Shown here: piece by piece, positions 1-64,000 of the stretch
How positions within the stretch are numbered: position 1 is the first letter of the stretch
Layout of the letters: each line of letters starts with the position of its first letter
Assembly: GCA_963676915.2 (NCBI GenBank)
Contig: CAXXVK010000062.1
Location: 72,342-136,341, forward strand
Source: Myxococcota bacterium
GTDB lineage: Bacteria > Myxococcota_A > SURF-8 > G963663525
DNA: 64,000 nt
Direction: 5' to 3'
Program-made: the position numbers and the translations under genes
Notes under the pieces: model-generated
Database searches by the model: none
What the model was told of the DNA's origin: nothing
What the model saw: only the letters and a program-made list of their open reading frames with translations

Positions 1-266
1 TCATGTGCGAGCAATGCGTCGAAAGCGAAACCGTACACACCGACGAACGCCACTCCTGGAACAAGCCAAGGTTCGAGCCATGCAACAGGTTGATTTCGCT
101 TTATAATCTTGGAAACCATTCCCACGATCAAACCGGCAAACACCAGACCATGCAGCAAAATCGGTCCGATGTCTCTTGTCCACGCTCCATTGGTCGCAAA
201 AACGGCCAACAGGCCGAAAATCGCCCCTACGAAGAGATAGGAAATACCGGTGCGCAAATGGGTCAT
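1..266 (-). CDS. membrane protein, N-terminal part (runs off window edge)
   Basis: ATG at 266, 4 nt after the stop of the GT gene; manual translation MTHLRTGISYLFVGAIFGLLAVFATNG... is hydrophobic and open to position 1. Confidence 0.6.
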   Translation of the reverse strand, partial: MTHLRTGISYLFVGAIFGLLAVFATNGAWTRDIGPILLHGLVFAGLIVGMVSKIIKRNQPVAWLEPWLVPGVAFVGVYGFAFDALLAH

Positions 267-270
267 AAGA

Positions 271-1425
271 TTATTCTTCCAACCAACGCTTGATGTGACG
301 GTATCGTTCGTTCCAATCATTTTGGGCTGACCATTGTCGACGGTCCGCTTTTCTATCATCGGATGGCTTTTCGGATAGCGCGTTTTCGAGTTTCGTGCAA
401 TAGTCGGCTCGATTCTGCACAAGATACAACCGTTCAGCCGCACGATCCGCCGGTGGAATCGGTGGACAGATCACCGGCAACCCAGCCCCGAGGTATTCGT
501 AGAGCTTGATCATGTCTTGAGACAATGTATAAGGCGTGACCGGATGCGGAATCAACGCCGCGTCCACGTCGGCGAGCTTCGCCCTCAACGTGCTTACATG
601 GACCTTACCGTGAAAATTAAAATTGCGGTGACTTTTGAGTGTCTTGAAAAGTTTTGGGCTATCAAGACTTCCGTAACAATCGAAAATTACACGAGGAAAT
701 GAATTCATCATTTCTTCCAGTGCATCGAGATCCAACCGTTCGGGATGGTAATATCCCGCCAGCAAAACACGCGCTGAACCGGTTTTTGCCTTGTACCTTT
801 GCATCGGTGTCGGAATGGGACCGTGACCGGCGTTTGGAACATAGTGAAGATCCGTATGACCGGGATATTTTTTCGCCAATATCGGATTGGTTACGAATAC
901 GGTATCCATTCGCGCCGCCGCTTCATATCCCTGTTGAATGCGTTTGAATCTCTTTTGCATCAACGGCGATAGCAACCAGTCGTCGTTCGTATCGAACATT
1001 CGCTTTTTTGCCGGGAATTTCTCGGCAAACAGAGCTTCTTTGGGAGTGAACACCAACAAGCGCCCTCCCCACCCGAATTCGGGACATTCGCTCGCGATTC
1101 TTTGCAGCAAGCGGTTATCCAGCGCATACGGATAACAATGCTCCAATAAATACCTTCGTCTTGCGGCATGACCTTCGTGGCGCTCGATTTTCGTAAAAAC
1201 TCCCCACGGACCGGAATGAAGAATTTTGCGTGAAAATCCGGGAGGTTGAAGCTTAACCCCCTGGTAAATCCACTTAGGATGTACCCGTGAAACGCTCAAC
1301 AGGGACGAAATCGACGGATCGAGGATCAACCGATCCAGCAATGCCGCGCTTCGGTTGGTCGCTCCGTTGATCAACCGATGCGCATGGACATGGGCGGCAA
1401 GCACCGTCACAGGTCGCCGGATCAT
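271..1425 (-). CDS. GT-B fold glycosyltransferase (GT4-like)
   Basis: 384 aa; VPNA, FHGKV and DMIKLYEYLGAGLPVI donor-binding motif. Confidence 0.8.
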   Translation of the reverse strand: MIRRPVTVLAAHVHAHRLINGATNRSAALLDRLILDPSISSLLSVSRVHPKWIYQGVKLQPPGFSRKILHSGPWGVFTKIERHEGHAARRRYLLEHCYPYALDNRLLQRIASECPEFGWGGRLLVFTPKEALFAEKFPAKKRMFDTNDDWLLSPLMQKRFKRIQQGYEAAARMDTVFVTNPILAKKYPGHTDLHYVPNAGHGPIPTPMQRYKAKTGSARVLLAGYYHPERLDLDALEEMMNSFPRVIFDCYGSLDSPKLFKTLKSHRNFNFHGKVHVSTLRAKLADVDAALIPHPVTPYTLSQDMIKLYEYLGAGLPVICPPIPPADRAAERLYLVQNRADYCTKLENALSEKPSDDRKADRRQWSAQNDWNERYRHIKRWLEE

Positions 1426-3224
1426 CGGAAAACTCCTCGATAATACACGGGAAACACCATGGCTTCGTGTAGGAAAAGGTTGCGATCTCCATCGCTTCCG
1501 GCTTCGTCGTTATCGAAACGAACGAGGATATCATTGACGCCTTCAGCGGCCTGAAATCGTACAGAGAACAGATGTGAGTCCGTTTCCGCCGAAACATCGC
1601 CCTCCCCTACTTCTTCTCCGTTGGCCAGAATCGTCAGATGAGGCATGACATCATGGTAAGCCTGCCCACTGACACGCAACCGTATCTCATACATACCCCG
1701 AACAAGTTCCAGTCTCCAGGTTGCATCCCCGTTGAAATACAGCTTGTTTCGCTGTTTTCCTCGCCAAACGGAAGGAGAGCCTTTTACAACCAGCCATTGC
1801 CGAAGCTGATTGACGATGCGCTGTTCGCCGATCCAGGCGTATAAACCAGCCAACTTGGCGATATATTTGCGGTTTCCCGGATCGGATTGCACGGCTTTTT
1901 CCCAGTTTTTCACCGCATCTTCGGGCTGAAAAGCCTCGTATTCGTGCAATCCCGAAAGATATCGTTCGACGACGAGTCCGTAAGGATCACGTTTCAATCG
2001 GGTGGTAATGTTCTGCAAATGCTCGGTATCGTCGTTCTGAACGGCCAACTCGCCAGCCAGTTCAAGCAACTGTCCCAAAGGGGTAACTCGTGAATTCTGC
2101 CACCCTTTTTCAAGCGATTCCCGTTCTTTTGCCAATGCAGCGGGATCTTGCAGAACACGATCGACCCAGGGTTGGAGTTTTGCACGAGCTTCGGCGGGTT
2201 GTCCGCGCCAGTGAAGTATTCGAGCCAGATGGATCGTTTCAAGTTCCGTAGCAGCCTCACAGGCAAGCAGATCTTCCGTCGTTATCTGATCCTTCGCAAA
2301 CAGTTGAAACGACACGAAAAGCTCTCCGGCATCGTACAACGCCGAAGCAAAAGCCAGACGTGCCGAAGGTGTTCTTTCCACACGAAAAAGTCGGCTCAAA
2401 GCGGGTAAAGCCATTTCGGATTCGTTCGCTTCAACGAATTCTCTGGCCGCCAACCACAAAGCGTCCCGTTCTTTGGGCCACCAACCCAACTGTCTCCACG
2501 CAACGGCCCGGTGCATGGCGCGTTCTGCGGAACGGATAGACTCATCAGCCGATTCCGTCGGATCGGATGAAGAAGCAACCAGCGTCGCTACTTTGATAGG
2601 GGCGAAAAGTCCGAGAATCACTAGGAAAATACGCAAGCACCAAATCCACCGTTTAGCATTCAGCGGTAGTTTTCTGCTTAGTGGCGAAGCAAGCACCAAC
2701 ACCAATGTTACAGCCATAAATAACGGAATTTGCGGAAGGATCGGCGTTTCAAGCGAAAACGGTCTTACGATACTCCAAAGCAGTCCATCGGAAGACCAGA
2801 CGCTTCGAGGTGCAACCTCCCATAAGGCTCCAAATACCTCCAGAGGCGGAAAAGCTTGGAAAAACAACATCAATCCCACAACAGCCACGATCGCAACGCC
2901 GATCATCCAGGATGGAAGCCAGCGTTTGAAAGAAGTCCCAAAAGCGGCAAAAATGATGGAAAGCAACAGACTTAGCGAAAGGACAAGTGGCAGCGATGAA
3001 AAAGCCGACAGCCTCGGATCAAGCATTCTCCAGCTTTCCACACCGGAAAAAGCCGTAACAAACAAGAGAAGCGCTGAAAGAAAAACGTTGGAATTCCTGG
3101 CTCGTGGATAAAACGTAATCAGTAACGCAACAATGGCGACAAACGAAGTAACCCACCGTTGAACCGGCAGTGTGAACAACAACAGAAGTTCCGCAAGAAT
3201 CAGGAAAAACGCTGAAAATTTCAC
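1422..3224 (-). CDS. multi-pass membrane protein with TPR region and C-terminal carbohydrate-binding-module-like domain
   Basis: About 7 N-terminal hydrophobic helices, TPR-like helices (AVKNWEKAVQSDPGN), C-terminal FDND...GDRNLFL motif of Ca-dependent CBM-like domains. Confidence 0.6.
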   Translation of the reverse strand: MKFSAFFLILAELLLLFTLPVQRWVTSFVAIVALLITFYPRARNSNVFLSALLLFVTAFSGVESWRMLDPRLSAFSSLPLVLSLSLLLSIIFAAFGTSFKRWLPSWMIGVAIVAVVGLMLFFQAFPPLEVFGALWEVAPRSVWSSDGLLWSIVRPFSLETPILPQIPLFMAVTLVLVLASPLSRKLPLNAKRWIWCLRIFLVILGLFAPIKVATLVASSSDPTESADESIRSAERAMHRAVAWRQLGWWPKERDALWLAAREFVEANESEMALPALSRLFRVERTPSARLAFASALYDAGELFVSFQLFAKDQITTEDLLACEAATELETIHLARILHWRGQPAEARAKLQPWVDRVLQDPAALAKERESLEKGWQNSRVTPLGQLLELAGELAVQNDDTEHLQNITTRLKRDPYGLVVERYLSGLHEYEAFQPEDAVKNWEKAVQSDPGNRKYIAKLAGLYAWIGEQRIVNQLRQWLVVKGSPSVWRGKQRNKLYFNGDATWRLELVRGMYEIRLRVSGQAYHDVMPHLTILANGEEVGEGDVSAETDSHLFSVRFQAAEGVNDILVRFDNDEAGSDGDRNLFLHEAMVFPVYYRGVFR

Positions 3225-3862
3225 GCTTTACCATCCTTTGACGGATCTCTTTCTTTGCGTCTCCATCTGCTCCAGGCCAGCGCTCCGAAAATTCCAAAGA
3301 CGAATCCCCCCAACGCCGCCGATTGGTGCCGCCATCTTGCTTGTATCACCCAGGGTTTCCAGGGAAGTGGTTTATGCAACTGAAACATGTTGGCTTCAGC
3401 GCAGGATCGTCTCTCTTCCGGCAATTTTTGGATATGCCGCCGAAGGATTTCCTCGTAGCGCCTTACCCCGAGTTCCGCCCATTGAACGACGAGTTTCGAA
3501 GCTTCTTCTCGCGTGTCCGCCTCGACTTCGAAATGCAAGTGATGAGAATCCGTCCGATGCCGAATGTGAAAACTCGCCGTGGATGGTTCTTTTCGATCTT
3601 CCCTGAGTTGCGTGCTTTCGACTTCCTGAAGAAACGACGAATCCGTAAGAAGGTCGCGGATCGTACCGAGATGGGCAAACGTCGCCCCACCGGTTTCTCC
3701 GACAAACGGGCAGTTGGGATCTGGAGTTTTCACCGCCGTAAGCGCCACTTCCGCACGATAGCGGAGCGGAAGTGCCAAGGATAGAATCAAACCGGCCAGC
3801 AATCCGCCGAAACCGGCCAGAGCCAGCTTTCCGAAAGAGGTTCGGGACACGTCAGTTTTCAT
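3221..3862 (-). CDS. Wzz-like / polysaccharide co-polymerase-like membrane protein
   Basis: N-terminal TM followed by P-x-x-Y-x-A, periplasmic segment, C-terminal Gly-rich TM; overlaps next gene by 4 nt. Confidence 0.5.
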   Translation of the reverse strand: MKTDVSRTSFGKLALAGFGGLLAGLILSLALPLRYRAEVALTAVKTPDPNCPFVGETGGATFAHLGTIRDLLTDSSFLQEVESTQLREDRKEPSTASFHIRHRTDSHHLHFEVEADTREEASKLVVQWAELGVRRYEEILRRHIQKLPEERRSCAEANMFQLHKPLPWKPWVIQARWRHQSAALGGFVFGIFGALAWSRWRRKERDPSKDGKA

Positions 3863-3877
3863 CCGAACCTCTCATGA

Positions 3878-6445
3878 TCATTCCCAGCTAACGCTTTTTT
3901 CACCGTTCAGAACGCGAATCCATAAGGTTTTCGCCTCTGAATCGTACCACCAACCTTCGGTTTCGGAATCCGTCACGCTTTCAAGATCCGACGCTTGCGC
4001 CAGAGGACCTCCATCCAACGAAACGCTTGTGGGTGCTGCGGTTACGGCCAAAAGTTCGAATACCGCACCATAGGCGAATTCGTCACCGCCGGAGAACGCC
4101 AGACTGCTTCCTTCAAGCGAAATGCTTGTATCGTCGAACATGTTGAAAACACTGTCTTTTCCAGGAACTGCACGTACGAACAACACGCCGGGGGTCGTGT
4201 CGTAGGAGTCGATTTCTTCCGGGTGGATTGTCGGCGCCATCGTGTCGATAGTCGGCCTTAGCATCGGGACAATCGCGCCACGGGCGATATACAGTGGCAA
4301 CGTACCCAATGGAGCATTGACAGTCGCCGTTTTCTCGCCTTCATACACTTCGCCGGTCCACCAGTCGATCCATTCTCCCGGCGGGAAAAGCACGTCGCGG
4401 CTCACGGCTCCCCGTTCGAGAATCGGTGCTACATACAGATAATCGCCGAACAGGTAGCTGTCCCAAGGATGTTCTCCCATTTCGGGATACGCCAAACCCA
4501 AAGCACGTTGAATGGGACGGCCATCGCTTTTCAGGTTTTCAGCGTACGTCCATTCGTAGGGCCAGAGTCGCAGGTGTAAACGTGCGTATTTACGGTAGCT
4601 TTCCAGCAGGATTTCGTCGCGTTCACCCGATTCGTTTTTGAATTCCCACGGAACGTTATTGGTGTTCGTACCAACTTGCATCACGGTGGACAACGCGGTC
4701 TGCTCGAACCAGCGCATGAACAGTTCATTATCCGGTGGCGCATGGATATATCCACCCGTGTCCGACCCGTAAAACGGGAAACCGGACGGTCCAAGCGAGA
4801 GTCCGTAAATCATTGAGGAAGGATATCCTCCCACGGATTTTTCGATTTTCCCATCGTCCTCGATTTCATCCCCTTCGAGCGTGAAATTGGCTCCTAGATC
4901 GCCCGGCCAGATGACGCTGACGTTGACCTGGTCGCCGATGGTGCCGCCACGGCAGATCAGGAATCCTCCATCTTCCGGTAGAAGCTCGGCATATACTTGA
5001 TGGTAGAAAAGCTGATAGCGAGCATGCATCGTCTGTTCGTTGGAGCCGTCGTAAAACTCCCAGACGTTACGGAAGTTCGGCAGGCCGGGAAGAACGTCCT
5101 CGGCGTAATCCATCTTGAATCCTTCAATTCCCATGTCGGTGTAGAACCTCATGTTCGTCTGCCACCAGTCAAAGCAGTCGGGATTCGTAAAATCGAGCAG
5201 CGTTCCCCAGGTGTTCAACGGAATTCCGGTTGTGGGCGGTAAAAATCCGTTTTCTTGTACGTAGGCAAGGTTCTCTTGGGTGGTTTCGTGACTGGCATCG
5301 ACGTAAGGAGCCTGCCAGATCGCCATCCGAAGTCCCATATCGTGGGCGTAGTCGATCATCTCCTGTGCATTGGTCCACTGGTCGGGATTCCAGTTGAACG
5401 CCCCGACTTGCGTTGCATAGGGGCGATCCACCCAGTAACCGGAGGTCGCCAGATCGAGATCCCGGATGGTGTCGATGTCGTTGACGACCTGCGCTTGGTT
5501 GTCGTTTTCATCGCGCCAGATCCACGGCCCCAACGCCCAGCGTGCAGGCAGCAACGGATAACCAGTAATCTCGTAGTAATGTTGTGTAATGTCCAGCGGA
5601 TGTTCCTCGGCAAAGAGGTAGAATTCCAATCCATCAGCGGTATCAAGACCGGTTCCGAAGGTCGTTTCCACCAGATCGTCGGCCTCGGTCGCTACTTTGA
5701 ATTCAGCCGGGTGGAAGTCGTTGACGAACAAACCCCAGCCAGTCGAGCCGATCAGCAAAGGAATCGGAACGTGGCGCTCGTTGTACTGGCTTTCCGAATC
5801 GATCGCTTCAAGCTGCATTGCCCGCCGTTTGCCTCGGTGGTTGACGTGATCGTGAGCGTTACCCAAACCATAAAAGCCCTCTTGAGAATCGGCAGTGGCT
5901 TGCAGCCGATAGAATCCTACCCCCTCGGCATCTCCGGCAGGTTTGAGCAGGAACTTAAACGATCCTATGGCAATTTCCTCGATATCCAGTGAAAACACCA
6001 GACCGCCCGTATAAGTCAACGTGTAACTTGCGGTATTCTCTGAAGATTCCGCTTGTACGATGCTTTGCGGCTTCAGCCACGACAACTCATCCTGATAGGG
6101 AGGCGGAAGGTCCGGGTCATCGATCCAGTACGGATCGAAATTGATATCTGCGAACGCAATGTTACTGGATAACGTGGTGGGAACGCGCCCGATCATCAAA
6201 CCGTCTTTTGGAATCGACAGCAGTTTTTGATCTCCGCGAAACAGTGAAATCGTTTCGGTTTCCAGCGAGACTTCCAGAATATAGCCCGAAGCATCCGCTT
6301 CCTGTTCGACTTCCGTATCCCCACCGTCGATCGTGTTGTTGTCGGAGTCCGACGAACAGCCGATAAAAAACAGCGAAACGAAAAACAGTAAAAAAATCAA
6401 ACTGTTCCACCTAGTCGTACGTGTGCTTTGCTTGCTTATCACCAC
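3878..6445 (-). CDS. glycoside hydrolase family 31 lipoprotein
   Basis: Lipobox FIGC; GH31 motifs FYGLG, GFKMDYAE, WPGD, GSDTGGY, ELFMRW, YLFGDYLYVAP. Confidence 0.85.
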   Translation of the reverse strand: MVISKQSTRTTRWNSLIFLLFFVSLFFIGCSSDSDNNTIDGGDTEVEQEADASGYILEVSLETETISLFRGDQKLLSIPKDGLMIGRVPTTLSSNIAFADINFDPYWIDDPDLPPPYQDELSWLKPQSIVQAESSENTASYTLTYTGGLVFSLDIEEIAIGSFKFLLKPAGDAEGVGFYRLQATADSQEGFYGLGNAHDHVNHRGKRRAMQLEAIDSESQYNERHVPIPLLIGSTGWGLFVNDFHPAEFKVATEADDLVETTFGTGLDTADGLEFYLFAEEHPLDITQHYYEITGYPLLPARWALGPWIWRDENDNQAQVVNDIDTIRDLDLATSGYWVDRPYATQVGAFNWNPDQWTNAQEMIDYAHDMGLRMAIWQAPYVDASHETTQENLAYVQENGFLPPTTGIPLNTWGTLLDFTNPDCFDWWQTNMRFYTDMGIEGFKMDYAEDVLPGLPNFRNVWEFYDGSNEQTMHARYQLFYHQVYAELLPEDGGFLICRGGTIGDQVNVSVIWPGDLGANFTLEGDEIEDDGKIEKSVGGYPSSMIYGLSLGPSGFPFYGSDTGGYIHAPPDNELFMRWFEQTALSTVMQVGTNTNNVPWEFKNESGERDEILLESYRKYARLHLRLWPYEWTYAENLKSDGRPIQRALGLAYPEMGEHPWDSYLFGDYLYVAPILERGAVSRDVLFPPGEWIDWWTGEVYEGEKTATVNAPLGTLPLYIARGAIVPMLRPTIDTMAPTIHPEEIDSYDTTPGVLFVRAVPGKDSVFNMFDDTSISLEGSSLAFSGGDEFAYGAVFELLAVTAAPTSVSLDGGPLAQASDLESVTDSETEGWWYDSEAKTLWIRVLNGEKSVSWE

Positions 6446-6487
6446 GATAATCCTCGCTTGATTTTCAAAAACTTTCAGACGTATTGT

Positions 6488-7336
6488 TTATTTCCAGTCC
6501 AATTCCAGGTTGTCGATCAATCTGACACCACCGATAAATGCCGCAACCAATGCAACCGCAGGTTCCGAAATCGTATCCAGCAACGTCAGGTTTTCCCGGC
6601 TGCGGATTTCCAAGTAATCTAACGAAAAATCACCAGCGCTTTCAATCGTTTTTCGCGCTTTGGACGTTAGACGTTTGCAATCTTTCTCACCATGCTTTAC
6701 AGCGTCATTGATTTTTTGAAGCATCTGATACAACAGAATGGCTTTTTCTCTGCTTTTTGCATCAAGGTTGGCATTTCTGCTGGACATTGCCAGTCCATCC
6801 GGCTCACGAAACGTTTCGCCGCCCACTATTTCAATCGGGAAGTCCAGGTCTTTCACCATGCGGCGGATCATCCGCCACTGCTGATAATCCTTTTTCCCGA
6901 AGGCGGTGATGTCGGGCTGAGTCAAATTGAAAAGCTTGGTGACGACGGTCGAAACGCCTTGCATATGACCCGGCCTCGTCGCTCCACACAATCCTTTGGA
7001 TACTTCTTTGACCTGGACTTCGCTTTGAAATCCTTCAGGATACATTTGTGGAACTTCGGGCGAAAAAATGATATCCGCGCCGTTTTCACGACATTTCGCG
7101 AAATCTCCCTCTTCGTCGCGGGGATAGCAATCAAGATCCGTAGCCTGATTGAACTGAATAGGATTGACGAAGATCGTCACGACCAACAGATCGCAGCGCG
7201 ACCGAATAAGCTGCATCAGAGACAGATGTCCATCGTGCAGATAACCCATGGTAGGCACCACACCGATACGCTGCCCTGCCCTCTTCGCCTGCAACGCCCG
7301 TTGTTGCATCTCTTGGGGAGTTCGGATGACTTCCAT
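6488..7336 (-). CDS. panC: pantoate--beta-alanine ligase
   Basis: VPTMGYLHDGHLSL, IFVNPIQF, FGKKDYQQ, REPDGLAMSSRN, RLIDN. Confidence 0.97.
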   Translation of the reverse strand: MEVIRTPQEMQQRALQAKRAGQRIGVVPTMGYLHDGHLSLMQLIRSRCDLLVVTIFVNPIQFNQATDLDCYPRDEEGDFAKCRENGADIIFSPEVPQMYPEGFQSEVQVKEVSKGLCGATRPGHMQGVSTVVTKLFNLTQPDITAFGKKDYQQWRMIRRMVKDLDFPIEIVGGETFREPDGLAMSSRNANLDAKSREKAILLYQMLQKINDAVKHGEKDCKRLTSKARKTIESAGDFSLDYLEIRSRENLTLLDTISEPAVALVAAFIGGVRLIDNLELDWK

Positions 7337-7356
7337 GACGACCTCGTCTTACCCTA

Positions 7357-8572
7357 TTAGATAACCAAATTCTTACGGATACGTTCCGCTGCTTCTTTCA
7401 CTTGATCCAGCGTCGGAACCAGCGCGAACCTCACGTAGCCTTCTCCCGGGTTGACACCGCCCGAACACTCATCCGTGATCCACGCGCCCGGGTGTGACGA
7501 CCAAAGCCAGTTCGTCCGCCAATAGCTTCTTCGCGAATTCGAGCGAAGACAGCCCGTTCGGCGTTTTCAACCAAATGTAAAATGTAGCAGGTGGAACGTT
7601 GACTTCCAATCCTACGGATTGCAAAGCCTCTACGAGAATATCGCGCTTTTCACGATACAGCAAGCGCATCGATTCGGCATGAGATTCGTCTTCGAGTGCA
7701 GCGATGGCAGCATCCTGAATGAAATCCGGCGTACCGGAATCGATGTTGGTTTTCAGCTTTTTAAACGCTGTCACGATGCGCTCGTCACCCGCAACGAAAC
7801 CGATACGGTAACCGGTCATGTTGTTGCGTTTGCTCATGGAATAGAAGGTCAAAACGCCTTCCCGTTCCACTTCCAGAATCGACATCGGTTTTTCGTCGAA
7901 ATAAATATCAATGTAGCAGCCCTCATCGGCCGCGATAAGGATGTTCCTCTCGTGCGCCCAGTCAATCAAACGCTTGTAATATTCACGAGTTGCCGTAGCT
8001 CCCGTCGGAGAGTTGGGGTAGTTGATCCACAGAATCTTCGCCTTTTCGGCTATGTCGTCCGGGATGGCTTCGACATCCAGCATGAAACCGTTCGATTCGA
8101 GCAAAGGCACGAAATATGGCGTTCCTTCGGCAAACAACGTTCCGGTTTTCATCGGTGGATAACCGGGGGACGGAATAATCGCCACATCTCCGGGATTTAA
8201 AAACGCTTCAGGAAAATGGAATACCGCTTCCTTGCTGCCTATTGTGGAGGCAATTTCTTTTTCGGGATCGAGTTCCACACCGAAACGGCGTTTCATCCAC
8301 GCTGCTGCGGCTTCACGGTAGGTTTTCGATCCGATATAGCTGGGATATCCCGAGGTGGCGTGACGATCCACGGCGTTTTTTACGGTTTCCCGTACCAATT
8401 CAGGAGTCGGATCGAGCGGATCTCCCACTCCGAAATCGATTGGCGTGATGCCTCGGGCTTTCAGATCCTCGACAATACGACCTACTTCGGCGAAGGCGTA
8501 CCCACCCAAGCTATTGATTCTCTTCGAATATTCAATCGTTATACTCATCGTGACCTCTCCTGATTCAATCAA
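7357..8572 (-). CDS. dapL: LL-diaminopimelate aminotransferase (class I/II PLP), with a +1 frameshift near 7488
   Basis: INYPNSPTGA, SMSKRNNMTGYRIGF; removing one base at 7487-7489 restores the C-terminus VTPGAWITD...GEGYVRFALVPT...NLVI* ending at 7357; adjacent to lysA and lysC. Confidence 0.75.
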
Positions 8573-9803
8573 AGGTTACGGTGCTGAACAAATCATCGAG
8601 CGTTTCGGCGCGGCGGATTTGGCGTAATTCGCCATCCAGTGTCAAAAGATACTCCGCATGGCGCGTTTGTCCATTGTAATTGTGGCCCATCGCAAAGGCA
8701 TGGGCGCCACAATGGTGAATCGCGACGACATCCCCGACGTTGCACAAGGGAAGTTCGCGATCTTTGGCAAACTGGTCGCTGTTTTCGCAAATACGTCCAA
8801 CGACCGAGACGGTTTCCTTTTTCGTCTCTCCATTGAGCACGGAAACATAGTGGTAAGCGTCGTAAATCGATGGCCGGGGCATGTCGTTGGAGCAAGCATC
8901 TACACCAACATACTTTTTGTAACTGTCTTTGATGGCATTGACATGGGTTACCAACCACCCGGCAGTAGCTCCGATGAAGCGCCCCGGCTCTACCATGATC
9001 GTCGGTTCGTTCAGCCCGAAGCGTTCAATCTGTCGGTCGAATACTTCACGAATCCCCTGGGCAAGCGGAACGAGGTCGAGGCTTTCTTCTTCAGGACGAT
9101 ACGGTACACCGAAACCACCACCGAGGTTAAGAAATTCAATCTCGATTCCGGTGGTATCACGGATTTCCGCTGCGATTTCAAGCTGTTTCTCTACGACTTT
9201 ATAAAAATACCGATCGTCCAGCACGTTGGAACCGGTCATGATGTGCATACCGAAATGCTTGACACCAAGCGCTTTGGCTTGACGAAACGCTTCGGTAGCT
9301 TTTTCGCGAGCCACGCCGAATTTTGCATCGGGACCAGCCAACACGATGTTTTCCTTGCCCCCCTTGCCGATTCCCGGATTGATACGGAAAGACAACGTTT
9401 CCGGCATACCTAGCGATTCCATCATGGGAAGAAGGCTGATGTCGTCGAGGTTGATGATCAACCCGGCTTCCATCGCCATGACGAATTCATCTCGGAGTGT
9501 GTAGTTCCCCGTATACATTCCACGTGCTCCAAGTTTTTGAGCAAGCCAGGCTTCCGAAGTACTGGACGCGTCGAACCCAAAACCCTCGTCCATGATAATT
9601 TTAAGAAGTTGGGGGTTGGGATTCGCTTTGACCGCGAACAGGGGTTTGAAAGAAGAAAAGACCTTTTCGAACGCCTGTTTCAACGTGCGGCAATTGGCGC
9701 GCAGTTTTTTCTCTTCGTACAGAAAAAACGGGGTCTCAAAACGGTCGGCGGCTTCAAGAATCGCCGACTCGGGCAAATACGTAACTTCTGGATTGACAGA
9801 CAT
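8565..9803 (-). CDS. lysA: diaminopimelate decarboxylase
   Basis: FAVKANPN, AKFGV, NLGGGFG, EPGRF, GRICENSD. Confidence 0.93.
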   Translation of the reverse strand: MSVNPEVTYLPESAILEAADRFETPFFLYEEKKLRANCRTLKQAFEKVFSSFKPLFAVKANPNPQLLKIIMDEGFGFDASSTSEAWLAQKLGARGMYTGNYTLRDEFVMAMEAGLIINLDDISLLPMMESLGMPETLSFRINPGIGKGGKENIVLAGPDAKFGVAREKATEAFRQAKALGVKHFGMHIMTGSNVLDDRYFYKVVEKQLEIAAEIRDTTGIEIEFLNLGGGFGVPYRPEEESLDLVPLAQGIREVFDRQIERFGLNEPTIMVEPGRFIGATAGWLVTHVNAIKDSYKKYVGVDACSNDMPRPSIYDAYHYVSVLNGETKKETVSVVGRICENSDQFAKDRELPLCNVGDVVAIHHCGAHAFAMGHNYNGQTRHAEYLLTLDGELRQIRRAETLDDLFSTVTFD

Positions 9804-9826
9804 AATTCCTTTTTATTCTTTGTTTT

Positions 9827-11194
9827 TTAGACACCGAAAAACGTTCGGTGGAGCAATTGAACGGTTTTGTCTCGATGCTCGTTGTCGATAACAATGCTGA
9901 GATTGATGCGCAAGTCACCCATCGAAATCATGTTGACTCCGATGCCTTCCTGACGCAATCCCTCGAAAACTTTTTCATAAATCGAAGCGTTGTGCTGAAT
10001 TTCAGCGCCAACCAGACACATGATGGCCTGATCCGGCGTCACAACCACCCTACCGAGTTTTTTGAGATCATTGACCAAAGGCTCGATCTCTTTCGGGGAT
10101 TGATCCACGCTTAGCGAAACACTTACCTCGGAGGTGGAAACCAAGTCGATGCTGATCCCGTGACGTGCGAAACATTCCGTGATTTTCGCCATGAATCCGG
10201 CAGCCATCAACATACCGTACGAACTGATGCGGATGATCGTCACATCTTTTTTGTAAGCGATGGACTTAAACGGCTGATCCGCTTCCACCGTTTCATCGAC
10301 GATCAACGTACCTTGTGCCTCGGGATGAAACGTGTTGAGAATACGAATGGGGATATTCTCTTTCAACGCAGGCCATACGCTATGCGGATGCAGCACTTTC
10401 GCTCCGAAATGCGCCAACTCGGCCATTTCATCGAAAGAAATGCGCTCCAGTATTTTTGCATTGGGAACTTTTGTTGGGTTGGCTGTGGCCACACCGTCCA
10501 CGTCGGTCCAGATCTGGATTTCTTCCGCATTCTTGACCGTTCCAGCCAGAGAAGCGCAGAAGTCCGAGTATCCCCTGCCGACACAGTTCAAAATGCCTTT
10601 GGTAGTTGGACCGAAAAAGCCCGTCAGCACCGGAACCGCGCCTTCTCGAACGTTTTCGAGGCTGGCTCGGAAGAAATCCTGAACCTTTGGCCAATAGTCT
10701 TCGCTATCGGTCGGCATATTCCCATGAATCAGGCGATCCAACGAGGTGAATTCCGCCGGACAATCCCTGTCTTCAAGTACGGAAGTCAGAATTCGGGCGC
10801 TCAACTTTTCACCAACAGCCAGTACGATGTCGTAGGAACGCGGTGTCAACTCTCCTACAACACCGATGGCATCGAGGAAAACCTGCAAGTCTTTGAGAGT
10901 TTTTGTTATGTACTCGCTCGCATCGAGCGCAAATTTTGTCTGTTTCACCGCTTTTCCGAGCACGTCAAGGTGGCGGTGCAGAATATCGTCTACGATGGTT
11001 CGAGCTTTCTCGGGTTGTCGCTGAATGGCGGCCTCGGTAGCCGACAGCAGCAGGTTGGTGATCCCACCGATGGCGGAAACGACGACTACCGGCTGCTTGC
11101 CGTTTTCGACCGCTCCCAAAACGATGTTCGCAACTTTGTTACGAATACAATCGGCATCGCCCATCGACGTTCCACCGAATTTCATCACAATCAT
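9827..11194 (-). CDS. lysC: aspartate kinase
   Basis: MKFGGTS, VVVVSA, GRGYSD, IWTDVDG, FGAKVLHP, two C-terminal ACT domains; RBS AAGGAG. Confidence 0.95.
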   Translation of the reverse strand: MIVMKFGGTSMGDADCIRNKVANIVLGAVENGKQPVVVVSAIGGITNLLLSATEAAIQRQPEKARTIVDDILHRHLDVLGKAVKQTKFALDASEYITKTLKDLQVFLDAIGVVGELTPRSYDIVLAVGEKLSARILTSVLEDRDCPAEFTSLDRLIHGNMPTDSEDYWPKVQDFFRASLENVREGAVPVLTGFFGPTTKGILNCVGRGYSDFCASLAGTVKNAEEIQIWTDVDGVATANPTKVPNAKILERISFDEMAELAHFGAKVLHPHSVWPALKENIPIRILNTFHPEAQGTLIVDETVEADQPFKSIAYKKDVTIIRISSYGMLMAAGFMAKITECFARHGISIDLVSTSEVSVSLSVDQSPKEIEPLVNDLKKLGRVVVTPDQAIMCLVGAEIQHNASIYEKVFEGLRQEGIGVNMISMGDLRINLSIVIDNEHRDKTVQLLHRTFFGV

Positions 11195-11219
11195 GCAAAT
11201 CTACTCCTTTCCACTAGTG

Positions 11220-11261
11220 AAAAAACAATGAAAACGGGCATTGGATATAACTCGTTTTCAT
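11220..11261 (-). terminator. terminator-like hairpin inside the lysC 5' leader
   Basis: ATGAAAACG-16 nt-CGTTTTCAT followed by TGTTTTTT on the minus strand. Confidence 0.45.
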
Positions 11262-11299
11262 CCGACGTATAACTCCAACACGTCCAACGAAGGAACCCG

Positions 11300-11327
11300 A
11301 GTGTAACGGAATCGTATAAATTGTCAA
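11300..11327 (-). promoter_or_regulatory. putative sigma-70 promoter of the lysC operon
   Basis: TTGACA-N16-TACACT on the minus strand. Confidence 0.6.
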
Positions 11328-11378
11328 TTTTAGGGAACTAACGGAAAAAACGGGACTTTTTAGCGACAAACGAAGCCA

Positions 11379-12941
11379 TCAGGGCTGCATATCGATCAAC
11401 TTTTCAGGATCGACCAGAATCAGTTCGCCGACCGTCAATTTCAAACGATACAGTGCCACATAACGTATATTCCGTATACGCGCCAGTTCCTGTTGTCGAT
11501 GCAACAGAGCCGTCCAGCCACGTACAAATGAATCGAAGGAAAGATCTCCTTCGAGAAAGGCGTTTTTTTTAGCGAAGAAGTTGGCCGTTGCTCGCTCGTA
11601 TCCGCTTTCGACGAGTTCCAGAGTCTCTTTTGCCCGAACCGCTTCAGCACGAGCTTTGGCAATATCGACCTGCACGCCATCTTTTTGCGCATCTAGTTCC
11701 GCCTGTTGTCGTTCCAATTCCGCGTTGACGGCAGCGAGCTGGTAATACGTAGATCCCCACTCCCAGATACTCCAGTCGAGAGCCACCCCTCCATAGTACA
11801 GATTATTAGGCAAGAGTTGCCCTTGACCTACACGATATTCATAGCTTCCAAACAAGGAAAATTTCGGGATGAATTCTCCCAACGCCACGTTTCGTAAGGC
11901 ACGATGGGCAGAAATACGTTTACGAAGTCCGACAAAATCGGGACGTTGAGCAATACAACGCTCGACGAGTTCGTTTTCTTCGGAGGACAATAGATTTTCG
12001 TCCGGAAGATCCGGCATGACAGGCACAATATCTTCCAGGCTATTGTCGTCCATTAAAGCATGTAACGCCGCTGTGGCTACCTGTTTTTCGTATTCGGCGC
12101 GAATCGCGAAACGCTGGTAGCTTTCTTTCAGGTTTTCAAGCTCGAATCGTTCCTGTTCTGAAAACCATGGAACGGAAGGTGCTTTTTTCTGGAATTTTTC
12201 CGTTCTTTCTTCACCAAGCCACGTTTCCAGTTCTTGCAGTGCCCAACGGGAATATTCCTTGATTTCAGCCGCATAGATCAATCCAAAATACGCGGAAATG
12301 ACTTTCTCGGCCAGTTCATCCCGTTTCAAGGACGCTTCCAGTTTGCTGGCATCACGTAACCTGTTATAGGCTTTGTACTGAAAATAAGTACCAAACAAAT
12401 CGGTAATGGGCTGTTCGGCCGTAACATTCATTTCCAAAGTGAACTGATTGCGTAACTTGATGGAATGATTGAAATTTCCCTCATCATGATAGGTATTTAA
12501 CGCTGTGACCAGAGTCTGGGGTTGACCCAGTTCCGAGGAGATTTCATCCAACACTGGATCAAGCGGTTGAAACGAGCGCGCCGCATTGATCTTCGCGCGT
12601 AGAGGACTATCCCAGGCAGTGAGCCGGGATTGAGTGTAAACACGTGGAAAAAGTTTGGCGAACGTAGAAAGTGCCAGATTTTCTTTGATTTCCGCCTCGT
12701 AGCGTTCGACCGTCAACGATCTGTTTTCCGTGTACGTTTTGTGCAGGCATTCGTCCAATGACATTTCTCGGGACATTGCCTGAGAAGCAAATAGCCATAC
12801 CATTGAAATCATTACATAAAATGAAATTAGATTCAATCTGACTTCGAACATCGTCCGTTTCATTAGATTCCTCGGCTTTGTGCGTCGAAAATTCCGGTTG
12901 TCTGTTGGAACAAAGATTCCAAATAGAGAAGGAGATGTCAA
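11379..12941 (-). CDS. TolC-family outer membrane efflux protein (true start probably downstream of 12941)
   Basis: MSLDECL, FPRV, QPITD, RPDF, FIPKFSL, LDWSIWEWG pattern. Confidence 0.8.
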   Translation of the reverse strand: MTSPSLFGIFVPTDNRNFRRTKPRNLMKRTMFEVRLNLISFYVMISMVWLFASQAMSREMSLDECLHKTYTENRSLTVERYEAEIKENLALSTFAKLFPRVYTQSRLTAWDSPLRAKINAARSFQPLDPVLDEISSELGQPQTLVTALNTYHDEGNFNHSIKLRNQFTLEMNVTAEQPITDLFGTYFQYKAYNRLRDASKLEASLKRDELAEKVISAYFGLIYAAEIKEYSRWALQELETWLGEERTEKFQKKAPSVPWFSEQERFELENLKESYQRFAIRAEYEKQVATAALHALMDDNSLEDIVPVMPDLPDENLLSSEENELVERCIAQRPDFVGLRKRISAHRALRNVALGEFIPKFSLFGSYEYRVGQGQLLPNNLYYGGVALDWSIWEWGSTYYQLAAVNAELERQQAELDAQKDGVQVDIAKARAEAVRAKETLELVESGYERATANFFAKKNAFLEGDLSFDSFVRGWTALLHRQQELARIRNIRYVALYRLKLTVGELILVDPEKLIDMQP

Positions 12942-14623
12942 TCTTCCAGGAAGTAATTGAAATCTTCCGCTTCTTCTGCGTGGAGAATTTCGTGTACGTG
13001 GGCCGGACTTTTGGCCGTGAAAACCTGCTTCTGGATGTTTCGGTCGGCACCGATCGCTCGGGCCAGTGCGGCTAGTACTTCGAGGTGCCGGTCACGCTGG
13101 CTCGGTGGTGTGGCTAGGAGCACCATACAATGGACAGGCTTGCCGTCCGGTGTGGAAATTCGTAGCCCTTCCCTGCTGATTCCCATAGTCGCAATGATTT
13201 TGTCGCCTTTTTCGAGGATTCCATGGGGAATCGCCAGACCGGAACCGATGCACGTGGACATCTCTTCTTCTCGTTCAAGAATGGACTTTAACAGATGTTC
13301 CCGGTTGATTCGGGTATTGTGAGATTGAATCATCAGATCCAGCAATTGGCGGATGGCATCTTCTTTGTCTTTAGCTTTCATATCCACGACAATGTTCTCT
13401 TCGTGGATAAAATCGATCAGTCGGGCACGGTTTTTTCCGTAATCCCCTGATCGCACCAAAGAAAAGCGCGTCAGCACCGGACCGATGATTTCGTTGAAAA
13501 GCACCGATGTCAGTCCCACGGCGAGAAATAAATCTTTGATCGCAGCGAACTGCGGTTCCTCGTTAACGAGAATCAACAGACCTACGGCTACACCGGCTTG
13601 GGGAATCAATGCCGAGCCAAGGTATTGCCTTACCCGGTCGGTGGTTCCGGCGAGTTTCATGGCGAAATAACCTGAGGCGAGCTTTCCACCCATTCGTACA
13701 ACGACGATCACAAGGGCGATCAATCCTCCCGAAATGGCGTAATCCAGATTCAGTTTCATTCCCGCAAGGGTAAAGAAAATCGTAAAAATGGCATTTTCGA
13801 GATTGGCGAAGACCTTGTGGCCGATGTTGTCTTTTCCCGGTGAAAGATTCGACAGTGTCAGCCCCAGGAACATACTGGCTAACATCGTGGAAATATTCAT
13901 GTAATCGGCCAAACCAGTTACGATGAGAATTGCGGTTAGAGAAGCGGTGGTCAACTTTTCGGGACGAACGATTTTTCGCGTGCCGATAACGAGAATGATT
14001 CCGACGCTACCTCCGAGTAGAATTGAAGCTCCCAGTTGTTTCAAAGGAGATATCAGCACCAGCCACTCTGAATGCTGCCCGTTGATATCCAAACCGACTT
14101 TCGCCGCCGCATGGGCTATTTCGAAAAGCAGGATGCAGGCAAGGTTGTTCAACGCCACTGCGCCAACAAGCGTTTTGACGAACACACCTTTCGAACGGGT
14201 TTCGGCGATCAGTGCTACGATGGTAGCCGGAGCGGTCGAGACGGCCAACGCTCCCAGCATGACGCTCATCGTCCAATCCATCGAAGGAAACAGCAGCATC
14301 GCCAGGATGATCAATAGCGGCGTTAGAATTGATTCGAAGGCCAGAAGAATCAGCAACCGTTTGTAAGCGTTGCGAAGCTTTCGAAAATTCAGATGATTTC
14401 CGACGGCTACCGAAACAAGTCCCAAAGCGAAGTTGGTGATGGGTTGCAGGTCATCCACATGGCCGTATTGGAACAAGCCCAGGACAGACGGCCCGATCAG
14501 AAAACCCGCCACGATCTGCCCCGTAACCGAAGGCATACGAAAGCGTTTCACGATCGAACCCAAAAGGGTTCCGGCGATCAGGACAATGGAAACGACCAGG
14601 AGTGGATTCGCCGACTCAAGCAT
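12938..14623 (-). CDS. cation:proton antiporter fused to a PTS EIIA (Fru/Ntr-type) domain
   Basis: About 12 TM helices (GFLIGPSVLG, STAPA, PQAGVAVGL) plus C-terminal EREEEMSTCIGSGLAIPHG. Confidence 0.88.
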   Translation of the reverse strand: MLESANPLLVVSIVLIAGTLLGSIVKRFRMPSVTGQIVAGFLIGPSVLGLFQYGHVDDLQPITNFALGLVSVAVGNHLNFRKLRNAYKRLLILLAFESILTPLLIILAMLLFPSMDWTMSVMLGALAVSTAPATIVALIAETRSKGVFVKTLVGAVALNNLACILLFEIAHAAAKVGLDINGQHSEWLVLISPLKQLGASILLGGSVGIILVIGTRKIVRPEKLTTASLTAILIVTGLADYMNISTMLASMFLGLTLSNLSPGKDNIGHKVFANLENAIFTIFFTLAGMKLNLDYAISGGLIALVIVVVRMGGKLASGYFAMKLAGTTDRVRQYLGSALIPQAGVAVGLLILVNEEPQFAAIKDLFLAVGLTSVLFNEIIGPVLTRFSLVRSGDYGKNRARLIDFIHEENIVVDMKAKDKEDAIRQLLDLMIQSHNTRINREHLLKSILEREEEMSTCIGSGLAIPHGILEKGDKIIATMGISREGLRISTPDGKPVHCMVLLATPPSQRDRHLEVLAALARAIGADRNIQKQVFTAKSPAHVHEILHAEEAEDFNYFLED

Positions 14624-14716
14624 ACACGGTAGACCTTTTTCTTCGAAACATGGGAGACATTTCGAGAGTATACCTGAAATTTTACGGTTGTGTTCGAAAA
14701 ACAGACAGGAAAGGCG

Positions 14717-15259
14717 TCAATCGAGATTCACTCCCTGGGTAACGAAAGAGATCCCCTGTTGACCGCCAGTGGAAATCACCACGCATTCGATCACGGGTTT
14801 CGTAACCTTGCGGTCGCTCATCCACTCCACCACGAAATTGGCTCCCGAACCTCCAACTTTGTCTCTGGCGCCTACGATATATTCCAAGGTAGACATGGGA
14901 GGCAGACGCACGGGAGATTCGAGGTATTCCCTCAATAACTTCCCGGAAGTATTGTAGTATTGGACGGACCGAATATAAATGGACTCGTTGATATCCGTGT
15001 TGCGAAGACTCAACGTGTTGGTCAGGTAAAAAATATCACCGTCGCGGTGGTAAATATGGGAATACACTGGAACGTATACCCTGTGACCGTCCACTCTGTT
15101 CATTTTTTGAAAGTTTTCCGAGGCTACCGCTTCTGCGCCCGCTCTCTCTAGGGCTGTTGCATTCGCCGGATGTCGCGAATCGCTTTTCTTGCACCCAAAC
15201 GATCCCAAAAGAACGATAATCAGTACTGCCAACAAGTAAAAGCGTTGTTTTCCGAGCAT
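14717..15259 (-). CDS. DUF3124-family lipoprotein
   Basis: VYVPVYSHIY, LSLRNTD, GGSGANFVVEW; lipobox SFGC after the ATG at 15259. Confidence 0.8.
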   Translation of the reverse strand: MLGKQRFYLLAVLIIVLLGSFGCKKSDSRHPANATALERAGAEAVASENFQKMNRVDGHRVYVPVYSHIYHRDGDIFYLTNTLSLRNTDINESIYIRSVQYYNTSGKLLREYLESPVRLPPMSTLEYIVGARDKVGGSGANFVVEWMSDRKVTKPVIECVVISTGGQQGISFVTQGVNLD

Positions 15260-15342
15260 TGGTTTATTACCTTTGCGCTTTGGTTTCTCGAATGAAATCA
15301 AGTTTCCGCTTTCAAACAGCTTTCGTTGGCGTGAAAACCGAT

Positions 15343-17031
15343 TCATTCGCTTTCGTTTTCTTCCGACTCTTCATCAACAGGTTCCTCGGAAGTTTGTTCC
15401 ATCAGGAAACGAACGTTCGACAAGGAAATAGGTCCGTGTTTCAAGACGTTTTCGTGGAACGTCATGGGATCGAAATCGTCCCCGGCTTTTTTCTTTTCAT
15501 CTTCGGCCAGTTGAATGAAATCGAGGTATCCAAGAACCGGTCCTAAAGCCTTTGCCGGATTCAAGCAGGCAAGCCGTACTTCCTTTTCGGCGTGAGTTTC
15601 TTTCAATCCGCATTGATCGACCAGCATTGCGGTGGCTTCCTTGAATGAAAGCGTATGACAATGCAGTCCGATATCGATTTTCGCCAGACAGGCTCTCCAA
15701 TAGCGATGATGAAGTTGCAAGAGGCGGGTTTCCGGTTTAACGAAAAGCCCTTCATTTTTCATCACTTCTTCGCAATACAGCGCCCAGCCGCCGTTAAAAG
15801 ATGGATTTTCGGCAAGAAAACGTATCGGTCGTTGTACTTTGGCGTGAAACTCGTTTCTCAGGTGGTCACCAGGGAAAATATGCCGACTGACAACGAGGTT
15901 CAGAGCATCGCGGGGATGGCCGCGCAACAGTTTTTCGGCTTTGGCACGAGCAAGGTTTTTCGGAACCGTCACCCATACCGTTCCTTTGCGGTTCTCGCTC
16001 AGGATATCGAGTTCGCCGTATTGACTGAACGTGATTTCCGGCTCCAGAATCCCGATGCTGGGCTGCAACAGCGGAGCATCCAAATCCTCCGCCAGAGGGA
16101 ACATTTTTAGTTTATCGAGAAAGCGACGTACCCTCTTGATTTCATTGGTATACGACGAAACCAGGTAGCGAGCGGTGGGGTGATCTTTTTCGATCTTCTC
16201 GAAAAGATCCTTCCATTTGGCATCTTTTTTGATCTCTCCGGCAGTCGCCTGCATTTCTTTTTCGGTGGAAGCAATCAGATCATCGACTGCTTTTTCCGCG
16301 ACATCATATTTGTTTCCGTATTGTAGTTGCGCATGAAGCAAGGTGTTGTACAGAGTTTTTCCAACGCAATAAGCTTTGTTGTCATCCGGAAGGGATTCAT
16401 CTTTCAACCAGGTTTCGAACTCCTGGAGTTGGAAAAACAACGAGGTGGCTTCTTCCATGAATGTTTCACGAAGCGTGCCCGTGAGACGCTCTCCGAACTC
16501 GATAACGTCAAGCCGGAAGAAATCGAGAGCGCCCGAGACAGACTCCAACGTCATATCGATAAAAGGCTGAGGTGGTTTATTGACATTGCGCATGGCCTGT
16601 CGAAGGAGCGTTGGTGCCTGAACCATTCGACGAAGGGCCGAAATTCCACGTTCTTTGGTCGTTCCGTAATTGTTGGCAATGATGGAATATACACCAAGCA
16701 CCACCTGGTCGAGATATACCCCCGGATGGCAGGAATAGAGTTTACACTTCTGCAAATCCAGCAATTCGACATCGATAGCTGCGATGGACAATTCGTGATC
16801 CACCTGGTTGTCCGGTTGCAGGAAACGGCGGTTGATCTTCTTGAGCTTGTTTTTCAGATCGATCAGTCGTTTTTCTCGCCGTTGCATGGCTTTGGGAGCG
16901 AAATCCGTCAGGTCTTCATCCTGGGCACTGTGCAGCCCCAGCATCGTTGCACGAACCGGATTTTGTCGAATGAGAACCTGAAGGAGTTGATCGAGCAGTT
17001 TTTCAAATTCGATTTCTCTTGCATTGGTCAT
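15343..17031 (-). CDS. DUF885-family protein
   Basis: PVRATMLG, HIFPGDH, GWALYCE, FHENVLKHG. Confidence 0.75.
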   Translation of the reverse strand: MTNAREIEFEKLLDQLLQVLIRQNPVRATMLGLHSAQDEDLTDFAPKAMQRREKRLIDLKNKLKKINRRFLQPDNQVDHELSIAAIDVELLDLQKCKLYSCHPGVYLDQVVLGVYSIIANNYGTTKERGISALRRMVQAPTLLRQAMRNVNKPPQPFIDMTLESVSGALDFFRLDVIEFGERLTGTLRETFMEEATSLFFQLQEFETWLKDESLPDDNKAYCVGKTLYNTLLHAQLQYGNKYDVAEKAVDDLIASTEKEMQATAGEIKKDAKWKDLFEKIEKDHPTARYLVSSYTNEIKRVRRFLDKLKMFPLAEDLDAPLLQPSIGILEPEITFSQYGELDILSENRKGTVWVTVPKNLARAKAEKLLRGHPRDALNLVVSRHIFPGDHLRNEFHAKVQRPIRFLAENPSFNGGWALYCEEVMKNEGLFVKPETRLLQLHHRYWRACLAKIDIGLHCHTLSFKEATAMLVDQCGLKETHAEKEVRLACLNPAKALGPVLGYLDFIQLAEDEKKKAGDDFDPMTFHENVLKHGPISLSNVRFLMEQTSEEPVDEESEENESE

Positions 17032-17346
17032 CGTGAACCTTCTCCTTGCAGATTCTAGAGCGTTTTTCCATCAAATTCGACCGGGATAGCGGGTAATCCC
17101 AATGGAAGTTCATCCGATTTAAACCGTACTTCGGTTTTCCTCCCCAACTATAATTGAACCCAGTCGAGCCGTGTCAAGATATCGCACGAAAGAAACGCTA
17201 GAAGCAAGACGTATTTCTATCGTTTTTTGCAAATTCCCGTCTTTCATGACATTTTCTCGTCAGGTGACGGAAAACGGTTGGGCAAACCACCGATTCAAAG
17301 TACACTATTTATCAATTGAAACTCGTCCGTACTTTCTCCAGGGAGA

Positions 17347-18177
17347 ATGCCTGTGAGTATCTCGAACGAAATTACGCTCGCCAAAGAGGCTATTCAGGAA
17401 AAAATGGGAGAAATCCCTTCCATCGCCGTGACATTGGGGTCCGGGTTGGGAGCATTGACGGAACACATGGAAGATACCCGCGAACTTCCGTATTCCGACA
17501 TCCCTGGGTTCGTCCAGTCCTCCGTGGCCGGTCATCTTGGAAGCCTGATTACAGGCCGGATCGATGAAACGGAAATCGTATGTCTTTCCGGTAGGATACA
17601 CCTTTACGAAGGCTATTCTCCCCAGCAAGTTGTTTTTGCCACGCGAGTATTGGGAGCTTGCGGCGTCAAAACGCTTCTACTGACCAACGCCGCCGGGGGG
17701 ATCAATCCGTCGTTTCGTGCCGGTGACGTGATGGAGATCGTCGATCATCTCAATTTTTCCGGGAAGAACCCACTAACCGGACCGAATGACGACACCCTCG
17801 GTCCGCGTTTCCCGGATCTTGGTAACATCTACAATGGGAATCTTCGCGAAAAACTGCGTCAAAGCGCTTCCGATACCGGCTTGCAACTGCGATCGGGTGT
17901 ATACGCCTGCATGCTCGGTCCGTCGTACGAAACACCGGCAGAAATCCGTATGTTGGCACGATTGGGGGCGGATGCCGTCGGGATGAGCACCGTTCCCGAA
18001 GCGATTGCCGCTCACCACATGGGAATCGAAGTGGCCGGGTTGTCGTTGATTACCAACCTGGCCGCCGGAATTTCCTCAACGGCTTTGTCGCACGAAGAAG
18101 TTACCCTCGCCGCTCGGGACGCTTCTCGGAAAATGATTGCTCTCGTAACCTCATTCCTTGGAAAGTTGCACCCGTGA
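17347..18177 (+). CDS. punA: purine-nucleoside phosphorylase (PNP I / xapA family)
   Basis: LGSGLG, GRIHLYEGY, TNAAGG, GPSYETPAE, VGMSTVPE. Confidence 0.92.
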   Translation: MPVSISNEITLAKEAIQEKMGEIPSIAVTLGSGLGALTEHMEDTRELPYSDIPGFVQSSVAGHLGSLITGRIDETEIVCLSGRIHLYEGYSPQQVVFATRVLGACGVKTLLLTNAAGGINPSFRAGDVMEIVDHLNFSGKNPLTGPNDDTLGPRFPDLGNIYNGNLREKLRQSASDTGLQLRSGVYACMLGPSYETPAEIRMLARLGADAVGMSTVPEAIAAHHMGIEVAGLSLITNLAAGISSTALSHEEVTLAARDASRKMIALVTSFLGKLHP

Positions 18178-19448
18178 CCGGACCGATGTTTATTGGCGGA
18201 AGAACTCCGCAAGTCCTTGATTACGAACAGATTGCCGAGCTGGAAGAAGCCCGGCGTTTCCTTCATTTTCTCAAACGACCACCACATATTACTTACGGGT
18301 TGTTGGGATTGATGGTGGTGTATTTCATCACGACGTTGTTCATGACTCCTTCGATGTTCGATGCTCTGACACAACCTGAAATGATGACTCCTGCCCTCTT
18401 GCGCCTGGGAGCGAAATTTCCTCCACTGATGGAGCAAGGGCAATGGTGGCGAACGATTACCGCGTTATTTTTGCACGGTGGTCTGGTGCATCTTCTGCTG
18501 AATGGTTTTTCCCTTTACTCCGTGGGAATGATTGCGGAAAACCTGTACGGAAAACCTCGCTATATTCTGCTTTTTTTTCTAACGGGAGTTTTGAGTATTC
18601 TGGCCAGCTACTGGACTTCGGCCAGCATTTCCGTGGGAGCCAGCGGCGCGATTTTCGGAATTGTCGGAGCCTTGGCTACCATCGGCCAGATTCGTAAAAA
18701 GGTGATTCCCGTTCGCTTTCGAGTGGCTTTCGGACGAAATCTGCTGTTTTTGATCGGATTGAACCTCGTGGTGTTGATGGGAGTTCCACGCATCGACCAC
18801 GCCGCTCACATCGCCGGTTTGCTTGGTGGCGTAGGATTTGCCTTTCTCTTCAAAGACAAACTTCTGCCTCCTGTGAAATCGCGCCGCCACATTCTGCGCA
18901 TTCAGATTTTTTCCGCCACGACAGCCTTGGTCGCAGTCATCGCTTTGTTGTTTGGAGGATTGCACGCCGCAGGAAATCAGGCGATGCCATTTCCTGATAA
19001 TACCGAATACCGGGAGTTGGACGACCTTGGGATTTCCATCGAAGTTCTACCCGGCATGGAAGAACTTCGCGACACTGCGTTTCCCAACCTCGTCAGTTTC
19101 ATCGAACCGGGGACGCTTTTTGCCGTCGAAGTCGGCTTGCTGGCACCCCGCTTCGAGGATCGACACGAAGCCATGCGCTGGATGCTTGCGACCATGCGTA
19201 ATCTATATGGAGACAGGTTGCTGAAAATCACGATCGATCCCGTCTCTGACGGCAACCTGGACGGTCGAAGAGCGTGGGGCTACATTATGGATTATTCCAT
19301 CAAAGGGCTAGGAGAACGAAAAGAGCAACAGTGGATCGCAACGACAAGCGACAAAACCCTGTTGTTGACCTGTAGTAGCCCCAACGTTTTGTTTCCTTCA
19401 ATGGGAACATGGTGCGATTCTATACGACGAAGCGTGACGTATCGGTAA
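18174..19448 (+). CDS. rhomboid intramembrane serine protease with C-terminal soluble domain
   Basis: WWRTITALFLH, GASGAIFG (catalytic Ser), HAAHIAG (catalytic His). Confidence 0.9.
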   Translation: MTGPMFIGGRTPQVLDYEQIAELEEARRFLHFLKRPPHITYGLLGLMVVYFITTLFMTPSMFDALTQPEMMTPALLRLGAKFPPLMEQGQWWRTITALFLHGGLVHLLLNGFSLYSVGMIAENLYGKPRYILLFFLTGVLSILASYWTSASISVGASGAIFGIVGALATIGQIRKKVIPVRFRVAFGRNLLFLIGLNLVVLMGVPRIDHAAHIAGLLGGVGFAFLFKDKLLPPVKSRRHILRIQIFSATTALVAVIALLFGGLHAAGNQAMPFPDNTEYRELDDLGISIEVLPGMEELRDTAFPNLVSFIEPGTLFAVEVGLLAPRFEDRHEAMRWMLATMRNLYGDRLLKITIDPVSDGNLDGRRAWGYIMDYSIKGLGERKEQQWIATTSDKTLLLTCSSPNVLFPSMGTWCDSIRRSVTYR

Positions 19449-19569
19449 AAGTCCCGAAAAATCGTCCCTTTTCGCGAACGAATGTGCTACTTTTTTTTGA
19501 CAGATTTACGCCCGTTCGCCTGTCGGCGTGAGATAATTTTCCTTCGAACCTACGAAAGCGAACGTTCCA

Positions 19570-20406
19570 ATGCCCCAACCCACCGTCATGGATATTTTGA
19601 AAGCGTTGCCGAGAACCAACTGCCGGGAGTGCGGTCAGGCCAGTTGTCTTGCTTTTGCCGCCATGCTTCAAAAAAGCGAGATTGGTGCGGCGAAATGTCC
19701 GTATCTTCCGAAGGGTCAGTTCGATGACATTCAAAAAGAGGAAATTTCTTCCGCTGCCGAAGAAATGATCGCCCGCCGTGACGAAATCGTGGACGACATG
19801 AAAAACAGGATTCGCGCTCTCGATTTCAAGGAAATCGCTCCGAAGCTGGGCGCGGATATTTCTGCTGATGGAAATCTCGTGCTTCGTTGTCTGGGACGCA
19901 ATTTCGAATTGGACTCGCAAGGCGAGTTGCATTCCGAATGTCACGTCAACAACTGGGTCCATCTGCCGTTGATCAACTACACCGTACGAGGAAAAGGTAA
20001 AGATCCGACCGGCAAGTGGGTCAGGTTCGCCCAATTGAAAAACTCCGCCGATTGGATTCGTTTTTTCGAGCATCGCTGCGAGCGAGGAATGCGAACGTTG
20101 GCCGAGAAAACACCGGATCTATTTTTCGATAGTCTGCTCTTGTTTTCCGCACGTCCGGCGGTTGCAAATTCAGGCGAGGCGTTCGCCCACGCCGATTACG
20201 CCGTGGTGCTCGATCCGCTTCCCAAACTTCCCGTGCTGTTGGCTTATTGGAAAGCCGAGGGAGAGTTCGACTCGACGTTTTCCCTGTTTTTCGACCGTTC
20301 TGCTGAGGAAAATCTTGGAGCGGAAGCGATATATATGCTCGTGACCGGTTGGCTGGAAATGATGAAGCGCATCATGGCCCGGCACTCGTTCATGGATCGT
20401 TCGTAA
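19570..20406 (+). CDS. Fe-S domain / DUF3786 protein
   Basis: N-terminal LPRTNCRECGQASCLAFA...CPYL; DUF3786-like C-terminus (PLPKLPVLL, LFFDRSA). Confidence 0.75.
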   Translation: MPQPTVMDILKALPRTNCRECGQASCLAFAAMLQKSEIGAAKCPYLPKGQFDDIQKEEISSAAEEMIARRDEIVDDMKNRIRALDFKEIAPKLGADISADGNLVLRCLGRNFELDSQGELHSECHVNNWVHLPLINYTVRGKGKDPTGKWVRFAQLKNSADWIRFFEHRCERGMRTLAEKTPDLFFDSLLLFSARPAVANSGEAFAHADYAVVLDPLPKLPVLLAYWKAEGEFDSTFSLFFDRSAEENLGAEAIYMLVTGWLEMMKRIMARHSFMDRS

Positions 20407-20444
20407 TCAGGCAACCTATTGGAATTCAAGGATAAAACGCTCCA

Positions 20445-21368
20445 TCAGCGATTGATCAAGACCTCAAATCCCGCCTTTTCGAAATAGCGACACACGGTTG
20501 CCAATTGATCAGGGGATAAATCGCCGAAATCTCGGTATCGGTTCCCTCGACCGGTTTTTTGCCACTTGGATTTTGCAAGACGATTGTAAGGCATCAAGTG
20601 AACCGGAGCGCTGTATTTGGTGTCTTTGAGAAAAGTGACAAAGTTTTCAAGGACATCCGAATCGGTTTGCACACCGGGAATCACGGGGATTCTGGCCAAA
20701 ACCTTTTCTTTTTCACCTTGAGCGATCAGAAAGCGAAAATTTTCCAGAATTCTTTCGTTTCCAACTCCCGTCCAGTGTTTATGACCTTCAAAATCGACCC
20801 GTTTGAGATCGAACAGAAACAAGTCCACGAGATCGAGGAGTTTTCCCCGTAGTTTTTCGGAAAAGATACCGCTGGTTTCCAAGGCCGTATGAATTCCCTC
20901 ATTCCGGCACGCCTGCAAACATGCGATGAGAAAATCCGCCTGTTGAGTGGCTTCTCCGCCGGAAAACGTCACGCCGCCCCCGGATGTTTCGTAAAACGGC
21001 TTATCCTTGAGCACTTCAAGCACGACATCTTCAACAGACAATCGTTTCCCCACGATTTCCACGGCTTCGTTGGGGCAGTTTTCAGCACAAGTTCCGCAAA
21101 CGGTACAAAGGTTCGGATGATGTTGAATCCTGCCGGATTCCAAGGAAATCGCGGAATTCGGACAGGATTCGATGCATATCCCGCAGGATTGACACCGTTC
21201 CTCCAGCCATGTGCGTTCGAGGTTCGGCTTCCAGGATTCAGGGTTGTGGCACCAGGCGCAGGAGAGAGGGCAGCCTTTGAAAAAAACGGTCGTTCGAATT
21301 CCCGGACCGTCGAAGGTCGAGTAATTCTGGATATCGAAGACGATCCCCTGCACCTCGCGGGAGTCCAT
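20445..21368 (-). CDS. glycyl-radical enzyme activating protein (radical SAM with ferredoxin insert)
   Basis: DGPGIRTTVFFKGCPLSCAWCHNPES; two CxxCxxCxxxCP motifs; GGVTFSGGE. Confidence 0.92.
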   Translation of the reverse strand: MDSREVQGIVFDIQNYSTFDGPGIRTTVFFKGCPLSCAWCHNPESWKPNLERTWLEERCQSCGICIESCPNSAISLESGRIQHHPNLCTVCGTCAENCPNEAVEIVGKRLSVEDVVLEVLKDKPFYETSGGGVTFSGGEATQQADFLIACLQACRNEGIHTALETSGIFSEKLRGKLLDLVDLFLFDLKRVDFEGHKHWTGVGNERILENFRFLIAQGEKEKVLARIPVIPGVQTDSDVLENFVTFLKDTKYSAPVHLMPYNRLAKSKWQKTGRGNRYRDFGDLSPDQLATVCRYFEKAGFEVLINR

Positions 21369-21756
21369 GGAAATTCCTTTGTTTCATCGTGAAAACGCTT
21401 GGTGTATATCATAAAAGATCTTGAAAATTCAAGCGTTTCTGAGTTGTAACGCTTTTTACCATGGAAAATTCGCATGTCGGATGATTCTTTACCCGAACAT
21501 CAGAACGACACTACGGAACAGGAAACGGCTCGTTCGATAGAAAGCCATATTTTGTAAAATATCCGTCGTCTAACAAGCAATTCTGCCGGGATATCCGAAC
21601 GACATCCTGGAAGATACCGACGACAGACCAACCCCGTGATTTTTCACAGGGTTTGACATCCACCGTCGAATGGGCGAAAGTGAATGATCTGGTTCGGTAC
21701 TCCGAAGATTTTTTTTCGGACCCCGGTAAGCAGGACACTACAAACGGAGGAATTCC

Positions 21757-23202
21757 TTGCGAGACGTACTTTTCATCTTCACATCCGTTTTACTGCTCGT
21801 TGTCTGGACAGCCTGTTCGAGTTCGACTTCGTACGCACCGGATTATCTCTTCGATGGGGATAACGACACCACGGAATCCGTTGCAGAGGTCGAATGGAAC
21901 ATTGACAACGAACCGCCGGACAATTCATCCATCCCCATCGTCGAACAAGGCGACGAACTGTTCGTTCATACCTGCAGCGCCGATGCTTCGGACAGTGTAC
22001 GGGCACCCGCCTGCACGTCCGTAGAAGATTGCGAACGCTGGTGCGAAACTCCCGACAGCCGCTGGCTTTGTCAGCAAAACCGCTGCTTTTGGCAATGTAG
22101 CGGAGACGACTGCGATATGTGCGGCGTCGGCGATGACGAGAAGACGCTCCCCGCCGAAACGAAAGCGGCGCGAGATGCCGAACCGAGGATCTATTACGGC
22201 TCGGAATCTCCTACGTTGTATAACCTGTCCGCTGGCCAGCAAGACGCCGTGGTTGCGCTGATGACCCACGGAGGCAATTTCTGCACGGGAACACTCATTC
22301 ACCCGCAGGTGGTGCTCAGCGCGGCGCATTGCTTCTCGGAAGCCTATTACAAAGCCGTTGATCCCGAGGACTATTACGTGGGGGTCGGTTCGGACGTGCA
22401 AAACCCCACCTACCTGCTCTCTGTGGCAGAAATCATTCCTCACGAAGACTACGACGTCTACGGCTCGGGTGCGGGTCACGACATGAGCCTGCTCGTTCTG
22501 CAAGATCCGGTGTGGACCGTCTACCCCGAGTTGGAGCCGATTCCCGTCAACGATCGTCCCTTGGATAACGAGATGATCGGCGACGAGGTACAAACCGTGG
22601 GTTACGGCGAAACCCACGACGACAAGTACAACACCCAGCGCTGGTGGACCACCGAATTGTTTAATGATTTCACCACTTATGCGCTATCGGTCAACGGACA
22701 GGGCGAGTCGAGCGTCTGTTACGGCGACTCCGGCGGTCCGGTGATTTACGATTTCGGTTCCGGTCCTGCCGTGTTGGGAACGGTGTCCTACGGCGATCCG
22801 TCCTGCGTGGGAATCGACCATTTTTCCCGCACGGATAACGACATGGAGTGGATCAACCAAACGCTCGACCGCTTCCCGCTGGGGTGTGGTGACCTGACCG
22901 AAACCGGTATCTGCGACGATGGTGTAGCCCGTTGGTGTGAAGATGACCGAGCCATGAGCGAAGTCTGCACCACGGATCAAGGCACCTGCGGACTCACCGA
23001 TGACGATCTCAACCGCTGCCTGCCTCCCACCGAATGCGATCTGCTTGGCTACCGTGGCGAATGCCTGGACGGAGACATCGCCCGCTGGTGCGAGGATGGC
23101 GTGATCCGCCAGCGTCGTTGCCTGCCCTGCGATCAGATTTGCGGCTTTTACGACCGCGACGTCGGGTTCTACTGCATCGATCCGGCTTATCCAGGGGACT
23201 GA
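21757..23202 (+). CDS. S1 (trypsin-like) serine protease lipoprotein with Cys-rich flanking domains
   Basis: Lipobox WTAC; triad LSAAHC, HDMSLL, CYGDSGGP; C-terminal G-x-C-x(5,6)-ARWCED repeats; RBS GGAGG before TTG. Confidence 0.9.
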   Translation: MRDVLFIFTSVLLLVVWTACSSSTSYAPDYLFDGDNDTTESVAEVEWNIDNEPPDNSSIPIVEQGDELFVHTCSADASDSVRAPACTSVEDCERWCETPDSRWLCQQNRCFWQCSGDDCDMCGVGDDEKTLPAETKAARDAEPRIYYGSESPTLYNLSAGQQDAVVALMTHGGNFCTGTLIHPQVVLSAAHCFSEAYYKAVDPEDYYVGVGSDVQNPTYLLSVAEIIPHEDYDVYGSGAGHDMSLLVLQDPVWTVYPELEPIPVNDRPLDNEMIGDEVQTVGYGETHDDKYNTQRWWTTELFNDFTTYALSVNGQGESSVCYGDSGGPVIYDFGSGPAVLGTVSYGDPSCVGIDHFSRTDNDMEWINQTLDRFPLGCGDLTETGICDDGVARWCEDDRAMSEVCTTDQGTCGLTDDDLNRCLPPTECDLLGYRGECLDGDIARWCEDGVIRQRRCLPCDQICGFYDRDVGFYCIDPAYPGD

Positions 23203-23242
23203 CACAGTAACTTAATGAAATTTAAGAGAAAAATGCATCGAT

Positions 23243-23315
23243 GGACGGGGATTGCATCCCCGTCCTAACGTTTTCTTCAAGGCAAAACGCGAAGAACAGG
23301 ATGCAATCCTGCTCC
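23243..23315. repeat. REP-like palindrome doublet, family B
   Basis: GGACGGGGATTGCATCCCCGTCC then, inverted, GAACAGGATGCAATCCTGCTCC; an 18-nt core recurs at 38273-38290. Confidence 0.6.
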
Positions 23316-23326
23316 GCTTGTGCCCC

Positions 23327-23638
23327 TTATTTCAGAAGTCCCCCCGAATTCTCCCAAGTTGTTTGCCCGCCTACATCGACTCGAACATCTACAAACTGGC
23401 AATCGCCATCTTTGCATCTTTCAATTTTTGTCTGTTTGCATTCCGAGCTGCCATCTTCATGGGCGATACAGTAATACAGTTGTGCAATTTCCTTATCCTT
23501 ACTGTTAGCCCCCTCATTTTGGTGGACAGTCATCCAGAAACTATTATTCTCTTTCATCGAATGATGAAAATCAATGTGTGTCCCTCCACAACCGGCTAAG
23601 AGAATCGTCAGCACAAAACAAACAATTAGCATCCTCAT
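23327..23638 (-). CDS. small Cys-containing lipoprotein, unknown function
   Basis: RBS AGGAG, ATG at 23638, lipobox LAGC. Confidence 0.7.
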   Translation of the reverse strand: MRMLIVCFVLTILLAGCGGTHIDFHHSMKENNSFWMTVHQNEGANSKDKEIAQLYYCIAHEDGSSECKQTKIERCKDGDCQFVDVRVDVGGQTTWENSGGLLK

Positions 23639-23814
23639 GGTACTCTCCTGTGACAATGAAACAAACAGACGCCCAAATTCTTGCAGATCTCCCAACCTGC
23701 TTCGCAAATTCATTCGGAAAAGTACAGTTTAGAACGAAAATATGAAATCCACAAGATGGAGGAATAAAAATCTGCCCACTGGGGGGATTGGCGCCGAGTG
23801 CCCGGAACAAACAA

Positions 23815-23979
23815 GTAGGTCGGACAGATTTTCTGTCCGACATTTCCCGGTTGGAGCATTTTTTTGTCGGACAGAAAATCTGTCCGACCTACCCAACTAC
23901 CCAACTTTGAAAACGGGTGCAGAGCAGGTGTCCAACGTTGATGCATCAAACATCACGGCTTGTCGGGGTCAGGTGTCGT
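23815..23979. repeat. duplicated element, copy 1: REP doublet (REPIN-like) plus conserved box
   Basis: GTAGGTCGGACAGATTTTCTGTCCGACA (23815-23842), its exact inverse (23865-23892), then box 23914-23979; near-identical to 24526-24703. Confidence 0.92.
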
Positions 23980-24015
23980 TTGCAACTGTCTTGACGGGTA
24001 CACAAACTACCAAAC

Positions 24016-24423
24016 TCAAGAATTGTATCCAGCTTTGCTTTTTCTTACCATATAAATTGCAACAGGTAATATAATAAAAGCACTAAAATACAGTATCCTT
24101 TCACAATTGTTCATTACCTTCAATTCATCTAAATAGAGGCTATAAACGATCCTGTCATAAAAATCCGCCCATACAGAGTAGGAAAAAAACAACCACATTA
24201 TTATGAGTAGAATGTGGTGTATGTAGTACATTTTTTTTGCTGAAAAGATGAACAAAATCGCAACCGGCACTCCAGGGATGACATTAACAGCAATTCTTAG
24301 AATAGAGCAGTTACTTTGTGAATTGCAGAAACCTGTTAAACCGAAAAATAAACACAGAAGTACTACGGATAGCATCGACATAGTGTATTTAATAGAAAAG
24401 ACACTTGAGAAAATAGTTTTCAA
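24016..24423 (-). CDS. AT-rich small multi-TM protein, putative orphan immunity protein
   Basis: 135 aa, about 4 hydrophobic helices, AAGGA upstream of TTG, lies between the two repeat copies. Confidence 0.55.
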   Translation of the reverse strand: MKTIFSSVFSIKYTMSMLSVVLLCLFFGLTGFCNSQSNCSILRIAVNVIPGVPVAILFIFSAKKMYYIHHILLIIMWLFFSYSVWADFYDRIVYSLYLDELKVMNNCERILYFSAFIILPVAIYMVRKSKAGYNS

Positions 24424-24441
24424 ATGACCATCCTTTTCTAA

Positions 24442-24525
24442 TTATGGACCATCGATTCCACAAGACATTTCATTTTTTTCACGTCGTTTGGTGCTTTTTA
24501 TTAATCCATTTTCTTTCAAGTAGTA
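24442..24525 (-). pseudogene. possible 3' remnant of a toxin gene cut off at the REP
   Basis: Frame YYLKENGLIKSTKRREKNEMSCGIDGP* ends 18 nt before the immunity-like gene; AT-rich DNA stops at the REP GTAG. Confidence 0.35.
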
Positions 24526-24703
24526 GTAGGTCGGACAGATTTTCTGTCCGACATTTCCCGGTTGGAGCATTTTTTGTCGGACAGAAAATCTGTCCGACCT
24601 ACCCGGCTAAATCGAAACCCTCTTCGAAACCGGGTGCAGAGCAGGTGTCCAACGTTGATTGCTGATGCATCAAACATCACGGCTTGTCGGGATCAGGTGT
24701 CGT
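24526..24703. repeat. duplicated element, copy 2: REP doublet plus conserved box
   Basis: REPs at 24526-24553 and 24575-24602 are identical to copy 1; box 24631-24703 carries a 7-nt insertion. Confidence 0.92.
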
Positions 24704-25130
24704 CGTTGTTGTGAGGATCGTTTTTGAGATTGGGATTCGGTAAAGAAATAGATTCAACAGGAAAATCAATTGTTTTAAAAATAAAAATTAAAGCTATTAC
24801 GACATTCATTAAGTAAATTACGATAAAGAAGCTGATGCCAGTTTTTCCAAACTCAATCAAGCCAACATAAAAAGATTGAGTTACTACACAATAAGCCACG
24901 AAAAAATACTTATACAATTGCTTGTCTTTTAACATGTTTCTCCACAGAAAGATTATAGCAGCTAATGAATGACCGATACCTAAAAATCTAGGAAATAACC
25001 AAATACTATTTGGAAATTTCAAAGCCACCATTAAAACAAAATACCCTGTGACCGTTATTATATGGCATAAAAGTATTTTATCTGCGTTCAATTGCCTGAC
25101 TTTATAAATTTTCTTAAGTGCTGTTAACAT
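24693..25130 (-). CDS. putative immunity protein (about 4 TM)
   Basis: ATG at 25130 overlaps the toxin stop (TAATG coupling); AT-rich; hydrophobic. Confidence 0.65.
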   Translation of the reverse strand: MLTALKKIYKVRQLNADKILLCHIITVTGYFVLMVALKFPNSIWLFPRFLGIGHSLAAIIFLWRNMLKDKQLYKYFFVAYCVVTQSFYVGLIEFGKTGISFFIVIYLMNVVIALIFIFKTIDFPVESISLPNPNLKNDPHNNDDT

Positions 25131-25663
25131 TACATAGCCCAATCTTGTAGCCACTCTACAAACTTATTTAAGGCTTCAACTGGTTCTTCTGATGCCTTAC
25201 TTGCAATTTCCTTGAAATGCTCCAACTTTTGCTTTGCCACTTCATCATGATAAGGCTCACATGCATCGTCTACATATTGTCCGAGCGGTCCTAATCCTAA
25301 TAGGTTTCTCCAATGACCAAAGCAAATTCCATCAGGACACTCAGCCAAAGCCTCATCAAATTGCTGTACACCTCTTTTGCTTAAACCAGGAAAAGCAACG
25401 AGCAGTTGGTATCCAGTCACGGCAGTTCCAACTACACCAAGCGGTAATCCTACTCCAGAGCCAACGGCAACAGCAGTAATAATTGCTCCAGTTCCACCAC
25501 TTATTCCAGCCTTTCCAGCCCTAATTAGGTTTATAATACCAACTGTCATTTTTGTAACATTTAGCATACCCTCCGGGTCGATCCCATTCACCGGGTCATT
25601 CCCGACGTACACGTACAGGTTCACCTGCCCTCTCGATGGAACGGAGATTCCAGCCGGTTGCAA
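25130..25663 (-). CDS. orphan RHS C-terminal module (end of RHS core plus toxin tip)
   Basis: NLYVYVGNDPVNGIDPEG is the RHS core terminal DPxG motif; base composition turns AT-rich right after it; no upstream RHS body. Confidence 0.85.
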   Translation of the reverse strand: MQPAGISVPSRGQVNLYVYVGNDPVNGIDPEGMLNVTKMTVGIINLIRAGKAGISGGTGAIITAVAVGSGVGLPLGVVGTAVTGYQLLVAFPGLSKRGVQQFDEALAECPDGICFGHWRNLLGLGPLGQYVDDACEPYHDEVAKQKLEHFKEIASKASEEPVEALNKFVEWLQDWAM

Positions 25664-25683
25664 TTTTCTGACATCCCGAAATT

Positions 25684-26409
25684 CTACGAGGATTTTTCGT
25701 CCTGATACTCCCGGTATCGTGCCAAAAAATCGCGGGTGACGCGGTTTTCGTCCAAGCGTAGATATTTGGCGTATTCCGATACGAAACCCCGTACGTATAC
25801 CAATGCGGGCAAATGGGCGAAATCCTCTTCTTCGATCATCTTCAGCATTCCGGGAGAGATTTTCGTGTACTCCGAAACATCTCGCAATCCGACACCGGCC
25901 TGCTCTCGAAAGCGGCGGATTTCCCCACCGGAAAACACGACATCCTCTTCGACCTCCGGGGCCGGGGGACGCGGTGGCAGCGCATTGGGATTGGGAGCCT
26001 GTTTGATTTCCTTGACAACGACAGGCTCGGGCGCTTCCACAACCGTTTCGCTTTCCACCTGAAGGAATTTCGGCTCGCGTTCTCCCTGCTCGGGCACTTT
26101 GATTTCAGGGCTGGAATCGTGAGTTCGCTGTCTGGCGGATACACGGACCACGGTTTCGTGCTCGGCAGCGGAAAAGAGCGTCTGATCGTACGTTTCGCGG
26201 CGCTCCGGGTCGGCCAGCGTGCGGAATGCTTCCTCTACCTGCTCAAGATAGTCGCGAAGTTCGTCGGGGCTGTACAATCCGTAGGCAGCGATGCTGTCCC
26301 CGCCGTAAATCCGCCGAATGCGGTGATACGCCTCGCGAATTTCTTCCTCGTCGGAGCGGGGATGGACTTCCAGTCGTTCGTAGTAATTTTTGCGCGTCGG
26401 ATCGCTCAT
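25684..26409 (-). CDS. J-domain-like protein with C-terminal RodZ-type HTH
   Basis: NYYERLEV...EAFRTLADPERRETYD; REQAGVGLRDVSEYTKI...YVRGFVSEYAKYLRLD. Confidence 0.8.
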   Translation of the reverse strand: MSDPTRKNYYERLEVHPRSDEEEIREAYHRIRRIYGGDSIAAYGLYSPDELRDYLEQVEEAFRTLADPERRETYDQTLFSAAEHETVVRVSARQRTHDSSPEIKVPEQGEREPKFLQVESETVVEAPEPVVVKEIKQAPNPNALPPRPPAPEVEEDVVFSGGEIRRFREQAGVGLRDVSEYTKISPGMLKMIEEEDFAHLPALVYVRGFVSEYAKYLRLDENRVTRDFLARYREYQDEKSS

Positions 26410-27389
26410 GATTCCGCATCCTCCGACTCTGCGTCTTCCCAGGCATCGTGAAGTTGGTTGTGAAACAGCAAGTGGGCGATTTCTTCGATTTCTTTGGCTG
26501 CCGAGCAGTCCGGGCTATTCAGGTGTAGCGGTTTGCGGACCCGAATCGAAGAAGGCACCGCCCCATCATAGGAAACTGCCCCCAAAAACTCGATATCGAA
26601 ACCGAAATATTTCCGGCAGACATCGACCATTCCGGGACCGATATCGGCTTCGCTGTCGTGTTGCATCATGTTGAGAATCAGTTTCAACTGAAAGCGGCTG
26701 ATTTCCTCTTTGAAGGCATCGCCGATTTTCCGATCGAACATACCCAAGGCTTCGAGCATGTCGTTGGGAGTTCGAATGCCCAGCTTGACTTTCTCGAACA
26801 TCACCTTTTCGACCAATTCTTGGGCTTTCAATTTCGATTCGACATTTTTGAAGTAGCGGAAAAACAGGCTTTTTAGAAATTCGTAGGTGTTCTCCACGGC
26901 TGTCGGCTCGGGGGCTACCACGAGCACCGCATTGTCGGACTGGATAAAGTGCTCGAACAGCGTGTAAGAATGCTGGTTGCCGAGATCGACGAGAACGAGA
27001 TCGAGATCGGGGGTTTTCTTCAGGTATTGGTACAAAAGCGGTTGTTCCATCGGCGTTTGCAGGCTGTGCGTATCGCTGATGCCGCTCATGATCTGCAAGT
27101 TCCGCATGGGAGTAGTGACCAGTAAGTCTTTGAAATGACTGACTTCGCCATCTACAAAGGATTGAAAACCGTACTGGGGTTTATTCAAATCGATGAACGT
27201 ATGCAGGTTCTGCCCCCAACGAACGGCATCGGCCAATAACACCCGGTTGCCAATCCGTGATAAATACACGCCGAGATTGGCAGCAAGCATGGACTTTCCC
27301 ACACCACCTTTGCCGGAACTCAGCGCGTAGATGCGTGGCAGGTGCCCTTCCTTTTTCACGCGATGAGGCGTTTTCGATTTTTCCGACAC
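26406..27389 (-). CDS. MinD/FlhG-family P-loop ATPase (N-terminus may extend to 27465 across an A-run indel)
   Basis: Deviant Walker A SSGKGGVGKS, VLVDLG, PEPTAVENTY. Confidence 0.85.
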   Translation of the reverse strand: MSEKSKTPHRVKKEGHLPRIYALSSGKGGVGKSMLAANLGVYLSRIGNRVLLADAVRWGQNLHTFIDLNKPQYGFQSFVDGEVSHFKDLLVTTPMRNLQIMSGISDTHSLQTPMEQPLLYQYLKKTPDLDLVLVDLGNQHSYTLFEHFIQSDNAVLVVAPEPTAVENTYEFLKSLFFRYFKNVESKLKAQELVEKVMFEKVKLGIRTPNDMLEALGMFDRKIGDAFKEEISRFQLKLILNMMQHDSEADIGPGMVDVCRKYFGFDIEFLGAVSYDGAVPSSIRVRKPLHLNSPDCSAAKEIEEIAHLLFHNQLHDAWEDAESEDAES

Positions 27390-27781
27390 CGTTTTTTTCC
27401 TCGGACATTCCGGTTTCGCCGGAGTTTTCGTCCTTTTGGGGATCTTCGACCATCTTTTTACTCAAACTTCCTCAAACATGGGAGAAAATCACGCATCGAC
27501 CCTATGAGGCGCCTTTTTGAAAAAGGCTTGCCGTCCGGTATCGCATGGAATCGTAAAGCTTCGTTCGATCGTCTCGGACAGGGAAAGCATCCAGCAGAAC
27601 GCCTGGCTCCTCCCCGCCGGTTCACCGAACAACCGCACACCTGTCCATTCAGAAGTTTATGCTACTTCCCACCGTCGAGCAAATCAAGGCAATTCGTATG
27701 GGGGCGAGTGTAGAAATGACGCTCCTATCCCGAGCGATAAAATCCGTTCGTAAAAAATACAAACGTTTTTCGGATCGATCG

Positions 27782-29560
27782 TTACTTGTGGGATGCCGCA
27801 AGAGCCAGTTTGGCTGCTGTATCGGCGCTGACAAGTTTAACGTGCGAAGGCAGGAGCTTGACCATCTCCATAAACGAGTTTTCGAGGCTGAGTCCACCAT
27901 CGCTGGTCATGTAGACCCATGTGACGGTCCCTGCAGGGTAATTCCCCAATTCTTCAGCCATATTCTGCGGGCTCAGGAAGAATTCGTCGCTGTCATCGAT
28001 TCCCCGCCACTCACGAGGTCGAAACACGACGGCTTCTCCGCCGTCCTTTCCGGTCAGAACATTGAAGAAACGATCCTCCGGCCACCAGGGGAAGGTTGGC
28101 AGCAAGTAGGGAACATTGACGGGAAAAATGCCGCGAATCACGCCATCGACTTTGGCGTATTTGGGTAGAAAATGGTCTTCCGCATCGTCCCAGGTGCCGG
28201 ACCAGTCCCAATGCACCGTGCTGTTCACGCCGAGGATGCGGGCGTCTTCCTCCGTCGCTGTGACGAAGCGGTTTTGATCGTTCTCATTCAAAGACGTTGG
28301 ATAAGCGTAAAGGTGCCCGCTCGGCGGAAGAATAAAGTAGTCCTTGCCGGTTTGACGGGTCGTTTCATGGTACCATTCGAGGATGTCGGGCGCGATGGTG
28401 GCGAGATGCGGAGAAATGCTCCAGGTGATAGGTTCGCAGGAATTCTCGGTTTTCGAGCAATCGTCGAGGCGCTGGCGGAGCCATACGTTTCTCGTGCTCA
28501 TAATGAACCGGATGTTGTCTCCGTCGCCGATCACGAACGCCACGTAGGTTTTGCTTGGATCATATTCGATCTCTTCCGGTTCGTTTCGTGCAAGTTCGCT
28601 GGATTCCGTAATGGCAGCCCTTCTCGTGGAGAAAAAGGACAGGTTGCCTGTCATGGTGGGAATTGCCCCCATGTTGTGGGATTCCAGACATAGGGTCTGC
28701 GCTTCGTACAGGTATCCACCCATCACCATCCAGGAATTGTTGTAGCCGTATACGCCTATGGGAGTCGTCCAATACCCTGCATCCACAATATTCTGAAACA
28801 GTTCTTTTTCGGGGCTTTCATCTCGGCACCCATTGACGAGGAAAATGGTAAACAGTTTTTTGGAGAAGATGAAATCGACCAGTGACGAGCGTGGGGCACC
28901 CGTAAGTTCGGGATTGGCAACGTCGCTGGCGTTGGTATCGTATCCGGGATTGAGCATCGCCAGCCCGGTGGTTTGTTCGCCGTACTTTTCAAAAACAGTT
29001 TCCGTAGCGAGATACGGGGTGTTTTTCTCTGCAAATTCAAGGGTTGCGTCGAATACTACGTTCGAGCAGACAACGTCCATTCCCGTGTCCAGCGGTACCG
29101 CATCGAGAACCGAAGCAACGGTCAAAATATTGGGAATCAGTTTTTGCTGATCTTCGTAAGCGTACCGTACACAGGATGGAAACTCGACCAGGCAGGATTC
29201 CAGAAAATCGGTTGCAGAAAGAGTCTGAGCCGGTTGTAGTCCGAGTTCGTCCAGCCATTCTCCATCATGTGTTTCCTTTTCAACGTAAATCGAACCGCCA
29301 AGTTTCCTGTTGTGCATACCAACGCAGGCTTGGACCGCCAATTGGAGCGTCGGCAATGCATCCGAGTCGAGTTCGACGACCGTGAATTCATCGGCTACAT
29401 TCAACTCATCACCCTCGGTAGCGTTATCGTCCGTATCTCCGTCATCGACATCTATATCTCCAACGTTGTCGATTTCATTTTGCGAATCATTCCCACCGCA
29501 ACCGGCGGCAAACAGCCAGCAGATTCCTATCAAGCCAACGAAGATCGCTTGTTTCATCAT
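27782..29560 (-). CDS. GxGYxYP-domain lipoprotein (putative glycan-active protein)
   Basis: Lipobox AAGC, acidic linker, YVAFVIGDGDN, ITWSISP, SGHLYAYP. Confidence 0.7.
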   Translation of the reverse strand: MMKQAIFVGLIGICWLFAAGCGGNDSQNEIDNVGDIDVDDGDTDDNATEGDELNVADEFTVVELDSDALPTLQLAVQACVGMHNRKLGGSIYVEKETHDGEWLDELGLQPAQTLSATDFLESCLVEFPSCVRYAYEDQQKLIPNILTVASVLDAVPLDTGMDVVCSNVVFDATLEFAEKNTPYLATETVFEKYGEQTTGLAMLNPGYDTNASDVANPELTGAPRSSLVDFIFSKKLFTIFLVNGCRDESPEKELFQNIVDAGYWTTPIGVYGYNNSWMVMGGYLYEAQTLCLESHNMGAIPTMTGNLSFFSTRRAAITESSELARNEPEEIEYDPSKTYVAFVIGDGDNIRFIMSTRNVWLRQRLDDCSKTENSCEPITWSISPHLATIAPDILEWYHETTRQTGKDYFILPPSGHLYAYPTSLNENDQNRFVTATEEDARILGVNSTVHWDWSGTWDDAEDHFLPKYAKVDGVIRGIFPVNVPYLLPTFPWWPEDRFFNVLTGKDGGEAVVFRPREWRGIDDSDEFFLSPQNMAEELGNYPAGTVTWVYMTSDGGLSLENSFMEMVKLLPSHVKLVSADTAAKLALAASHK

Positions 29561-29834
29561 GATTCCCTATGCTCGTGTAAATCCCCAATCACGCTTTCAT
29601 ATACTGCGGAGGAAAAAAGCTAACACAATCAATGCTATTTCTCAATAAGGGAGTTTTTAGTGAAGGTAGAATGACACTTGATTTCACCCTCAACGGGAGT
29701 TCAGATTTGACGAAATTGCGTTAAAAGTGATAATTATAGAGTTCATGATTTATCTGTTGTAATGCTTTTTCGCCAACAATTCCAAATAAGAGGAATTTAG
29801 GGATTTTACGATTCGTTCTTGAGGAATAAGATCC

Positions 29835-31529
29835 ATGTTGCTTAATGACGCTCGGACCAAGATTCTCATAATCTGCCTTGTGGTACTGTTTTTCTCCAGT
29901 TGTAACAGTCAAAACAGAGCAAGTCTCAACGTTGGCGATCCCGATTTACCCGATAACGAAGCCGAAGAGAATCCGCCTTCGGAAGAATCTGAAGGGGTTA
30001 TACATAGCTGTCCGGAAGGCGAAAAGGTCGGAGATCCATGTTCCGAGGTGTCCGATTGTGCTGCTGAAGAATTCTGCGGTCCCACTCCAACGGATTTTCA
30101 TTACGAATGTTCGTTTTCGGGTCTATGCCGAACCGTGGAAGATACGAATCCTTCCGACAACGATTTTGATGACTCTGAAAATGTCTGTGATGAATCCCGG
30201 CTATGCACGGAAGATGTAAACCTCTGTAAATACGACGAGTTACAGAGATCTTGCCGTCAAGTACAATGCGTTGACGGGTGCCTTCAAACCGTTCGACAAA
30301 CGGCTACAGGACAAGTCGGCTACTGCGAAGGTGGCGAGGGCGAGCAGGGAACTTGTGTCGTGTGCGATTCCTACCAAAACGGTTTGTATTACGGGTGCAA
30401 AAATCCTCACGATGACAAGGTGGACGCCGTAACTCCTTACGACAAGGAAGGTTTTGTTTCCTACGAAGGTCCTAGAGGAGAGCTTAATCCAGAGGATTCG
30501 TGGAGTAATCTCCTGAAACCGGGGGAACGAAGATTATCCTCCTTCGGGATGGCCGACGGTCTCGAACCTCACGATATGCATGGAGAACTCGTTACATGGT
30601 GCTATGGACAGCTTGGTTTTTTGTATGTTTACAATATTTCCACCAATTGGGTTCAGGAAATCCGAATCGAGGCACTTCCCCATCTCTGCTGGTGGGTATC
30701 CACCGATGGGGAAAAAATCTATGCCGATACTAGCCGTCCCGACACTTCGTTGGAAACAGATATTGTTGAAATTGATTTAAAGACAGGCATATGGCGTATT
30801 TTAGATGAGCATACCCAGGAGGCAACAAGTCTTAACCAAATTTTCGCTCGCAATGGGCGAGTGGTTTGGTCTCATTATACAGTTACGAAAGAAAGCCAAA
30901 TCGCATCGCTTACTTTGCAAACCAATGAGTTTAAAGTAATTACTGATCGACCCTATGCACAGCATAGCCCACGATTGTTCAACGATACTTTGGTTTGGGT
31001 GGAACACTCCGGAACCGGCAAATCAGGGATTCTTTCCTATGATTACATTTCCAATCAACTAAGTGTTATCGATGGTACCGTTGAAGTTGATTATATCAAT
31101 CGTTCGGCGCCGATGGCGTTTGAAGATCATATCGTCTGGTTTACATCGGATCCAATCTTGTACCATCAGGAAAAACAGTATGAAATCTATATGCATACAC
31201 TTTCTACCCAGCAGACAGAGATGATACCGACGATAGGTATAGTTTCCGATCCTTATGGTGACGACGATCTACTTACTTGGTTCGAATCAACAGAAGAACA
31301 CTATAACAGTATTCGGCTGATGAAGCTTGATACTGGCGATCAATTCTGGCTCGATGACCCCGCGTGGACGGGTCGGAGAAGTGATCCGCTTATTGCCGGT
31401 CGCTGGCTTGTATACCTCGAAGCAGGACGTTTCCCCAAGCTTGAAGGATTTCCTTTGGGATATGACGTGATTTTGTACGACCTTTGCGAACATGAAGAGG
31501 TTCAAGGCATGGCTCGGTGTGATCAATAA
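29835..31529 (+). CDS. lipoprotein with Cys-rich N-terminal region and beta-propeller-like C-terminus
   Basis: Lipobox FSSC; Cys-rich segment; repeated VVW/LVW/IVW/LTW blades. Confidence 0.65.
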   Translation: MLLNDARTKILIICLVVLFFSSCNSQNRASLNVGDPDLPDNEAEENPPSEESEGVIHSCPEGEKVGDPCSEVSDCAAEEFCGPTPTDFHYECSFSGLCRTVEDTNPSDNDFDDSENVCDESRLCTEDVNLCKYDELQRSCRQVQCVDGCLQTVRQTATGQVGYCEGGEGEQGTCVVCDSYQNGLYYGCKNPHDDKVDAVTPYDKEGFVSYEGPRGELNPEDSWSNLLKPGERRLSSFGMADGLEPHDMHGELVTWCYGQLGFLYVYNISTNWVQEIRIEALPHLCWWVSTDGEKIYADTSRPDTSLETDIVEIDLKTGIWRILDEHTQEATSLNQIFARNGRVVWSHYTVTKESQIASLTLQTNEFKVITDRPYAQHSPRLFNDTLVWVEHSGTGKSGILSYDYISNQLSVIDGTVEVDYINRSAPMAFEDHIVWFTSDPILYHQEKQYEIYMHTLSTQQTEMIPTIGIVSDPYGDDDLLTWFESTEEHYNSIRLMKLDTGDQFWLDDPAWTGRRSDPLIAGRWLVYLEAGRFPKLEGFPLGYDVILYDLCEHEEVQGMARCDQ

Positions 31530-31725
31530 AATCATAGAAGGAGTTTTCAAAAAGTTGTTGTCTTAAAAACCATCCTACCTAAGCAACAAATTCCTTTGGA
31601 TGCTCCTTGCAACATCCTTCAGGAGACATCCCTCCTTGAAAAATTCGAAATAAGGCAAATACTATAGGAATCATAGCGAGTTTCGTACAGTATAGGCCGT
31701 ATTCCCTTTTCCTTGGAGTAGCTCG

Positions 31726-34444
31726 ATGGCAACACCGATCCAAGATTCCTTTCATACCCTGACGCCGCTTTCCACCTCGGAAGGCACGCACCACTTTTTC
31801 AACCTGCAACGCCTGACCGAAGAAGGTTTGGGCGATGTCGACCGCTTTCCGTACTCGATCAAAGTCCTGGTCGAATCCGTTCTTCGTGGCGAAAACGGCA
31901 GAGAAATCACCCGTGAGGACGTTGTCCGTATCGCGGCTTACGATCCCGCCGACCCGGGAACGAAGGAAATCCCCTTCAGTCCTGCCCGAGTGCTGTTGCA
32001 GGATTTTACGGGTGTTCCGGCTGTGGTCGATCTGGCCGCCATGCGAAATGCCATGTCTCGTGCCGGTGGCGATCCCCAGCGAATCAATCCCCTCGTACCG
32101 GTTGATCTGGTCATCGACCACTCGGTCCAGGTGGATGCCTTTCGCGACCCGTCGGCGATTATCTTCAATCAAAACAAGGAGATGGAGCGCAATCAAGAGC
32201 GCTACCGCTTCCTTCGATGGGGGCAACAGGCATTCGATAATTTCGGCGTGGTGCCGCCGGGCAACGGCATTGTGCATCAGGTCAATCTCGAATATCTCGC
32301 CCGAGTGGTTCGAAAAGAGACGCGAGATACGCAAACGTTGCTGTTCTCGGATTCTCTTGTCGGGACCGACTCCCACACAACGATGATCAACGGTCTGGGC
32401 GTGCTGGGTTGGGGAGTGGGTGGTATCGAAGCCGAAGCGGTAATGCTGGGTCAACCCTACTACATGACTCCGCCAAAAGTCGTCGGATTGCGCCTGTCGG
32501 GACAACTGCCCGAGGGGGCGACCGCTACAGACCTTGTGCTGGCTGTTACCCAGGTCTTGCGTCACCATGGCGTTGTGGGGCAATTCGTCGAATTCTTCGG
32601 ACCGGGACTGAAAAACCTGTCTCTTCCGGATCGGGCAACGCTTGCCAACATGGCGCCGGAATATGGTGCGACGGTAGGCTTTTTCCCGGTGGATGACGAA
32701 ACGCTTCGTTACCTGGAGTTGTCCGGGCGTTCGAAAGAACAGATCGAGATGATTGAAGCCTATACCAAAGCTCAGGGCTTGTTTGCCTCCGACGATCGCC
32801 CCGAACCTATCTACGGGAAACGCTGGACTTCGATCTCGGAAGCGTCGAGCCGTCGTTGGCCGGTCCCAAACGGCCACAGGATCGGATCCCGGTTTCTCGT
32901 CTGCAAAGCGACTGGAAAACGTTGCTGGAAGCGCCGCAAGGAAAACGGGGATTCGAGCTTGGCAAGGAAGATCTGGGACGAGAAGCGAATGTTGTGTGGG
33001 AGGATGGTCAGGAGGAGACGGTCCGCCACGGTTCGGTGGTGATTGCCGCGATTACGAGTTGCACGAACACAAGCAACCCTTCGGTGATGATCGCCGCCGG
33101 TCTTGTCGCGAAAAAGGCAGTGGAGCGCGGGTTGACGGTTCGTAAGCATGTCAAAACAAGTCTCGCGCCGGGTTCGAAAGTCGTGACCGAATACCTGAAC
33201 CGAAGCGGCCTGACATCCTACCTCGACACGTTAGGGTTCAATCTCGTTGGATATGGCTGCACGACCTGTATCGGCAACAGCGGACCGCTGCCCGAACCGG
33301 TAACCAAAGCCATTCGGGACGGTGAACTTGTGGCGGCGAGCGTGCTTTCGGGCAATCGCAATTTCGAAGGTCGAGTGCATCAGCATGTCAAGGCCAACTT
33401 CCTGGCTTCTCCTCCGCTCGTGGTGGCTTATGCACTGGCGGGAACGGTGGATCTCGACCTCTCGACGCAGCCTATCGGCAAAGATCGCGACGGCTCGCCC
33501 GTGTACCTGAAAGACCTCTGGCCCTCCAATGAAGAGATCCGGGCTGTTGTTGCGGACGCGCTTCGTCCCGAGCTTTTCCTTAGTGAATACAAGAACATAG
33601 AAGAAGGAAACGCCGAGTGGAACGGCATTGCCGTCGAAAGCGGCAACCTCTACCCTTGGGATGTGGAGAGCACCTACATTCGGGAGCCTCCGTTTTTTGC
33701 GACCTTTCGAGCAAGGAACCGGGCTTGTCTTCCATCGAAAACGCCCGGTTGCTGGTGGCTGTCGGGGACAGCACGACGACCGACCACATCAGCCCGGCCG
33801 GTGCGATCAAGGCCGATAGCCCCGCTGGAAAATATCTGGTGGAGAAAGGGATTTTTCAAGAGAATTTCAACTCTTACGGAAGTCGTAGAGGGAATGATGA
33901 AGTCATGACGCGGGGGACGTTTGCCAACGTCCGTTTGAAAAACCGATTGGCTCCCGGCACCGAAGGAGGATGGACCACACACTTCCCCACCGGTGAGGTG
34001 GTATCGATCTTCGAAGCGGCTCAACGTTATCGAAAAGAACGCACGTCGCTGCTCGTCATTGCCGGAAAAGATTACGGCATGGGGTCCAGTCGCGATTGGG
34101 CGGCGAAGGGGACGTATCTTCTTGGAATCAAAGCGGTTATCGCGCAATCCTTCGAGAGAATTCACCGCTCCAACCTGGTCGGAATGGGCGTTTTGCCGCT
34201 GGTGTTCGAGGCGGGCGATTCCTTCGAAAGTCTCGGTCTGAAGGGAGACGAACGTTTCCGGCTGGAGGTGCCCGAGACGCTGACGCCGGGGCAGTCTCTT
34301 ACGGTGGAAGCTACGGGAGAGGATGGAATTCCTAAACGATTCCAGGTGGTTTGCCGTCTGGATACCGAAGTTGAAATCGACTATTACCGCAACGGCGGTA
34401 TTCTTCATACGGTGCTGCGGCGAATGATTGCCGAAAGCTGCTGA
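31726..34444 (+). CDS. acnA: aconitate hydratase A, split by two single-base frameshifts (~32817, ~33697)
   Basis: [64 protein letters not shown] across three consecutive ORFs. Confidence 0.95.
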
Positions 34445-34459
34445 CGAGGATCGAAAAGC

Positions 34460-34559
34460 CGGGCACAATGTGACGAAACACGGGGATTTTGTGACGAAAC
34501 ACGGGCACAATGTTCCTCGTTTTCGTCACATTGTGACGATTTTCAGCCCATTGTGACGG
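34460..34559. repeat. 21-bp-periodic repeats with a TGTGACG core
   Basis: TGTGACG at 34469, 34490, 34532, 34552; degenerate copy at 34511; inverted copy at 34524. Confidence 0.8.
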
Positions 34560-34609
34560 TGTTTTGCCGGTCTAAAAGCATTTTAAATGGAGAACCTGAT
34601 TCTTTTCTT

Positions 34610-34638
34610 TTGACAGCCTCGTTTCGCATCCTTACACT
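34610..34638 (+). promoter_or_regulatory. putative sigma-70 promoter of pfk
   Basis: TTGACA-N17-TACACT. Confidence 0.7.
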
Positions 34639-34725
34639 AAGACGGAAAATGATGCCGGGGGATAATTCACTTCAACAGGTGGAGAGGTGGGTTTTTTCTA
34701 TATTTTATTGGAAGGTAATGAAATC

Positions 34726-36010
34726 ATGACCAACAAGAAAAAGACGACCGAACCGTCCGAGAAGAAAGATCTGCTCAGTGATATTCGAAAATTCCGCTCG
34801 ATCGGACAAAAGCGTGTGGGAATGCTGTTTTCCGGTGGTCCCGCTCCGGGTGCCAATGCGGTGATCGCTACGGCGACGATCCAATTTCTCAACGACGGCT
34901 GGGAAGTCATCGGCTTTTATAAAGGATACGAAAACCTTGCCCAATTCGACCGCGAGAAACCGCGTCTGTTCAAGGAAGGCGAGCACTTCGTACGGTTGAA
35001 TTACGATCACGTCACGAAGATCCGCCAGTTGGGTGGCTGCCTGTTGAAGACGGCCCGCACCAATCCTTCCAAAGTAAGCGGCAAGGAAATCAAGAAAATG
35101 GAGCACCTCGCCGATCCCGCCCACACCGGGGATCTGTACAAAGTGCTCGATGCCATGGAATATCTGGGCATTCAGGCGCTGGTATCCATCGGTGGTGACG
35201 ACACGCTGAAGACCGCGTACTATCTCAGCCTGCTGGGTGTTCCCACGGTGCACGTTCCAAAAACCATCGACAACGACTACTTCGGTATTCCGTGGACTTT
35301 CGGGTATTTTACAGCCATCGAGCGTGCCCGTCAGGAAATCAAGGTTTACAACCAGGAAGCCTACACCACCGACTGCTATTTCGTGCTCGAACTGATGGGT
35401 CGCAAGGCCGGTTGGTATACGCTGGGAGCGGGTATCGCGGGTGAGGCGGTGCGAATGATCGGCCCGGAGGATTACGATTCCGGCTTCGATCTCGACGAGT
35501 TGGTCAACGATCTGCTGAATATGATCGAAACCCGCAAGAAAAACGGCAAGAACTATGGTGTCATTACGGTGTCCGAAGGTCTGGCCGACAAGCTGCCCGA
35601 CGACATGAAGGCCGGAACGGTAGACGAGCACGGCAACCTGAAACTTTCGGAATCGAAGATCGGCGAAATTTTGGGGAAAACGCCTCAAAGAAGGCTACCT
35701 GAAACGTTTTGGACACAAACTCACGGTCAAAAGCGAAACCATCGGGTACACCACCCGCTGCACCGAGCCGTCCGCCTTTGACGTGCTGTTGGGTTCCCAG
35801 TTGGGAATGGGCGCGTTCCGCTTCATCAAAGACGGCAAGAACGCCCACATGGTCAGTGTTGGGGATAACCTCGAAATCCACGACGTTCCGTTCCCGGAAC
35901 TGATCGACCCCAAAACCTTCAAAACCAAACTACGCTTCGTCCCACGGGAAGGCGATTTCTACAAGCTGGCAAAATCCCTGGAGTATCGGGCGGTTTCTAG
36001 CGAAGGCTGA
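34726..36010 (+). CDS. 6-phosphofructokinase family protein, PPi-type signature, with a +1 frameshift near 35678
   Basis: SGGPAPGAN, SIGGDDT, PKTIDND, ELMGR; removing one base in GGGGAAAA joins ...IGYTTRC...FDVLLGSQLG to the stop at 36010. Confidence 0.88.
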
Positions 36011-36033
36011 AAATAGGGTAGCCTGACATTTTC

Positions 36034-36073
36034 AACGCCTGAACCGGGAGGCTCCCGGTTCAGGCGTTTTTTT
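36034..36073 (+). terminator. intrinsic terminator after pfk
   Basis: AACGCCTGAACCGGGAG / CTCCCGGTTCAGGCGTT inverted repeat followed by a T-run. Confidence 0.9.
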
Positions 36074-36110
36074 ATTTTCTACTATTTTCAATGTTTTTAA
36101 CAGAAGGAAG

Positions 36111-36171
36111 TTGAGTGATTTTACCTGATAATTTCCGAAAAGACCCCATCTTGCCAGGTAAAATCATTCAA
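36111..36171. repeat. degenerate inverted REP-like pair
   Basis: TTGAGTGATTTTACCTG ... CAGGTAAAATCATTCAA (1 mismatch); arms resemble the REP at 36220. Confidence 0.55.
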
Positions 36172-36219
36172 TCTCCAAATTGACATCAATTCTTTTTCCC
36201 GGATTTATAAGAAGTAGAT

Positions 36220-36244
36220 GTAGGTCGGGTGATTTCACCCGACA
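36220..36244 (+). repeat. GTAG-type REP left of the RAYT
   Basis: GTAG followed by hairpin GTCGGGTGA-TT-TCACCCGAC, then A. Confidence 0.85.
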
Positions 36245-36336
36245 AAACGCAATACGTTGTTTTCATATCGATAAAATGGTTTTCCCCATCGAAAATCTCT
36301 TGGATTTTTGACTGAAAAAAATGTACTCTATCTTGC

Positions 36337-36873
36337 ATGAAAGATCTAAGTCGATTGTATGTTAATGGTGTAACGCATTTCTTTACCGTTGTTACCGATC
36401 AACGACGCCCGATATTATGTGACGCCCCCTTGCGTAGCAATTTGCGAAATGCTTTGCAAAGAGTTCGAATGAATTACCCATTCGAGATTGTAGCTTGGGT
36501 TTTATTGCCGGATCATCTTCATACCATATGGTCTCTGCCTAAAAACGATCCCGACTATTCTACCCGATGGCGACTGGTGAAAGGAATTGTTTCTCATCAG
36601 ATGAAGAGCCGTTTGGATTTGGACAGATGCCGCTCGCAAAGTCAAATTCGGAAAGGGGAAAGCGGGTTATGGCAGCATCGTTTTTTGGAGCACACCATAA
36701 GGGATGAAAATGATTTCTCCCGTCACTTTGATTACATTCATTTCAATCCAATAAAGCATGGTTTGGATGAAAATCCTGATGAATGGAAATGGTCAACGTA
36801 TCACAGATATTTGAAACATGGTTATTACGGAGAACACCGACAATTGTTTGATTCGAATGTTGATGCTGAATGA
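36337..36873 (+). mobile_element. REP-associated tyrosine transposase (RAYT / TnpA-REP, Y1 HUH)
   Basis: FFTVVT, VLLPDHLHTIW (HUH), LWQHRF-EHTIRD, DYIHFNPIKHG (catalytic Tyr), WKWSTYH; flanked by inverted REPs. Confidence 0.93.
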
Positions 36874-36880
36874 AAAGCAA

Positions 36881-36905
36881 TGTCGAGTGAAATCACCCGA
36901 CCTGA
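36881..36905 (-). repeat. inverted REP right of the RAYT
   Basis: TGTCGAGTGAAATCACCCGACCT is the reverse complement of the left REP with 1 internal mismatch; GTAG end altered. Confidence 0.8.
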
Positions 36906-36925
36906 TGTGAGGGAGGAAAGAAATT

Positions 36926-38176
36926 GTGAAAATAACGCGTAAGCACCTTAAAAAGAATCCCATTAAGGCCAGGAAAACAAACCAATGGTTACACACTTTA
37001 AATAGATCTCCCTTTGTAGGACGATTCGCTTCTGCATATCAAGAGCTAAACGACATGTCTAGCGAATGTTTTTGGTGTGGGATAGGAAAGCTGTTTGTCT
37101 TTTTGCTGATTATTGCAGTGTTTTGGGGTGGCTTGCTGTCTAGCAGCTTGAAGATACTTGATTTGTTTGATGTGAAATTACGAGTTGATGACGATATCAA
37201 AATTGTTGGTAACGCCACTAAATACGGAGATACGTATAGCTATTTTGTTCACGCTGCAAGTACGTGGACAAATACCGGAATAAAATTGAATAACGGCGAG
37301 AGTATCAAAGTTGAAAACATTCTAGGAAAAGTGACTACAGGCTTACCAATTCCCGCAGAGTTTTACGGGCAGCTAAATAGTGTATGTGAATATGAGGGGC
37401 TAATTGCGGATCTAGACGCTTGTGAAAAATTTAGAGAATGCAGGAATAAACAATTCAAAGAAAATTTAAAAGAGGCGTGTGATGATAAAAGAAAGCATTG
37501 CATGATTGCATATGACGTAGTTTGCAAAGGTTTTAGTTTGATCGAAATTCTTGAAAATTACGACTATTCTATTTCTTCTCAGACCAATCAATATTGTGAC
37601 GAAAAGAGATGTTACACATTAGAAAATCAACAACTTAGCAACGAGAAAAAACAAGAAAAATGTGGCGAGGCGTACTATAAGAATTACTATCCTGATGATT
37701 ACGAAAAAATCATTCAATTTCCTCTTAAGAGTCTAGGATTAAGTTGTTCTCAAATAAACGTAGTATCTAGATTTTTTTCACGTTATGCACGGCATAACTT
37801 TGTAGACTGGCATGGTCAAAAAGAGGAAAGTTACGTAGATAAAGATCGAGAACGACCTTTGCCGCAGTTGCCAGACTCGAAGGAATACTATGGTAAATTC
37901 GGGAAAAAATTTCCTCATTACTCTATTGATACGAATATGGTGGAAAAGAGTTATCCACATGGAGCTCTCCTTATAGGATATACTGAGGATAGAGAAGATG
38001 AGTGTTGCAAAAAAATGCTAAAGTCAAAAAGACTAAAACAAGTAAAAAATAATAAAATTTACGATCTGCCCAAGGAATTATCAACTGGAGGATATATTTG
38101 CTTTGTAGTAAACGATGTAGATCAATTTCGAGGGAGTAACATAGGATTTTTCCAAATTCTTTTTCGAAAAAAGTAG
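36926..38176 (+). CDS. AT-rich membrane-anchored Cys-rich protein, unknown function
   Basis: 416-aa ORF, one TM segment, many Cys; GGGAGG upstream of GTG. Confidence 0.65.
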   Translation: MKITRKHLKKNPIKARKTNQWLHTLNRSPFVGRFASAYQELNDMSSECFWCGIGKLFVFLLIIAVFWGGLLSSSLKILDLFDVKLRVDDDIKIVGNATKYGDTYSYFVHAASTWTNTGIKLNNGESIKVENILGKVTTGLPIPAEFYGQLNSVCEYEGLIADLDACEKFRECRNKQFKENLKEACDDKRKHCMIAYDVVCKGFSLIEILENYDYSISSQTNQYCDEKRCYTLENQQLSNEKKQEKCGEAYYKNYYPDDYEKIIQFPLKSLGLSCSQINVVSRFFSRYARHNFVDWHGQKEESYVDKDRERPLPQLPDSKEYYGKFGKKFPHYSIDTNMVEKSYPHGALLIGYTEDREDECCKKMLKSKRLKQVKNNKIYDLPKELSTGGYICFVVNDVDQFRGSNIGFFQILFRKK

Positions 38177-38220
38177 ATTCTGGTTTGTGATTGCCTGAAT
38201 AAATCAACATCATCTGAGAT

Positions 38221-38290
38221 GGAGTGCGATTGTATCGTGCTCCACATGTTTTGGATTGAAAACCCCTTCGAGCAGGATGCAATCCTGCTC
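38221..38290. repeat. REP-like palindrome doublet, family B
   Basis: GGAGTGCGATTGTATCGTGCTCC ... GAGCAGGATGCAATCCTGCTC; same layout as 23243-23315. Confidence 0.6.
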
Positions 38291-38359
38291 GATCTCTTGC
38301 AAACGATGAGATAGCCCGACTCGTGGTATTTTTATTCTAAGGTTCCCTGCCCTACTCTC

Positions 38360-39826
38360 CTATTCGTAGAAGCATTGGTAGGTGTAATCCACGCAAGAAT
38401 CCACGACTCCATCGCAATCGTTGTCGTTGGATTCTTTCAGCACGTTCCCCAGTTCGTCGAGGGTATATGTTTTGCAACTGTTCGGCGTTTCGTCGTCGCA
38501 ATCGCTGTCGTTCTGTTCGGTCAACCGATTGCCCTTGTCGTCGTAGGTGTAGGACCGGCAACTCTCATCCGGTGTGCCATCGCAATCGGGGTCAAGGGAA
38601 TAGCTCAACTCGTTGCCCTGAACATCGTATGCGTAGGACGCGCAATTTGCATCCGGCGTGCCATCGCAATCGTCGTCATTGGAATAACTCAGTGGGTTTC
38701 CTGAGTCATTGTACGCAGAATTATTGCAAGTTTCCGGCGTACCGTCGCAATCGCTGTCATGGGAATAGCTCGTCCGGCATCCAAGATCATCGTAGGTGTA
38801 GGTCTTGCAATGGTCGTCCGGCGTGCCATCGCAGTCGCTATCCAACGTCTCCGTCAACTCATTCCCCTGGTCGTCGTACGTGTTGGTGTAACATGAATCC
38901 GGTGTACCGTCGCAATCGTCGTCAAGCTGTTTCGTCAACTCATTCCCCATGTCGTCATAGGTAAAGGTTTGGCAATTGTTCGGTGTCCCGTCGCAGTTGC
39001 TGTCCACCTTTCTCGTCAATTTATTCCCCATGTCGTCGTAGGTATTGGTCAGGCAATTATCCGGTGAGCCGTCGCAGTCGAAATCATAGAAATCCGTCAG
39101 CATGTTCCCCTGATCGTCGAACGTTTTAGTATCGCACAAACGATCCGGGGTGCCGTCGCAATCGTTGTCTGTTTGTGTCGTCAATTGATTCCCCAAGGTG
39201 TTGTACGTATTGGTTACGCAACCTATATCGAAGGTGCCATCGCAATCGCTGTCCTGTTTAATTGTCAATTGGTTTCCTTGAGTGTCGTACGTATACGTGT
39301 AGCAATTTCTATCCGGCACGCCATCGCCATCGACATCCAATTGAACGGTCAGTATGTTCCCATTGTCATCGTAGGTAAAGGAATGACAAACATCCGTCAC
39401 TCCGTCGCAATCGTTGTCAACTTCCGCGGTCAGTTTATTGCCATTTTCATCGTAGGAAAGACTTTGGCAAGTTTCCGGCGTTCCGTCGCATTCCACATCC
39501 GAACCGCTTGTCAGTATCAAACAGTACTGCTCCGGCACACTTTCCTCTTCTGCCTCGGCAACGTCTTCCTCGGTTTCTTCCTCATCGCCATCGGCAAGGT
39601 CTTCTTCGGCATCGACGAGATCTTCCTCTGCCTCCACGATGTCTTCCTCGGTTGTCGTATCGCCATCAGCAAGAACTTCTTCCCATGCGTCATCCTCGAC
39701 CTCATCGATATCGGCCTCTGGGTTCTCCTGCGTGTTGTTTTTGTCGTCGCTGCATCCGATATTCAATCCCAGACACAGAACCAAGACGAGTACGAATGTA
39801 CTACCAAGAATAACCTTCCGTTTCAT
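38360..39826 (-). CDS. lipoprotein with 13 tandem Cys-containing YD-like repeats
   Basis: Lipobox NIGC, Asp/Glu-rich linker, repeat C-x-T-x-T-Y-D-x-x-G-N-x-L-T-x3-D-x-D-C-D-G-T-P-D. Confidence 0.85.
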   Translation of the reverse strand: MKRKVILGSTFVLVLVLCLGLNIGCSDDKNNTQENPEADIDEVEDDAWEEVLADGDTTTEEDIVEAEEDLVDAEEDLADGDEEETEEDVAEAEEESVPEQYCLILTSGSDVECDGTPETCQSLSYDENGNKLTAEVDNDCDGVTDVCHSFTYDDNGNILTVQLDVDGDGVPDRNCYTYTYDTQGNQLTIKQDSDCDGTFDIGCVTNTYNTLGNQLTTQTDNDCDGTPDRLCDTKTFDDQGNMLTDFYDFDCDGSPDNCLTNTYDDMGNKLTRKVDSNCDGTPNNCQTFTYDDMGNELTKQLDDDCDGTPDSCYTNTYDDQGNELTETLDSDCDGTPDDHCKTYTYDDLGCRTSYSHDSDCDGTPETCNNSAYNDSGNPLSYSNDDDCDGTPDANCASYAYDVQGNELSYSLDPDCDGTPDESCRSYTYDDKGNRLTEQNDSDCDDETPNSCKTYTLDELGNVLKESNDNDCDGVVDSCVDYTYQCFYE

Positions 39827-40063
39827 GGCGCAACCTTTCTGGCTCCTACCGGTAGAAAAAGGGAAATATGATGATGATCTATGTGAAACGATATTAATTA
39901 TATGCTATTTGGTCTATTACGTCAATTGCATGGGTGCAAGCAAGCACAGGATCGTTGTTGAAAAACGACGACAAAGCTCCGTACAGTGAGTCCAAGCCCA
40001 CATTTCATTCTCAGAACGATTGATTTTTCCAGAATCGATACCAGTTTTAGTTGTAGCTAACTT

Positions 40064-41236
40064 ATGGTGAGTACCTGTCGTTCGACTGCTCATCAGTCTA
40101 TCGTCAATGGCATGTACGAGAAGGAAGGCAGTGCAACTATGAAGAGGATAACTCCGGCGAATCAGTTTCCATCGCCCCGGTCGATTCAAATAATTTTTAC
40201 GATGATTGCGGTAATTTTGATGGTTACGGCTTGTGCGACCGATGGTTCGTTTCGTGGCTCTGACAGCGCTCAATCCCAAGCCAAGGCGCTCGGTCCGTCC
40301 GAAGGATACGATGCACGTCTTCGTAATTTTAGCTACCCGTATGAAACCAAGACCTTTGTCGTGACTTCCCAGGGACAGAGCCTGGACATAGTTTATATGG
40401 ACGTTCGCCCAAAACCGGAATCTAGCAATGGTCAAGCGGTGCTGCTGCTCCACGGAAAAAATTTCTCCGGTGCTTATTGGGCCAACAGCGTTGCTCCGCT
40501 TGTCGATCTGGGCTATCGTGTGGTGGTGCCGGATCAGATCGGCTTTGGCAAATCCAGCAAGCCGGAGAACTTTCAGTACTCTTTCCATGGCATGGCTTCA
40601 AACACAGCCGATCTGCTCGCATCCCTGGGAATCGAAAACGTTCATGTGGTCGGTCATTCCATGGGGGGCATGGTTGCGGCTCGCTTTGCTCTGATGTTTC
40701 CCGAACGCACGGCTTCCTTGATCCTGGTCAATCCCATCGGACTCGAAGACTGGAAGCGGAAGGTTCCCTATCGTCCGGTAGACTGGTGGTTCGATCAGGA
40801 ACTTAAAAAGACGCCGGACAAAGTACGAGCCTATATGACGGCCAGCTATTTCGATGGCGTGTGGAAACCTGAGTACGAGCCTCTGGTTGACTTGCAGATC
40901 GGTTGGATCAAGGGGCCGGACTATCGGCAAATCGCCAAAAACTCGGCACTGACTTACGAAATGATTTTCACCCAACCTGTGGTCTATGAATTCAATCTGA
41001 TCCAGGTGCCGACACTGCTGATTATCGGTGATCGCGACCGTACCGCGCTTGGCAAGAATCTCGTTTCGGACGAGGTCCGTGCCACTCTCGGGCTTTATGG
41101 CGACCTGGCGAAAAAGACACAAGCCGCCATTCCGGGAGCACGGCTTGTGTTGCTACCCGGCGTCGGTCACATTCCTCAGTATGAAGCTTATGAAAAATAC
41201 ATTCACGCATTGACCGGTTTTCTTGACGGGCAATAA
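40064..41236 (+). CDS. alpha/beta hydrolase lipoprotein (start probably downstream)
   Basis: [27 protein letters not shown]; lipobox VTAC. Confidence 0.9.
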
Positions 41237-41387
41237 AACTTGTCCGGTCGTGTAGAGTTTATCCGGAATTTTCTATACTAAAGCTTCACAATGATTGTTA
41301 GATTTGTGTTAAACTATGCATATGTTCGCTCTTGATGCGAACCCAATGAGATTTCGTTTGTTTCCCTCTACTAGAAACGGCAATCCC

Positions 41388-41864
41388 ATGAATGCAACCG
41401 TTATGAAGCAAGTCATTGAAATCCTTGAAAAACTGAAAAACATCGAGTTGGCTCTGGCTGAATTTTATGAAGCCTGTTCCGTGGCTTTTAGCGAACAGGA
41501 GACATTTTTTCATGCCCTGAAAAAAGAAGAAAATAAACACGCTGTACTGATATCAGAGTTGATCGATGTCGTGCGAAACGGCAAGCTCGAAGGCGTTCCG
41601 GGACGTTTCAAAATGCCCGCGCTGAACGTGTATCTCGATGGAATTCGAGCTTCCATTGAAAAAGTGAACTCAGGTAAACTTTCTCTTATACAGGTTTTGA
41701 CATTGTCGATGAATTACGAGAAATCCATCGTCGAAAAGAAGTTTTTCGAAGCGATTCAAAGCACTTCCTCCCAATACGATTCGGTGAAAATGCTCCTTGG
41801 CATGGAAACCAAAGAGCACTGCCGACGAATCGCCGATTGTCTTGAAGAGTTGAAAAAAGCTTGA
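41388..41864 (+). CDS. ferritin/rubrerythrin-like four-helix protein
   Basis: IELALAEFY, EENKH and ETKEH ExxH motifs. Confidence 0.65.
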   Translation: MNATVMKQVIEILEKLKNIELALAEFYEACSVAFSEQETFFHALKKEENKHAVLISELIDVVRNGKLEGVPGRFKMPALNVYLDGIRASIEKVNSGKLSLIQVLTLSMNYEKSIVEKKFFEAIQSTSSQYDSVKMLLGMETKEHCRRIADCLEELKKA

Positions 41865-41988
41865 TGACAAAAAATCGTCAAGATACGTTGAAAACCACCT
41901 CTAAATCAAAACACCTGATCCGTTATCCTCTAATTCTGTTTTTCCTGCAATAATGTGACAACCGAAGCTGTGGAAAAATAAACAAATC

Positions 41989-42017
41989 TTGCTTTCCCGC
42001 CACGCTGTGGATACATT
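41989..42017 (+). promoter_or_regulatory. putative sigma-70 promoter
   Basis: TTGCTT-N17-TACATT upstream of the 42111 gene. Confidence 0.4.
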
Positions 42018-42110
42018 GGTTCCAAAGGTTCTAACAGCGGAATTTGCCAACTGAATTCACAGGACGAAGACGATCGAAATCTTCTCGAACAGTCCGAGGA
42101 AAGGTGGGTC

Positions 42111-42902
42111 ATGAAACTGAATCCGATGGTTTTAGCTCGCTTGAATCTGTTCGCCGTGGTTCCACGGTTGACGGAATTGGTGGAATTTGACGAAGAGGCC
42201 CGAAAAATCGCATCGAACTGCACCGGTTCGATCGAACTCTCGGCCATGCGCCTCGGAGCTGTCCGTCTGATGTTTCGCAACGGTAACCTCGACGTGGTAC
42301 GCGATCCGGGGGGAAGCGCCGATACCGGTCTGTGGTTTCCCTCTCCCGAGTTGCTCAATAAGCTGTTCGCCGGGGAAAAAGCCGTTCCCGTTCCTTACGT
42401 CTGGAAACCTTGGAATCTGCCCAAGCTGATGGCTTTTCAAAAACTTGCTGATCGACTCGGAGCCATGTTGGGCGATCCCGACAAAACGTTGAAAGATTCC
42501 GGCAACGATCCGAAAACCAAAGAATTTCTGGTACGTTGCATGCTTTATACGGCGCTGGCAGGTGTAAAGGAACTTGTCGAGTATGACGAAAAAATGGCAT
42601 GGTTTTCCAAAAGCACACCGGATGGAACGTTTTTGATCAAAGTCCTCGACGATGGCCCGGAAGCGCATTTGTTCATCCGTCAAGGCGTTGTCACACCGGG
42701 TAAGGGACCGATTGCCAACCCCACCGTAACCCTCGAAATCAAAAACCTCGATATCGCCTGGGAATTGTTGCAGGGTCGTATCGACGCCATGGGTGCTTTA
42801 GGTGCCTGCGATATCCGCATGACGGGCTTTCTGCCTTTGGCGGATAACGTCAACGTCGTCATGGATCGCCTCGGTGTTTACCTCCAACCGTCCGAAAACT
42901 AG
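42111..42902 (+). CDS. SCP2-like lipid-binding domain protein
   Basis: C-terminal pattern PTVTLEI...LLQGRIDAMGALGACDIRMTG. Confidence 0.55.
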   Translation: MKLNPMVLARLNLFAVVPRLTELVEFDEEARKIASNCTGSIELSAMRLGAVRLMFRNGNLDVVRDPGGSADTGLWFPSPELLNKLFAGEKAVPVPYVWKPWNLPKLMAFQKLADRLGAMLGDPDKTLKDSGNDPKTKEFLVRCMLYTALAGVKELVEYDEKMAWFSKSTPDGTFLIKVLDDGPEAHLFIRQGVVTPGKGPIANPTVTLEIKNLDIAWELLQGRIDAMGALGACDIRMTGFLPLADNVNVVMDRLGVYLQPSEN

Positions 42903-42911
42903 GAGGATCAG

Positions 42912-44147
42912 ATGGAAACCTATACGTTCGATGCCTCGCAAGAGCTGTTTTCTCGTGCCGTCAACGTCATTCCCAACGGCATTTATGGACATACCAGCCC
43001 TGCTCTGACCGTTCCCGGCTCCTATCCCTACTATGCTGTTCGTGCCGAAGGAGCGCATTACTGGGATCTGGACGGCAACCGCTACATCGATTGGATGTGC
43101 GCCTACGGTCCTATGGCTTTGGGATACAATCACCCGAAAGTGGAAGAAGCCGCCAACCGTCAACGGGAATTGGGAGATACCCTCAATCATCCCGCGCCTG
43201 TGATGGTCAAACTTGCTGAAAAAATGGTGGAAATCAGCGATACCGCCGACTGGGCGGTTTTCGGTAAAAACGGTTCGGATATGACGAGCTGGTCGCTCCA
43301 GGTGGCTCGCGAACACACCGGACGCGATAAAGTCATCATGTGCAAAGGTGCATATCACGGTGCCCATGCCTGGTGTACGCCGGGACATGGCGGCTTGACC
43401 CAAGCGGATCGTGTAAACATTTTGTTGGGTGAATACAACAACGTACAGTCCATCAAGGCTCTTTTCGACGAAAACCCCGACGAGGTGGCCGCCATCATCC
43501 TCACTCCGTTCCATCATCCGGCATTCGGAGACATGGTACTGCCCGAGGACGATTGGTACCCCGGCATTCGCAAACTCTGCGACGAACACGGTGCGCTGCT
43601 GATCATCGACGACGTTCGGGCAGGCTTTCGCCTGCATATGGGCGGATCGGTCGAATACTTCAATGGAAAAGCCGATTTGATCTGTTATTCCAAGGCGTTG
43701 GGCAACTGCTATCCCATCAGTGCCTGCACGGGACGACAAGCCTACATGAGCGCTGCAAGCAAAGTGTTCCTTACCGGAAGTTTCTGGGGAAGCGCCGTTT
43801 CCATGGCGGCTGCACTGGCGGCACTAACGGTGATGGAAGAAGAAGGTTCCATCGAGAAAATGCTGCATATTGGAACGCTTTTGCAAAACGGTCTGAAAGA
43901 AGTCGGTGAGGCAAACGGCCTGAAGTTGAAGATCACCGGCCCGCCATCGATTCCCTTCGTTTCGTTCGAGGATGAAACGGATTTCCGCCGCAACCAGCTT
44001 TTCTGTGCGGAAGTCACCAAGAGGGGTGCGTTTTTCCATCCCCACCACAACTGGTTTATTTCCTCCGCCCATACCGAGGAAGATGTCAAACAAACCTTGG
44101 AAATGGCCAACGAAGCCATGAAAGAAGTAAAAAAACAGTTTGGTTGA
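42912..44147 (+). CDS. class III PLP aminotransferase (GSA aminomutase-like)
   Basis: WDLDGNRYIDW, LIIDDVRAGFR, YSKALGN (PLP Lys), FISSAHTEED; RBS AGGAGG. Confidence 0.88.
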   Translation: METYTFDASQELFSRAVNVIPNGIYGHTSPALTVPGSYPYYAVRAEGAHYWDLDGNRYIDWMCAYGPMALGYNHPKVEEAANRQRELGDTLNHPAPVMVKLAEKMVEISDTADWAVFGKNGSDMTSWSLQVAREHTGRDKVIMCKGAYHGAHAWCTPGHGGLTQADRVNILLGEYNNVQSIKALFDENPDEVAAIILTPFHHPAFGDMVLPEDDWYPGIRKLCDEHGALLIIDDVRAGFRLHMGGSVEYFNGKADLICYSKALGNCYPISACTGRQAYMSAASKVFLTGSFWGSAVSMAAALAALTVMEEEGSIEKMLHIGTLLQNGLKEVGEANGLKLKITGPPSIPFVSFEDETDFRRNQLFCAEVTKRGAFFHPHHNWFISSAHTEEDVKQTLEMANEAMKEVKKQFG

Positions 44148-44214
44148 TCTTTCTGGCCAGGGAAAGTAAACTGCACGTTCGACAGTTTTCATCACGGGCA
44201 CACACGAGGTAAAC

Positions 44215-47109
44215 GTGGCCAAAAAGGAAAAAATCTCTGCCGTCGCTATGCGCTATTTACAGCGCGGACAACTGGATCGTGCCATCAAGGAATACATGCG
44301 TATCCTCGCCGACGATCCTTCGGACGAACGCACGATTCAAAAAGTAGGCGATTTGCATTCCCGCATGGGGAACACGGCGGAAGCCTTGACGATGTACAAG
44401 CAGGTTTCCGAACTATACATCAAGCAAGGCTATTATCTGAAGGCCATTGCCGTTTACAAACAGATCCTCAATCTCGATCCCGACGACGCCAAGTTGCACG
44501 GAAAGCTTGGCGAAATGTACGAGCAAATGGGCCTGATGCCGGAGGCAATCCAGCAATATTCCAAAATGGGCCTGTATTATCGGGAGAAAAAACTCTACAA
44601 AGACGCTCTGGATATTTACATCAAGATCCGTGCGCTTGATCCGGGGAATCTGCCCAACAAGATCATGCTCGCCGAAACCTACTTCAAGTTGCATCGGCGC
44701 GATCAGGGAATCATGGAGTTCGAAGCGATTCTGAGCGAACTCAAAGATTCCGGGCGGGTTAACGATTATTCCAAGGTTCTCGACCGTTTCCTTAAACACA
44801 ATCCGGGCGATGTCGCCCGAGGACGCGATCTGGCCAGGTATTACCTTCGTAAGGGAAATTTCAAGAAAGCTCTCGTACGTCTGCAAATCGCTCTGAAAGG
44901 CGAACCGGAAAACCTCGAAACTCTCGAACTGCTGGCCAATGCCTTTGTTTCTATCAAGCAGATTCCCAAAGGATTGACGGTCTACCGTGAAATCATCCGG
45001 GTTCTCAAGAAGAAAAACGATCGTGAAAATCTGATCAAAGTCTACGAGGCCATGCTTCGCCTCGACCCCAGCGATCAAAAAATCCAAAGCGATCTCGCCG
45101 CGTTACGAGGTCCGCAAAAAAGCGCTCCAGCGAATTATGGAGACACATCGGCTCTGTTGCAAACCTTGGAGCCTCTCGCAACCGATCTTCCACCCGATCC
45201 CGTGCATCATGCACCGGAACCCGTTTCAGAGCCGACAGCACCCAAACAACCCTCGTTGGAGAAAACCATCCACGGTTTTCCACCCATGCACGAAGATCCG
45301 GGTCCGCAATATAACGAGCCGCCCCGACCGGTTGTTTCGGAATTGCCACAGCAGATTCAAGCAACGAATCCCCACTTTACGCAGGTTCCTCTTCCTCCCT
45401 CCGCCACGGCAGAAGCCCAAGAGGCGATGGAACAGCCCTCGGAAGATCAGATCCCGAACGAAAACGACATCCGAAATCTACTTCTGGAGTCGGACGTTTT
45501 CGCCAGCTACGGCTTGCATTCCCAATCGGAGGACGCGCTTCAGACCATTCTGGACTACTTCCCCGATCATGAAGAAGCCCTGCTGAAGCTGAAAGATTTG
45601 TATACTGCAACGTATAGTGAACCGGACATCAACCGGGTAGCCTTGCATCTGGGCGCGATTTATCTCGAACAAAATCGCCTCAAAGAAGCCAAAAGCGTAT
45701 TGGGGCAAGCGGCTGAACTTACTTACGATCAGGCCCAATCGGCCATGTTCCGCGATAAAGTGGGGCATGCCGACTCGACGAAACTTGCAGGACAACTTCG
45801 CGAGTTGGTGCAAAGCGATTTGAATGTCGATTGGGACGATGCCAACGTCGATCTGAATCAAAACCAAAAAGAAGCGCCCGATATCAAAATTCAACCCATG
45901 TACGCCTCGGATGAGATGGGAGATGACGAAACCTTCCCTCCGCCGTTCGAAGGTGAACTGGCTCCGCCGTCCGGGGATATCGATCAGGAGTTGTTGCTCG
46001 ATTTCGACGATGAAGAGGAAGATTTATCTATCGAAGATCAACCTGTACTTGGAAAAGCCGTTCCAGGTCAGGATCCGATGGAAGAGAAAACTCCCGCTCC
46101 ACCAACCCCGAAACAAATGTATCGGGAAGCCAAATTTTTTGCCGCGCAGGGATTGTTCGAAGAGGCGATCAACATCATCCACGAAGTGCTTGAGCTAGAG
46201 CCGGGGATGCGAAAAGCCCAACGTGCTTCCGAAAACTGGGCCGGATCGTTGGCGATGTCGTTCAATCTGCCACTCTATGACCCCCCTGCCAAGAAAGAAC
46301 CGAAGGAAGTTCCTCCCCCCTCGCAGTCACAAAGTGTCGTTTTGCAGATCAGTGAAGCCGACATGGACCCCGAATTGCTGGCAAAACTTTCTATGGGCGA
46401 GGAACCAGATAAAATCCTGGAGGAAGAGCGATCGAAACGTGATTCTTCCGAAGGAAAAAAACCTACTCCTACCAAGGAATATGACGCACCGGAAGATCAA
46501 GCCAAACCTTCCGGCAAAGAAGGAGAGTCGGAGTATTTCAATCTAGCCGAGGAAATCTGGGACGATCTGGAAGAGTCGGATTTCGATTCTCTGCTTACTT
46601 CCCCCGAACCGGCACCGGAACTCAACGAAACCGGTGAAGAAGACCACGTAACACACTACAATCTGGGTCTGGCGTATCGTGAAATGGAAATGCTGGATGA
46701 TGCCATTTCCGAGTTCCTTCAGGTCTGGAACGTCAAGCCTTCCGTGGATAGCGGAATGCAACTTGCACTGTGTTACGTGCAAAAAGGCAACATTCAACGC
46801 GCCGCTCATTTTCTCAGTCAGACGCTTGCTTGTGAGGATATCGCTCAGGAAGACATCAAAAAAGTTCGATACGAGTTGGGTGAAATATATATTGCAATGG
46901 GCAATTCAGCACGAGCTTACTATTACTTCCAATCCATCATTACTCTCGATCCCACATTTCAAGATGTACAGGATCGCATCAGCGTGCTGATGTCCGAGGG
47001 TATCACCCCCGATGTCAAGCCGGATCAGATCTCTAACCTATTGAAAACGTTTAGCTATCACGACGCTTCGTCCAATCGACAGCGTCCTACGGATTACAAC
47101 GCCAACTGA
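44215..47109 (+). CDS. large TPR protein, SgmX-like architecture
   Basis: N-terminal TPR array, Pro/acidic linkers, C-terminal TPRs (THYNLGLAYREMEMLDDAISEF). Confidence 0.75.
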   Translation: MAKKEKISAVAMRYLQRGQLDRAIKEYMRILADDPSDERTIQKVGDLHSRMGNTAEALTMYKQVSELYIKQGYYLKAIAVYKQILNLDPDDAKLHGKLGEMYEQMGLMPEAIQQYSKMGLYYREKKLYKDALDIYIKIRALDPGNLPNKIMLAETYFKLHRRDQGIMEFEAILSELKDSGRVNDYSKVLDRFLKHNPGDVARGRDLARYYLRKGNFKKALVRLQIALKGEPENLETLELLANAFVSIKQIPKGLTVYREIIRVLKKKNDRENLIKVYEAMLRLDPSDQKIQSDLAALRGPQKSAPANYGDTSALLQTLEPLATDLPPDPVHHAPEPVSEPTAPKQPSLEKTIHGFPPMHEDPGPQYNEPPRPVVSELPQQIQATNPHFTQVPLPPSATAEAQEAMEQPSEDQIPNENDIRNLLLESDVFASYGLHSQSEDALQTILDYFPDHEEALLKLKDLYTATYSEPDINRVALHLGAIYLEQNRLKEAKSVLGQAAELTYDQAQSAMFRDKVGHADSTKLAGQLRELVQSDLNVDWDDANVDLNQNQKEAPDIKIQPMYASDEMGDDETFPPPFEGELAPPSGDIDQELLLDFDDEEEDLSIEDQPVLGKAVPGQDPMEEKTPAPPTPKQMYREAKFFAAQGLFEEAINIIHEVLELEPGMRKAQRASENWAGSLAMSFNLPLYDPPAKKEPKEVPPPSQSQSVVLQISEADMDPELLAKLSMGEEPDKILEEERSKRDSSEGKKPTPTKEYDAPEDQAKPSGKEGESEYFNLAEEIWDDLEESDFDSLLTSPEPAPELNETGEEDHVTHYNLGLAYREMEMLDDAISEFLQVWNVKPSVDSGMQLALCYVQKGNIQRAAHFLSQTLACEDIAQEDIKKVRYELGEIYIAMGNSARAYYYFQSIITLDPTFQDVQDRISVLMSEGITPDVKPDQISNLLKTFSYHDASSNRQRPTDYNAN

Positions 47110-48953
47110 TGGCTCCCTCAAGGAGCCAGGAGATGGGGACTTCCGCAGACGGCGGTTGGCGAACTTCGTTCGTTCGTCGAAATATCCCTTATTTTATTGC
47201 CTTTATTGTCGTTTTTATCGTTCATTTTCCACAGCTTACCGGCTGGTTCCAAATGGACGATTTTTTCCACTACCATCACCTCGAAAGACAACAGTCCGCC
47301 TGGGAATTCTGGACAACCCCCGCCAAGGAACTGGATCGCTTCTGGTTCGCCGCGCCGGACGCCGTCAATCGGCCTTCGATGGATTACGTACTCTATCTTC
47401 GTCCTTTGCCGACCCTATGGCACAAACTGGACTTGGCTTTATTTGGTGACTGGGCATTGGCTCCACATGCTGAAAATCTGTTGCTGCATCTGCTCAATGT
47501 GCTTTTGTTTTTGGGATTGCTGAGACGGCTGGCCTTTCCCGGTGCGCTCCCCATAGCTTTGGCTTTTGGAGTCAGTCCGCTGGCTGTAGAACCCGTGGGA
47601 TGGATCAGTTCCCGTAACGACCTGCTGGTAACCTGTTGTATGATCGTTTCGGGCTGGGGATTCTTCTTTTTCCACAGATCAGAGGAAAACAAAAATAAAT
47701 TCAAAAAGATAGCGGTAGCGTTCGTTCTTGTTGTCGCCTTGTGGGCGGGATTGCTGTCCAAAGAATCGGCAGCCATGGGTATCGCCTCGGCATTGCTTCT
47801 CGGTTTGATTCAGAAAAAACGCGACTTCTTCAAACAGCTCTGGCCTTACTTGTTGGTGGCGGGAACTCTTTCCTGGGCGGCCTATTGGGCAAGCGTTCAC
47901 CCGGACAATACCGTTTCCATGAGCAAAACCAATTGGTTCTTGTTTTGGCAAAAAGGCCCATGTTGCGTTTTGAGCTTTCAGTTTGTTTCCTCTCTGTTTT
48001 CCATGATGACCGGTCTGGCACCTCCTTCTTTCATGCACGCCGATCTTTCATCATGCGCCGGAACGATTGCTCTGGCCGTCATTTTGTTTGTATTTTTAAG
48101 CCTTTGCGTTTTTCGTATTCGTTCTCGGTATATGATCTTCTCGGCCATCGTGCTGGGATTGTTTCTTTTGCCGATGCTCGCCATACATTCCGCTCCACGC
48201 TACCTGTATTTCTGTTTACCCGCATTTTTCGCGTTTACGGGTTCCTGGGTATGGCAAAGATACAAAAGGCGGAGACTGGCACAGACGCTGTTTGTGGTCA
48301 TGATTGTGTTCTGGTGTTTCACAAGCCACATTTTGAGCCGCCACAATGCGCAAGGTTCTCGCTGGATTCACAACGACCTGAATTCGGTCCGGGAAGCCGT
48401 CGCCGGAGAAAATGTCGAGCGCCTGTACCTGATCGACTGGTGGCCGATTGCCATCAACAGCGAGCTATGGTTGAATAAAATCATCGGGCAACCCGAAGCC
48501 AAAATTCGCCTGCTAAGTACCTCGCCAAGCGTTCATCGTCCCGAGTTGGACACGTTTGGATTGTGGGTGGCGTGGCTCTGGAGCTACCCTTTGGGGTTAC
48601 CCTACGACGAAAAACGCTACAATTGCCTAACGATTCGAGATCGTTCGATTTTCGAAAGCCGAACTGTCCCGAAAAACGCATCGCTGGCGGCTCTTTTCGA
48701 TGCCGAATCCCTCTGTGAATATTGGAAAAGCAACAAAGTCGTTCGCGCTCCCGATGTAACTGTGGAGTTCCGTGGCGAAAGTTCCGGTTGTCCGAACCGA
48801 ATGAATTTCATCCTGCCCACCAACATCGACGCTCCTGGCACCTTTGTTTTACGACGTACGCCCGAAGGGTTCCGGAGAATTCAGCAGAATAAAGACGGTT
48901 CGTGGGAGATCTTCAACCCGCCGATTTGCTCGCAACCTTCGGACAAACCCTGA
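47109..48953 (+). CDS. GT-C type (TMTC/ArnT-like) membrane glycosyltransferase
   Basis: Early DD motif (QMDDFF), YLRPL, HLLNVLL, EPVGWISSRNDLL, LLSKESA, RYLYF; many TM helices. Confidence 0.7.
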   Translation: MAPSRSQEMGTSADGGWRTSFVRRNIPYFIAFIVVFIVHFPQLTGWFQMDDFFHYHHLERQQSAWEFWTTPAKELDRFWFAAPDAVNRPSMDYVLYLRPLPTLWHKLDLALFGDWALAPHAENLLLHLLNVLLFLGLLRRLAFPGALPIALAFGVSPLAVEPVGWISSRNDLLVTCCMIVSGWGFFFFHRSEENKNKFKKIAVAFVLVVALWAGLLSKESAAMGIASALLLGLIQKKRDFFKQLWPYLLVAGTLSWAAYWASVHPDNTVSMSKTNWFLFWQKGPCCVLSFQFVSSLFSMMTGLAPPSFMHADLSSCAGTIALAVILFVFLSLCVFRIRSRYMIFSAIVLGLFLLPMLAIHSAPRYLYFCLPAFFAFTGSWVWQRYKRRRLAQTLFVVMIVFWCFTSHILSRHNAQGSRWIHNDLNSVREAVAGENVERLYLIDWWPIAINSELWLNKIIGQPEAKIRLLSTSPSVHRPELDTFGLWVAWLWSYPLGLPYDEKRYNCLTIRDRSIFESRTVPKNASLAALFDAESLCEYWKSNKVVRAPDVTVEFRGESSGCPNRMNFILPTNIDAPGTFVLRRTPEGFRRIQQNKDGSWEIFNPPICSQPSDKP

Positions 48954-49326
48954 CCGTTAGCCCGCATACTTCATGAGGATCGTAGCGAGACGCCGAAAAC
49001 CGAAGAACTTTAATGAAGTTGGAGTGATTTTTTAACGGAAGCATACTTTACAGTATGTTGAGTATAAAAAATCGGGAAACGAATGAAAGATCAAGAGTTT
49101 TCAAGTCGTAGGTGATTCTTCATGAATTATGCGGGTTAGGTATTCTTACAATGTAAACAATTCAAACCTGTGGAAAGAATTCAGACCTGCATTCATTCAA
49201 GTGTGACAATATTGTCCGGTTTTTACGATTTTATCCCGATTCCCTGGCAGTCCCAAACGGGTTCTAATTCTCCTAACCTATTGTTTTTCTATACGAATCT
49301 CCACAAAGGACAAAACTCAAAGAGTT

Positions 49327-49342
49327 TGGCACACCGTTTGCT
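49327..49342 (+). promoter_or_regulatory. sigma-54 (-24/-12) promoter
   Basis: TGGCAC-ACCGT-TTGCT matches the TGGCAC-N5-TTGCW consensus exactly. Confidence 0.8.
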
Positions 49343-49352
49343 TTATTTTAAG

Positions 49353-49524
49353 GGTGAACCTGCTGAGCAACCGGCGGGAGCGGTTCTTTCCTTTGGGATC
49401 GTTTGCGACTACGGAGGTTCTTGGCCCTATCTCCGTAGTGTTTTGGCCTTTCCGGAATGCACCCTTCTTCACTTCCCTCCCCTGGTTCAAGCAGTTCAGC
49501 CCCGGCATAAGCCGGGGTTTTTTT
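49353..49524 (+). ncRNA. putative sigma-54-dependent structured small RNA
   Basis: Starts at the predicted +1; 49353-49383 pairs with 49475-49501; inner 9-bp stem ACTACGGAG/CTCCGTAGT; ends in a terminator. Confidence 0.7.
49500..49524 (+). terminator. intrinsic terminator of the putative sRNA
   Basis: CCCCGGC-ATAA-GCCGGGG followed by 7 T. Confidence 0.88.
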
Positions 49525-49689
49525 ATGGGTATCAATGTTTCGTTTTCGCAAAATGTGGGTTTATTACACAATTATTTCCAACCCATGCGCAAGAAATCCG
49601 ATTTTTGCCTATCGGCTTTCTCCGAGGCATGCTATCTTTTAACTTGGATAATTTACATGTACCCTATCTCTGTTTGTCAGGTTCTATAT

Positions 49690-51504
49690 ATGCCGAATCT
49701 ATTGAAATTTACTACACTTTTCCTGCTTCTTTCGTCGCTCTCCGTTGCGTGTTCCACGAAACCGACCTGGGTTCTCGATCGTCAGGTGCCGGTTGAAAAC
49801 GATGCCCTCGACCAATCGCTCTGGCAGGAAATCGACAGCCTCTACAGCGAGTGGACGAAAAAAGAAGGACATCCCAAAAACGTTCCGACGCCTGACCCCG
49901 TTTTGAATCAAGCCGCCAAACAGCTTGCCGAGCTTGGGTTGGTCACCGATGGCGAAAGCCCCAACCGTTACGCCGCTCGTATTCTGGCCGATGCTGGAGA
50001 ATATGCCCTGCCCTTCCACGCGGCATGGTTCAAAAGTTCGGATGAGCACGAGCTTGCTCAAAAAATCATGCCAAGGCTTTTGACCCTGGAGCAAAACGGT
50101 TACCGGTTTTGGGGGGTTGCAACCGCCCGAAACGACAAGGAAATCATCGTTGCTTTACTGACGATCCGACGGGATGTCGCGTTCGATCATCCCCTGCCGT
50201 CCTGGATTCAAGCGAATCAGCCGTTTCACCTTTCGGGAACCGTCACCGACGATATCGGCCGCCTTCAGTTCGTAGTTCTCGCTCCTGATGGAACGATTCG
50301 CAAACGTTTCGTTCCCTATCTCGGAGGTCGTTTTTCCCTCGATGTAACTCTTTCAAAGAAGGGTTGGTATTACCTGCAATTCGACATTGGCGAGGAAAAT
50401 CACGGGCGGCGCAACGCTTCTATCGTGCCGTTGTACGTTGGGGATTCGAAGCCGGACGACATTAAAATCGCTACTGCGATGTCGGTTCAATCCAAGGACT
50501 TCGCCAAAGCGATGCATGTCAATATTTCCATATGGAATCAATGGCTTCCGGAAGGTCCCCCCCGCCGACTACCCCAAGCGGAACGTTTTCTGGCCGAACA
50601 GGCTCAACGAGAAGCCCAACAGCTTTCCCCCGGACAAAGCGGCTTTTATCGTCATGTTTCCTATGGATCGAATCGTAACAGCCAGATTGACTGCTCGATC
50701 CTGTCCCAGTGGACCGATGACCTCGGCTTTCTGGTACAAGCCAATTCCGTAAGTCCAACCTACCGATTTTGGAGTACGGGACGAACCGCCAATGCCTACG
50801 AAGCCTACAGTGTTCCGAGTCGGGGAGGCTATCGGGTGCTTGAAATCGTCTGTGGCGAGAAGCGACCCAACCTGTTCGATATCGGTCTACGTCTCCCCAT
50901 GGACCGTCTTGGATCTTTGTTGGAACTGGAAGACGAGGAGTTCGAAGCGTCCGTAGGAGTCACTTGGAACGAACCCAAAGAACGCAAGCGAGAAGACTGG
51001 ATCGTGCTGGCAGCGTTGGAAGTTTATGAAAAATCGGGGGATTTCATCGAATACCTGCAAAGCTTCGCCAAATTGGGAAAAGAAGATCAGGTAGAACTGG
51101 CCAAACGGCTGGAGTCTCCCGTTTCCCGTCAGGTGGATAATCTCTTGAGCGTCGCCTTGAAAAAGCACGGTACGAAGGAATCCGATGAAGGAGCCATTCG
51201 CTCGTTGTTGTTCAAAACGTTGTTGGTCGCCGGACGTTTGCCAGAGGCCAGAGAAGAACTGGAGCGCTGGCAAAAAGATAACCTCGTCCAGACCGCGAAC
51301 GGTTCTGCACGTTTGGAACTGGCACGTGGCTGGCTGGCGATTGCCTCGGGAAATTCCGAGGATGCCTTGATCCATTTACAACACGCTCGAATGAAATTCC
51401 GACAGCTTCGTTTCGATCTGACCGAAGAGCAAATCCGTCGCCAAATCCGGGATTTAGTGAAAGATCAAGGGTTTCCACCACCTCCCGCAACGGTTTGGGA
51501 TTGA
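49690..51504 (+). CDS. lipoprotein of unknown function with C-terminal TPR-like helices
   Basis: ATG at 49690 gives the signal MPNLLKFTTLFLLLSSLSVAC. Confidence 0.7.
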   Translation: MPNLLKFTTLFLLLSSLSVACSTKPTWVLDRQVPVENDALDQSLWQEIDSLYSEWTKKEGHPKNVPTPDPVLNQAAKQLAELGLVTDGESPNRYAARILADAGEYALPFHAAWFKSSDEHELAQKIMPRLLTLEQNGYRFWGVATARNDKEIIVALLTIRRDVAFDHPLPSWIQANQPFHLSGTVTDDIGRLQFVVLAPDGTIRKRFVPYLGGRFSLDVTLSKKGWYYLQFDIGEENHGRRNASIVPLYVGDSKPDDIKIATAMSVQSKDFAKAMHVNISIWNQWLPEGPPRRLPQAERFLAEQAQREAQQLSPGQSGFYRHVSYGSNRNSQIDCSILSQWTDDLGFLVQANSVSPTYRFWSTGRTANAYEAYSVPSRGGYRVLEIVCGEKRPNLFDIGLRLPMDRLGSLLELEDEEFEASVGVTWNEPKERKREDWIVLAALEVYEKSGDFIEYLQSFAKLGKEDQVELAKRLESPVSRQVDNLLSVALKKHGTKESDEGAIRSLLFKTLLVAGRLPEAREELERWQKDNLVQTANGSARLELARGWLAIASGNSEDALIHLQHARMKFRQLRFDLTEEQIRRQIRDLVKDQGFPPPPATVWD

Positions 51505-51799
51505 TCCGACACGCGGTAAATATATTGATGCACAACCACAGCAAACATGACATATTTTCTTAAAATTTTCTGGCTTTCAACAAAATCTTTCTGCATAATT
51601 AGATATACTAAGTAATCTTAATCAGTATTTTGGTTTGTTTACTTGCAGCGTGCTAACCCACCTTTGCCAATTTACTCTCGCTTTTAAAGATGTCGAATAA
51701 AATGGTGTATTTCTAGATATTAGCTTTTGTGTTCTTTTCATATGGAACATAAAAGTTTCAATTGGTGGTAAACAATATCTACGAAGAGGAGTTGAAACA

Positions 51800-52099
51800 A
51801 TGAGCGCAGACCAGAAGATAAGCACTGAAATGCTGGAAAATGCCGTAAGCCAATGCGGAAACAGTTTTGATACCCATGAAGTGATTCGTATCCTCATGAA
51901 AGATAATCCGCATGCTTACGTAAATCACCTTTCCAAACTAATGCATACGGAAGATCCCATCCTGCAAGGTAACGCTCTGATCGGACGTAAGCTTAAAAAT
52001 GATTGCGACGTTCTATCAATCATGAAGGACGAAAAAGTGAATAGCCCCAATCTTCGGAATCAGGATGAGACGATGAATCAAGGTTGGAAAAAATTATAA
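51800..52099 (+). CDS. small hypothetical protein in an AT-rich islet
   Basis: 99 aa; strong RBS GAGGAG. Confidence 0.65.
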   Translation: MSADQKISTEMLENAVSQCGNSFDTHEVIRILMKDNPHAYVNHLSKLMHTEDPILQGNALIGRKLKNDCDVLSIMKDEKVNSPNLRNQDETMNQGWKKL

Positions 52100-52422
52100 A
52101 CGAAACACCACTAACATCTCGCTAACAAGTTAATAATATTCATTCTTTTTCGGCATTACTCAAGACTGACCATGTGATTTTTCACCTGATTGGGAGGTGA
52201 TTTTTTGTCATCAGTTAGTAAATAATCTCTCGACAACTATTTTTCTGATAGTGTCACGAATTTCCTCCACAACGCCGAGAATCCGGGTGCTGAAAAAAAT
52301 GTTTCCGCCATGCGTCAATTTTGGTTGCGAAGCATGAACCTTATATAGTAAGAATACGCAACGATTCTCGGACGTCGATCGAAGCGGCGACGTCAATACA
52401 CAAGGAAAACGGGGTGGAGGTC

Positions 52423-53190
52423 ATGTTCGAATCGATCGTGCGTCAATTTCTCTACCATCCGACCCATTTGGAGCCGGAAGCCCCTCTTCCTTCCTACGCC
52501 AGAGATGCCAAAGAGTGCTTTTTCGACACCGAAGACGGCAACCGCGTCCATGCCCTGTATTGGCCTGCCGCCTCCCAGCAACCCACCATCGTCTTTTTCC
52601 ATGGAAACGCTCAATCGGTCTATGAATGGGCGCTTATACGGGAAGACTTTTTAACACTGAATTGCGGATTGCTGCTCGTCGATTATCCGGGTTATGGAAA
52701 AAGCACGGGAACTCCAAGCGAATCCTCTTTGTTTTCATGCGGTTATGCAACGCTGGACTATGCCGAAAAAACGCTGAATCTCAACGAAAACGACATCGTG
52801 CTTTTCGGCAAATCGCTGGGAGGAGCCGTCGTCACGGAGATTGCACAGAACAAACGCTTTCGTACCGTGGTTCTCGAATCCACATTTACGTCCATTCCGT
52901 CTGTGGCACGTAACCTGATTCCGATTCTGCCCGCCGATGCGATATTCAAGTCGGAACGCTATGCTTCCATTGAAAAAATTCCGGCTTTGCAAAGTCCGCT
53001 TTTGGTGATCCACGGCGAAAAAGACGACCTGATTCCCGTCGAAGAGGGAAAAAAGCTGTTCGAACGCGCCGAAACGTCCAAAAAACTGTATCTTGCTCCC
53101 CAAGCGGGACACAACGATGTTTCCATGATGGAAGGACTTCGTTACGCAACCACCATTCGGGAATGGCTCGATGGCCTCGACGGAACATGA
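52423..53190 (+). CDS. alpha/beta hydrolase (ABHD-like)
   Basis: FFHGNA, DYPGYGKS, GKSLGG, IHGEKDDLIP, AGHND; RBS GGAGG. Confidence 0.9.
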   Translation: MFESIVRQFLYHPTHLEPEAPLPSYARDAKECFFDTEDGNRVHALYWPAASQQPTIVFFHGNAQSVYEWALIREDFLTLNCGLLLVDYPGYGKSTGTPSESSLFSCGYATLDYAEKTLNLNENDIVLFGKSLGGAVVTEIAQNKRFRTVVLESTFTSIPSVARNLIPILPADAIFKSERYASIEKIPALQSPLLVIHGEKDDLIPVEEGKKLFERAETSKKLYLAPQAGHNDVSMMEGLRYATTIREWLDGLDGT

Positions 53191-53247
53191 CACACCCGAA
53201 ACGCAACCAAGAAACCGATCCGTTCATTATCCAAGGGAGATTTTCGC

Positions 53248-54339
53248 GTGAAACTGGTTCTCGAAGACAATAGCATCTGGGAAGGCCGATCTTTCGGCGC
53301 TTCTACGGGATTCGAAGGAGAAGTGGTGTTCAACACCGGGATGACCGGCTATGTCGAAACCCTTACCGATCCCTCTTACAAAGGTCAAATTCTCGTCTGC
53401 ACGTATCCGCTGCAAGGCAACTACGGCGTTCCCGAACCGGAAGAACGCGATGGCCTGCCCTGGCCGTTCGAATCCGATCGGATTCAGGTATCGGGGTTGA
53501 TCGTCACCCGCCATAGCGAGCGTCACAGCCACCACGCAGCCGCCAAAACCCTGGGGCAATGGTTGAGTGAGCAGGGAATTCCCGCTATCGAAGACGTGGA
53601 TACCCGCGCATTGACCCGCCTTTTGCGTGAAAAAGGCACGATGCGAGGAAAAATTCTGCCGGAAAGTGATACGGCGCGCTTGGCCGAGCTGCCCCAAGTA
53701 AATATGCCGGAAGTGGTGGACCTCGTTTCCTGCAAATCCCCACAAAAATATGAACGAGGAAACATCCATATCGCGCTCGTGGATTGCGGCATGAAACGCA
53801 ACATTCTACGTAGTCTTCTCAAACGCGATTTAAGCGTAACGGTCGTTCCCTGGGATTACGATCTGGAAAGCATGTACGATGAAGTAGACGGCTACTTTAT
53901 CAGCAACGGACCGGGCGACCCCAAAGACGCTGAAATCCTGATCGGCAACCTTCGCAAATTGTTGAAGCGGGACAAGCCGGTTTTCGGCATCTGTCTGGGA
54001 CATCAATTGCTTGCACTAGCCGCCGGAGCCGATACCTACAAGCTTCCCTACGGCCACCGTTCGCAAAATCAGCCGGTTCAGGACTTGCTTACCCGACGGT
54101 GCTTCATCACCAGCCAGAACCACGGCTACGCGGTCGATAACGACTCTCTACCCCACGACTGGGACACCTGGTTCGTCAACGTCAACGATGAAACCAACGA
54201 GGGAATCCGCTGCGTTTCCGGGCCGTTCGCCTCGGTGCAATTCCACCCCGAAGCCAGTCCCGGCCCAACCGACACCGCCTATTTATTCGATGAATTTGTA
54301 CGTATGATCGCACGTTCGAGGTTTGTCCATGTTCGGTAA
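53248..54339 (+). CDS. carA: carbamoyl-phosphate synthase small subunit
   Basis: GEVVFNTGMTGY, SNGPGDP, GICLGHQ, QFHPEA. Confidence 0.97.
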   Translation: MKLVLEDNSIWEGRSFGASTGFEGEVVFNTGMTGYVETLTDPSYKGQILVCTYPLQGNYGVPEPEERDGLPWPFESDRIQVSGLIVTRHSERHSHHAAAKTLGQWLSEQGIPAIEDVDTRALTRLLREKGTMRGKILPESDTARLAELPQVNMPEVVDLVSCKSPQKYERGNIHIALVDCGMKRNILRSLLKRDLSVTVVPWDYDLESMYDEVDGYFISNGPGDPKDAEILIGNLRKLLKRDKPVFGICLGHQLLALAAGADTYKLPYGHRSQNQPVQDLLTRRCFITSQNHGYAVDNDSLPHDWDTWFVNVNDETNEGIRCVSGPFASVQFHPEASPGPTDTAYLFDEFVRMIARSRFVHVR

Positions 54340-57300
54340 TTATCTTCCCTTAAAGCCTAAAAAAGTTCTGATTCTCGGTTCCGGCGCCTTGAAAATCGGC
54401 GAAGCGGGCGAGTTCGACTATTCAGGAAGCCAGGCGATCAAAGCGCTGAAAGAAGAAGGCATCCAAACGGTGCTCGTCAATCCGAACATCGCCACGATTC
54501 AGACCAGCGAAGGCATGGCGGACCGGACCTACTTCCTGCCTGTAACTGCGCAATTCGTCGAGCAGGTCATCCGTGAAGAACAGGTAGATAGCATCATCCT
54601 GGGATTCGGCGGACAAACGGCGCTCAACTGCGGCCTGGAACTCGAAGAAACCGGCGTGCTCGATCGCCTGGATGTGCGCGTCATCGGAACGCAGGTCGAA
54701 TCGATCCGCAACACCGAGGACCGTAAGCTTTTCGTCGATAAACTCAACGAAATCCATGTCAAAACGGCCCGTGCCGTTGCCTGCGATTCTCAAGCGGAAG
54801 CCCGCAAGGCAGCGCTCGAAACCATCGGACTGCCAGTCATTTTGCGGGGTGCGTTCTCCCTGGGAGGCAAAGGCAGCGCCATCGTAAGCACCGAAGAAGA
54901 ACTGGATAAAGTGCTGCCCGTCGCTTTTTCGGGTAGCCCGCAGGTGCTCGTCGAGGAAAGCCTCGCCGGATGGAAAGAGATCGAATACGAAGTGGTGCGC
55001 GACGGAAAGGACAACTGCCTGACCGTCTGCAACATGGAAAACATCGATCCGATGGGCATCCACACCGGAGAGTCCATCGTCGTCGCTCCGTCACAGACCC
55101 TGAACAACCACGAATACCACATGCTTCGGGAACTGGCGATTCGCACGGTTCGGCATCTGGGAATCGTTGGGGAGTGCAACATCCAATACGCGCTCGACCC
55201 CTCTAGCGACGAATACCGCGTCATCGAAGTCAACGCCCGCCTGAGCCGTTCTTCGGCGCTGGCCAGCAAAGCCACCGGCTATCCTCTGGCGTACATCGCC
55301 GCAAAGCTCGCGCTTGGTTATACGTTGCACGAACTGACCAACCTGATCACCCGCCGTACCAGCGCATTTTTCGAACCGGCGCTGGACTACTGCGTCATCA
55401 AATGCCCGCGCTGGGATCTGGAGAAATTCACCGGAGCGGAAGTCAAAATCGGCACCGAAATGAAAAGCGTCGGCGAGGTGATGAGTATTGGCCGAAGCTT
55501 TACCGAAGCGCTGCAAAAAGCCTTGCGCATGGTCGGTCTGGGCGTCAACGGTCTGGAACCGGATGCCTTCGAGTTCGAAAACCTCGAATACGAGTTACAG
55601 AATCCTTCTCCCAAACGGATTTTCGCGGTCGGCAAAGCGCTTGAAAGCGGCATGGATGTGGAACGCATTCATGATTTGACAGGTGGCATCGACCGCTGGT
55701 ACCTGTACGAGATCGATCACATGATCAGCCTCGCCAGGGATATGAAAAATTGCAATGAATTGGATGAAACCCTTCTACGTCGCGCCAAAAAGGAAGGGTA
55801 TTCCGACCTGGGAATCGCAAAGCTTCTCGATAAAAAAGAAAGCGACATCCGACTGTTGCGCCACCGCTGGCACATTCGCCCGGTGCTGAAGCAAATCGAC
55901 ACGCTTTCCGCCGAGTTCCCTGCCGAAACCAACTACTTGTACCTAACCTACCATGGCACCGAAACCGACGTGCGCTCCTCCTGGCGCAAGAAAGTCATGG
56001 TGCTCGGCGGCGGTCCCTATCGCATAGGATCTTCGGTGGAATTCGACTGGTGCTGCGTGAACTCCGTACAGGCCGCAAGAGAGTTGGGATACGAAACAGT
56101 GCTGGTCAACTGCAACCCCGAAACCGTCAGCACCGACACCGACACCTGCGACAAACTGATTTTCGATGAAATCACCTTCGAAGCCGTTTCTGAAATCTAC
56201 GATATGGAACAGCCGTACGGCATCGTCGTTTCGGTAGGTGGACAGATTTCCAACAACCTGGTTCTACCGCTACACCAAGCCGGAATGCGTATTTTGGGAA
56301 CCTCGGCCACAAACATCGACCGAGCGGAAGACCGGCACAAGTTTTCGTCTTTGCTCGATGAACTGGGCATCGACCAACCCAAATGGACCGAAATGTCCCG
56401 TATCGAGGACTTGCCGAAGACCATCGAGGAACTGGGAGGAACCCCGATCCTCGTGCGTCCCTCCTATGTGCTGTCCGGTGCAGCGATGACCGTCGCCCAC
56501 GACGAAAGCCACCTGGTCAACTTCCTCAATCGCGCCGCAGAAGTTTCCCCCGATCATCCTGTTGTACTGACCAAGTTCGAGCGCAACAGCAAGGAAATCG
56601 AAATCGACGCGGTGGCCGACAACGGCGAAGTGATTCTTTGGGCCATCAGCGAGCATGTGGAGAACGCGGGCGTTCACTCGGGTGACGCCACCATGGTGCT
56701 TCCCCCACAAAAGCTCTACCTCGAAACCGTCCGTCGTATCAAAACCATAGCCACAAAACTCGCTGAGAAATTGCAGATCACCGGACCGTTCAACATGCAG
56801 TTTCTCGCGAAAAGCAACACAGTAAAGGTCATCGAACTCAACCTTCGGGCCAGCCGGAGTTTTCCGTTCGTGTCCAAAGTCACGGGTAACAACTATATCC
56901 GCGAAGCTACACGGCGAATGCTTGGCGTTCGTGACCCGATCGTCAACAAAGCGCTCGATCTCGATTACGTGGGCGTCAAAGCGGCACAATTTTCGTTCTC
57001 GCGAATCAAAGGCGCCGATCCGACATTGGGTGTCGAGATGGCCAGCACCGGCGAAGTTGGCTGCTTCGGGGAGAACTTCCACGAAGCCCTGCTAAAATCG
57101 CAACTTTCCATCGGCTTCCGCTATCCCAAGAAAGGCGTCCTACTGAGTCTAGGACCGGTAGGCGACAAATACCGTTTCCTTGAACCGGCAAAAATCCTTG
57201 CGGAAATGGGCCTGAAGCTCTACGCCACGCCGGGAACGGCGGATCTTCTGGCCGAAGAGGGATTCGAAGTGACCAAAGTCGGCAAAAGTCGCCAACCGAT

Positions 57301-57547
57301 GGAACCGATGGGGCTGGATCTCATCGACAAGGGCGAGGTGGATTTCGTCGTGAATATCTCAAGAGACTACGACGAGGAAGGCCGACCCGACGGATATTTC
57401 ATCCGCAGACGAGCCGCAGACCTCAACATCCCGTTGATCACGAACATGCAACTGGCCATCGCGATCGTCGAAGGCATGAGTCTGTACAAAGAAAAAGATT
57501 TACAGATTCACCACTGGGGGCAGTACGTCCGCAGGGCTGAAGGATAA
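54329..57547 (+). CDS. carB: carbamoyl-phosphate synthase large subunit
   Basis: GEFDYSGSQA, GIHTGES, EFDWCCV, RPSYVLSG, GVHSGDA, C-terminal MGS domain. Confidence 0.97.
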   Translation: MFGNYLPLKPKKVLILGSGALKIGEAGEFDYSGSQAIKALKEEGIQTVLVNPNIATIQTSEGMADRTYFLPVTAQFVEQVIREEQVDSIILGFGGQTALNCGLELEETGVLDRLDVRVIGTQVESIRNTEDRKLFVDKLNEIHVKTARAVACDSQAEARKAALETIGLPVILRGAFSLGGKGSAIVSTEEELDKVLPVAFSGSPQVLVEESLAGWKEIEYEVVRDGKDNCLTVCNMENIDPMGIHTGESIVVAPSQTLNNHEYHMLRELAIRTVRHLGIVGECNIQYALDPSSDEYRVIEVNARLSRSSALASKATGYPLAYIAAKLALGYTLHELTNLITRRTSAFFEPALDYCVIKCPRWDLEKFTGAEVKIGTEMKSVGEVMSIGRSFTEALQKALRMVGLGVNGLEPDAFEFENLEYELQNPSPKRIFAVGKALESGMDVERIHDLTGGIDRWYLYEIDHMISLARDMKNCNELDETLLRRAKKEGYSDLGIAKLLDKKESDIRLLRHRWHIRPVLKQIDTLSAEFPAETNYLYLTYHGTETDVRSSWRKKVMVLGGGPYRIGSSVEFDWCCVNSVQAARELGYETVLVNCNPETVSTDTDTCDKLIFDEITFEAVSEIYDMEQPYGIVVSVGGQISNNLVLPLHQAGMRILGTSATNIDRAEDRHKFSSLLDELGIDQPKWTEMSRIEDLPKTIEELGGTPILVRPSYVLSGAAMTVAHDESHLVNFLNRAAEVSPDHPVVLTKFERNSKEIEIDAVADNGEVILWAISEHVENAGVHSGDATMVLPPQKLYLETVRRIKTIATKLAEKLQITGPFNMQFLAKSNTVKVIELNLRASRSFPFVSKVTGNNYIREATRRMLGVRDPIVNKALDLDYVGVKAAQFSFSRIKGADPTLGVEMASTGEVGCFGENFHEALLKSQLSIGFRYPKKGVLLSLGPVGDKYRFLEPAKILAEMGLKLYATPGTADLLAEEGFEVTKVGKSRQPMEPMGLDLIDKGEVDFVVNISRDYDEEGRPDGYFIRRRAADLNIPLITNMQLAIAIVEGMSLYKEKDLQIHHWGQYVRRAEG

Positions 57548-57577
57548 GTCCGCACAAATTTCTTGAGATTCGTACGT

Positions 57578-57608
57578 AATGTCGGGTGATTTTTCACCCG
57601 ACATTTTT
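57578..57608. repeat. REP-derived hairpin between convergent genes (could act as terminator)
   Basis: AATGTCGGGTGA-loop-TCACCCGACATT followed by T-run; same stem as the RAYT-flanking REP. Confidence 0.75.
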
Positions 57609-57633
57609 GGTTCCCCAGGTCGCCTTCCAAAAA

Positions 57634-59943
57634 TCAGGGGAAGCGAATTCCCACCATAAATTCAACCAGCATTCCATGGGAAAGACTGAAATCCTCTCCC
57701 GAACAATCCACAGTAGGTTCGCCGAGTTGCTCGCGGATGTCGTTCTGTTGTTCACAAGCCGCTTTATCGATAGCTCCTTTGGGGAGAAGTCCTGTAAGTC
57801 CGTAACCCAGCGCAAATTCCATGGTGATTCCCAAATAATCACTCGGATAGAAGGTGTAGCCGATGGGGAGACGAGCATAGGATTCCAGGCCGTATTTCAA
57901 GTTATCTCCCATCAAATAGCCGCTACGAATACCTAAGCCTAAACTGGGAATCGCCCAGCGGTTGATGACCCACCGATGATTGAAACCCATATGTAAGCCC
58001 AACATATGAATTTCCTTTAAATTGCCTCCGAACATCTCATACCCGTACGTTGGCTCCAGCGAAAATGCCGCGCCTTCCCCTCCCATATCCAGACCGAGCG
58101 CCAAAAGAACCGCACCTCTGCCTTTAAGGTCTTCGTTGATCAGTTTTGATCCTTGCATGTAGTAGGCATATCCCGATTTCGGCGCAAGAGTAAACCAGGA
58201 AAGCTCGAATTCCTTTTCGGTTTTTTCTTCTTCTTTCGGCTCTTCTTCGGCTTTTTTCTCTTTTTTCAACGCTTCGGGAGGTTTTGGAGCTTGTCGGGGT
58301 TTATCCACTACCGGTTGAGCTGCCACAACGGGAACCACCGAGGATTTTTTTTCAGGTTCAGGGATCGTAAGCAGGATCCACTCCCGATCCTTTCCGTCTT
58401 CTTTCAACGCAGGAACGGTAATCGTCTTTACGAAACCCTCGATCATTTTTCCTGCTGCCATGCTCGCGGCTTCGTAGTAATCTTTGTCTTCCACCGGCTG
58501 CTCCACCGAGGCGAGCAGGCATTTGTCTTTGGGAGAATAATAATCCAGCTTGACCCAGGGATTTTTTCGGCTTCGAGCTACGGTGGTCAACACTACCGCC
58601 GTTTCGGGCATCGACACGTCCTCTGCACAGACCACGCGCTCTTTGAGCCATTTCCCCCGTTTATACTTTTTCAATTTAGCCAATTCTTTACGGTATTTCT
58701 TTAGTTCCTTTTTCTCCTGTTTGGTCTTGAGGATCTCGAATTTGGCATACGAGGCGATGCGTTCGCGAGTGGTTTTATGCAGCTTTCTTCCCCGTTTGCC
58801 TCCATACGCTTTGCCATTGTCGTAAATTGCCGAATCCACAAGAATTTTCGGAAAAACCGACAGTTCTTTTTCAATCAACGGCTGCATCTGTTCCGGGGTT
58901 TGAAACTCTCCGATTCGTTTGCCTCTCCAATCGAACAGGATGCCTTTCGAAAGAAGACTCATATATTCCACGGAAGTCGGTTTTTTCGAAGCGACGCAAA
59001 CATAATTGTTTTGATTCCACGTCGGAGGAGCACAGCTTTTCGGATCGCTGAACAATTGCACCGCAAGAAGGCTAAGCCCTCGCGCACCGTACTTGAAACC
59101 CATGGCCCGCCATGCGTCATACGTAGAGGCGCATCGTTCGCAGTTCGGTGCGTCCAAAACCACAGCCATCAGGCGTATGCCGGGAGTAGCCAGACGATCT
59201 TTGACGGCGATTGATTCCGATTGAAACAACCGATTCAACGCCTCTTCTCCAGAGTCGGTTGTCAACTCCTCCATTGCTTCGATCATCTTGAGCTTGTCCA
59301 AAAGGAATTCCAGAGCTTGCGCTCCCATGACGCCGAGGTCTTCTTTGATAGCAGTGATACCTTCGGCGCGTCCCAACTCTCTGCCATTCTCTAACGTTCT
59401 GGCTTTCAGTTCGATTTTCCACCCATCGGCGACTTGCTGCACTCGCGTATCGACAAGAAGTTCCCCTTTGACGGATTCCTCGACCAGTTGCAGACAAGCG
59501 GAGTCGGCAAGGCAGTCTTCCCGTTGTTTTATACTGCCAAGGTGAGAACTCACAGTCGTTGACGGTGTGTCGGAGAGCGCAACGCCCTTGGCATTGGAAA
59601 CGACTTGGTGCATTTTTTCTCGGATATACGTCAGATCGTATGTTTCCAACCCTTCCCCTAAAGGAACCAGTAAGAATACTTTTTTCTCGGGTTTCGGGGC
59701 AGGTTTATCAGCATCGCTTACGTGCCCGGCCATCGTGCCGACTTCGGGTTGTGCGGCAACAGGTGCTGGTGTCGTTGTTTTTTCTGCGGAAGGAGCATTT
59801 GGCACATTTTCAACCGGTGTTTGAGCATAAGCCGAACCAGTCAGGCACCCAATCAGGAATAAAACGCTCCAAAACGTTCCTTTAGACGATACGTTCCGTT
59901 TCCACGTCCCACTCATCCATCCCCTCCAATCGATGAAATTCAT
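57634..59943 (-). CDS. secreted multidomain protein: thioredoxin-like CxxC domain and C-terminal outer-membrane beta-barrel
   Basis: Signal peptide ending SAYA, APNCERC, Lys/Glu/Pro linker, amphipathic strands ending EFMVGIRFP. Confidence 0.6.
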   Translation of the reverse strand: MNFIDWRGWMSGTWKRNVSSKGTFWSVLFLIGCLTGSAYAQTPVENVPNAPSAEKTTTPAPVAAQPEVGTMAGHVSDADKPAPKPEKKVFLLVPLGEGLETYDLTYIREKMHQVVSNAKGVALSDTPSTTVSSHLGSIKQREDCLADSACLQLVEESVKGELLVDTRVQQVADGWKIELKARTLENGRELGRAEGITAIKEDLGVMGAQALEFLLDKLKMIEAMEELTTDSGEEALNRLFQSESIAVKDRLATPGIRLMAVVLDAPNCERCASTYDAWRAMGFKYGARGLSLLAVQLFSDPKSCAPPTWNQNNYVCVASKKPTSVEYMSLLSKGILFDWRGKRIGEFQTPEQMQPLIEKELSVFPKILVDSAIYDNGKAYGGKRGRKLHKTTRERIASYAKFEILKTKQEKKELKKYRKELAKLKKYKRGKWLKERVVCAEDVSMPETAVVLTTVARSRKNPWVKLDYYSPKDKCLLASVEQPVEDKDYYEAASMAAGKMIEGFVKTITVPALKEDGKDREWILLTIPEPEKKSSVVPVVAAQPVVDKPRQAPKPPEALKKEKKAEEEPKEEEKTEKEFELSWFTLAPKSGYAYYMQGSKLINEDLKGRGAVLLALGLDMGGEGAAFSLEPTYGYEMFGGNLKEIHMLGLHMGFNHRWVINRWAIPSLGLGIRSGYLMGDNLKYGLESYARLPIGYTFYPSDYLGITMEFALGYGLTGLLPKGAIDKAACEQQNDIREQLGEPTVDCSGEDFSLSHGMLVEFMVGIRFP

Positions 59944-60118
59944 CGAAAACGGTTGTTTCTGTAAACATTCCTCCAGTCTTATCGTGCGTCTTTAAGAGGA
60001 ATTGCTCGATAATGTAAACCAAGATCTCGTACAAATCAAGTTGACTGTAGAATTGGGGCGTGATTAAAAATGTAGGGAAAATTGCTATTTTCTCAGAAAA
60101 ACATGGATTTTACGCATG

Positions 60119-60188
60119 TGTCTGGTGATTTTTACCCAACAATTTTCGAAAAAAACCACTTGTGTCGGGTGAAAACTACACGACCTAC
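60119..60188. repeat. degenerate REP doublet
   Basis: TGTCTGGTGATTTTTACCCAACA ... TGTCGGGTGAAAACTACACGACCTAC (GTAG end on the minus strand). Confidence 0.65.
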
Positions 60189-60225
60189 TAGAAGCCATCC
60201 TAAAAATTCACATCCAGAATCAGCC

Positions 60226-60723
60226 TTAATTACCGCAGCGGTCTTCGGTAGGTGGACACCAATTGAGTCCTCCATCGTCGTCACCTGCGCATCCAAAAAC
60301 ACTCGAACATAAGTTCGATGGAGGATTAGCAGAATACAAACACTCTCTAAGCGGTGTACAGGCATCAGGTGGAAATTCCTCGGAGCAGATATCTCCACAA
60401 ATCGCCACGAGACATGATTCATAATCTTCCACGGTACAGGACTGAAAGTTTTCATCCGTATCGGCGCACTCTTCGACGGATATTGGTGTGGAATACGTTT
60501 CATTGATCGTACAGTCGGCATTTGCAACCGCACTGGATAAGATTTCACTCCTCCACTGGCAATTTTGCAGCCGCTGGTCTTCATCCAGATCGGATAAAAG
60601 CAGCTTCAACGGCGAGCCGGATAAACCCAACTCACCCGTGTCGTTTTCGTCTGAATCATCACCGCAGGAAAATAGCGCAAACAGTGAAAATACCAACAAG
60701 ACGGCAGCGGTCGTGTACTTCAT
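60226..60723 (-). CDS. small Cys-rich acidic lipoprotein
   Basis: RBS AGGAG, lipobox LFSC, many Cys. Confidence 0.75.
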   Translation of the reverse strand: MKYTTAAVLLVFSLFALFSCGDDSDENDTGELGLSGSPLKLLLSDLDEDQRLQNCQWRSEILSSAVANADCTINETYSTPISVEECADTDENFQSCTVEDYESCLVAICGDICSEEFPPDACTPLRECLYSANPPSNLCSSVFGCAGDDDGGLNWCPPTEDRCGN

Positions 60724-60920
60724 TCGATCATTCTCCTATTTCACAACAACTAATGGATGTATCAGTATTGTTTGAGATTCGAATTTTCGCAAGAGCTTTA
60801 TCAAAAAGTCACACACCATCGCACCAAATACCGATAATTTCTTTTACATCTCACCAACATTGCTTCTCCATTTAGGTTCCGCTATACTTTCTTTACACAA
60901 TTCATGAAGAGGGGACGCCA

Positions 60921-62258
60921 TTGTTTTTACCCAAAGATATTTCACGGTTGGATGCGCCAGACACGCTCATTCCGAACCAGATCCCCAGCCAGCCGATGGA
61001 CGGCTTCATCACGGCACTCGACACCATGTCGGAGTTGATGATTCAGATGGAAATCGACTGCGCAGGCTCGCTCGACCCAGATCGACTGGCACAAGCCCTG
61101 GACCATACCCTCGATGCGGAACCCGTCTTAGGTTGCCGGTTCGTTCCCGATCCGAAACATCCCTATTGGGAACGGGTCGAAAAGCGCCCAGCTACCTTAC
61201 AGGTCGTCGATACTTCAGACGACCTCGACCGGTTTCGGATTTCCTCCATCGATTCTGGAAACGGTTGCCAGTTACAAGCTTGTCTCCATCCTCGTAGCGA
61301 TGGCGACCGGCTGCTTCTAAAAGTCTCTCACGAAGCCAGCGATGCCGGCGGTTTGAAAGAGATTTCGGCTATTGTTTCGAGCATTTATAACGAGTTGGAC
61401 TCGAATCCCTCGTATCGTCCCGAACCGAATTTCGGTTGCCGCAATCATAAACAAGTCATGAAACTCGTTCCTTTTAAGGCCTACCCACGAATTTTTATCA
61501 ATTATTTCAAGGAATTATTCCTGAACATCCTTCATCCGGCCACGTTTCGCCTTCCTATAGAAACTCGGAGAGAGGCCACCGAGGTGGAATTCTCGGTACG
61601 ACATCTTTCGGCGGAACAGGTTTCGTTTCTGTCGCAATACGGCAAACGTTTCGGCGCGACAATCAACGACCTTTTTCTTGCAGCCTTGTTGCAATCCCAA
61701 GGAAATTTCGACGAAATTCAGCCCGACCAACGTGTCCGCATCGCTTCAACCGTGGACCTGAGAAGGCACTATCTCCCTGACATGAAAGGCGAATCCGTCT
61801 GTAATCTCAGCGCGATCGTCTACCATAAACTGGGCTGCGGTATCGGTGAAACATTCGAGGAAACCCTGCAACGTGTCCAACAGGAAACGATAAAGCAGAA
61901 ACGAAGCTGGCTGGGACTGAATGCCTACCTCTTCACCATTCCGCTGGTTACCTGCATGAACTACGGAAAAGCCATCGAAGGCGCGAGAAAGGCGATTTTC
62001 GATTGGATCGACAAAGGCCGCATGGCAAACGCCTTCACGAACATGGGACCGATCGAAGCCAAGCACGTCACCTACGGACAACCCGCTCGGCGAGCCTGGT
62101 TGCTTCCACCTCCCGGACGTCCACCCGAATTTCTCGGAGGATTGACGGGCTACAACGGCACATTGACGCTTTCCGCCGGAACCTACCCGGAAGCCATGGA
62201 AAAGATTACGGGTGACGGCTTGCTCGATGCCATTCTCGATCAATTCCCAGAGCCATAA
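60921..62258 (+). CDS. stand-alone condensation-domain-like / CoA-dependent acyltransferase
   Basis: SHEASDAGG (HxxxDG-like), GATINDLFLAA, STVDLRRH, FTNMG. Confidence 0.75.
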   Translation: MFLPKDISRLDAPDTLIPNQIPSQPMDGFITALDTMSELMIQMEIDCAGSLDPDRLAQALDHTLDAEPVLGCRFVPDPKHPYWERVEKRPATLQVVDTSDDLDRFRISSIDSGNGCQLQACLHPRSDGDRLLLKVSHEASDAGGLKEISAIVSSIYNELDSNPSYRPEPNFGCRNHKQVMKLVPFKAYPRIFINYFKELFLNILHPATFRLPIETRREATEVEFSVRHLSAEQVSFLSQYGKRFGATINDLFLAALLQSQGNFDEIQPDQRVRIASTVDLRRHYLPDMKGESVCNLSAIVYHKLGCGIGETFEETLQRVQQETIKQKRSWLGLNAYLFTIPLVTCMNYGKAIEGARKAIFDWIDKGRMANAFTNMGPIEAKHVTYGQPARRAWLLPPPGRPPEFLGGLTGYNGTLTLSAGTYPEAMEKITGDGLLDAILDQFPEP

Positions 62259-62318
62259 CGCAAATTTTCGGGGTAAACTACATCCAATCGTGTCGAAACG
62301 GTACGAATTGAAACACAA

Positions 62319-64000
62319 CTACTCCGAGCACCCTTCGTCCGTTTCGCCATCGCAATCGTTGTCGAAACCGTCACAGATTTCCTCTGCCGGTACATACTGC
62401 GAGCCGCCGGGGTGCGTCGAGCAGATCACGGACTGAGAATCCAGCGGGTTGCATTCCAGAACACCAGTCAGGCAGACACCCACACCGGCACATGGATCAC
62501 CAACCCCGAAGCCTTCATCGGTTAGACCGTCGCAGTCGTTGTCCAGACTGTCGCATACTTCAGCACATTCCGGCTGATCGATCACATTCAAGCCTATGTC
62601 TTCGATCGAACAATGACTCTCGAATGCGTTTTTGCATACCACCTCTCCCACAAGCCCTATACAGCATTCTCCGCCGTTTTCGATGCCACATTCAGCGCCG
62701 ATATGGAAGCCGTCATCGATGATTCCGTTGCAATCGTTGTCCAGTCCGTCGCAGTGCTCCGTATGGATATCTGGATCATTGGCTTCGTCTTCCAAATACT
62801 CCGAACCACCGGGTTCGGTCGAACAGATTGTATCATCCCACCAACCGGGAGGGGCGGTTTCATATTCACCAAATCGTGGAACCTGCTGTCCATCGACGAT
62901 CTGAACACCGCACTGCCCTGCAGCCTGACAAGGACATTCGAGATTGCCCCAAAGGTCATCGGTTACCATACAGTCACAATTGTTGTCGATGCCATCACAA
63001 CCAATCTCTGGAGAAGAGCGGTCGTCGCTGCCCCCCGGTCCTGTTGAGCAAATGGTGTATCGCGGATCATCGGGATCGCATTCGCCGACACCATAAATCG
63101 GTGTATCCGTCAGGTAATCATAGCCACATTGGCCACAGCTTTGGCAACGACAACCAAGAAAAGGACGCCCTGGTCCAGGACTGCTGCAATCACCATTCGG
63201 AGGCATAAAATCTTCATCGATTTCACCATCGCAGTCGTTGTCGAGGCCATCGCAGAGTTCTTCATGAATGTCCGGATTCTCGGCTTCATCGTCCAAATAC
63301 TCCGACCCTCCGGGACCGGTCGAGCAAATTATTTCAGGGTTGCCGGAAGGGACGTACTCCCATACGCCAGCATACGGAATGCGCTCTTCGTTCACGTATG
63401 TGACACCACATTCCCCAACAGCATAGCAAGGCCATTCTTCGTCACCGATATGGAAATCTTCATCGACTTCCCCATCGCAATCGTTGTCGATACCATCATA
63501 AATTTCTTCGGAAGAACGGTCGCCGATCCCCTCCGGACTGGTAGAACAAATGACGCCATACAAATCATAAGGATCACATTGACCTATGCCTAAAACTTCT
63601 ACCGGAGTGGACCCGGAGTAGTCCCAGCCGCATTGACCGACACTTTGGCATTCACACCCCAAGTAGGAGTTTTCGCTTGGAAGTTCGGGGCAAACTCCAT
63701 CCGATGGCATGTAATTTTCATCGATCTCGCTGTCACAATCGTTGTCTCTACCGTCGCAAAGCTCGTATTCTGCTCCCATGTCGTTGCCAGTACAATAAAC
63801 TGTCATTTTATTCGGGTCGTATGGATCGCAACGGAACACGCCAGACTGACACTCACCTTGACCTTGACAAAAGCGACCGACGCAATCGTCACAAATCATA
63901 TTTTGTTCTTCGCGAATAGCATAGGTTCCATTATCGACTACGCCATCGCAATCGTTGTCCTCACCATCGCAAACTTCTTTGTAAGCGTCAGGATTTTCTG
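62319..64000 (-). CDS. large Cys-rich protein with MopE-type putative metal-binding repeats (5' end beyond the window)
   Basis: Repeated E-x-C-D-G-x-D-N-D-C-D-G-x-x-D; the frame stays open past 63899 to the window edge. Confidence 0.85.
   Translation of the reverse strand, partial: ENPDAYKEVCDGEDNDCDGVVDNGTYAIREEQNMICDDCVGRFCQGQGECQSGVFRCDPYDPNKMTVYCTGNDMGAEYELCDGRDNDCDSEIDENYMPSDGVCPELPSENSYLGCECQSVGQCGWDYSGSTPVEVLGIGQCDPYDLYGVICSTSPEGIGDRSSEEIYDGIDNDCDGEVDEDFHIGDEEWPCYAVGECGVTYVNEERIPYAGVWEYVPSGNPEIICSTGPGGSEYLDDEAENPDIHEELCDGLDNDCDGEIDEDFMPPNGDCSSPGPGRPFLGCRCQSCGQCGYDYLTDTPIYGVGECDPDDPRYTICSTGPGGSDDRSSPEIGCDGIDNNCDCMVTDDLWGNLECPCQAAGQCGVQIVDGQQVPRFGEYETAPPGWWDDTICSTEPGGSEYLEDEANDPDIHTEHCDGLDNDCNGIIDDGFHIGAECGIENGGECCIGLVGEVVCKNAFESHCSIEDIGLNVIDQPECAEVCDSLDNDCDGLTDEGFGVGDPCAGVGVCLTGVLECNPLDSQSVICSTHPGGSQYVPAEEICDGFDNDCDGETDEGCSE

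What the first reader, a model, noticed from the sequence alone, without database searches (positions are those of the whole stretch)
23815..25663. Orphan RHS toxin/immunity cassette array punctuated by REP doublets: candidate RAYT/REP-linked cassette capture system
Seen on the minus strand: last ~20 codons of an RHS core, toxin tip, immunity-like gene 1, [box + REP doublet], possible toxin tail remnant, immunity-like gene 2, [same box + identical REP doublet]. The two immunity-like genes look unrelated and AT-rich, while their downstream elements are near-identical. The AT-rich DNA of cassette 2 stops at the GTAG of a REP. Established: orphan rhs-CT/immunity modules are normally separated by RHS core homology, and RAYTs are HUH nucleases acting on GTAG-hairpin REPs with a still unclear cellular role. 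Inference: the REP doublet marks cassette boundaries and may mediate acquisition or shuffling of immunity cassettes. Only two units are visible, so this is a hypothesis.
Basis: partly seen in the sequence, partly recalled or inferred. Interest (0 to 1): 0.82.

Follow-up and report, generated by a model that had tools for sequence, protein, structure and literature searches.

The report
REP hairpins join toxin-immunity cassettes
In this uncultured bacterium and its relatives, small DNA hairpins that a domesticated transposase is known to cut sit at most of the seams between stacked toxin-immunity gene pieces, which suggests, but does not yet prove, that this enzyme of unknown purpose helps build the cell's archive of immunity genes.

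Summary
In detail: an orphan Rhs tip, a toxin domain and two unrelated AT-rich membrane-protein genes, each followed by the same leader and REP doublet. This REP has 10 exact copies at three loci in the genome: this one, the only other orphan Rhs module, and its cognate RAYT gene.

Across the order, 18 of 31 truncated Rhs modules begin at a REP (10 of 23 after merging shared junctions), against 13 of 1200 ordinary gene starts. Five of 7 GTAG-type junctions start at an in-register CT, the published RAYT cut site. In 7 of 12 internal seams the repeat begins at the immunity gene's TAG stop.

Limits: most REPs lie beside ordinary genes; one classical array has no REP; the genome richest in REP seams has no RAYT and mostly repeats one founder junction; no circles, empty sites or strain breakpoints were found; the toxin remnant and immunity function are unproven.

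Best reading: RAYT cutting and joining makes the non-homologous seam of Rhs displacement or pruning, and homologous recombination then spreads it. A dedicated capture system is not shown. I found no paper describing the link.

The parts
25568..25630 (-). Last 21 codons of an Rhs core, ending in the DPxG motif; no parent rhs gene upstream and no REP at its 5' edge
   Evidence: 95% DNA identity to a relative's core; TIGR03696 positions 54-76; only 2 partial core hits in the genome; spacer test
25130..25567 (-). 145-aa Rhs C-terminal (putative toxin) domain of an unnamed family; helical hairpin with one hydrophobic Gly-rich segment; activity unknown, membrane-damaging by inference only
   Evidence: 99 relatives at E<=0.001, best 52% identical, most behind an Rhs core; model pLDDT 84.7; no specific fold match
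24693..25130 (-). Immunity-like gene 1 (145 aa, membrane protein); start overlaps the toxin stop; its own stop codon lies inside the box
   Evidence: only itself found among 33 candidates; immunity inferred from position
24603..24702 (-). Box/leader 1: conserved unstructured 5' leader of the REP, with a fixed 5' edge at CGAC
24526..24602 (.). REP doublet (REPIN) 1: GTAG-headed 28-nt arms in inverted orientation, 21-nt spacer
   Evidence: same REP flanks the RAYT gene at G000:C1:39324-39860
24442..24525 (-). AT-rich stretch joined to the CTAC end of doublet 1; possible toxin 3' remnant (not established)
   Evidence: 28-codon open frame, GC 0.32, no homologue in held loci
24016..24423 (-). Immunity-like gene 2 (119-135 aa, up to four hydrophobic segments), with no toxin gene in front
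   Evidence: only itself found among 17 candidates
23893..23978 (-). Box/leader 2
23815..23892 (.). REP doublet (REPIN) 2, 22-nt spacer
23327..23638 (-). 103-aa lipoprotein-like gene (GC 0.43) bracketed by REPs; possibly a third unit
   Evidence: one relative at 70% identity
23237..23315 (.). Pair of GATG-family REP hairpins, a different and abundant family, closing the island
36337..36873 (+). A second RAYT gene in the window, flanked by another GTAG-REP subfamily; 56% identical to the RAYT that carries this finding's REP
   Evidence: NF047646 176.9 bits, cut-off 80

Best explanation
An orphan Rhs toxin-immunity array whose seams were made at REPs by RAYT chemistry.

Shown: REPs of three subfamilies (two GTAG-headed, one GTGG-headed) sit at most seams of orphan Rhs modules in this order, and RAYT genes flanked by these REPs are present.

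From the literature: RAYT binds a single-stranded REP, cuts at C|T on either side, stays bound to the T, and is released by any attacking 3'-OH.

Inferred: a cut just 5' of a REP (at the leader's fixed edge) lets the 3' end of a new toxin-immunity piece, anchored upstream by Rhs-core homology, be joined to the leader. A cut on the far side joins the REP to a CT or CTAC inside the next core or toxin gene, which drops the old toxin but keeps its immunity gene. That yields [tip-toxin-immunity]-leader-REP-[remnant-immunity]-leader-REP, as in the window. Once a REP-core seam exists, ordinary homologous recombination copies it and swaps modules between the core tip and the leader-REP arm. The result is an archive of immunity genes. 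Whether a given seam records insertion of new DNA or deletion next to the REP cannot be told from these genomes.
For: Own genome: both Rhs fragments and the cognate RAYT are the only three loci with this REP. All 5 box loci follow DNA of GC<=0.37, against 14 of 465 REP flanks.

Order: 18 of 31 truncated modules start at a REP, against 13/1200 and 4/99 in controls; 10 of 23 after merging shared junctions, p=5e-6.

The repeat begins at the immunity gene's TAG stop in 7 of 12 internal seams, against TAG stops in 20 of 99 low-GC ORFs. The box has a fixed 5' edge with variable left neighbours in 17 copies and cuts into the ORF in the window, L022, L060 and L061.

Other loci: a REP doublet fuses two different toxin domains in L065. 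G000:C57 and L060 share the core tip (77%) and the downstream arm (78%) around different cargo, and L060 ends in RAYT remnants.

Chemistry: PMC3333891 and PMC8266576 (passages).
Against: G003 supplies 9 of the 18 seams but has no NF047646 hit; its Y1 hits look IS200-type. Six aligned G003 seams share one junction. The array behind the full-length rhs of G001 has 0 of 3 REP seams. The window's first module has no 5' REP. Two of 7 GTAG-type junctions lack CT, and the references are only about 65-75% identical and were read partly by eye. In G001 only 3 of 12 boxes follow DNA of GC<=0.37. Contigs of three runs show no joint or circle. Most REPs flank ordinary genes. The motifs were chosen after the seams were seen, and the gene-start control comes from G000 alone.
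Confidence: 0.5

Rival explanations
1. Founder and copy. A REP landed in or beside an rhs gene a few times. The REP-core seam and the leader then served only as homology or microhomology arms, and RecA-type or hairpin-provoked illegitimate recombination built the arrays with no further RAYT action.
For: G003 has no RAYT hit, degenerate junction REPs, and one shared junction with mosaic cores. Three G005 seams share one junction. C57 and L060 share both arms. GTGG-type seams show microhomology with the core. The published circle-and-crossover model needs no site-specific enzyme (PMC2935791, passages).
Against: Ten different REP-to-core junction types occur in six genomes. Each unrelated immunity gene still had to be joined to the leader, and this join falls at a fixed edge, often at the stop codon.
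Confidence: 0.25
2. Passive marking. REPs spread into AT-rich, dispensable islands after the arrays had formed, and deletions nearby blurred the picture; they have no part in building arrays.
For: REPs bracket low-GC genes in general (5 of 58 against 14 of 3776). One doublet interrupts a toxin frame (L065). REPs lie mostly beside ordinary genes.
Against: REPs are fused straight onto truncated cores with nothing of the missing 5' gene on the other side. The box removes the natural stop of four ORFs. The enrichment far exceeds that of low-GC ORFs (18/31 against 4/99).
Confidence: 0.13
3. Dedicated capture system. RAYT excises leader-to-leader units as single-stranded circles and integrates them at other REPs, like integron cassettes, with toxin-immunity pairs and other foreign genes as cargo.
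For: Repeated [cargo-box-REP] units (window, L022, L061). Low-GC DNA lies directly behind 6 of 23 RAYT genes. RAYT loci occupy different gene neighbourhoods across the order. A 185-nt piece covering the end of gene 2 and the box occurs in another run that lacks the rest of the stretch (weak).
Against: No circle or joint, no empty site, and no cassette seen twice in different places. The box is unstructured. Units usually lack promoters and 5' ends. No circular DNA from E. coli REPs was seen in 10.1101/2024.07.17.603846 (passages).
Confidence: 0.12

Closest known systems
Rhs C-terminal displacement and orphan rhs-CT/immunity arrays (PMC2935791; Vibrio immunity arrays, PMC5361080; passages read)
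   Same: Core tip, variable low-GC toxin domain and coupled downstream gene; stacked units; the old toxin lost and the immunity gene kept.
   Different: There the downstream seam is put down to homologous or homology-facilitated illegitimate recombination, with no enzyme identified. Here a REP with a fixed leader sits at most seams. The window's second unit has no core homology, and no parent rhs gene is in the assembly.
REP/REPIN-RAYT (TnpA-REP, REPtron) systems (PMC3333891, PMC8266576, 10.1101/2021.07.10.451892; passages read)
   Same: GTAG-headed hairpins, inverted doublets, many intergenic copies, a Y1 HUH gene flanked by the same REP, seams at CT. The authors already suggested that the unit could sequester flanking genes or gene fragments.
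   Different: Several RAYTs per genome in differing neighbourhoods, a conserved unstructured 5' leader, and a strong tie to one polymorphic-toxin family. I found none of these described for RAYTs.
Integron cassette arrays (IntI/attC; recalled)
   Same: Tandem promoterless low-GC genes, each followed by a repeat that can hold the stop codon.
   Different: The box does not fold like attC; the candidate enzyme is an HUH Y1 nuclease, not a tyrosine recombinase; units are often gene fragments.

Membership tests
Orphan rhs-CT/immunity array | Rhs core tip ending in DPxG | tested here: met
Orphan rhs-CT/immunity array | Variable C-terminal domain found behind other Rhs cores | tested here: met
   99 relatives, most with core sequence in front
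Orphan rhs-CT/immunity array | Small coupled gene directly downstream | tested here: met
   one-base stop/start overlap, membrane protein
Orphan rhs-CT/immunity array | Toxicity and neutralisation by the downstream protein | not testable with these tools
Orphan rhs-CT/immunity array | Core homology at the start of every unit | tested here: not met
   unit 2 of the window has none; met in the arrays of relatives
Orphan rhs-CT/immunity array | Full-length parent rhs gene upstream | tested here: not met
   a DnaJ/HTH_25 gene lies upstream; no full-length rhs found in the 90.8% complete assembly
REP/REPIN | GTAG tetranucleotide followed by an imperfect palindrome; inverted doublet | tested here: met
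REP/REPIN | Multi-copy, mostly intergenic family | tested here: met
   10 exact copies of this subfamily; 176 matches to the 9-nt head; 234 REP clusters
REP/REPIN | Cognate RAYT gene flanked by the same REP | tested here: met
   G000:C1:39324-39860, NF047646 190.5 bits against a cut-off of 80
REP/REPIN | Cleavage by the RAYT at C|T | not testable with these tools
   only the sequence signature was counted
RAYT group 2 or group 3 | Placement in the published clusters | not tested
   no reference set was used
Integron cassette array | attC-like bottom-strand hairpin after each gene | tested here: not met
   the box folds no better than shuffles, top strand only; the hairpin present is a RAYT-type REP
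Integron cassette array | Integron integrase and attI | not tested
   no search was run
Mobile REP-bounded cassette | Circular intermediate, empty site, or the same unit at two sites | tested here: inconclusive
   none seen, but only contigs of three runs and no close strain were available

The most novel reading that the evidence does not exclude
RAYT is the missing enzyme of toxin-immunity array building in this lineage. It acts as a one-sided joiner that seals the free end of homology-anchored foreign DNA to a REP leader, so REPs work as dispersed capture sites for immunity and other defence genes. That would give REPIN-RAYT systems the host benefit that theory demands and explain the 'illegitimate' seam of C-terminal displacement.
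Probability: 0.3. Interest if true: 0.88.

Novelty: new variant of a known kind. Interest (0 to 1): 0.66.

Why it matters
Two open questions meet here. The cellular benefit of RAYT-REP systems is stated as unclear (10.1101/2021.07.10.451892, passages), and the non-homologous seam of Rhs and T6SS immunity arrays has no known enzyme (PMC5361080, passages). These genomes give natural seams at base resolution, a cognate enzyme and predicted cut sites. The link can therefore be tested directly with oligonucleotides and one purified protein. If only the founder-and-copy reading holds, it is still a new way in which REPs shape polymorphic-toxin loci, but of narrower interest.

Tried and rejected
Box in metagenomes: 49 pattern matches, none followed by a REP, taken as chance.

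Toxin domain as query in metagenome contigs: 256 pattern hits, none confirmed. Alignment-based locus searches could not be run because the alignments had no conserved stretch, so the neighbours of the toxin's relatives are unseen.

Homologues of the two immunity-like proteins: none but themselves; Atlas hits were uninformative.

Fold searches for the toxin domain: no match at E<=0.001; best Z 9.4 among generic helical hairpins.

Degenerate GATG-REP in front of unit 1: rejected, 6% of random stretches score as well. attC-like fold of the box: rejected.

General gene-tail copies behind REPs in this genome: 0 of 230 gene-REP pairs.

Empty site: the orthologue of the upstream gene in the congener is followed by a Nudix-like gene (name from my recall of the motif), and flanking genes of the orphan loci map to different contigs, so synteny gives no test.

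Sequencing runs: no RNA holder listed; contigs only; no joints. The lower depth on one side of the locus extends into core genes and was not used.

Outside the order: 0 of 32 truncated modules carry these REP families and 1 of 32 a generic headed hairpin, against 9 of 31 inside. I chose the 40 regions from the 150 listed of 382 matches, some may be short intact genes, and four of five genomes tested lack a RAYT over the cut-off. This shows the pattern is not general, but not that it depends on RAYT.

The exact REP occurs in one named record of the genome collection, titled a Myxococcota MAG; 1 of its 13 loci abuts an orphan core. It is the same lineage and is not counted as independent.

Full report
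1. What is in the window. On the minus strand a DnaJ/HTH_25 gene ends at 25684. After a short spacer come 21 codons of Rhs core (25568-25630; 95% identical in DNA to a relative's core), a 145-aa C-terminal domain, and a 145-aa membrane-protein gene whose start overlaps the toxin stop and whose own stop lies inside the 'box'. Then follow a leader, a REP doublet (24526-24602), 84 AT-rich bases, a second membrane-protein gene (24016-24423), the same leader and a second doublet (23815-23892). The arms are 28 nt and identical; the doublets fold with z -12.2 and -11.1; the box does not fold. The C-terminal domain belongs to an unnamed family with 99 relatives, best 52% identical, most of them behind Rhs cores. 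Its model is a helical hairpin with a hydrophobic Gly-rich segment and has no specific fold match. Neither immunity-like protein has a homologue in the searches run, so 'toxin' and 'immunity' rest on position. The proposed toxin remnant is a 28-codon open frame with no homologue and is not established. No REP stands in front of unit 1.

2. The genome. This exact REP has 10 copies at three loci. One is the window. One is C57, where the REP spacer is fused onto the last 164 nt of another Rhs core, followed by toxin, small gene, box and more REPs. The third is C1, where the REP flanks a RAYT gene (NF047646 190.5 bits) followed by an AT-rich ORF, part of the box and REPs. The window and C57 hold the only two Rhs core hits of the assembly, which is 90.8% complete and shows no full-length rhs. 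All 5 box loci follow DNA of GC<=0.37, against 14 of 465 flanks of REP clusters. The wider REP superfamily is ordinary and abundant: 234 clusters, with 2.9% of 3834 crudely called ORFs having one within 200 nt upstream. Low-GC ORFs are bracketed by REPs more often (5 of 58 against 14 of 3776). A ComEC-family gene is present, so uptake of single-stranded DNA is possible; this is not evidence that it happens.

3. The order. A family search of all 10 genomes gave 40 Rhs core hits, 8 in long frames and 32 in short ones. I fetched every one of these loci, whatever their repeats. The script recognised 31 of the 32; the one missed, the first module of L032, shows no REP in the listing. Eighteen of 31 have a REP of three subfamilies at the 5' edge of the core, against 13 of 1200 random and 4 of 99 low-GC gene starts in G000. 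These REPs are sparse in the genomes concerned: 46 GTAG-type copies in G003, 11 GTGG-type in G005, 7 in G006. Merging seams that share a junction leaves 10 of 23 (p=5e-6 against the low-GC control). By locus, 13 of 17 have a REP at a seam or within 1.5 kb downstream. Caveats: the motifs were fixed after I had seen the seams, the control is from one genome, and kin are not independent. Other REP clusters I fetched lie mostly beside ordinary genes and insertion sequences.

4. The seams. RAYT of E. coli cuts single-stranded DNA at C|T, 5' or 3' of a REP and also at a distance, and joins an attacking 3'-OH to the T. Changing the head to GTGG moved the cut to CC in one group 3 enzyme. The authors suggest the unit could sequester flanking genes (PMC3333891, PMC8266576; passages; their supplements not seen, and supplementary figure S7 of the first bears on prior examples).

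Downstream side: core homology begins at an in-register CT or CTAC in 5 of 7 GTAG-type junction types (C57, L022, L067, the main G003 type, L070 first module; not L070 second or L074 second). The references are distant and one case was read by eye.

Upstream side: in 7 of 12 internal seams the repeat begins at the TAG stop of the immunity gene (6 preceded by G), against 20 and 6 of 99 low-GC ORFs; 11 of 120 REP heads in G000 lie within 16 nt of a stop, without this leader. The box has a fixed 5' edge and variable left neighbours (C 7, A 5, G 3, T 2) and replaces the natural stop of four ORFs (window, L022, L060, L061). A fixed right side with a variable left side is what transfer onto an enzyme-bound 5' end would leave; this is inference.

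Further anatomy: in L022 the box-REP unit repeats with short scraps of Rhs core between copies. In L065 a doublet joins the front of one toxin to the tail of another. C57 and L060 share the core tip (77%) and a downstream arm (78%) around unrelated cargo, and L060 ends in two RAYT 3' remnants.

5. Against. G003 gives half of the seams, yet has no RAYT hit, and its Y1 hits look IS200-type. Six aligned G003 seams are one junction with mosaic cores and partly decayed REPs, which fits spread by homologous recombination after a founder event, or loss of RAYT after the fact. The array behind the full-length rhs of G001 has no REP at any of 3 seams. In G001 only 3 of 12 boxes follow low-GC DNA. No circle, joint or empty site was found, with only contigs of three runs and no close strain to look at. 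No gene-tail copies lie behind REPs at ordinary genes here (0 of 230). Outside the order the pattern was not found in 32 modules from regions I selected, and most of the genomes tested there lack a RAYT over the cut-off.

6. Mechanism. Most likely (0.5): RAYT cutting and joining makes the non-homologous seam. A new toxin-immunity piece anchored by core homology is sealed to a REP leader, or the REP is joined to a CT further on so that the old toxin is lost and its immunity gene kept; homologous recombination then copies and swaps the units. The association is shown; the enzyme's chemistry is published for other RAYTs; its action here, and insertion versus deletion, are inferred. Rivals: founder-and-copy without further RAYT action (0.25), passive marking (0.13), and a dedicated circle-based capture system (0.12).

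7. Relation to what is known. It works like Rhs C-terminal displacement (PMC2935791, passages) and like the Vibrio immunity arrays, for which homology-facilitated illegitimate recombination is proposed and no integrase is known (PMC5361080, passages; PMC8125069, passages). The repeats are members of the REP/REPIN-RAYT kind by every feature I could test. The window's array fails two features of a classical orphan array: core at each unit and a parent gene. It is not an integron by the fold of the box. Six literature searches found no paper linking RAYT or REPs to Rhs seams. The two nearest hits, PMC10210955 and 10.1101/2024.07.17.603846, treat the two subjects separately in the passages read, and PMC5581495 has no Rhs mention. 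Most subscription papers are outside this library. The benefit of RAYT is described as unclear in 10.1101/2021.07.10.451892 (passages). Earlier AI notes of this scan describe REP-like repeats beside orphan gene tails in other genomes; they suggested the displacement reading but are not evidence.

8. Verdict. A real and repeatable link between REP/RAYT elements and orphan Rhs toxin-immunity seams in one order of bacteria, with a junction signature that fits known chemistry. It is a new variant of known systems rather than a proven new one. Interest 0.66.

Noticed in passing
window 36337-38176: A second RAYT gene with its own REP subfamily is followed directly by a 416-aa low-GC gene with no Pfam or NCBIfam hit; 6 of 23 RAYT genes in the order have such low-GC DNA right behind them.
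   Followed up: partly
window 38360-39826: 488-aa lipoprotein-like ORF with many Cys/Asp-rich YD-like repeats and a weak PF05593 hit; a similar weak hit lies on C67.
   Followed up: no
window 31726-34444: An aconitase-like gene (name recalled from motifs) is split over three overlapping ORFs, and the gene at 34687-35781 also seems to change frame; may be assembly errors.
   Followed up: no
L022:8330-8720 (G001): Three tandem box-plus-GTGG-REP units separated by short scraps of Rhs core; looks like repeated strand-transfer or rolling amplification.
   Followed up: partly
L060:6230-7100 (G001): Tandem duplication of REP, hairpin and the 3' end of a RAYT gene directly behind an orphan Rhs module.
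   Followed up: partly
L062:5900-7600 (G001): Mosaic of at least three repeat families with repeated copies of an intergenic stretch and of the start of the next gene.
   Followed up: no
L082:11370-13070 (G003): A TIR/SEFIR-domain gene and a second low-GC gene are bracketed by REPs; possible defence cargo.
   Followed up: partly
L207 and L213 (G001); L189 and L199 (G005): RAYT genes occur in several copies per genome and in different neighbourhoods across the order, one copy truncated, unlike the usual single-copy RAYT.
   Followed up: partly
G000:C13:3007-3600: A low-GC lipoprotein-like gene followed by a box variant and a decayed GTGG REP, with no Rhs sequence.
   Followed up: partly
window 23888-24072: A 185-nt contig covering the end of gene 2 and the box occurs in run X2, which holds next to nothing else of the stretch.
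   Followed up: no

Follow-up and report, generated by a model that had tools for sequence, protein, structure and literature searches.

The locus at positions 49353..49524 of the window, a 64,000-nucleotide stretch of Myxococcota DNA, is, by all features readable from its sequence, a real and previously uncatalogued non-coding RNA gene that would give a folded RNA of about 170 nt and appears to come with an enhancer site, a sigma-54 promoter and a terminator of its own. Computation supports the small RNA (sRNA) locus as a gene unit, together with its conservation, structure and strand. Overall, the somewhat favoured reading is that of a trans-acting sRNA activated by an enhancer and sigma-54, made from a stand-alone gene of about 170 nt and working by the pairing mechanism proposed below. 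A first-pass annotation of the same DNA had suggested a structured RNA of about 170 nt, novel and dependent on sigma-54, and this core claim was upheld by a promoter present in six of six homologs, covarying helices, the presence of rpoN and sigma-54 activators, and the lack of a matching Rfam family.

A promoter match and a fold in a single sequence are weak evidence, and it is the comparison with relatives that lifts the locus above chance. Of the 10 genomes in the Myxococcota class to which the window belongs, 6 were found by covariance-model searches to hold the RNA gene, always as a single copy. These are the window's own genome (G000, 5.18 Mb, 90.8% complete), its congener G001, and G004, G005, G007 and G009 from other genera; the homolog set spans only two families and thus effectively few independent lineages.

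Promoter and upstream palindrome

The sigma-54 promoter was located at 49327..49342 on the forward strand, with the -24 element TGGCAC at 49327-49332 (GG at 49328-29) and the -12 element TTGCT at 49338-49342 (GC at 49340-41). The exact -24/-12 consensus claimed in the first-pass annotation can be read directly here as TGGCAC-N5-TTGCW, and its proposed start near +1 = 49353 agrees with the position predicted when the C of the GC (49341) is taken as -12. The pattern TGGC-N7-TTGC is present in all six homologs, and its GC lies 35-39 nt upstream of an invariant GGGAG within the RNA. Between G000 and G001, 13 of the 16 promoter nucleotides and 89% of the RNA (153/172) are identical, compared with 42% of the upstream spacer, 33% of the segment just downstream of the promoter (-12 to +1) and 49% of the downstream intergenic DNA.

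On its own the promoter motif is not above chance in G000, where the strict form occurs 6 times (5.2 expected from base composition) and the relaxed form TGGCAY-N5-TTGC 24 times (20.8 expected). Seventeen of these 24 relaxed occurrences lie outside called open reading frames, though the latter make up 85.3% of the genome, and seven belong to an unrelated palindromic repeat of about 95 nt. The rpoN DNA-binding domain was found in G000 at C72:203413-203889 (218.7 bits), together with 22 matches to the Sigma54_activat domain; the other four genomes searched have 27-29 such matches.

An enhancer-like palindrome, GACAATATTGTC, is found at 49205..49216 (no strand assigned), and its centre lies 142.5 nt upstream of the predicted start, where it may serve as an upstream activating sequence bound by an activator. 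The conserved block around it reaches from about 49200 to 49224 (GTGTGACAATATTGTCCGGTTTTT). This palindrome does not appear among the observations of the first-pass annotation. The exact 12-mer occurs once in G000 and once each in G001 and G007, in both cases upstream of the RNA, and is absent from G003, G004 and G005. Related palindromes were identified in the same place in the homologs, centred at -142.5 in G001, -141.5 in G007, -144.5 in G004 (GACAATTCTGTC), -145.5 in G005 (GACAAAAATGCC) and -131.5 in G009 (GACATTCTCGTC). A predicted site resembling GACA-N4-TGTC is thereby centred between -131 and -146 in six of six homologs, within the range of about 80-150 bp upstream that was looked for. 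Each locus has one such conserved site only; many sigma-54 activators use two or three.

Palindrome, promoter and differing neighbours are common to all six copies and lie outside the covariance model. The homologs in G004, G005, G007 and G009, which belong to other genera than the window, came up in searches whose models covered the RNA only; each still has TGGC-N7-TTGC at a fixed distance and a related palindrome, which was counted in favour of the gene unit.

Fold, covariation and distribution

The predicted transcript of about 172 nt (49353..49524, forward strand) takes its start from the -12 element and its end from the T-run of the terminator. The minimum free energy (MFE) of 49353-49528 is -70.7 kcal/mol, whereas shuffled sequences reach a mean of -56.6 (sd 4.1), giving a z of -3.43, with 1 of 200 shuffles as stable.

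The structural elements described in the first-pass annotation were all recovered, either in the MFE fold or by direct reading. Its long closing helix consists of UGAAC/GUUCA (49355-59 with 49494-98), UGCU/AGCA, AACCGG/CUGGUU and GGGAG/CUCCC (49376-80 with 49477-81). The 5' strand of this predicted rod spans 49355..49383 on the forward strand, made up of P1 (UGAAC, UGCU) and P2 (AACCGG, GGGAG, GG), and pairs with 49475-49498. The perfect 9-bp hairpin corresponds to nine Watson-Crick pairs between ACUACGGAG (49408-16) and CUCCGUAGU (49431-39); with one G-U and one U-A pair added, hairpin P5 (49408..49439, forward strand) comprises 11 pairs and a 10-nt apical loop with UGGCC, a motif kept in five of six homologs and diverged in G005. 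Next to it, the MFE fold contains hairpin P6 (49440..49458, forward strand; GUUUUGG paired with CCGGAAU), whose loop carries GGCCUU.

The two pyrimidine-rich segments, TTCTTTCCTTT at 49384-94 and CCCTTCTTCACTTCCCTCCCC at 49462-82, supply the two strands of an internal bubble. The first is loop A (UUCUUUCCUUU, 49384..49394, forward strand), the 5' strand of the bubble, which is unpaired in the MFE fold and reads YUCUUU in five of six homologs. The second (49462..49482, forward strand) contains loop B (UUCUUCACUU, 49465-74), the 3' strand of the bubble, flanked by CCC of P3 and by CC/CUCCC of P2. A CU-rich tract is present in this 3' segment in six of six homologs, and the whole of loop B is predicted to be unpaired with a probability of 0.9 or more in G000, G001, G007, G004 and G005, and with a lower one in G009. 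The C+U content of the RNA homologs is 55-59%. The GC-rich terminator with seven T, also claimed before, is a predicted intrinsic terminator at 49498..49524 on the forward strand, with a stem of 9 pairs (7 GC) at 49498-49519, the loop AUAA, and the T-run at 49518-24. Its hairpin is kept in G001 and weak in G005 and G007; G004 and G009 are without a separate terminator hairpin and have a long P2 helix followed by a short U-run.

In the A6 alignment, 93.9% of 214 cells are paired, compared with 43-56% with slid partners, and both partners have changed in 17 of the 44 modelled pairs, a number equalled in none of 500 shuffles, although alignments derived from a covariance model are biased towards the modelled structure and six sequences are too few for per-pair covariation significance. 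Covariation is seen in P1 and outer P2 (both-side changes in 7 of 11 pairs of A6 helices 1 and 2) and in P5 (helix 6, 6 of 10 pairs); P6 (helix 7) has all of its cells paired and both-side changes in 2 of 7 pairs. Inner P2, GGGAG/CUCCC, is invariant in sequence across the homologs, and so is the highly conserved block GGGAUCGUUUG. MAFFT with RNAalifold, where the alignment is not fitted to the model, recovered P2 and P5, and 11 of its 31 pairs show compensatory changes. The strand could also be assigned, as 25 G-U cells become mismatches on the opposite strand, where 82.2% of the cells are paired against 93.9% on the forward strand. All the computational tests that could be made on the core claim of the first-pass annotation came out in its favour. 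In a relative from a different study (run X3), no differences were found over 49351-49501, compared with 12/151 and 14/148 (about 8-9%) in the neighbouring pieces.

Beyond the class, covariance model R3 found no credible copy among 141 other Myxococcota genomes; three weak matches (G055, G097 and G036, E 0.02-0.05) had neither promoter nor palindrome and were rejected. A match in G002 (C78, 16.5 bits) was discarded as GC-rich, coding-like DNA with no correctly spaced promoter, and those at C43:105917-105999 in G000, in G146 and the short ones in G005 were driven by the terminator. Searching for an exact pattern of conserved blocks, GGGAGCGG..TC..GGGATCGTTTG, returned G007 itself, one Rhizomicrobium and one Planctomycetota among genome contigs, and two loci among metagenome contigs. 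These four foreign loci were treated as chance matches because all of them failed the covariance model.

The same comparison bears on whether the locus is an RNA gene at all. A conserved DNA element, a mobile-element remnant or a short protein-coding gene in its place would be an extremely improbable explanation. It could draw on a high-copy mobile repeat that adjoins the locus in G000 and on a reading frame that runs from 49354 into the downstream gene without a stop. However, the locus is single-copy in each genome, its helices are maintained by compensatory changes, and the G-U pairs point to a single strand. No conserved open reading frame is common to the six homologs, which differ in frames, stops and indels, and the G000-G001 substitutions show no codon periodicity (5, 6 and 6 by codon phase). 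The 183-nt mobile repeat lies between the upstream gene and the palindrome in G000, ends at 49139, short of the palindrome, and leaves the unit intact; in G001 it is missing from the same place.

Known RNA families and neighbouring genes

The RNA gene was compared with Rfam 15 (4227 models). Seven matches to window positions 48000-51000 were obtained at E up to 10, and none of them reached the gathering threshold. The best of them, anti-hemB, reached 24.9 bits (threshold 49.5) and aligns mainly to the terminator, and no family match at E up to 10 covered more than the terminator at the window locus. At four other homolog loci, one unrelated sub-threshold match was obtained, elsewhere in a locus. 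A strong match to a known family had been named in the first-pass annotation as the result that would remove novelty, and no family matched. In a full-text search of the literature on sigma-54 small RNAs of myxobacteria and on Pxr, the RNA of 49353-49524 was not described. The sRNA would add a family to those that Rfam lacks.

6S RNA (RF00013) resembles the sRNA in its length of about 170-180 nt, its long closing helix and its large internal bubble, whereas the sRNA has a branched distal part and both strands of its bubble are CU-rich. The 6S model gave no match at the sRNA locus at E up to 10, and the canonical 6S, which is the genome's only 6S match, is located on another contig (C72:234290-234465, 61.3 bits). 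Membership in the 6S family was rejected on these grounds; a 6S-like mode of action could still apply.

In a different reading of the same gene unit, the RNA would be a protein-binding decoy or scaffold for RNA polymerase holoenzyme as in the case of 6S, for CsrA, or for another protein recognising GGGAG/CUCCC and the pyrimidine bubble. It is considered unlikely, even though the rod with its 11/10-nt bubble of unpairable strands recurs in all six homologs and inner P2, GGGAUCGUUUG, UGGCC and GGCCUU are conserved in sequence without covariation. CsrA is encoded in G000, and GGA occurs 3-5 times per homolog where 1.3-2.0 are expected. Yet the mismatch to the 6S model and the separate canonical 6S speak against this reading, and the GGA motifs are found in predicted stems, not in loops. 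A CsrA sponge of the CsrB/RsmZ type was rejected, as the four GGA motifs of G000 have a low unpaired probability; in CsrB and RsmZ, GGA motifs are far more numerous than 3-5. A more specific version, rated as clearly less probable again, proposes a decoy made by sigma-54 polymerase, in which the invariant GGGAG/CUCCC and the 11/10-nt all-pyrimidine bubble would mimic an opened promoter or a duplex of Shine-Dalgarno and anti-Shine-Dalgarno sequence and so hold polymerase holoenzyme, 30S or another abundant protein. If true, a second, signal-induced 6S-like system would exist beside canonical 6S RNA.

The neighbouring genes allow a cis-acting role to be judged. The next real start had been placed about 165 nt further on, and an ATG at 49690 is indeed a plausible start, of a gene with a lipoprotein-type signal peptide about 165 nt past the T-run. 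In G000 and G001, this downstream neighbour is a predicted lipoprotein of 604 aa on the same strand, and no other forward promoter was predicted between it and the terminator. The RNA might then be a 5' leader of the attenuator or riboswitch-like kind, with the terminator as a regulated switch. The nrdJ gene, which follows the RNA in the same orientation at a distance of about 1 kb in both G005 and G009, could be seen in the same light. Such a leader is nevertheless very improbable. The neighbours vary between genera and no downstream gene is constantly associated with the RNA: G007 has an unrelated open reading frame of 171 aa with a TTGACA/TATGAT-like promoter of its own, and G004 an activator gene. 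Moreover, the intergenic DNA past the terminator is only 49% identical between G000 and G001, a conserved alternative antiterminator pairing is absent, and no riboswitch family in Rfam matched.

Proposed mode of action and likeness to known systems

For the trans-acting sRNA, everything said on how it works is inferred from sequence, as are its activator and both ends of the transcript. A bacterial enhancer-binding protein would bind GACA-N4-TGTC about 142 bp upstream and switch on sigma-54 RNA polymerase at the -24/-12 promoter, and transcription would run from near 49353 to the terminator at 49498-49524. The RNA is predicted to fold into a closing rod of about 20 bp, an internal bubble with both strands pyrimidine-rich, and a distal part that branches into two hairpins. 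The CU-rich strands that it exposes would most likely pair, aided by the conserved apical loop, with purine-rich, Shine-Dalgarno-like sequences of mRNAs, and this pairing may change translation or stability of the mRNA without Hfq.

Pairing of the CU-rich loops with purine-rich ribosome-binding sites is thus the probable mode of action, and the anti-Shine-Dalgarno option fits the loops that are accessible in the modelled fold. Hfq was not found in G000 (90.8% complete). The sRNAs of Hfq-less bacteria, RsaE and RepG among them, typically act through C/U-rich loops. The invariant GGGAG/CUCCC and GGGAUCGUUUG suit protein recognition and pairing equally well. The anti-Shine-Dalgarno sequence of the organism could not be read because the 16S 3' tail was not found in the assembly.

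The target search proposed in the first-pass annotation was less rewarding. Among 4011 translation-start regions of G000, taken from crude gene calls made for this analysis and scanned with 10 shuffled seeds per loop, no robust mRNA target was obtained, which favours a decoy. For loops B and C, pairing with these regions did not exceed the level of the shuffled seeds. For loop A there was one outlier, a gene for a ParA-like ATPase (C67:105926-106705), at -31.6 kcal/mol compared with -28.5 for the best control. It was dismissed as a target, as the pairing is not conserved: G001 gives -16.1, a value that shuffles also reach, and the pairing is likewise missing from G004, G005, G007 and G009.

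Several known sRNAs resemble the proposed one in the way they are controlled. The Qrr RNAs of the Vibrionaceae, activated by LuxO, combine a dedicated sigma-54 activator site and a -24/-12 promoter with a short sRNA that ends in a terminator, and their genomes hold very few other sites for that activator; they are about 100 nt long, Hfq-dependent and present in several copies. The sRNA described here is like Qrr in this regulatory logic, its exact palindrome being unique in each of three genomes. It differs in its length of about 170 nt, its single copy, the fact that Hfq was not found and the lack of an Rfam match.

Rfam holds models of GlmY and GlmZ, and GlmY is known to act by mimicry towards the protein RapZ. 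GlmY/GlmZ and their activator GlrR (QseF) in Enterobacteriaceae share with what is predicted for the present locus a sigma-54 sRNA gene, an activator site more than 100 bp upstream and inverted repeats of TGTC/GACA half-sites (PMC3045617). GlrR has three TGTC-N10-GACA sites, and IHF sites are required (PMC3045617). In contrast, the present locus has one GACA-N4-TGTC site with the opposite order of half-sites and a different spacing, and an IHF site was not identified.

Closer in taxonomy is Pxr of Myxococcus xanthus and other Cystobacterineae, also a Myxococcota sRNA, whose gene has a predicted sigma-54 promoter preceded by an enhancer-binding region. Pxr is presented as a trans-acting developmental regulator whose targets were long unknown (PMC5684412; PMC11928866), and its gene as lying directly downstream of the NtrC-like regulator gene pxrR and as having originated within Cystobacterineae (PMC5684412). 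Going by the description of Pxr, the sRNA of the window is set apart from it by a predicted shape in which a rod carries a bubble and branches at its tip. Its genomic placement differs as well, since none of the six loci has an activator gene upstream and one of six has one downstream, and among the Myxococcota genomes searched it was found in its own class only.

To our knowledge, only a small number of sRNAs depend on sigma-54, and those known (Qrr, GlmY, Pxr) are all situated at decision points of cell physiology. The host class of the present sRNA is known only from metagenome-assembled genomes. The locus appears as a complete and unusually clean cassette, in which a single, genome-unique activator site and a consensus promoter are followed by a covarying structure and its terminator, and it therefore offers a concrete experimental handle, with the palindrome for the activator and the RNA for its partners. 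With such a cassette, it could become possible to work out one of the signalling pathways of these as yet unculturable organisms.

An activator gene was not found within window positions 29.8-64 kb. Beside the RNA, one is present in G004 alone, about 750 nt downstream (L062 5634-7262, 542 aa). None of the other nine genomes encodes a relative more than 49% identical to this protein, and G004 itself has a paralog of it; as a lead only, the protein may be taken as a candidate regulator of the sRNA.

Promoter, fold and terminator at the window locus

On the plus strand, a -24 element (TGGCAC, 49327-49332) and a -12 element (TTGCT, 49338-49342) form, by direct reading, an exact TGGCAC-N5-TTGCW match, and taking the C of its GC (49341) as -12, the RNA is predicted to start at 49353. 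Folding of 49353-49528 yields a closing rod (UGAAC/GUUCA, UGCU/AGCA, AACCGG/CUGGUU, GGGAG/CUCCC and GG/CC) with an internal bubble, formed by UUCUUUCCUUU (49384-94) on the 5' side and UUCUUCACUU (49465-74, loop B) on the 3' side. Distal to the bubble, a 3-bp helix GGG/CCC precedes a junction with one hairpin at 49408-39 (nine Watson-Crick and two further pairs) and a second at 49440-58. The terminator follows directly after the rod (stem 49498-49519, then seven T), and the next plausible start downstream is ATG 49690, which opens a 604-aa ORF with a signal peptide and without a Pfam family. The first-pass annotation had described the exact consensus with +1 near 49353, the closing helix, a 9-bp hairpin, pyrimidine-rich segments, the terminator with seven T and a distant next start, and all of these were found again.

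The fold has a free energy of -70.7 kcal/mol against a shuffle mean of -56.6 (z = -3.43; 1 of 200 shuffles was as stable). In the 5.18-Mb genome (G000), the strict promoter motif has 6 matches against 5.2 expected and the relaxed form TGGCAY-N5-TTGC 24 against 20.8. On this single sequence, promoter counts and fold z-score hardly raise the RNA gene above chance. Because 17 of the 24 relaxed matches lie outside called ORFs, although ORFs make up 85.3% of the DNA, the sigma-54 motif was considered meaningful in this genome, which encodes rpoN and 22 activator AAA+ domains. Seven of the 24 have to be set aside, as they are part of an unrelated palindromic repeat of ~95 nt. The left arm of this repeat (copies on contigs C1, C10, C24, C27, C64, C68 and C71, bounded by GGGTGGCACGGTCTT and AAGACCGTGGCACCC) matches the relaxed motif by coincidence and thereby inflates the genome-wide counts; several copies are contained in a larger shared repeat.

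Homologs, covariation and the upstream palindrome

The genome assembly comprises 74 contigs, with a completeness of 90.8%, and the window lies on contig C62. A homolog in G001, the sole other species of the genus, was identified by BLAST (86% over 198 nt). A covariance model of these two sequences led to G007, from another family of the same order (48.8 bits), and the three-sequence model to G004 (54.4 bits) and G009 (23.9 bits). With five sequences, the latter two reached 94.9 and 79.7 bits, and G005 was newly found at 20.3 bits. The RNA occurs as a single copy in six of the 10 genomes of the class, which here equals the order, and the covariance-model search did not find it in G002 (95% complete), G003 (93%), G006 (86%) and G008 (79%). 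Among 141 sampled other genomes of the phylum, only three matches were obtained (E 0.02-0.05, about the chance expectation), none with promoter or palindrome, and exact-pattern scans of genome and metagenome contig collections returned no further homologs. Elsewhere in G000, a short stem with a strong terminator (GGUUCAACCCCGCC...GGCGGGGUUUUUUU; locus L043, contig C43, 105917-105999, minus strand) looks like the RNA's 3' end (25.2 bits with the first covariance model); it could be a further small RNA, or just a similar terminator.

In alignments fitted to the covariance model, and hence biased towards the modelled structure, 95.5% of 201 cells are paired for five sequences (slid controls 38-54%) and 93.9% of 214 cells for six (43-56%). 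Changes on both sides affect 16 of 50 and 17 of 44 pairs, a level attained by 0 of 500 shuffles in each case, a control that overstates significance for related sequences such as these six, which come from two families and thus from few independent lineages. Owing to the bias of the fitted alignments, a MAFFT alignment of the six RNAs was analysed with RNAalifold as a check; it recovered the P2 part of the rod (AACCGG, GGGAG and GG) and the hairpin at 49408-39, with 11 of 31 pairs compensatory. Covariation is found in the closing helix P1, outer P2 and the hairpin, while the inner GGGAG/CUCCC, GGGAUCGUUUG, GGCCUU and the apical UGGCC (the last in five of six homologs, G005 having diverged there) are without sequence variation. 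The RNA lies on the strand of the promoter, because 25 G-U cells would become mismatches on the opposite strand, where 82.2% of cells are paired as against 93.9%.

Since the homolog-finding models covered the RNA alone, the upstream DNA provides an independent test of the weak matches. A -24/-12 pair with correct spacing is present in each of the six homologs, and its GC is located 35-39 nt 5' of the invariant GGGAG. Further upstream lies a palindrome (49205-49216 in the window), a feature absent from the first-pass annotation. It reads GACAATATTGTC in G000 (promoter TGGCAC-ACCGT-TTGC), G001 (TGGCAT-ATCTT-TTGC) and G007 (TGGCGC-GACCT-TTGC), centred at -142.5, -142.5 and -141.5 from +1, GACAATTCTGTC in G004 (TGGCAT-CACCC-TTGC; -144.5), GACAAAAATGCC in G005 (TGGCAC-CCCGC-TTGC; -145.5) and GACATTCTCGTC in G009 (TGGCAT-CCCTC-TTGC; -131.5), about one helical turn nearer the promoter than in the other five. 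CGG follows directly 3' in every genome except G007 (CTG). The exact 12-mer occurs once each in G000, G001 and G007, always at the RNA locus; G003, G004 and G005 lack it. At sigma-54 promoters, this is the usual distance for the palindromic site of an enhancer-binding activator. Such placement is exemplified by glmY, with GlrR sites >100 bp upstream (PMC3045617).

Between G000 and G001, identity is 42% in the spacer (49250-49326), 81% in the promoter (13/16), 33% from -12 to +1, 89% in the RNA (153/172) and 49% in the downstream intergenic DNA. Selection thus acts on RNA, promoter and palindrome and not on the DNA between. A closer relative, present in contigs from two runs of another study, has a piece covering 49351-49501 with 0 differences, and its neighbouring pieces differ at 12/151, 14/148 and 17/314 positions; among the differences listed (48 more exist), none lies between 49316 and 49539.

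Relation to known RNAs and possible mode of action

With permissive settings, Rfam models matched 48000-51000 only below threshold and through the terminator (best anti-hemB, 24.9 bits; threshold 49.5), so that the locus has no family match above threshold, and scans of the other homolog loci found nothing at the RNA. The 6S RNA of G000 is located elsewhere in the genome, and a literature search returned no earlier account of the RNA at the window locus. The sigma-54/enhancer logic recurs in Pxr, which, however, has three stem-loops, is located behind its regulator gene pxrR and is an RNA of Cystobacterineae (PMC5684412). Computation shows that palindrome, sigma-54 promoter, structured RNA and terminator form a cassette at the window locus. 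With conserved promoter and palindrome, covarying helices and no Rfam match, the original reading of a novel sigma-54-dependent structured RNA stands, and on this comparative evidence the predicted RNA is real and a new family of a known kind. Its distribution is narrow; the regulatory cassette is of unusual completeness and lends itself to experiments. A predicted activator bound at the palindrome would switch the gene on upon a signal.

Small RNAs in bacteria lacking Hfq often cover purine-rich ribosome-binding sites through C/U-rich loops. Hfq was not found in the 90.8% complete G000, loop B is rich in C and U in every homolog (RNAs 55-59% C+U), and its unpaired probability is at least 0.9 in five of the six. 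For these reasons, an action by base pairing is favoured, with the bubble as the best clue. When 4011 start regions of G000 were scanned for targets, pairing by the loops did not exceed that by shuffled seeds, save at one ParA-like gene, whose site is not kept even in G001. A protein-binding role is kept alive by the invariant helix and sequence blocks, a modest excess of GGA in the RNA and the presence of CsrA in G000.

Neighbouring genes and mobile elements

The putative RNA gene is independent and non-coding: its neighbours vary by genus, no ORF is common to the homologs, and substitutions in the RNA lack codon periodicity. TPR and membrane proteins are encoded upstream and a lipoprotein downstream in G000 and G001. 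In G007 and G005, the RNA is immediately preceded by two overlapping genes, for an XRE-type HTH protein and an M78/ImmA-type metalloprotease (L041 2054-2993, L095 7892-9032), the only upstream synteny common to different genera. Downstream, G005 and G009 have a class II ribonucleotide reductase ~1 kb away, and G007 an unrelated ORF of 171 aa that has a sigma-70-like promoter of its own. In G004, an activator gene ~750 nt away, followed by dnaA, lies on the same strand as the RNA (L062 5634-7262; contig C2, 1529633-1531258). Its 542-aa product combines an unassigned N-terminal 215 aa with an AAA+ domain and HTH_8, and has a paralog within G004; in the remaining nine class genomes, no relative exceeds 49% identity. 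The protein may regulate the RNA in this lineage specifically, or the two genes may be neighbours by coincidence.

In G000, the palindrome is separated from the upstream gene by an inserted 183-nt MITE-like mobile repeat (48957-49139), absent there in G001. The insertion limits the functional upstream region to at most ~210 bp. The repeat carries terminal inverted repeats of 22 nt (48958-79 and 49117-38, 86% complementary) and an internal hairpin that covaries among copies, and the genome contains it 63 times at a length of 150 nt or more, in both orientations. The element as a whole folds with z = -3.6. It has no Rfam match within the scanned interval, and its edges are break points of assembly contigs from other runs. 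Elsewhere in the window, an aconitase frame (31726-33908) is split into two overlapping ORFs of 438 aa (Pfam profile 14-277) and 350 aa (292-463), which points to either a frameshift or a misassembly. An IS200/Y1-transposase-like ORF (36337-36873; PF01797, E = 7e-7) adjoins an RHS-repeat protein that is encoded by the other strand (38360-39826).
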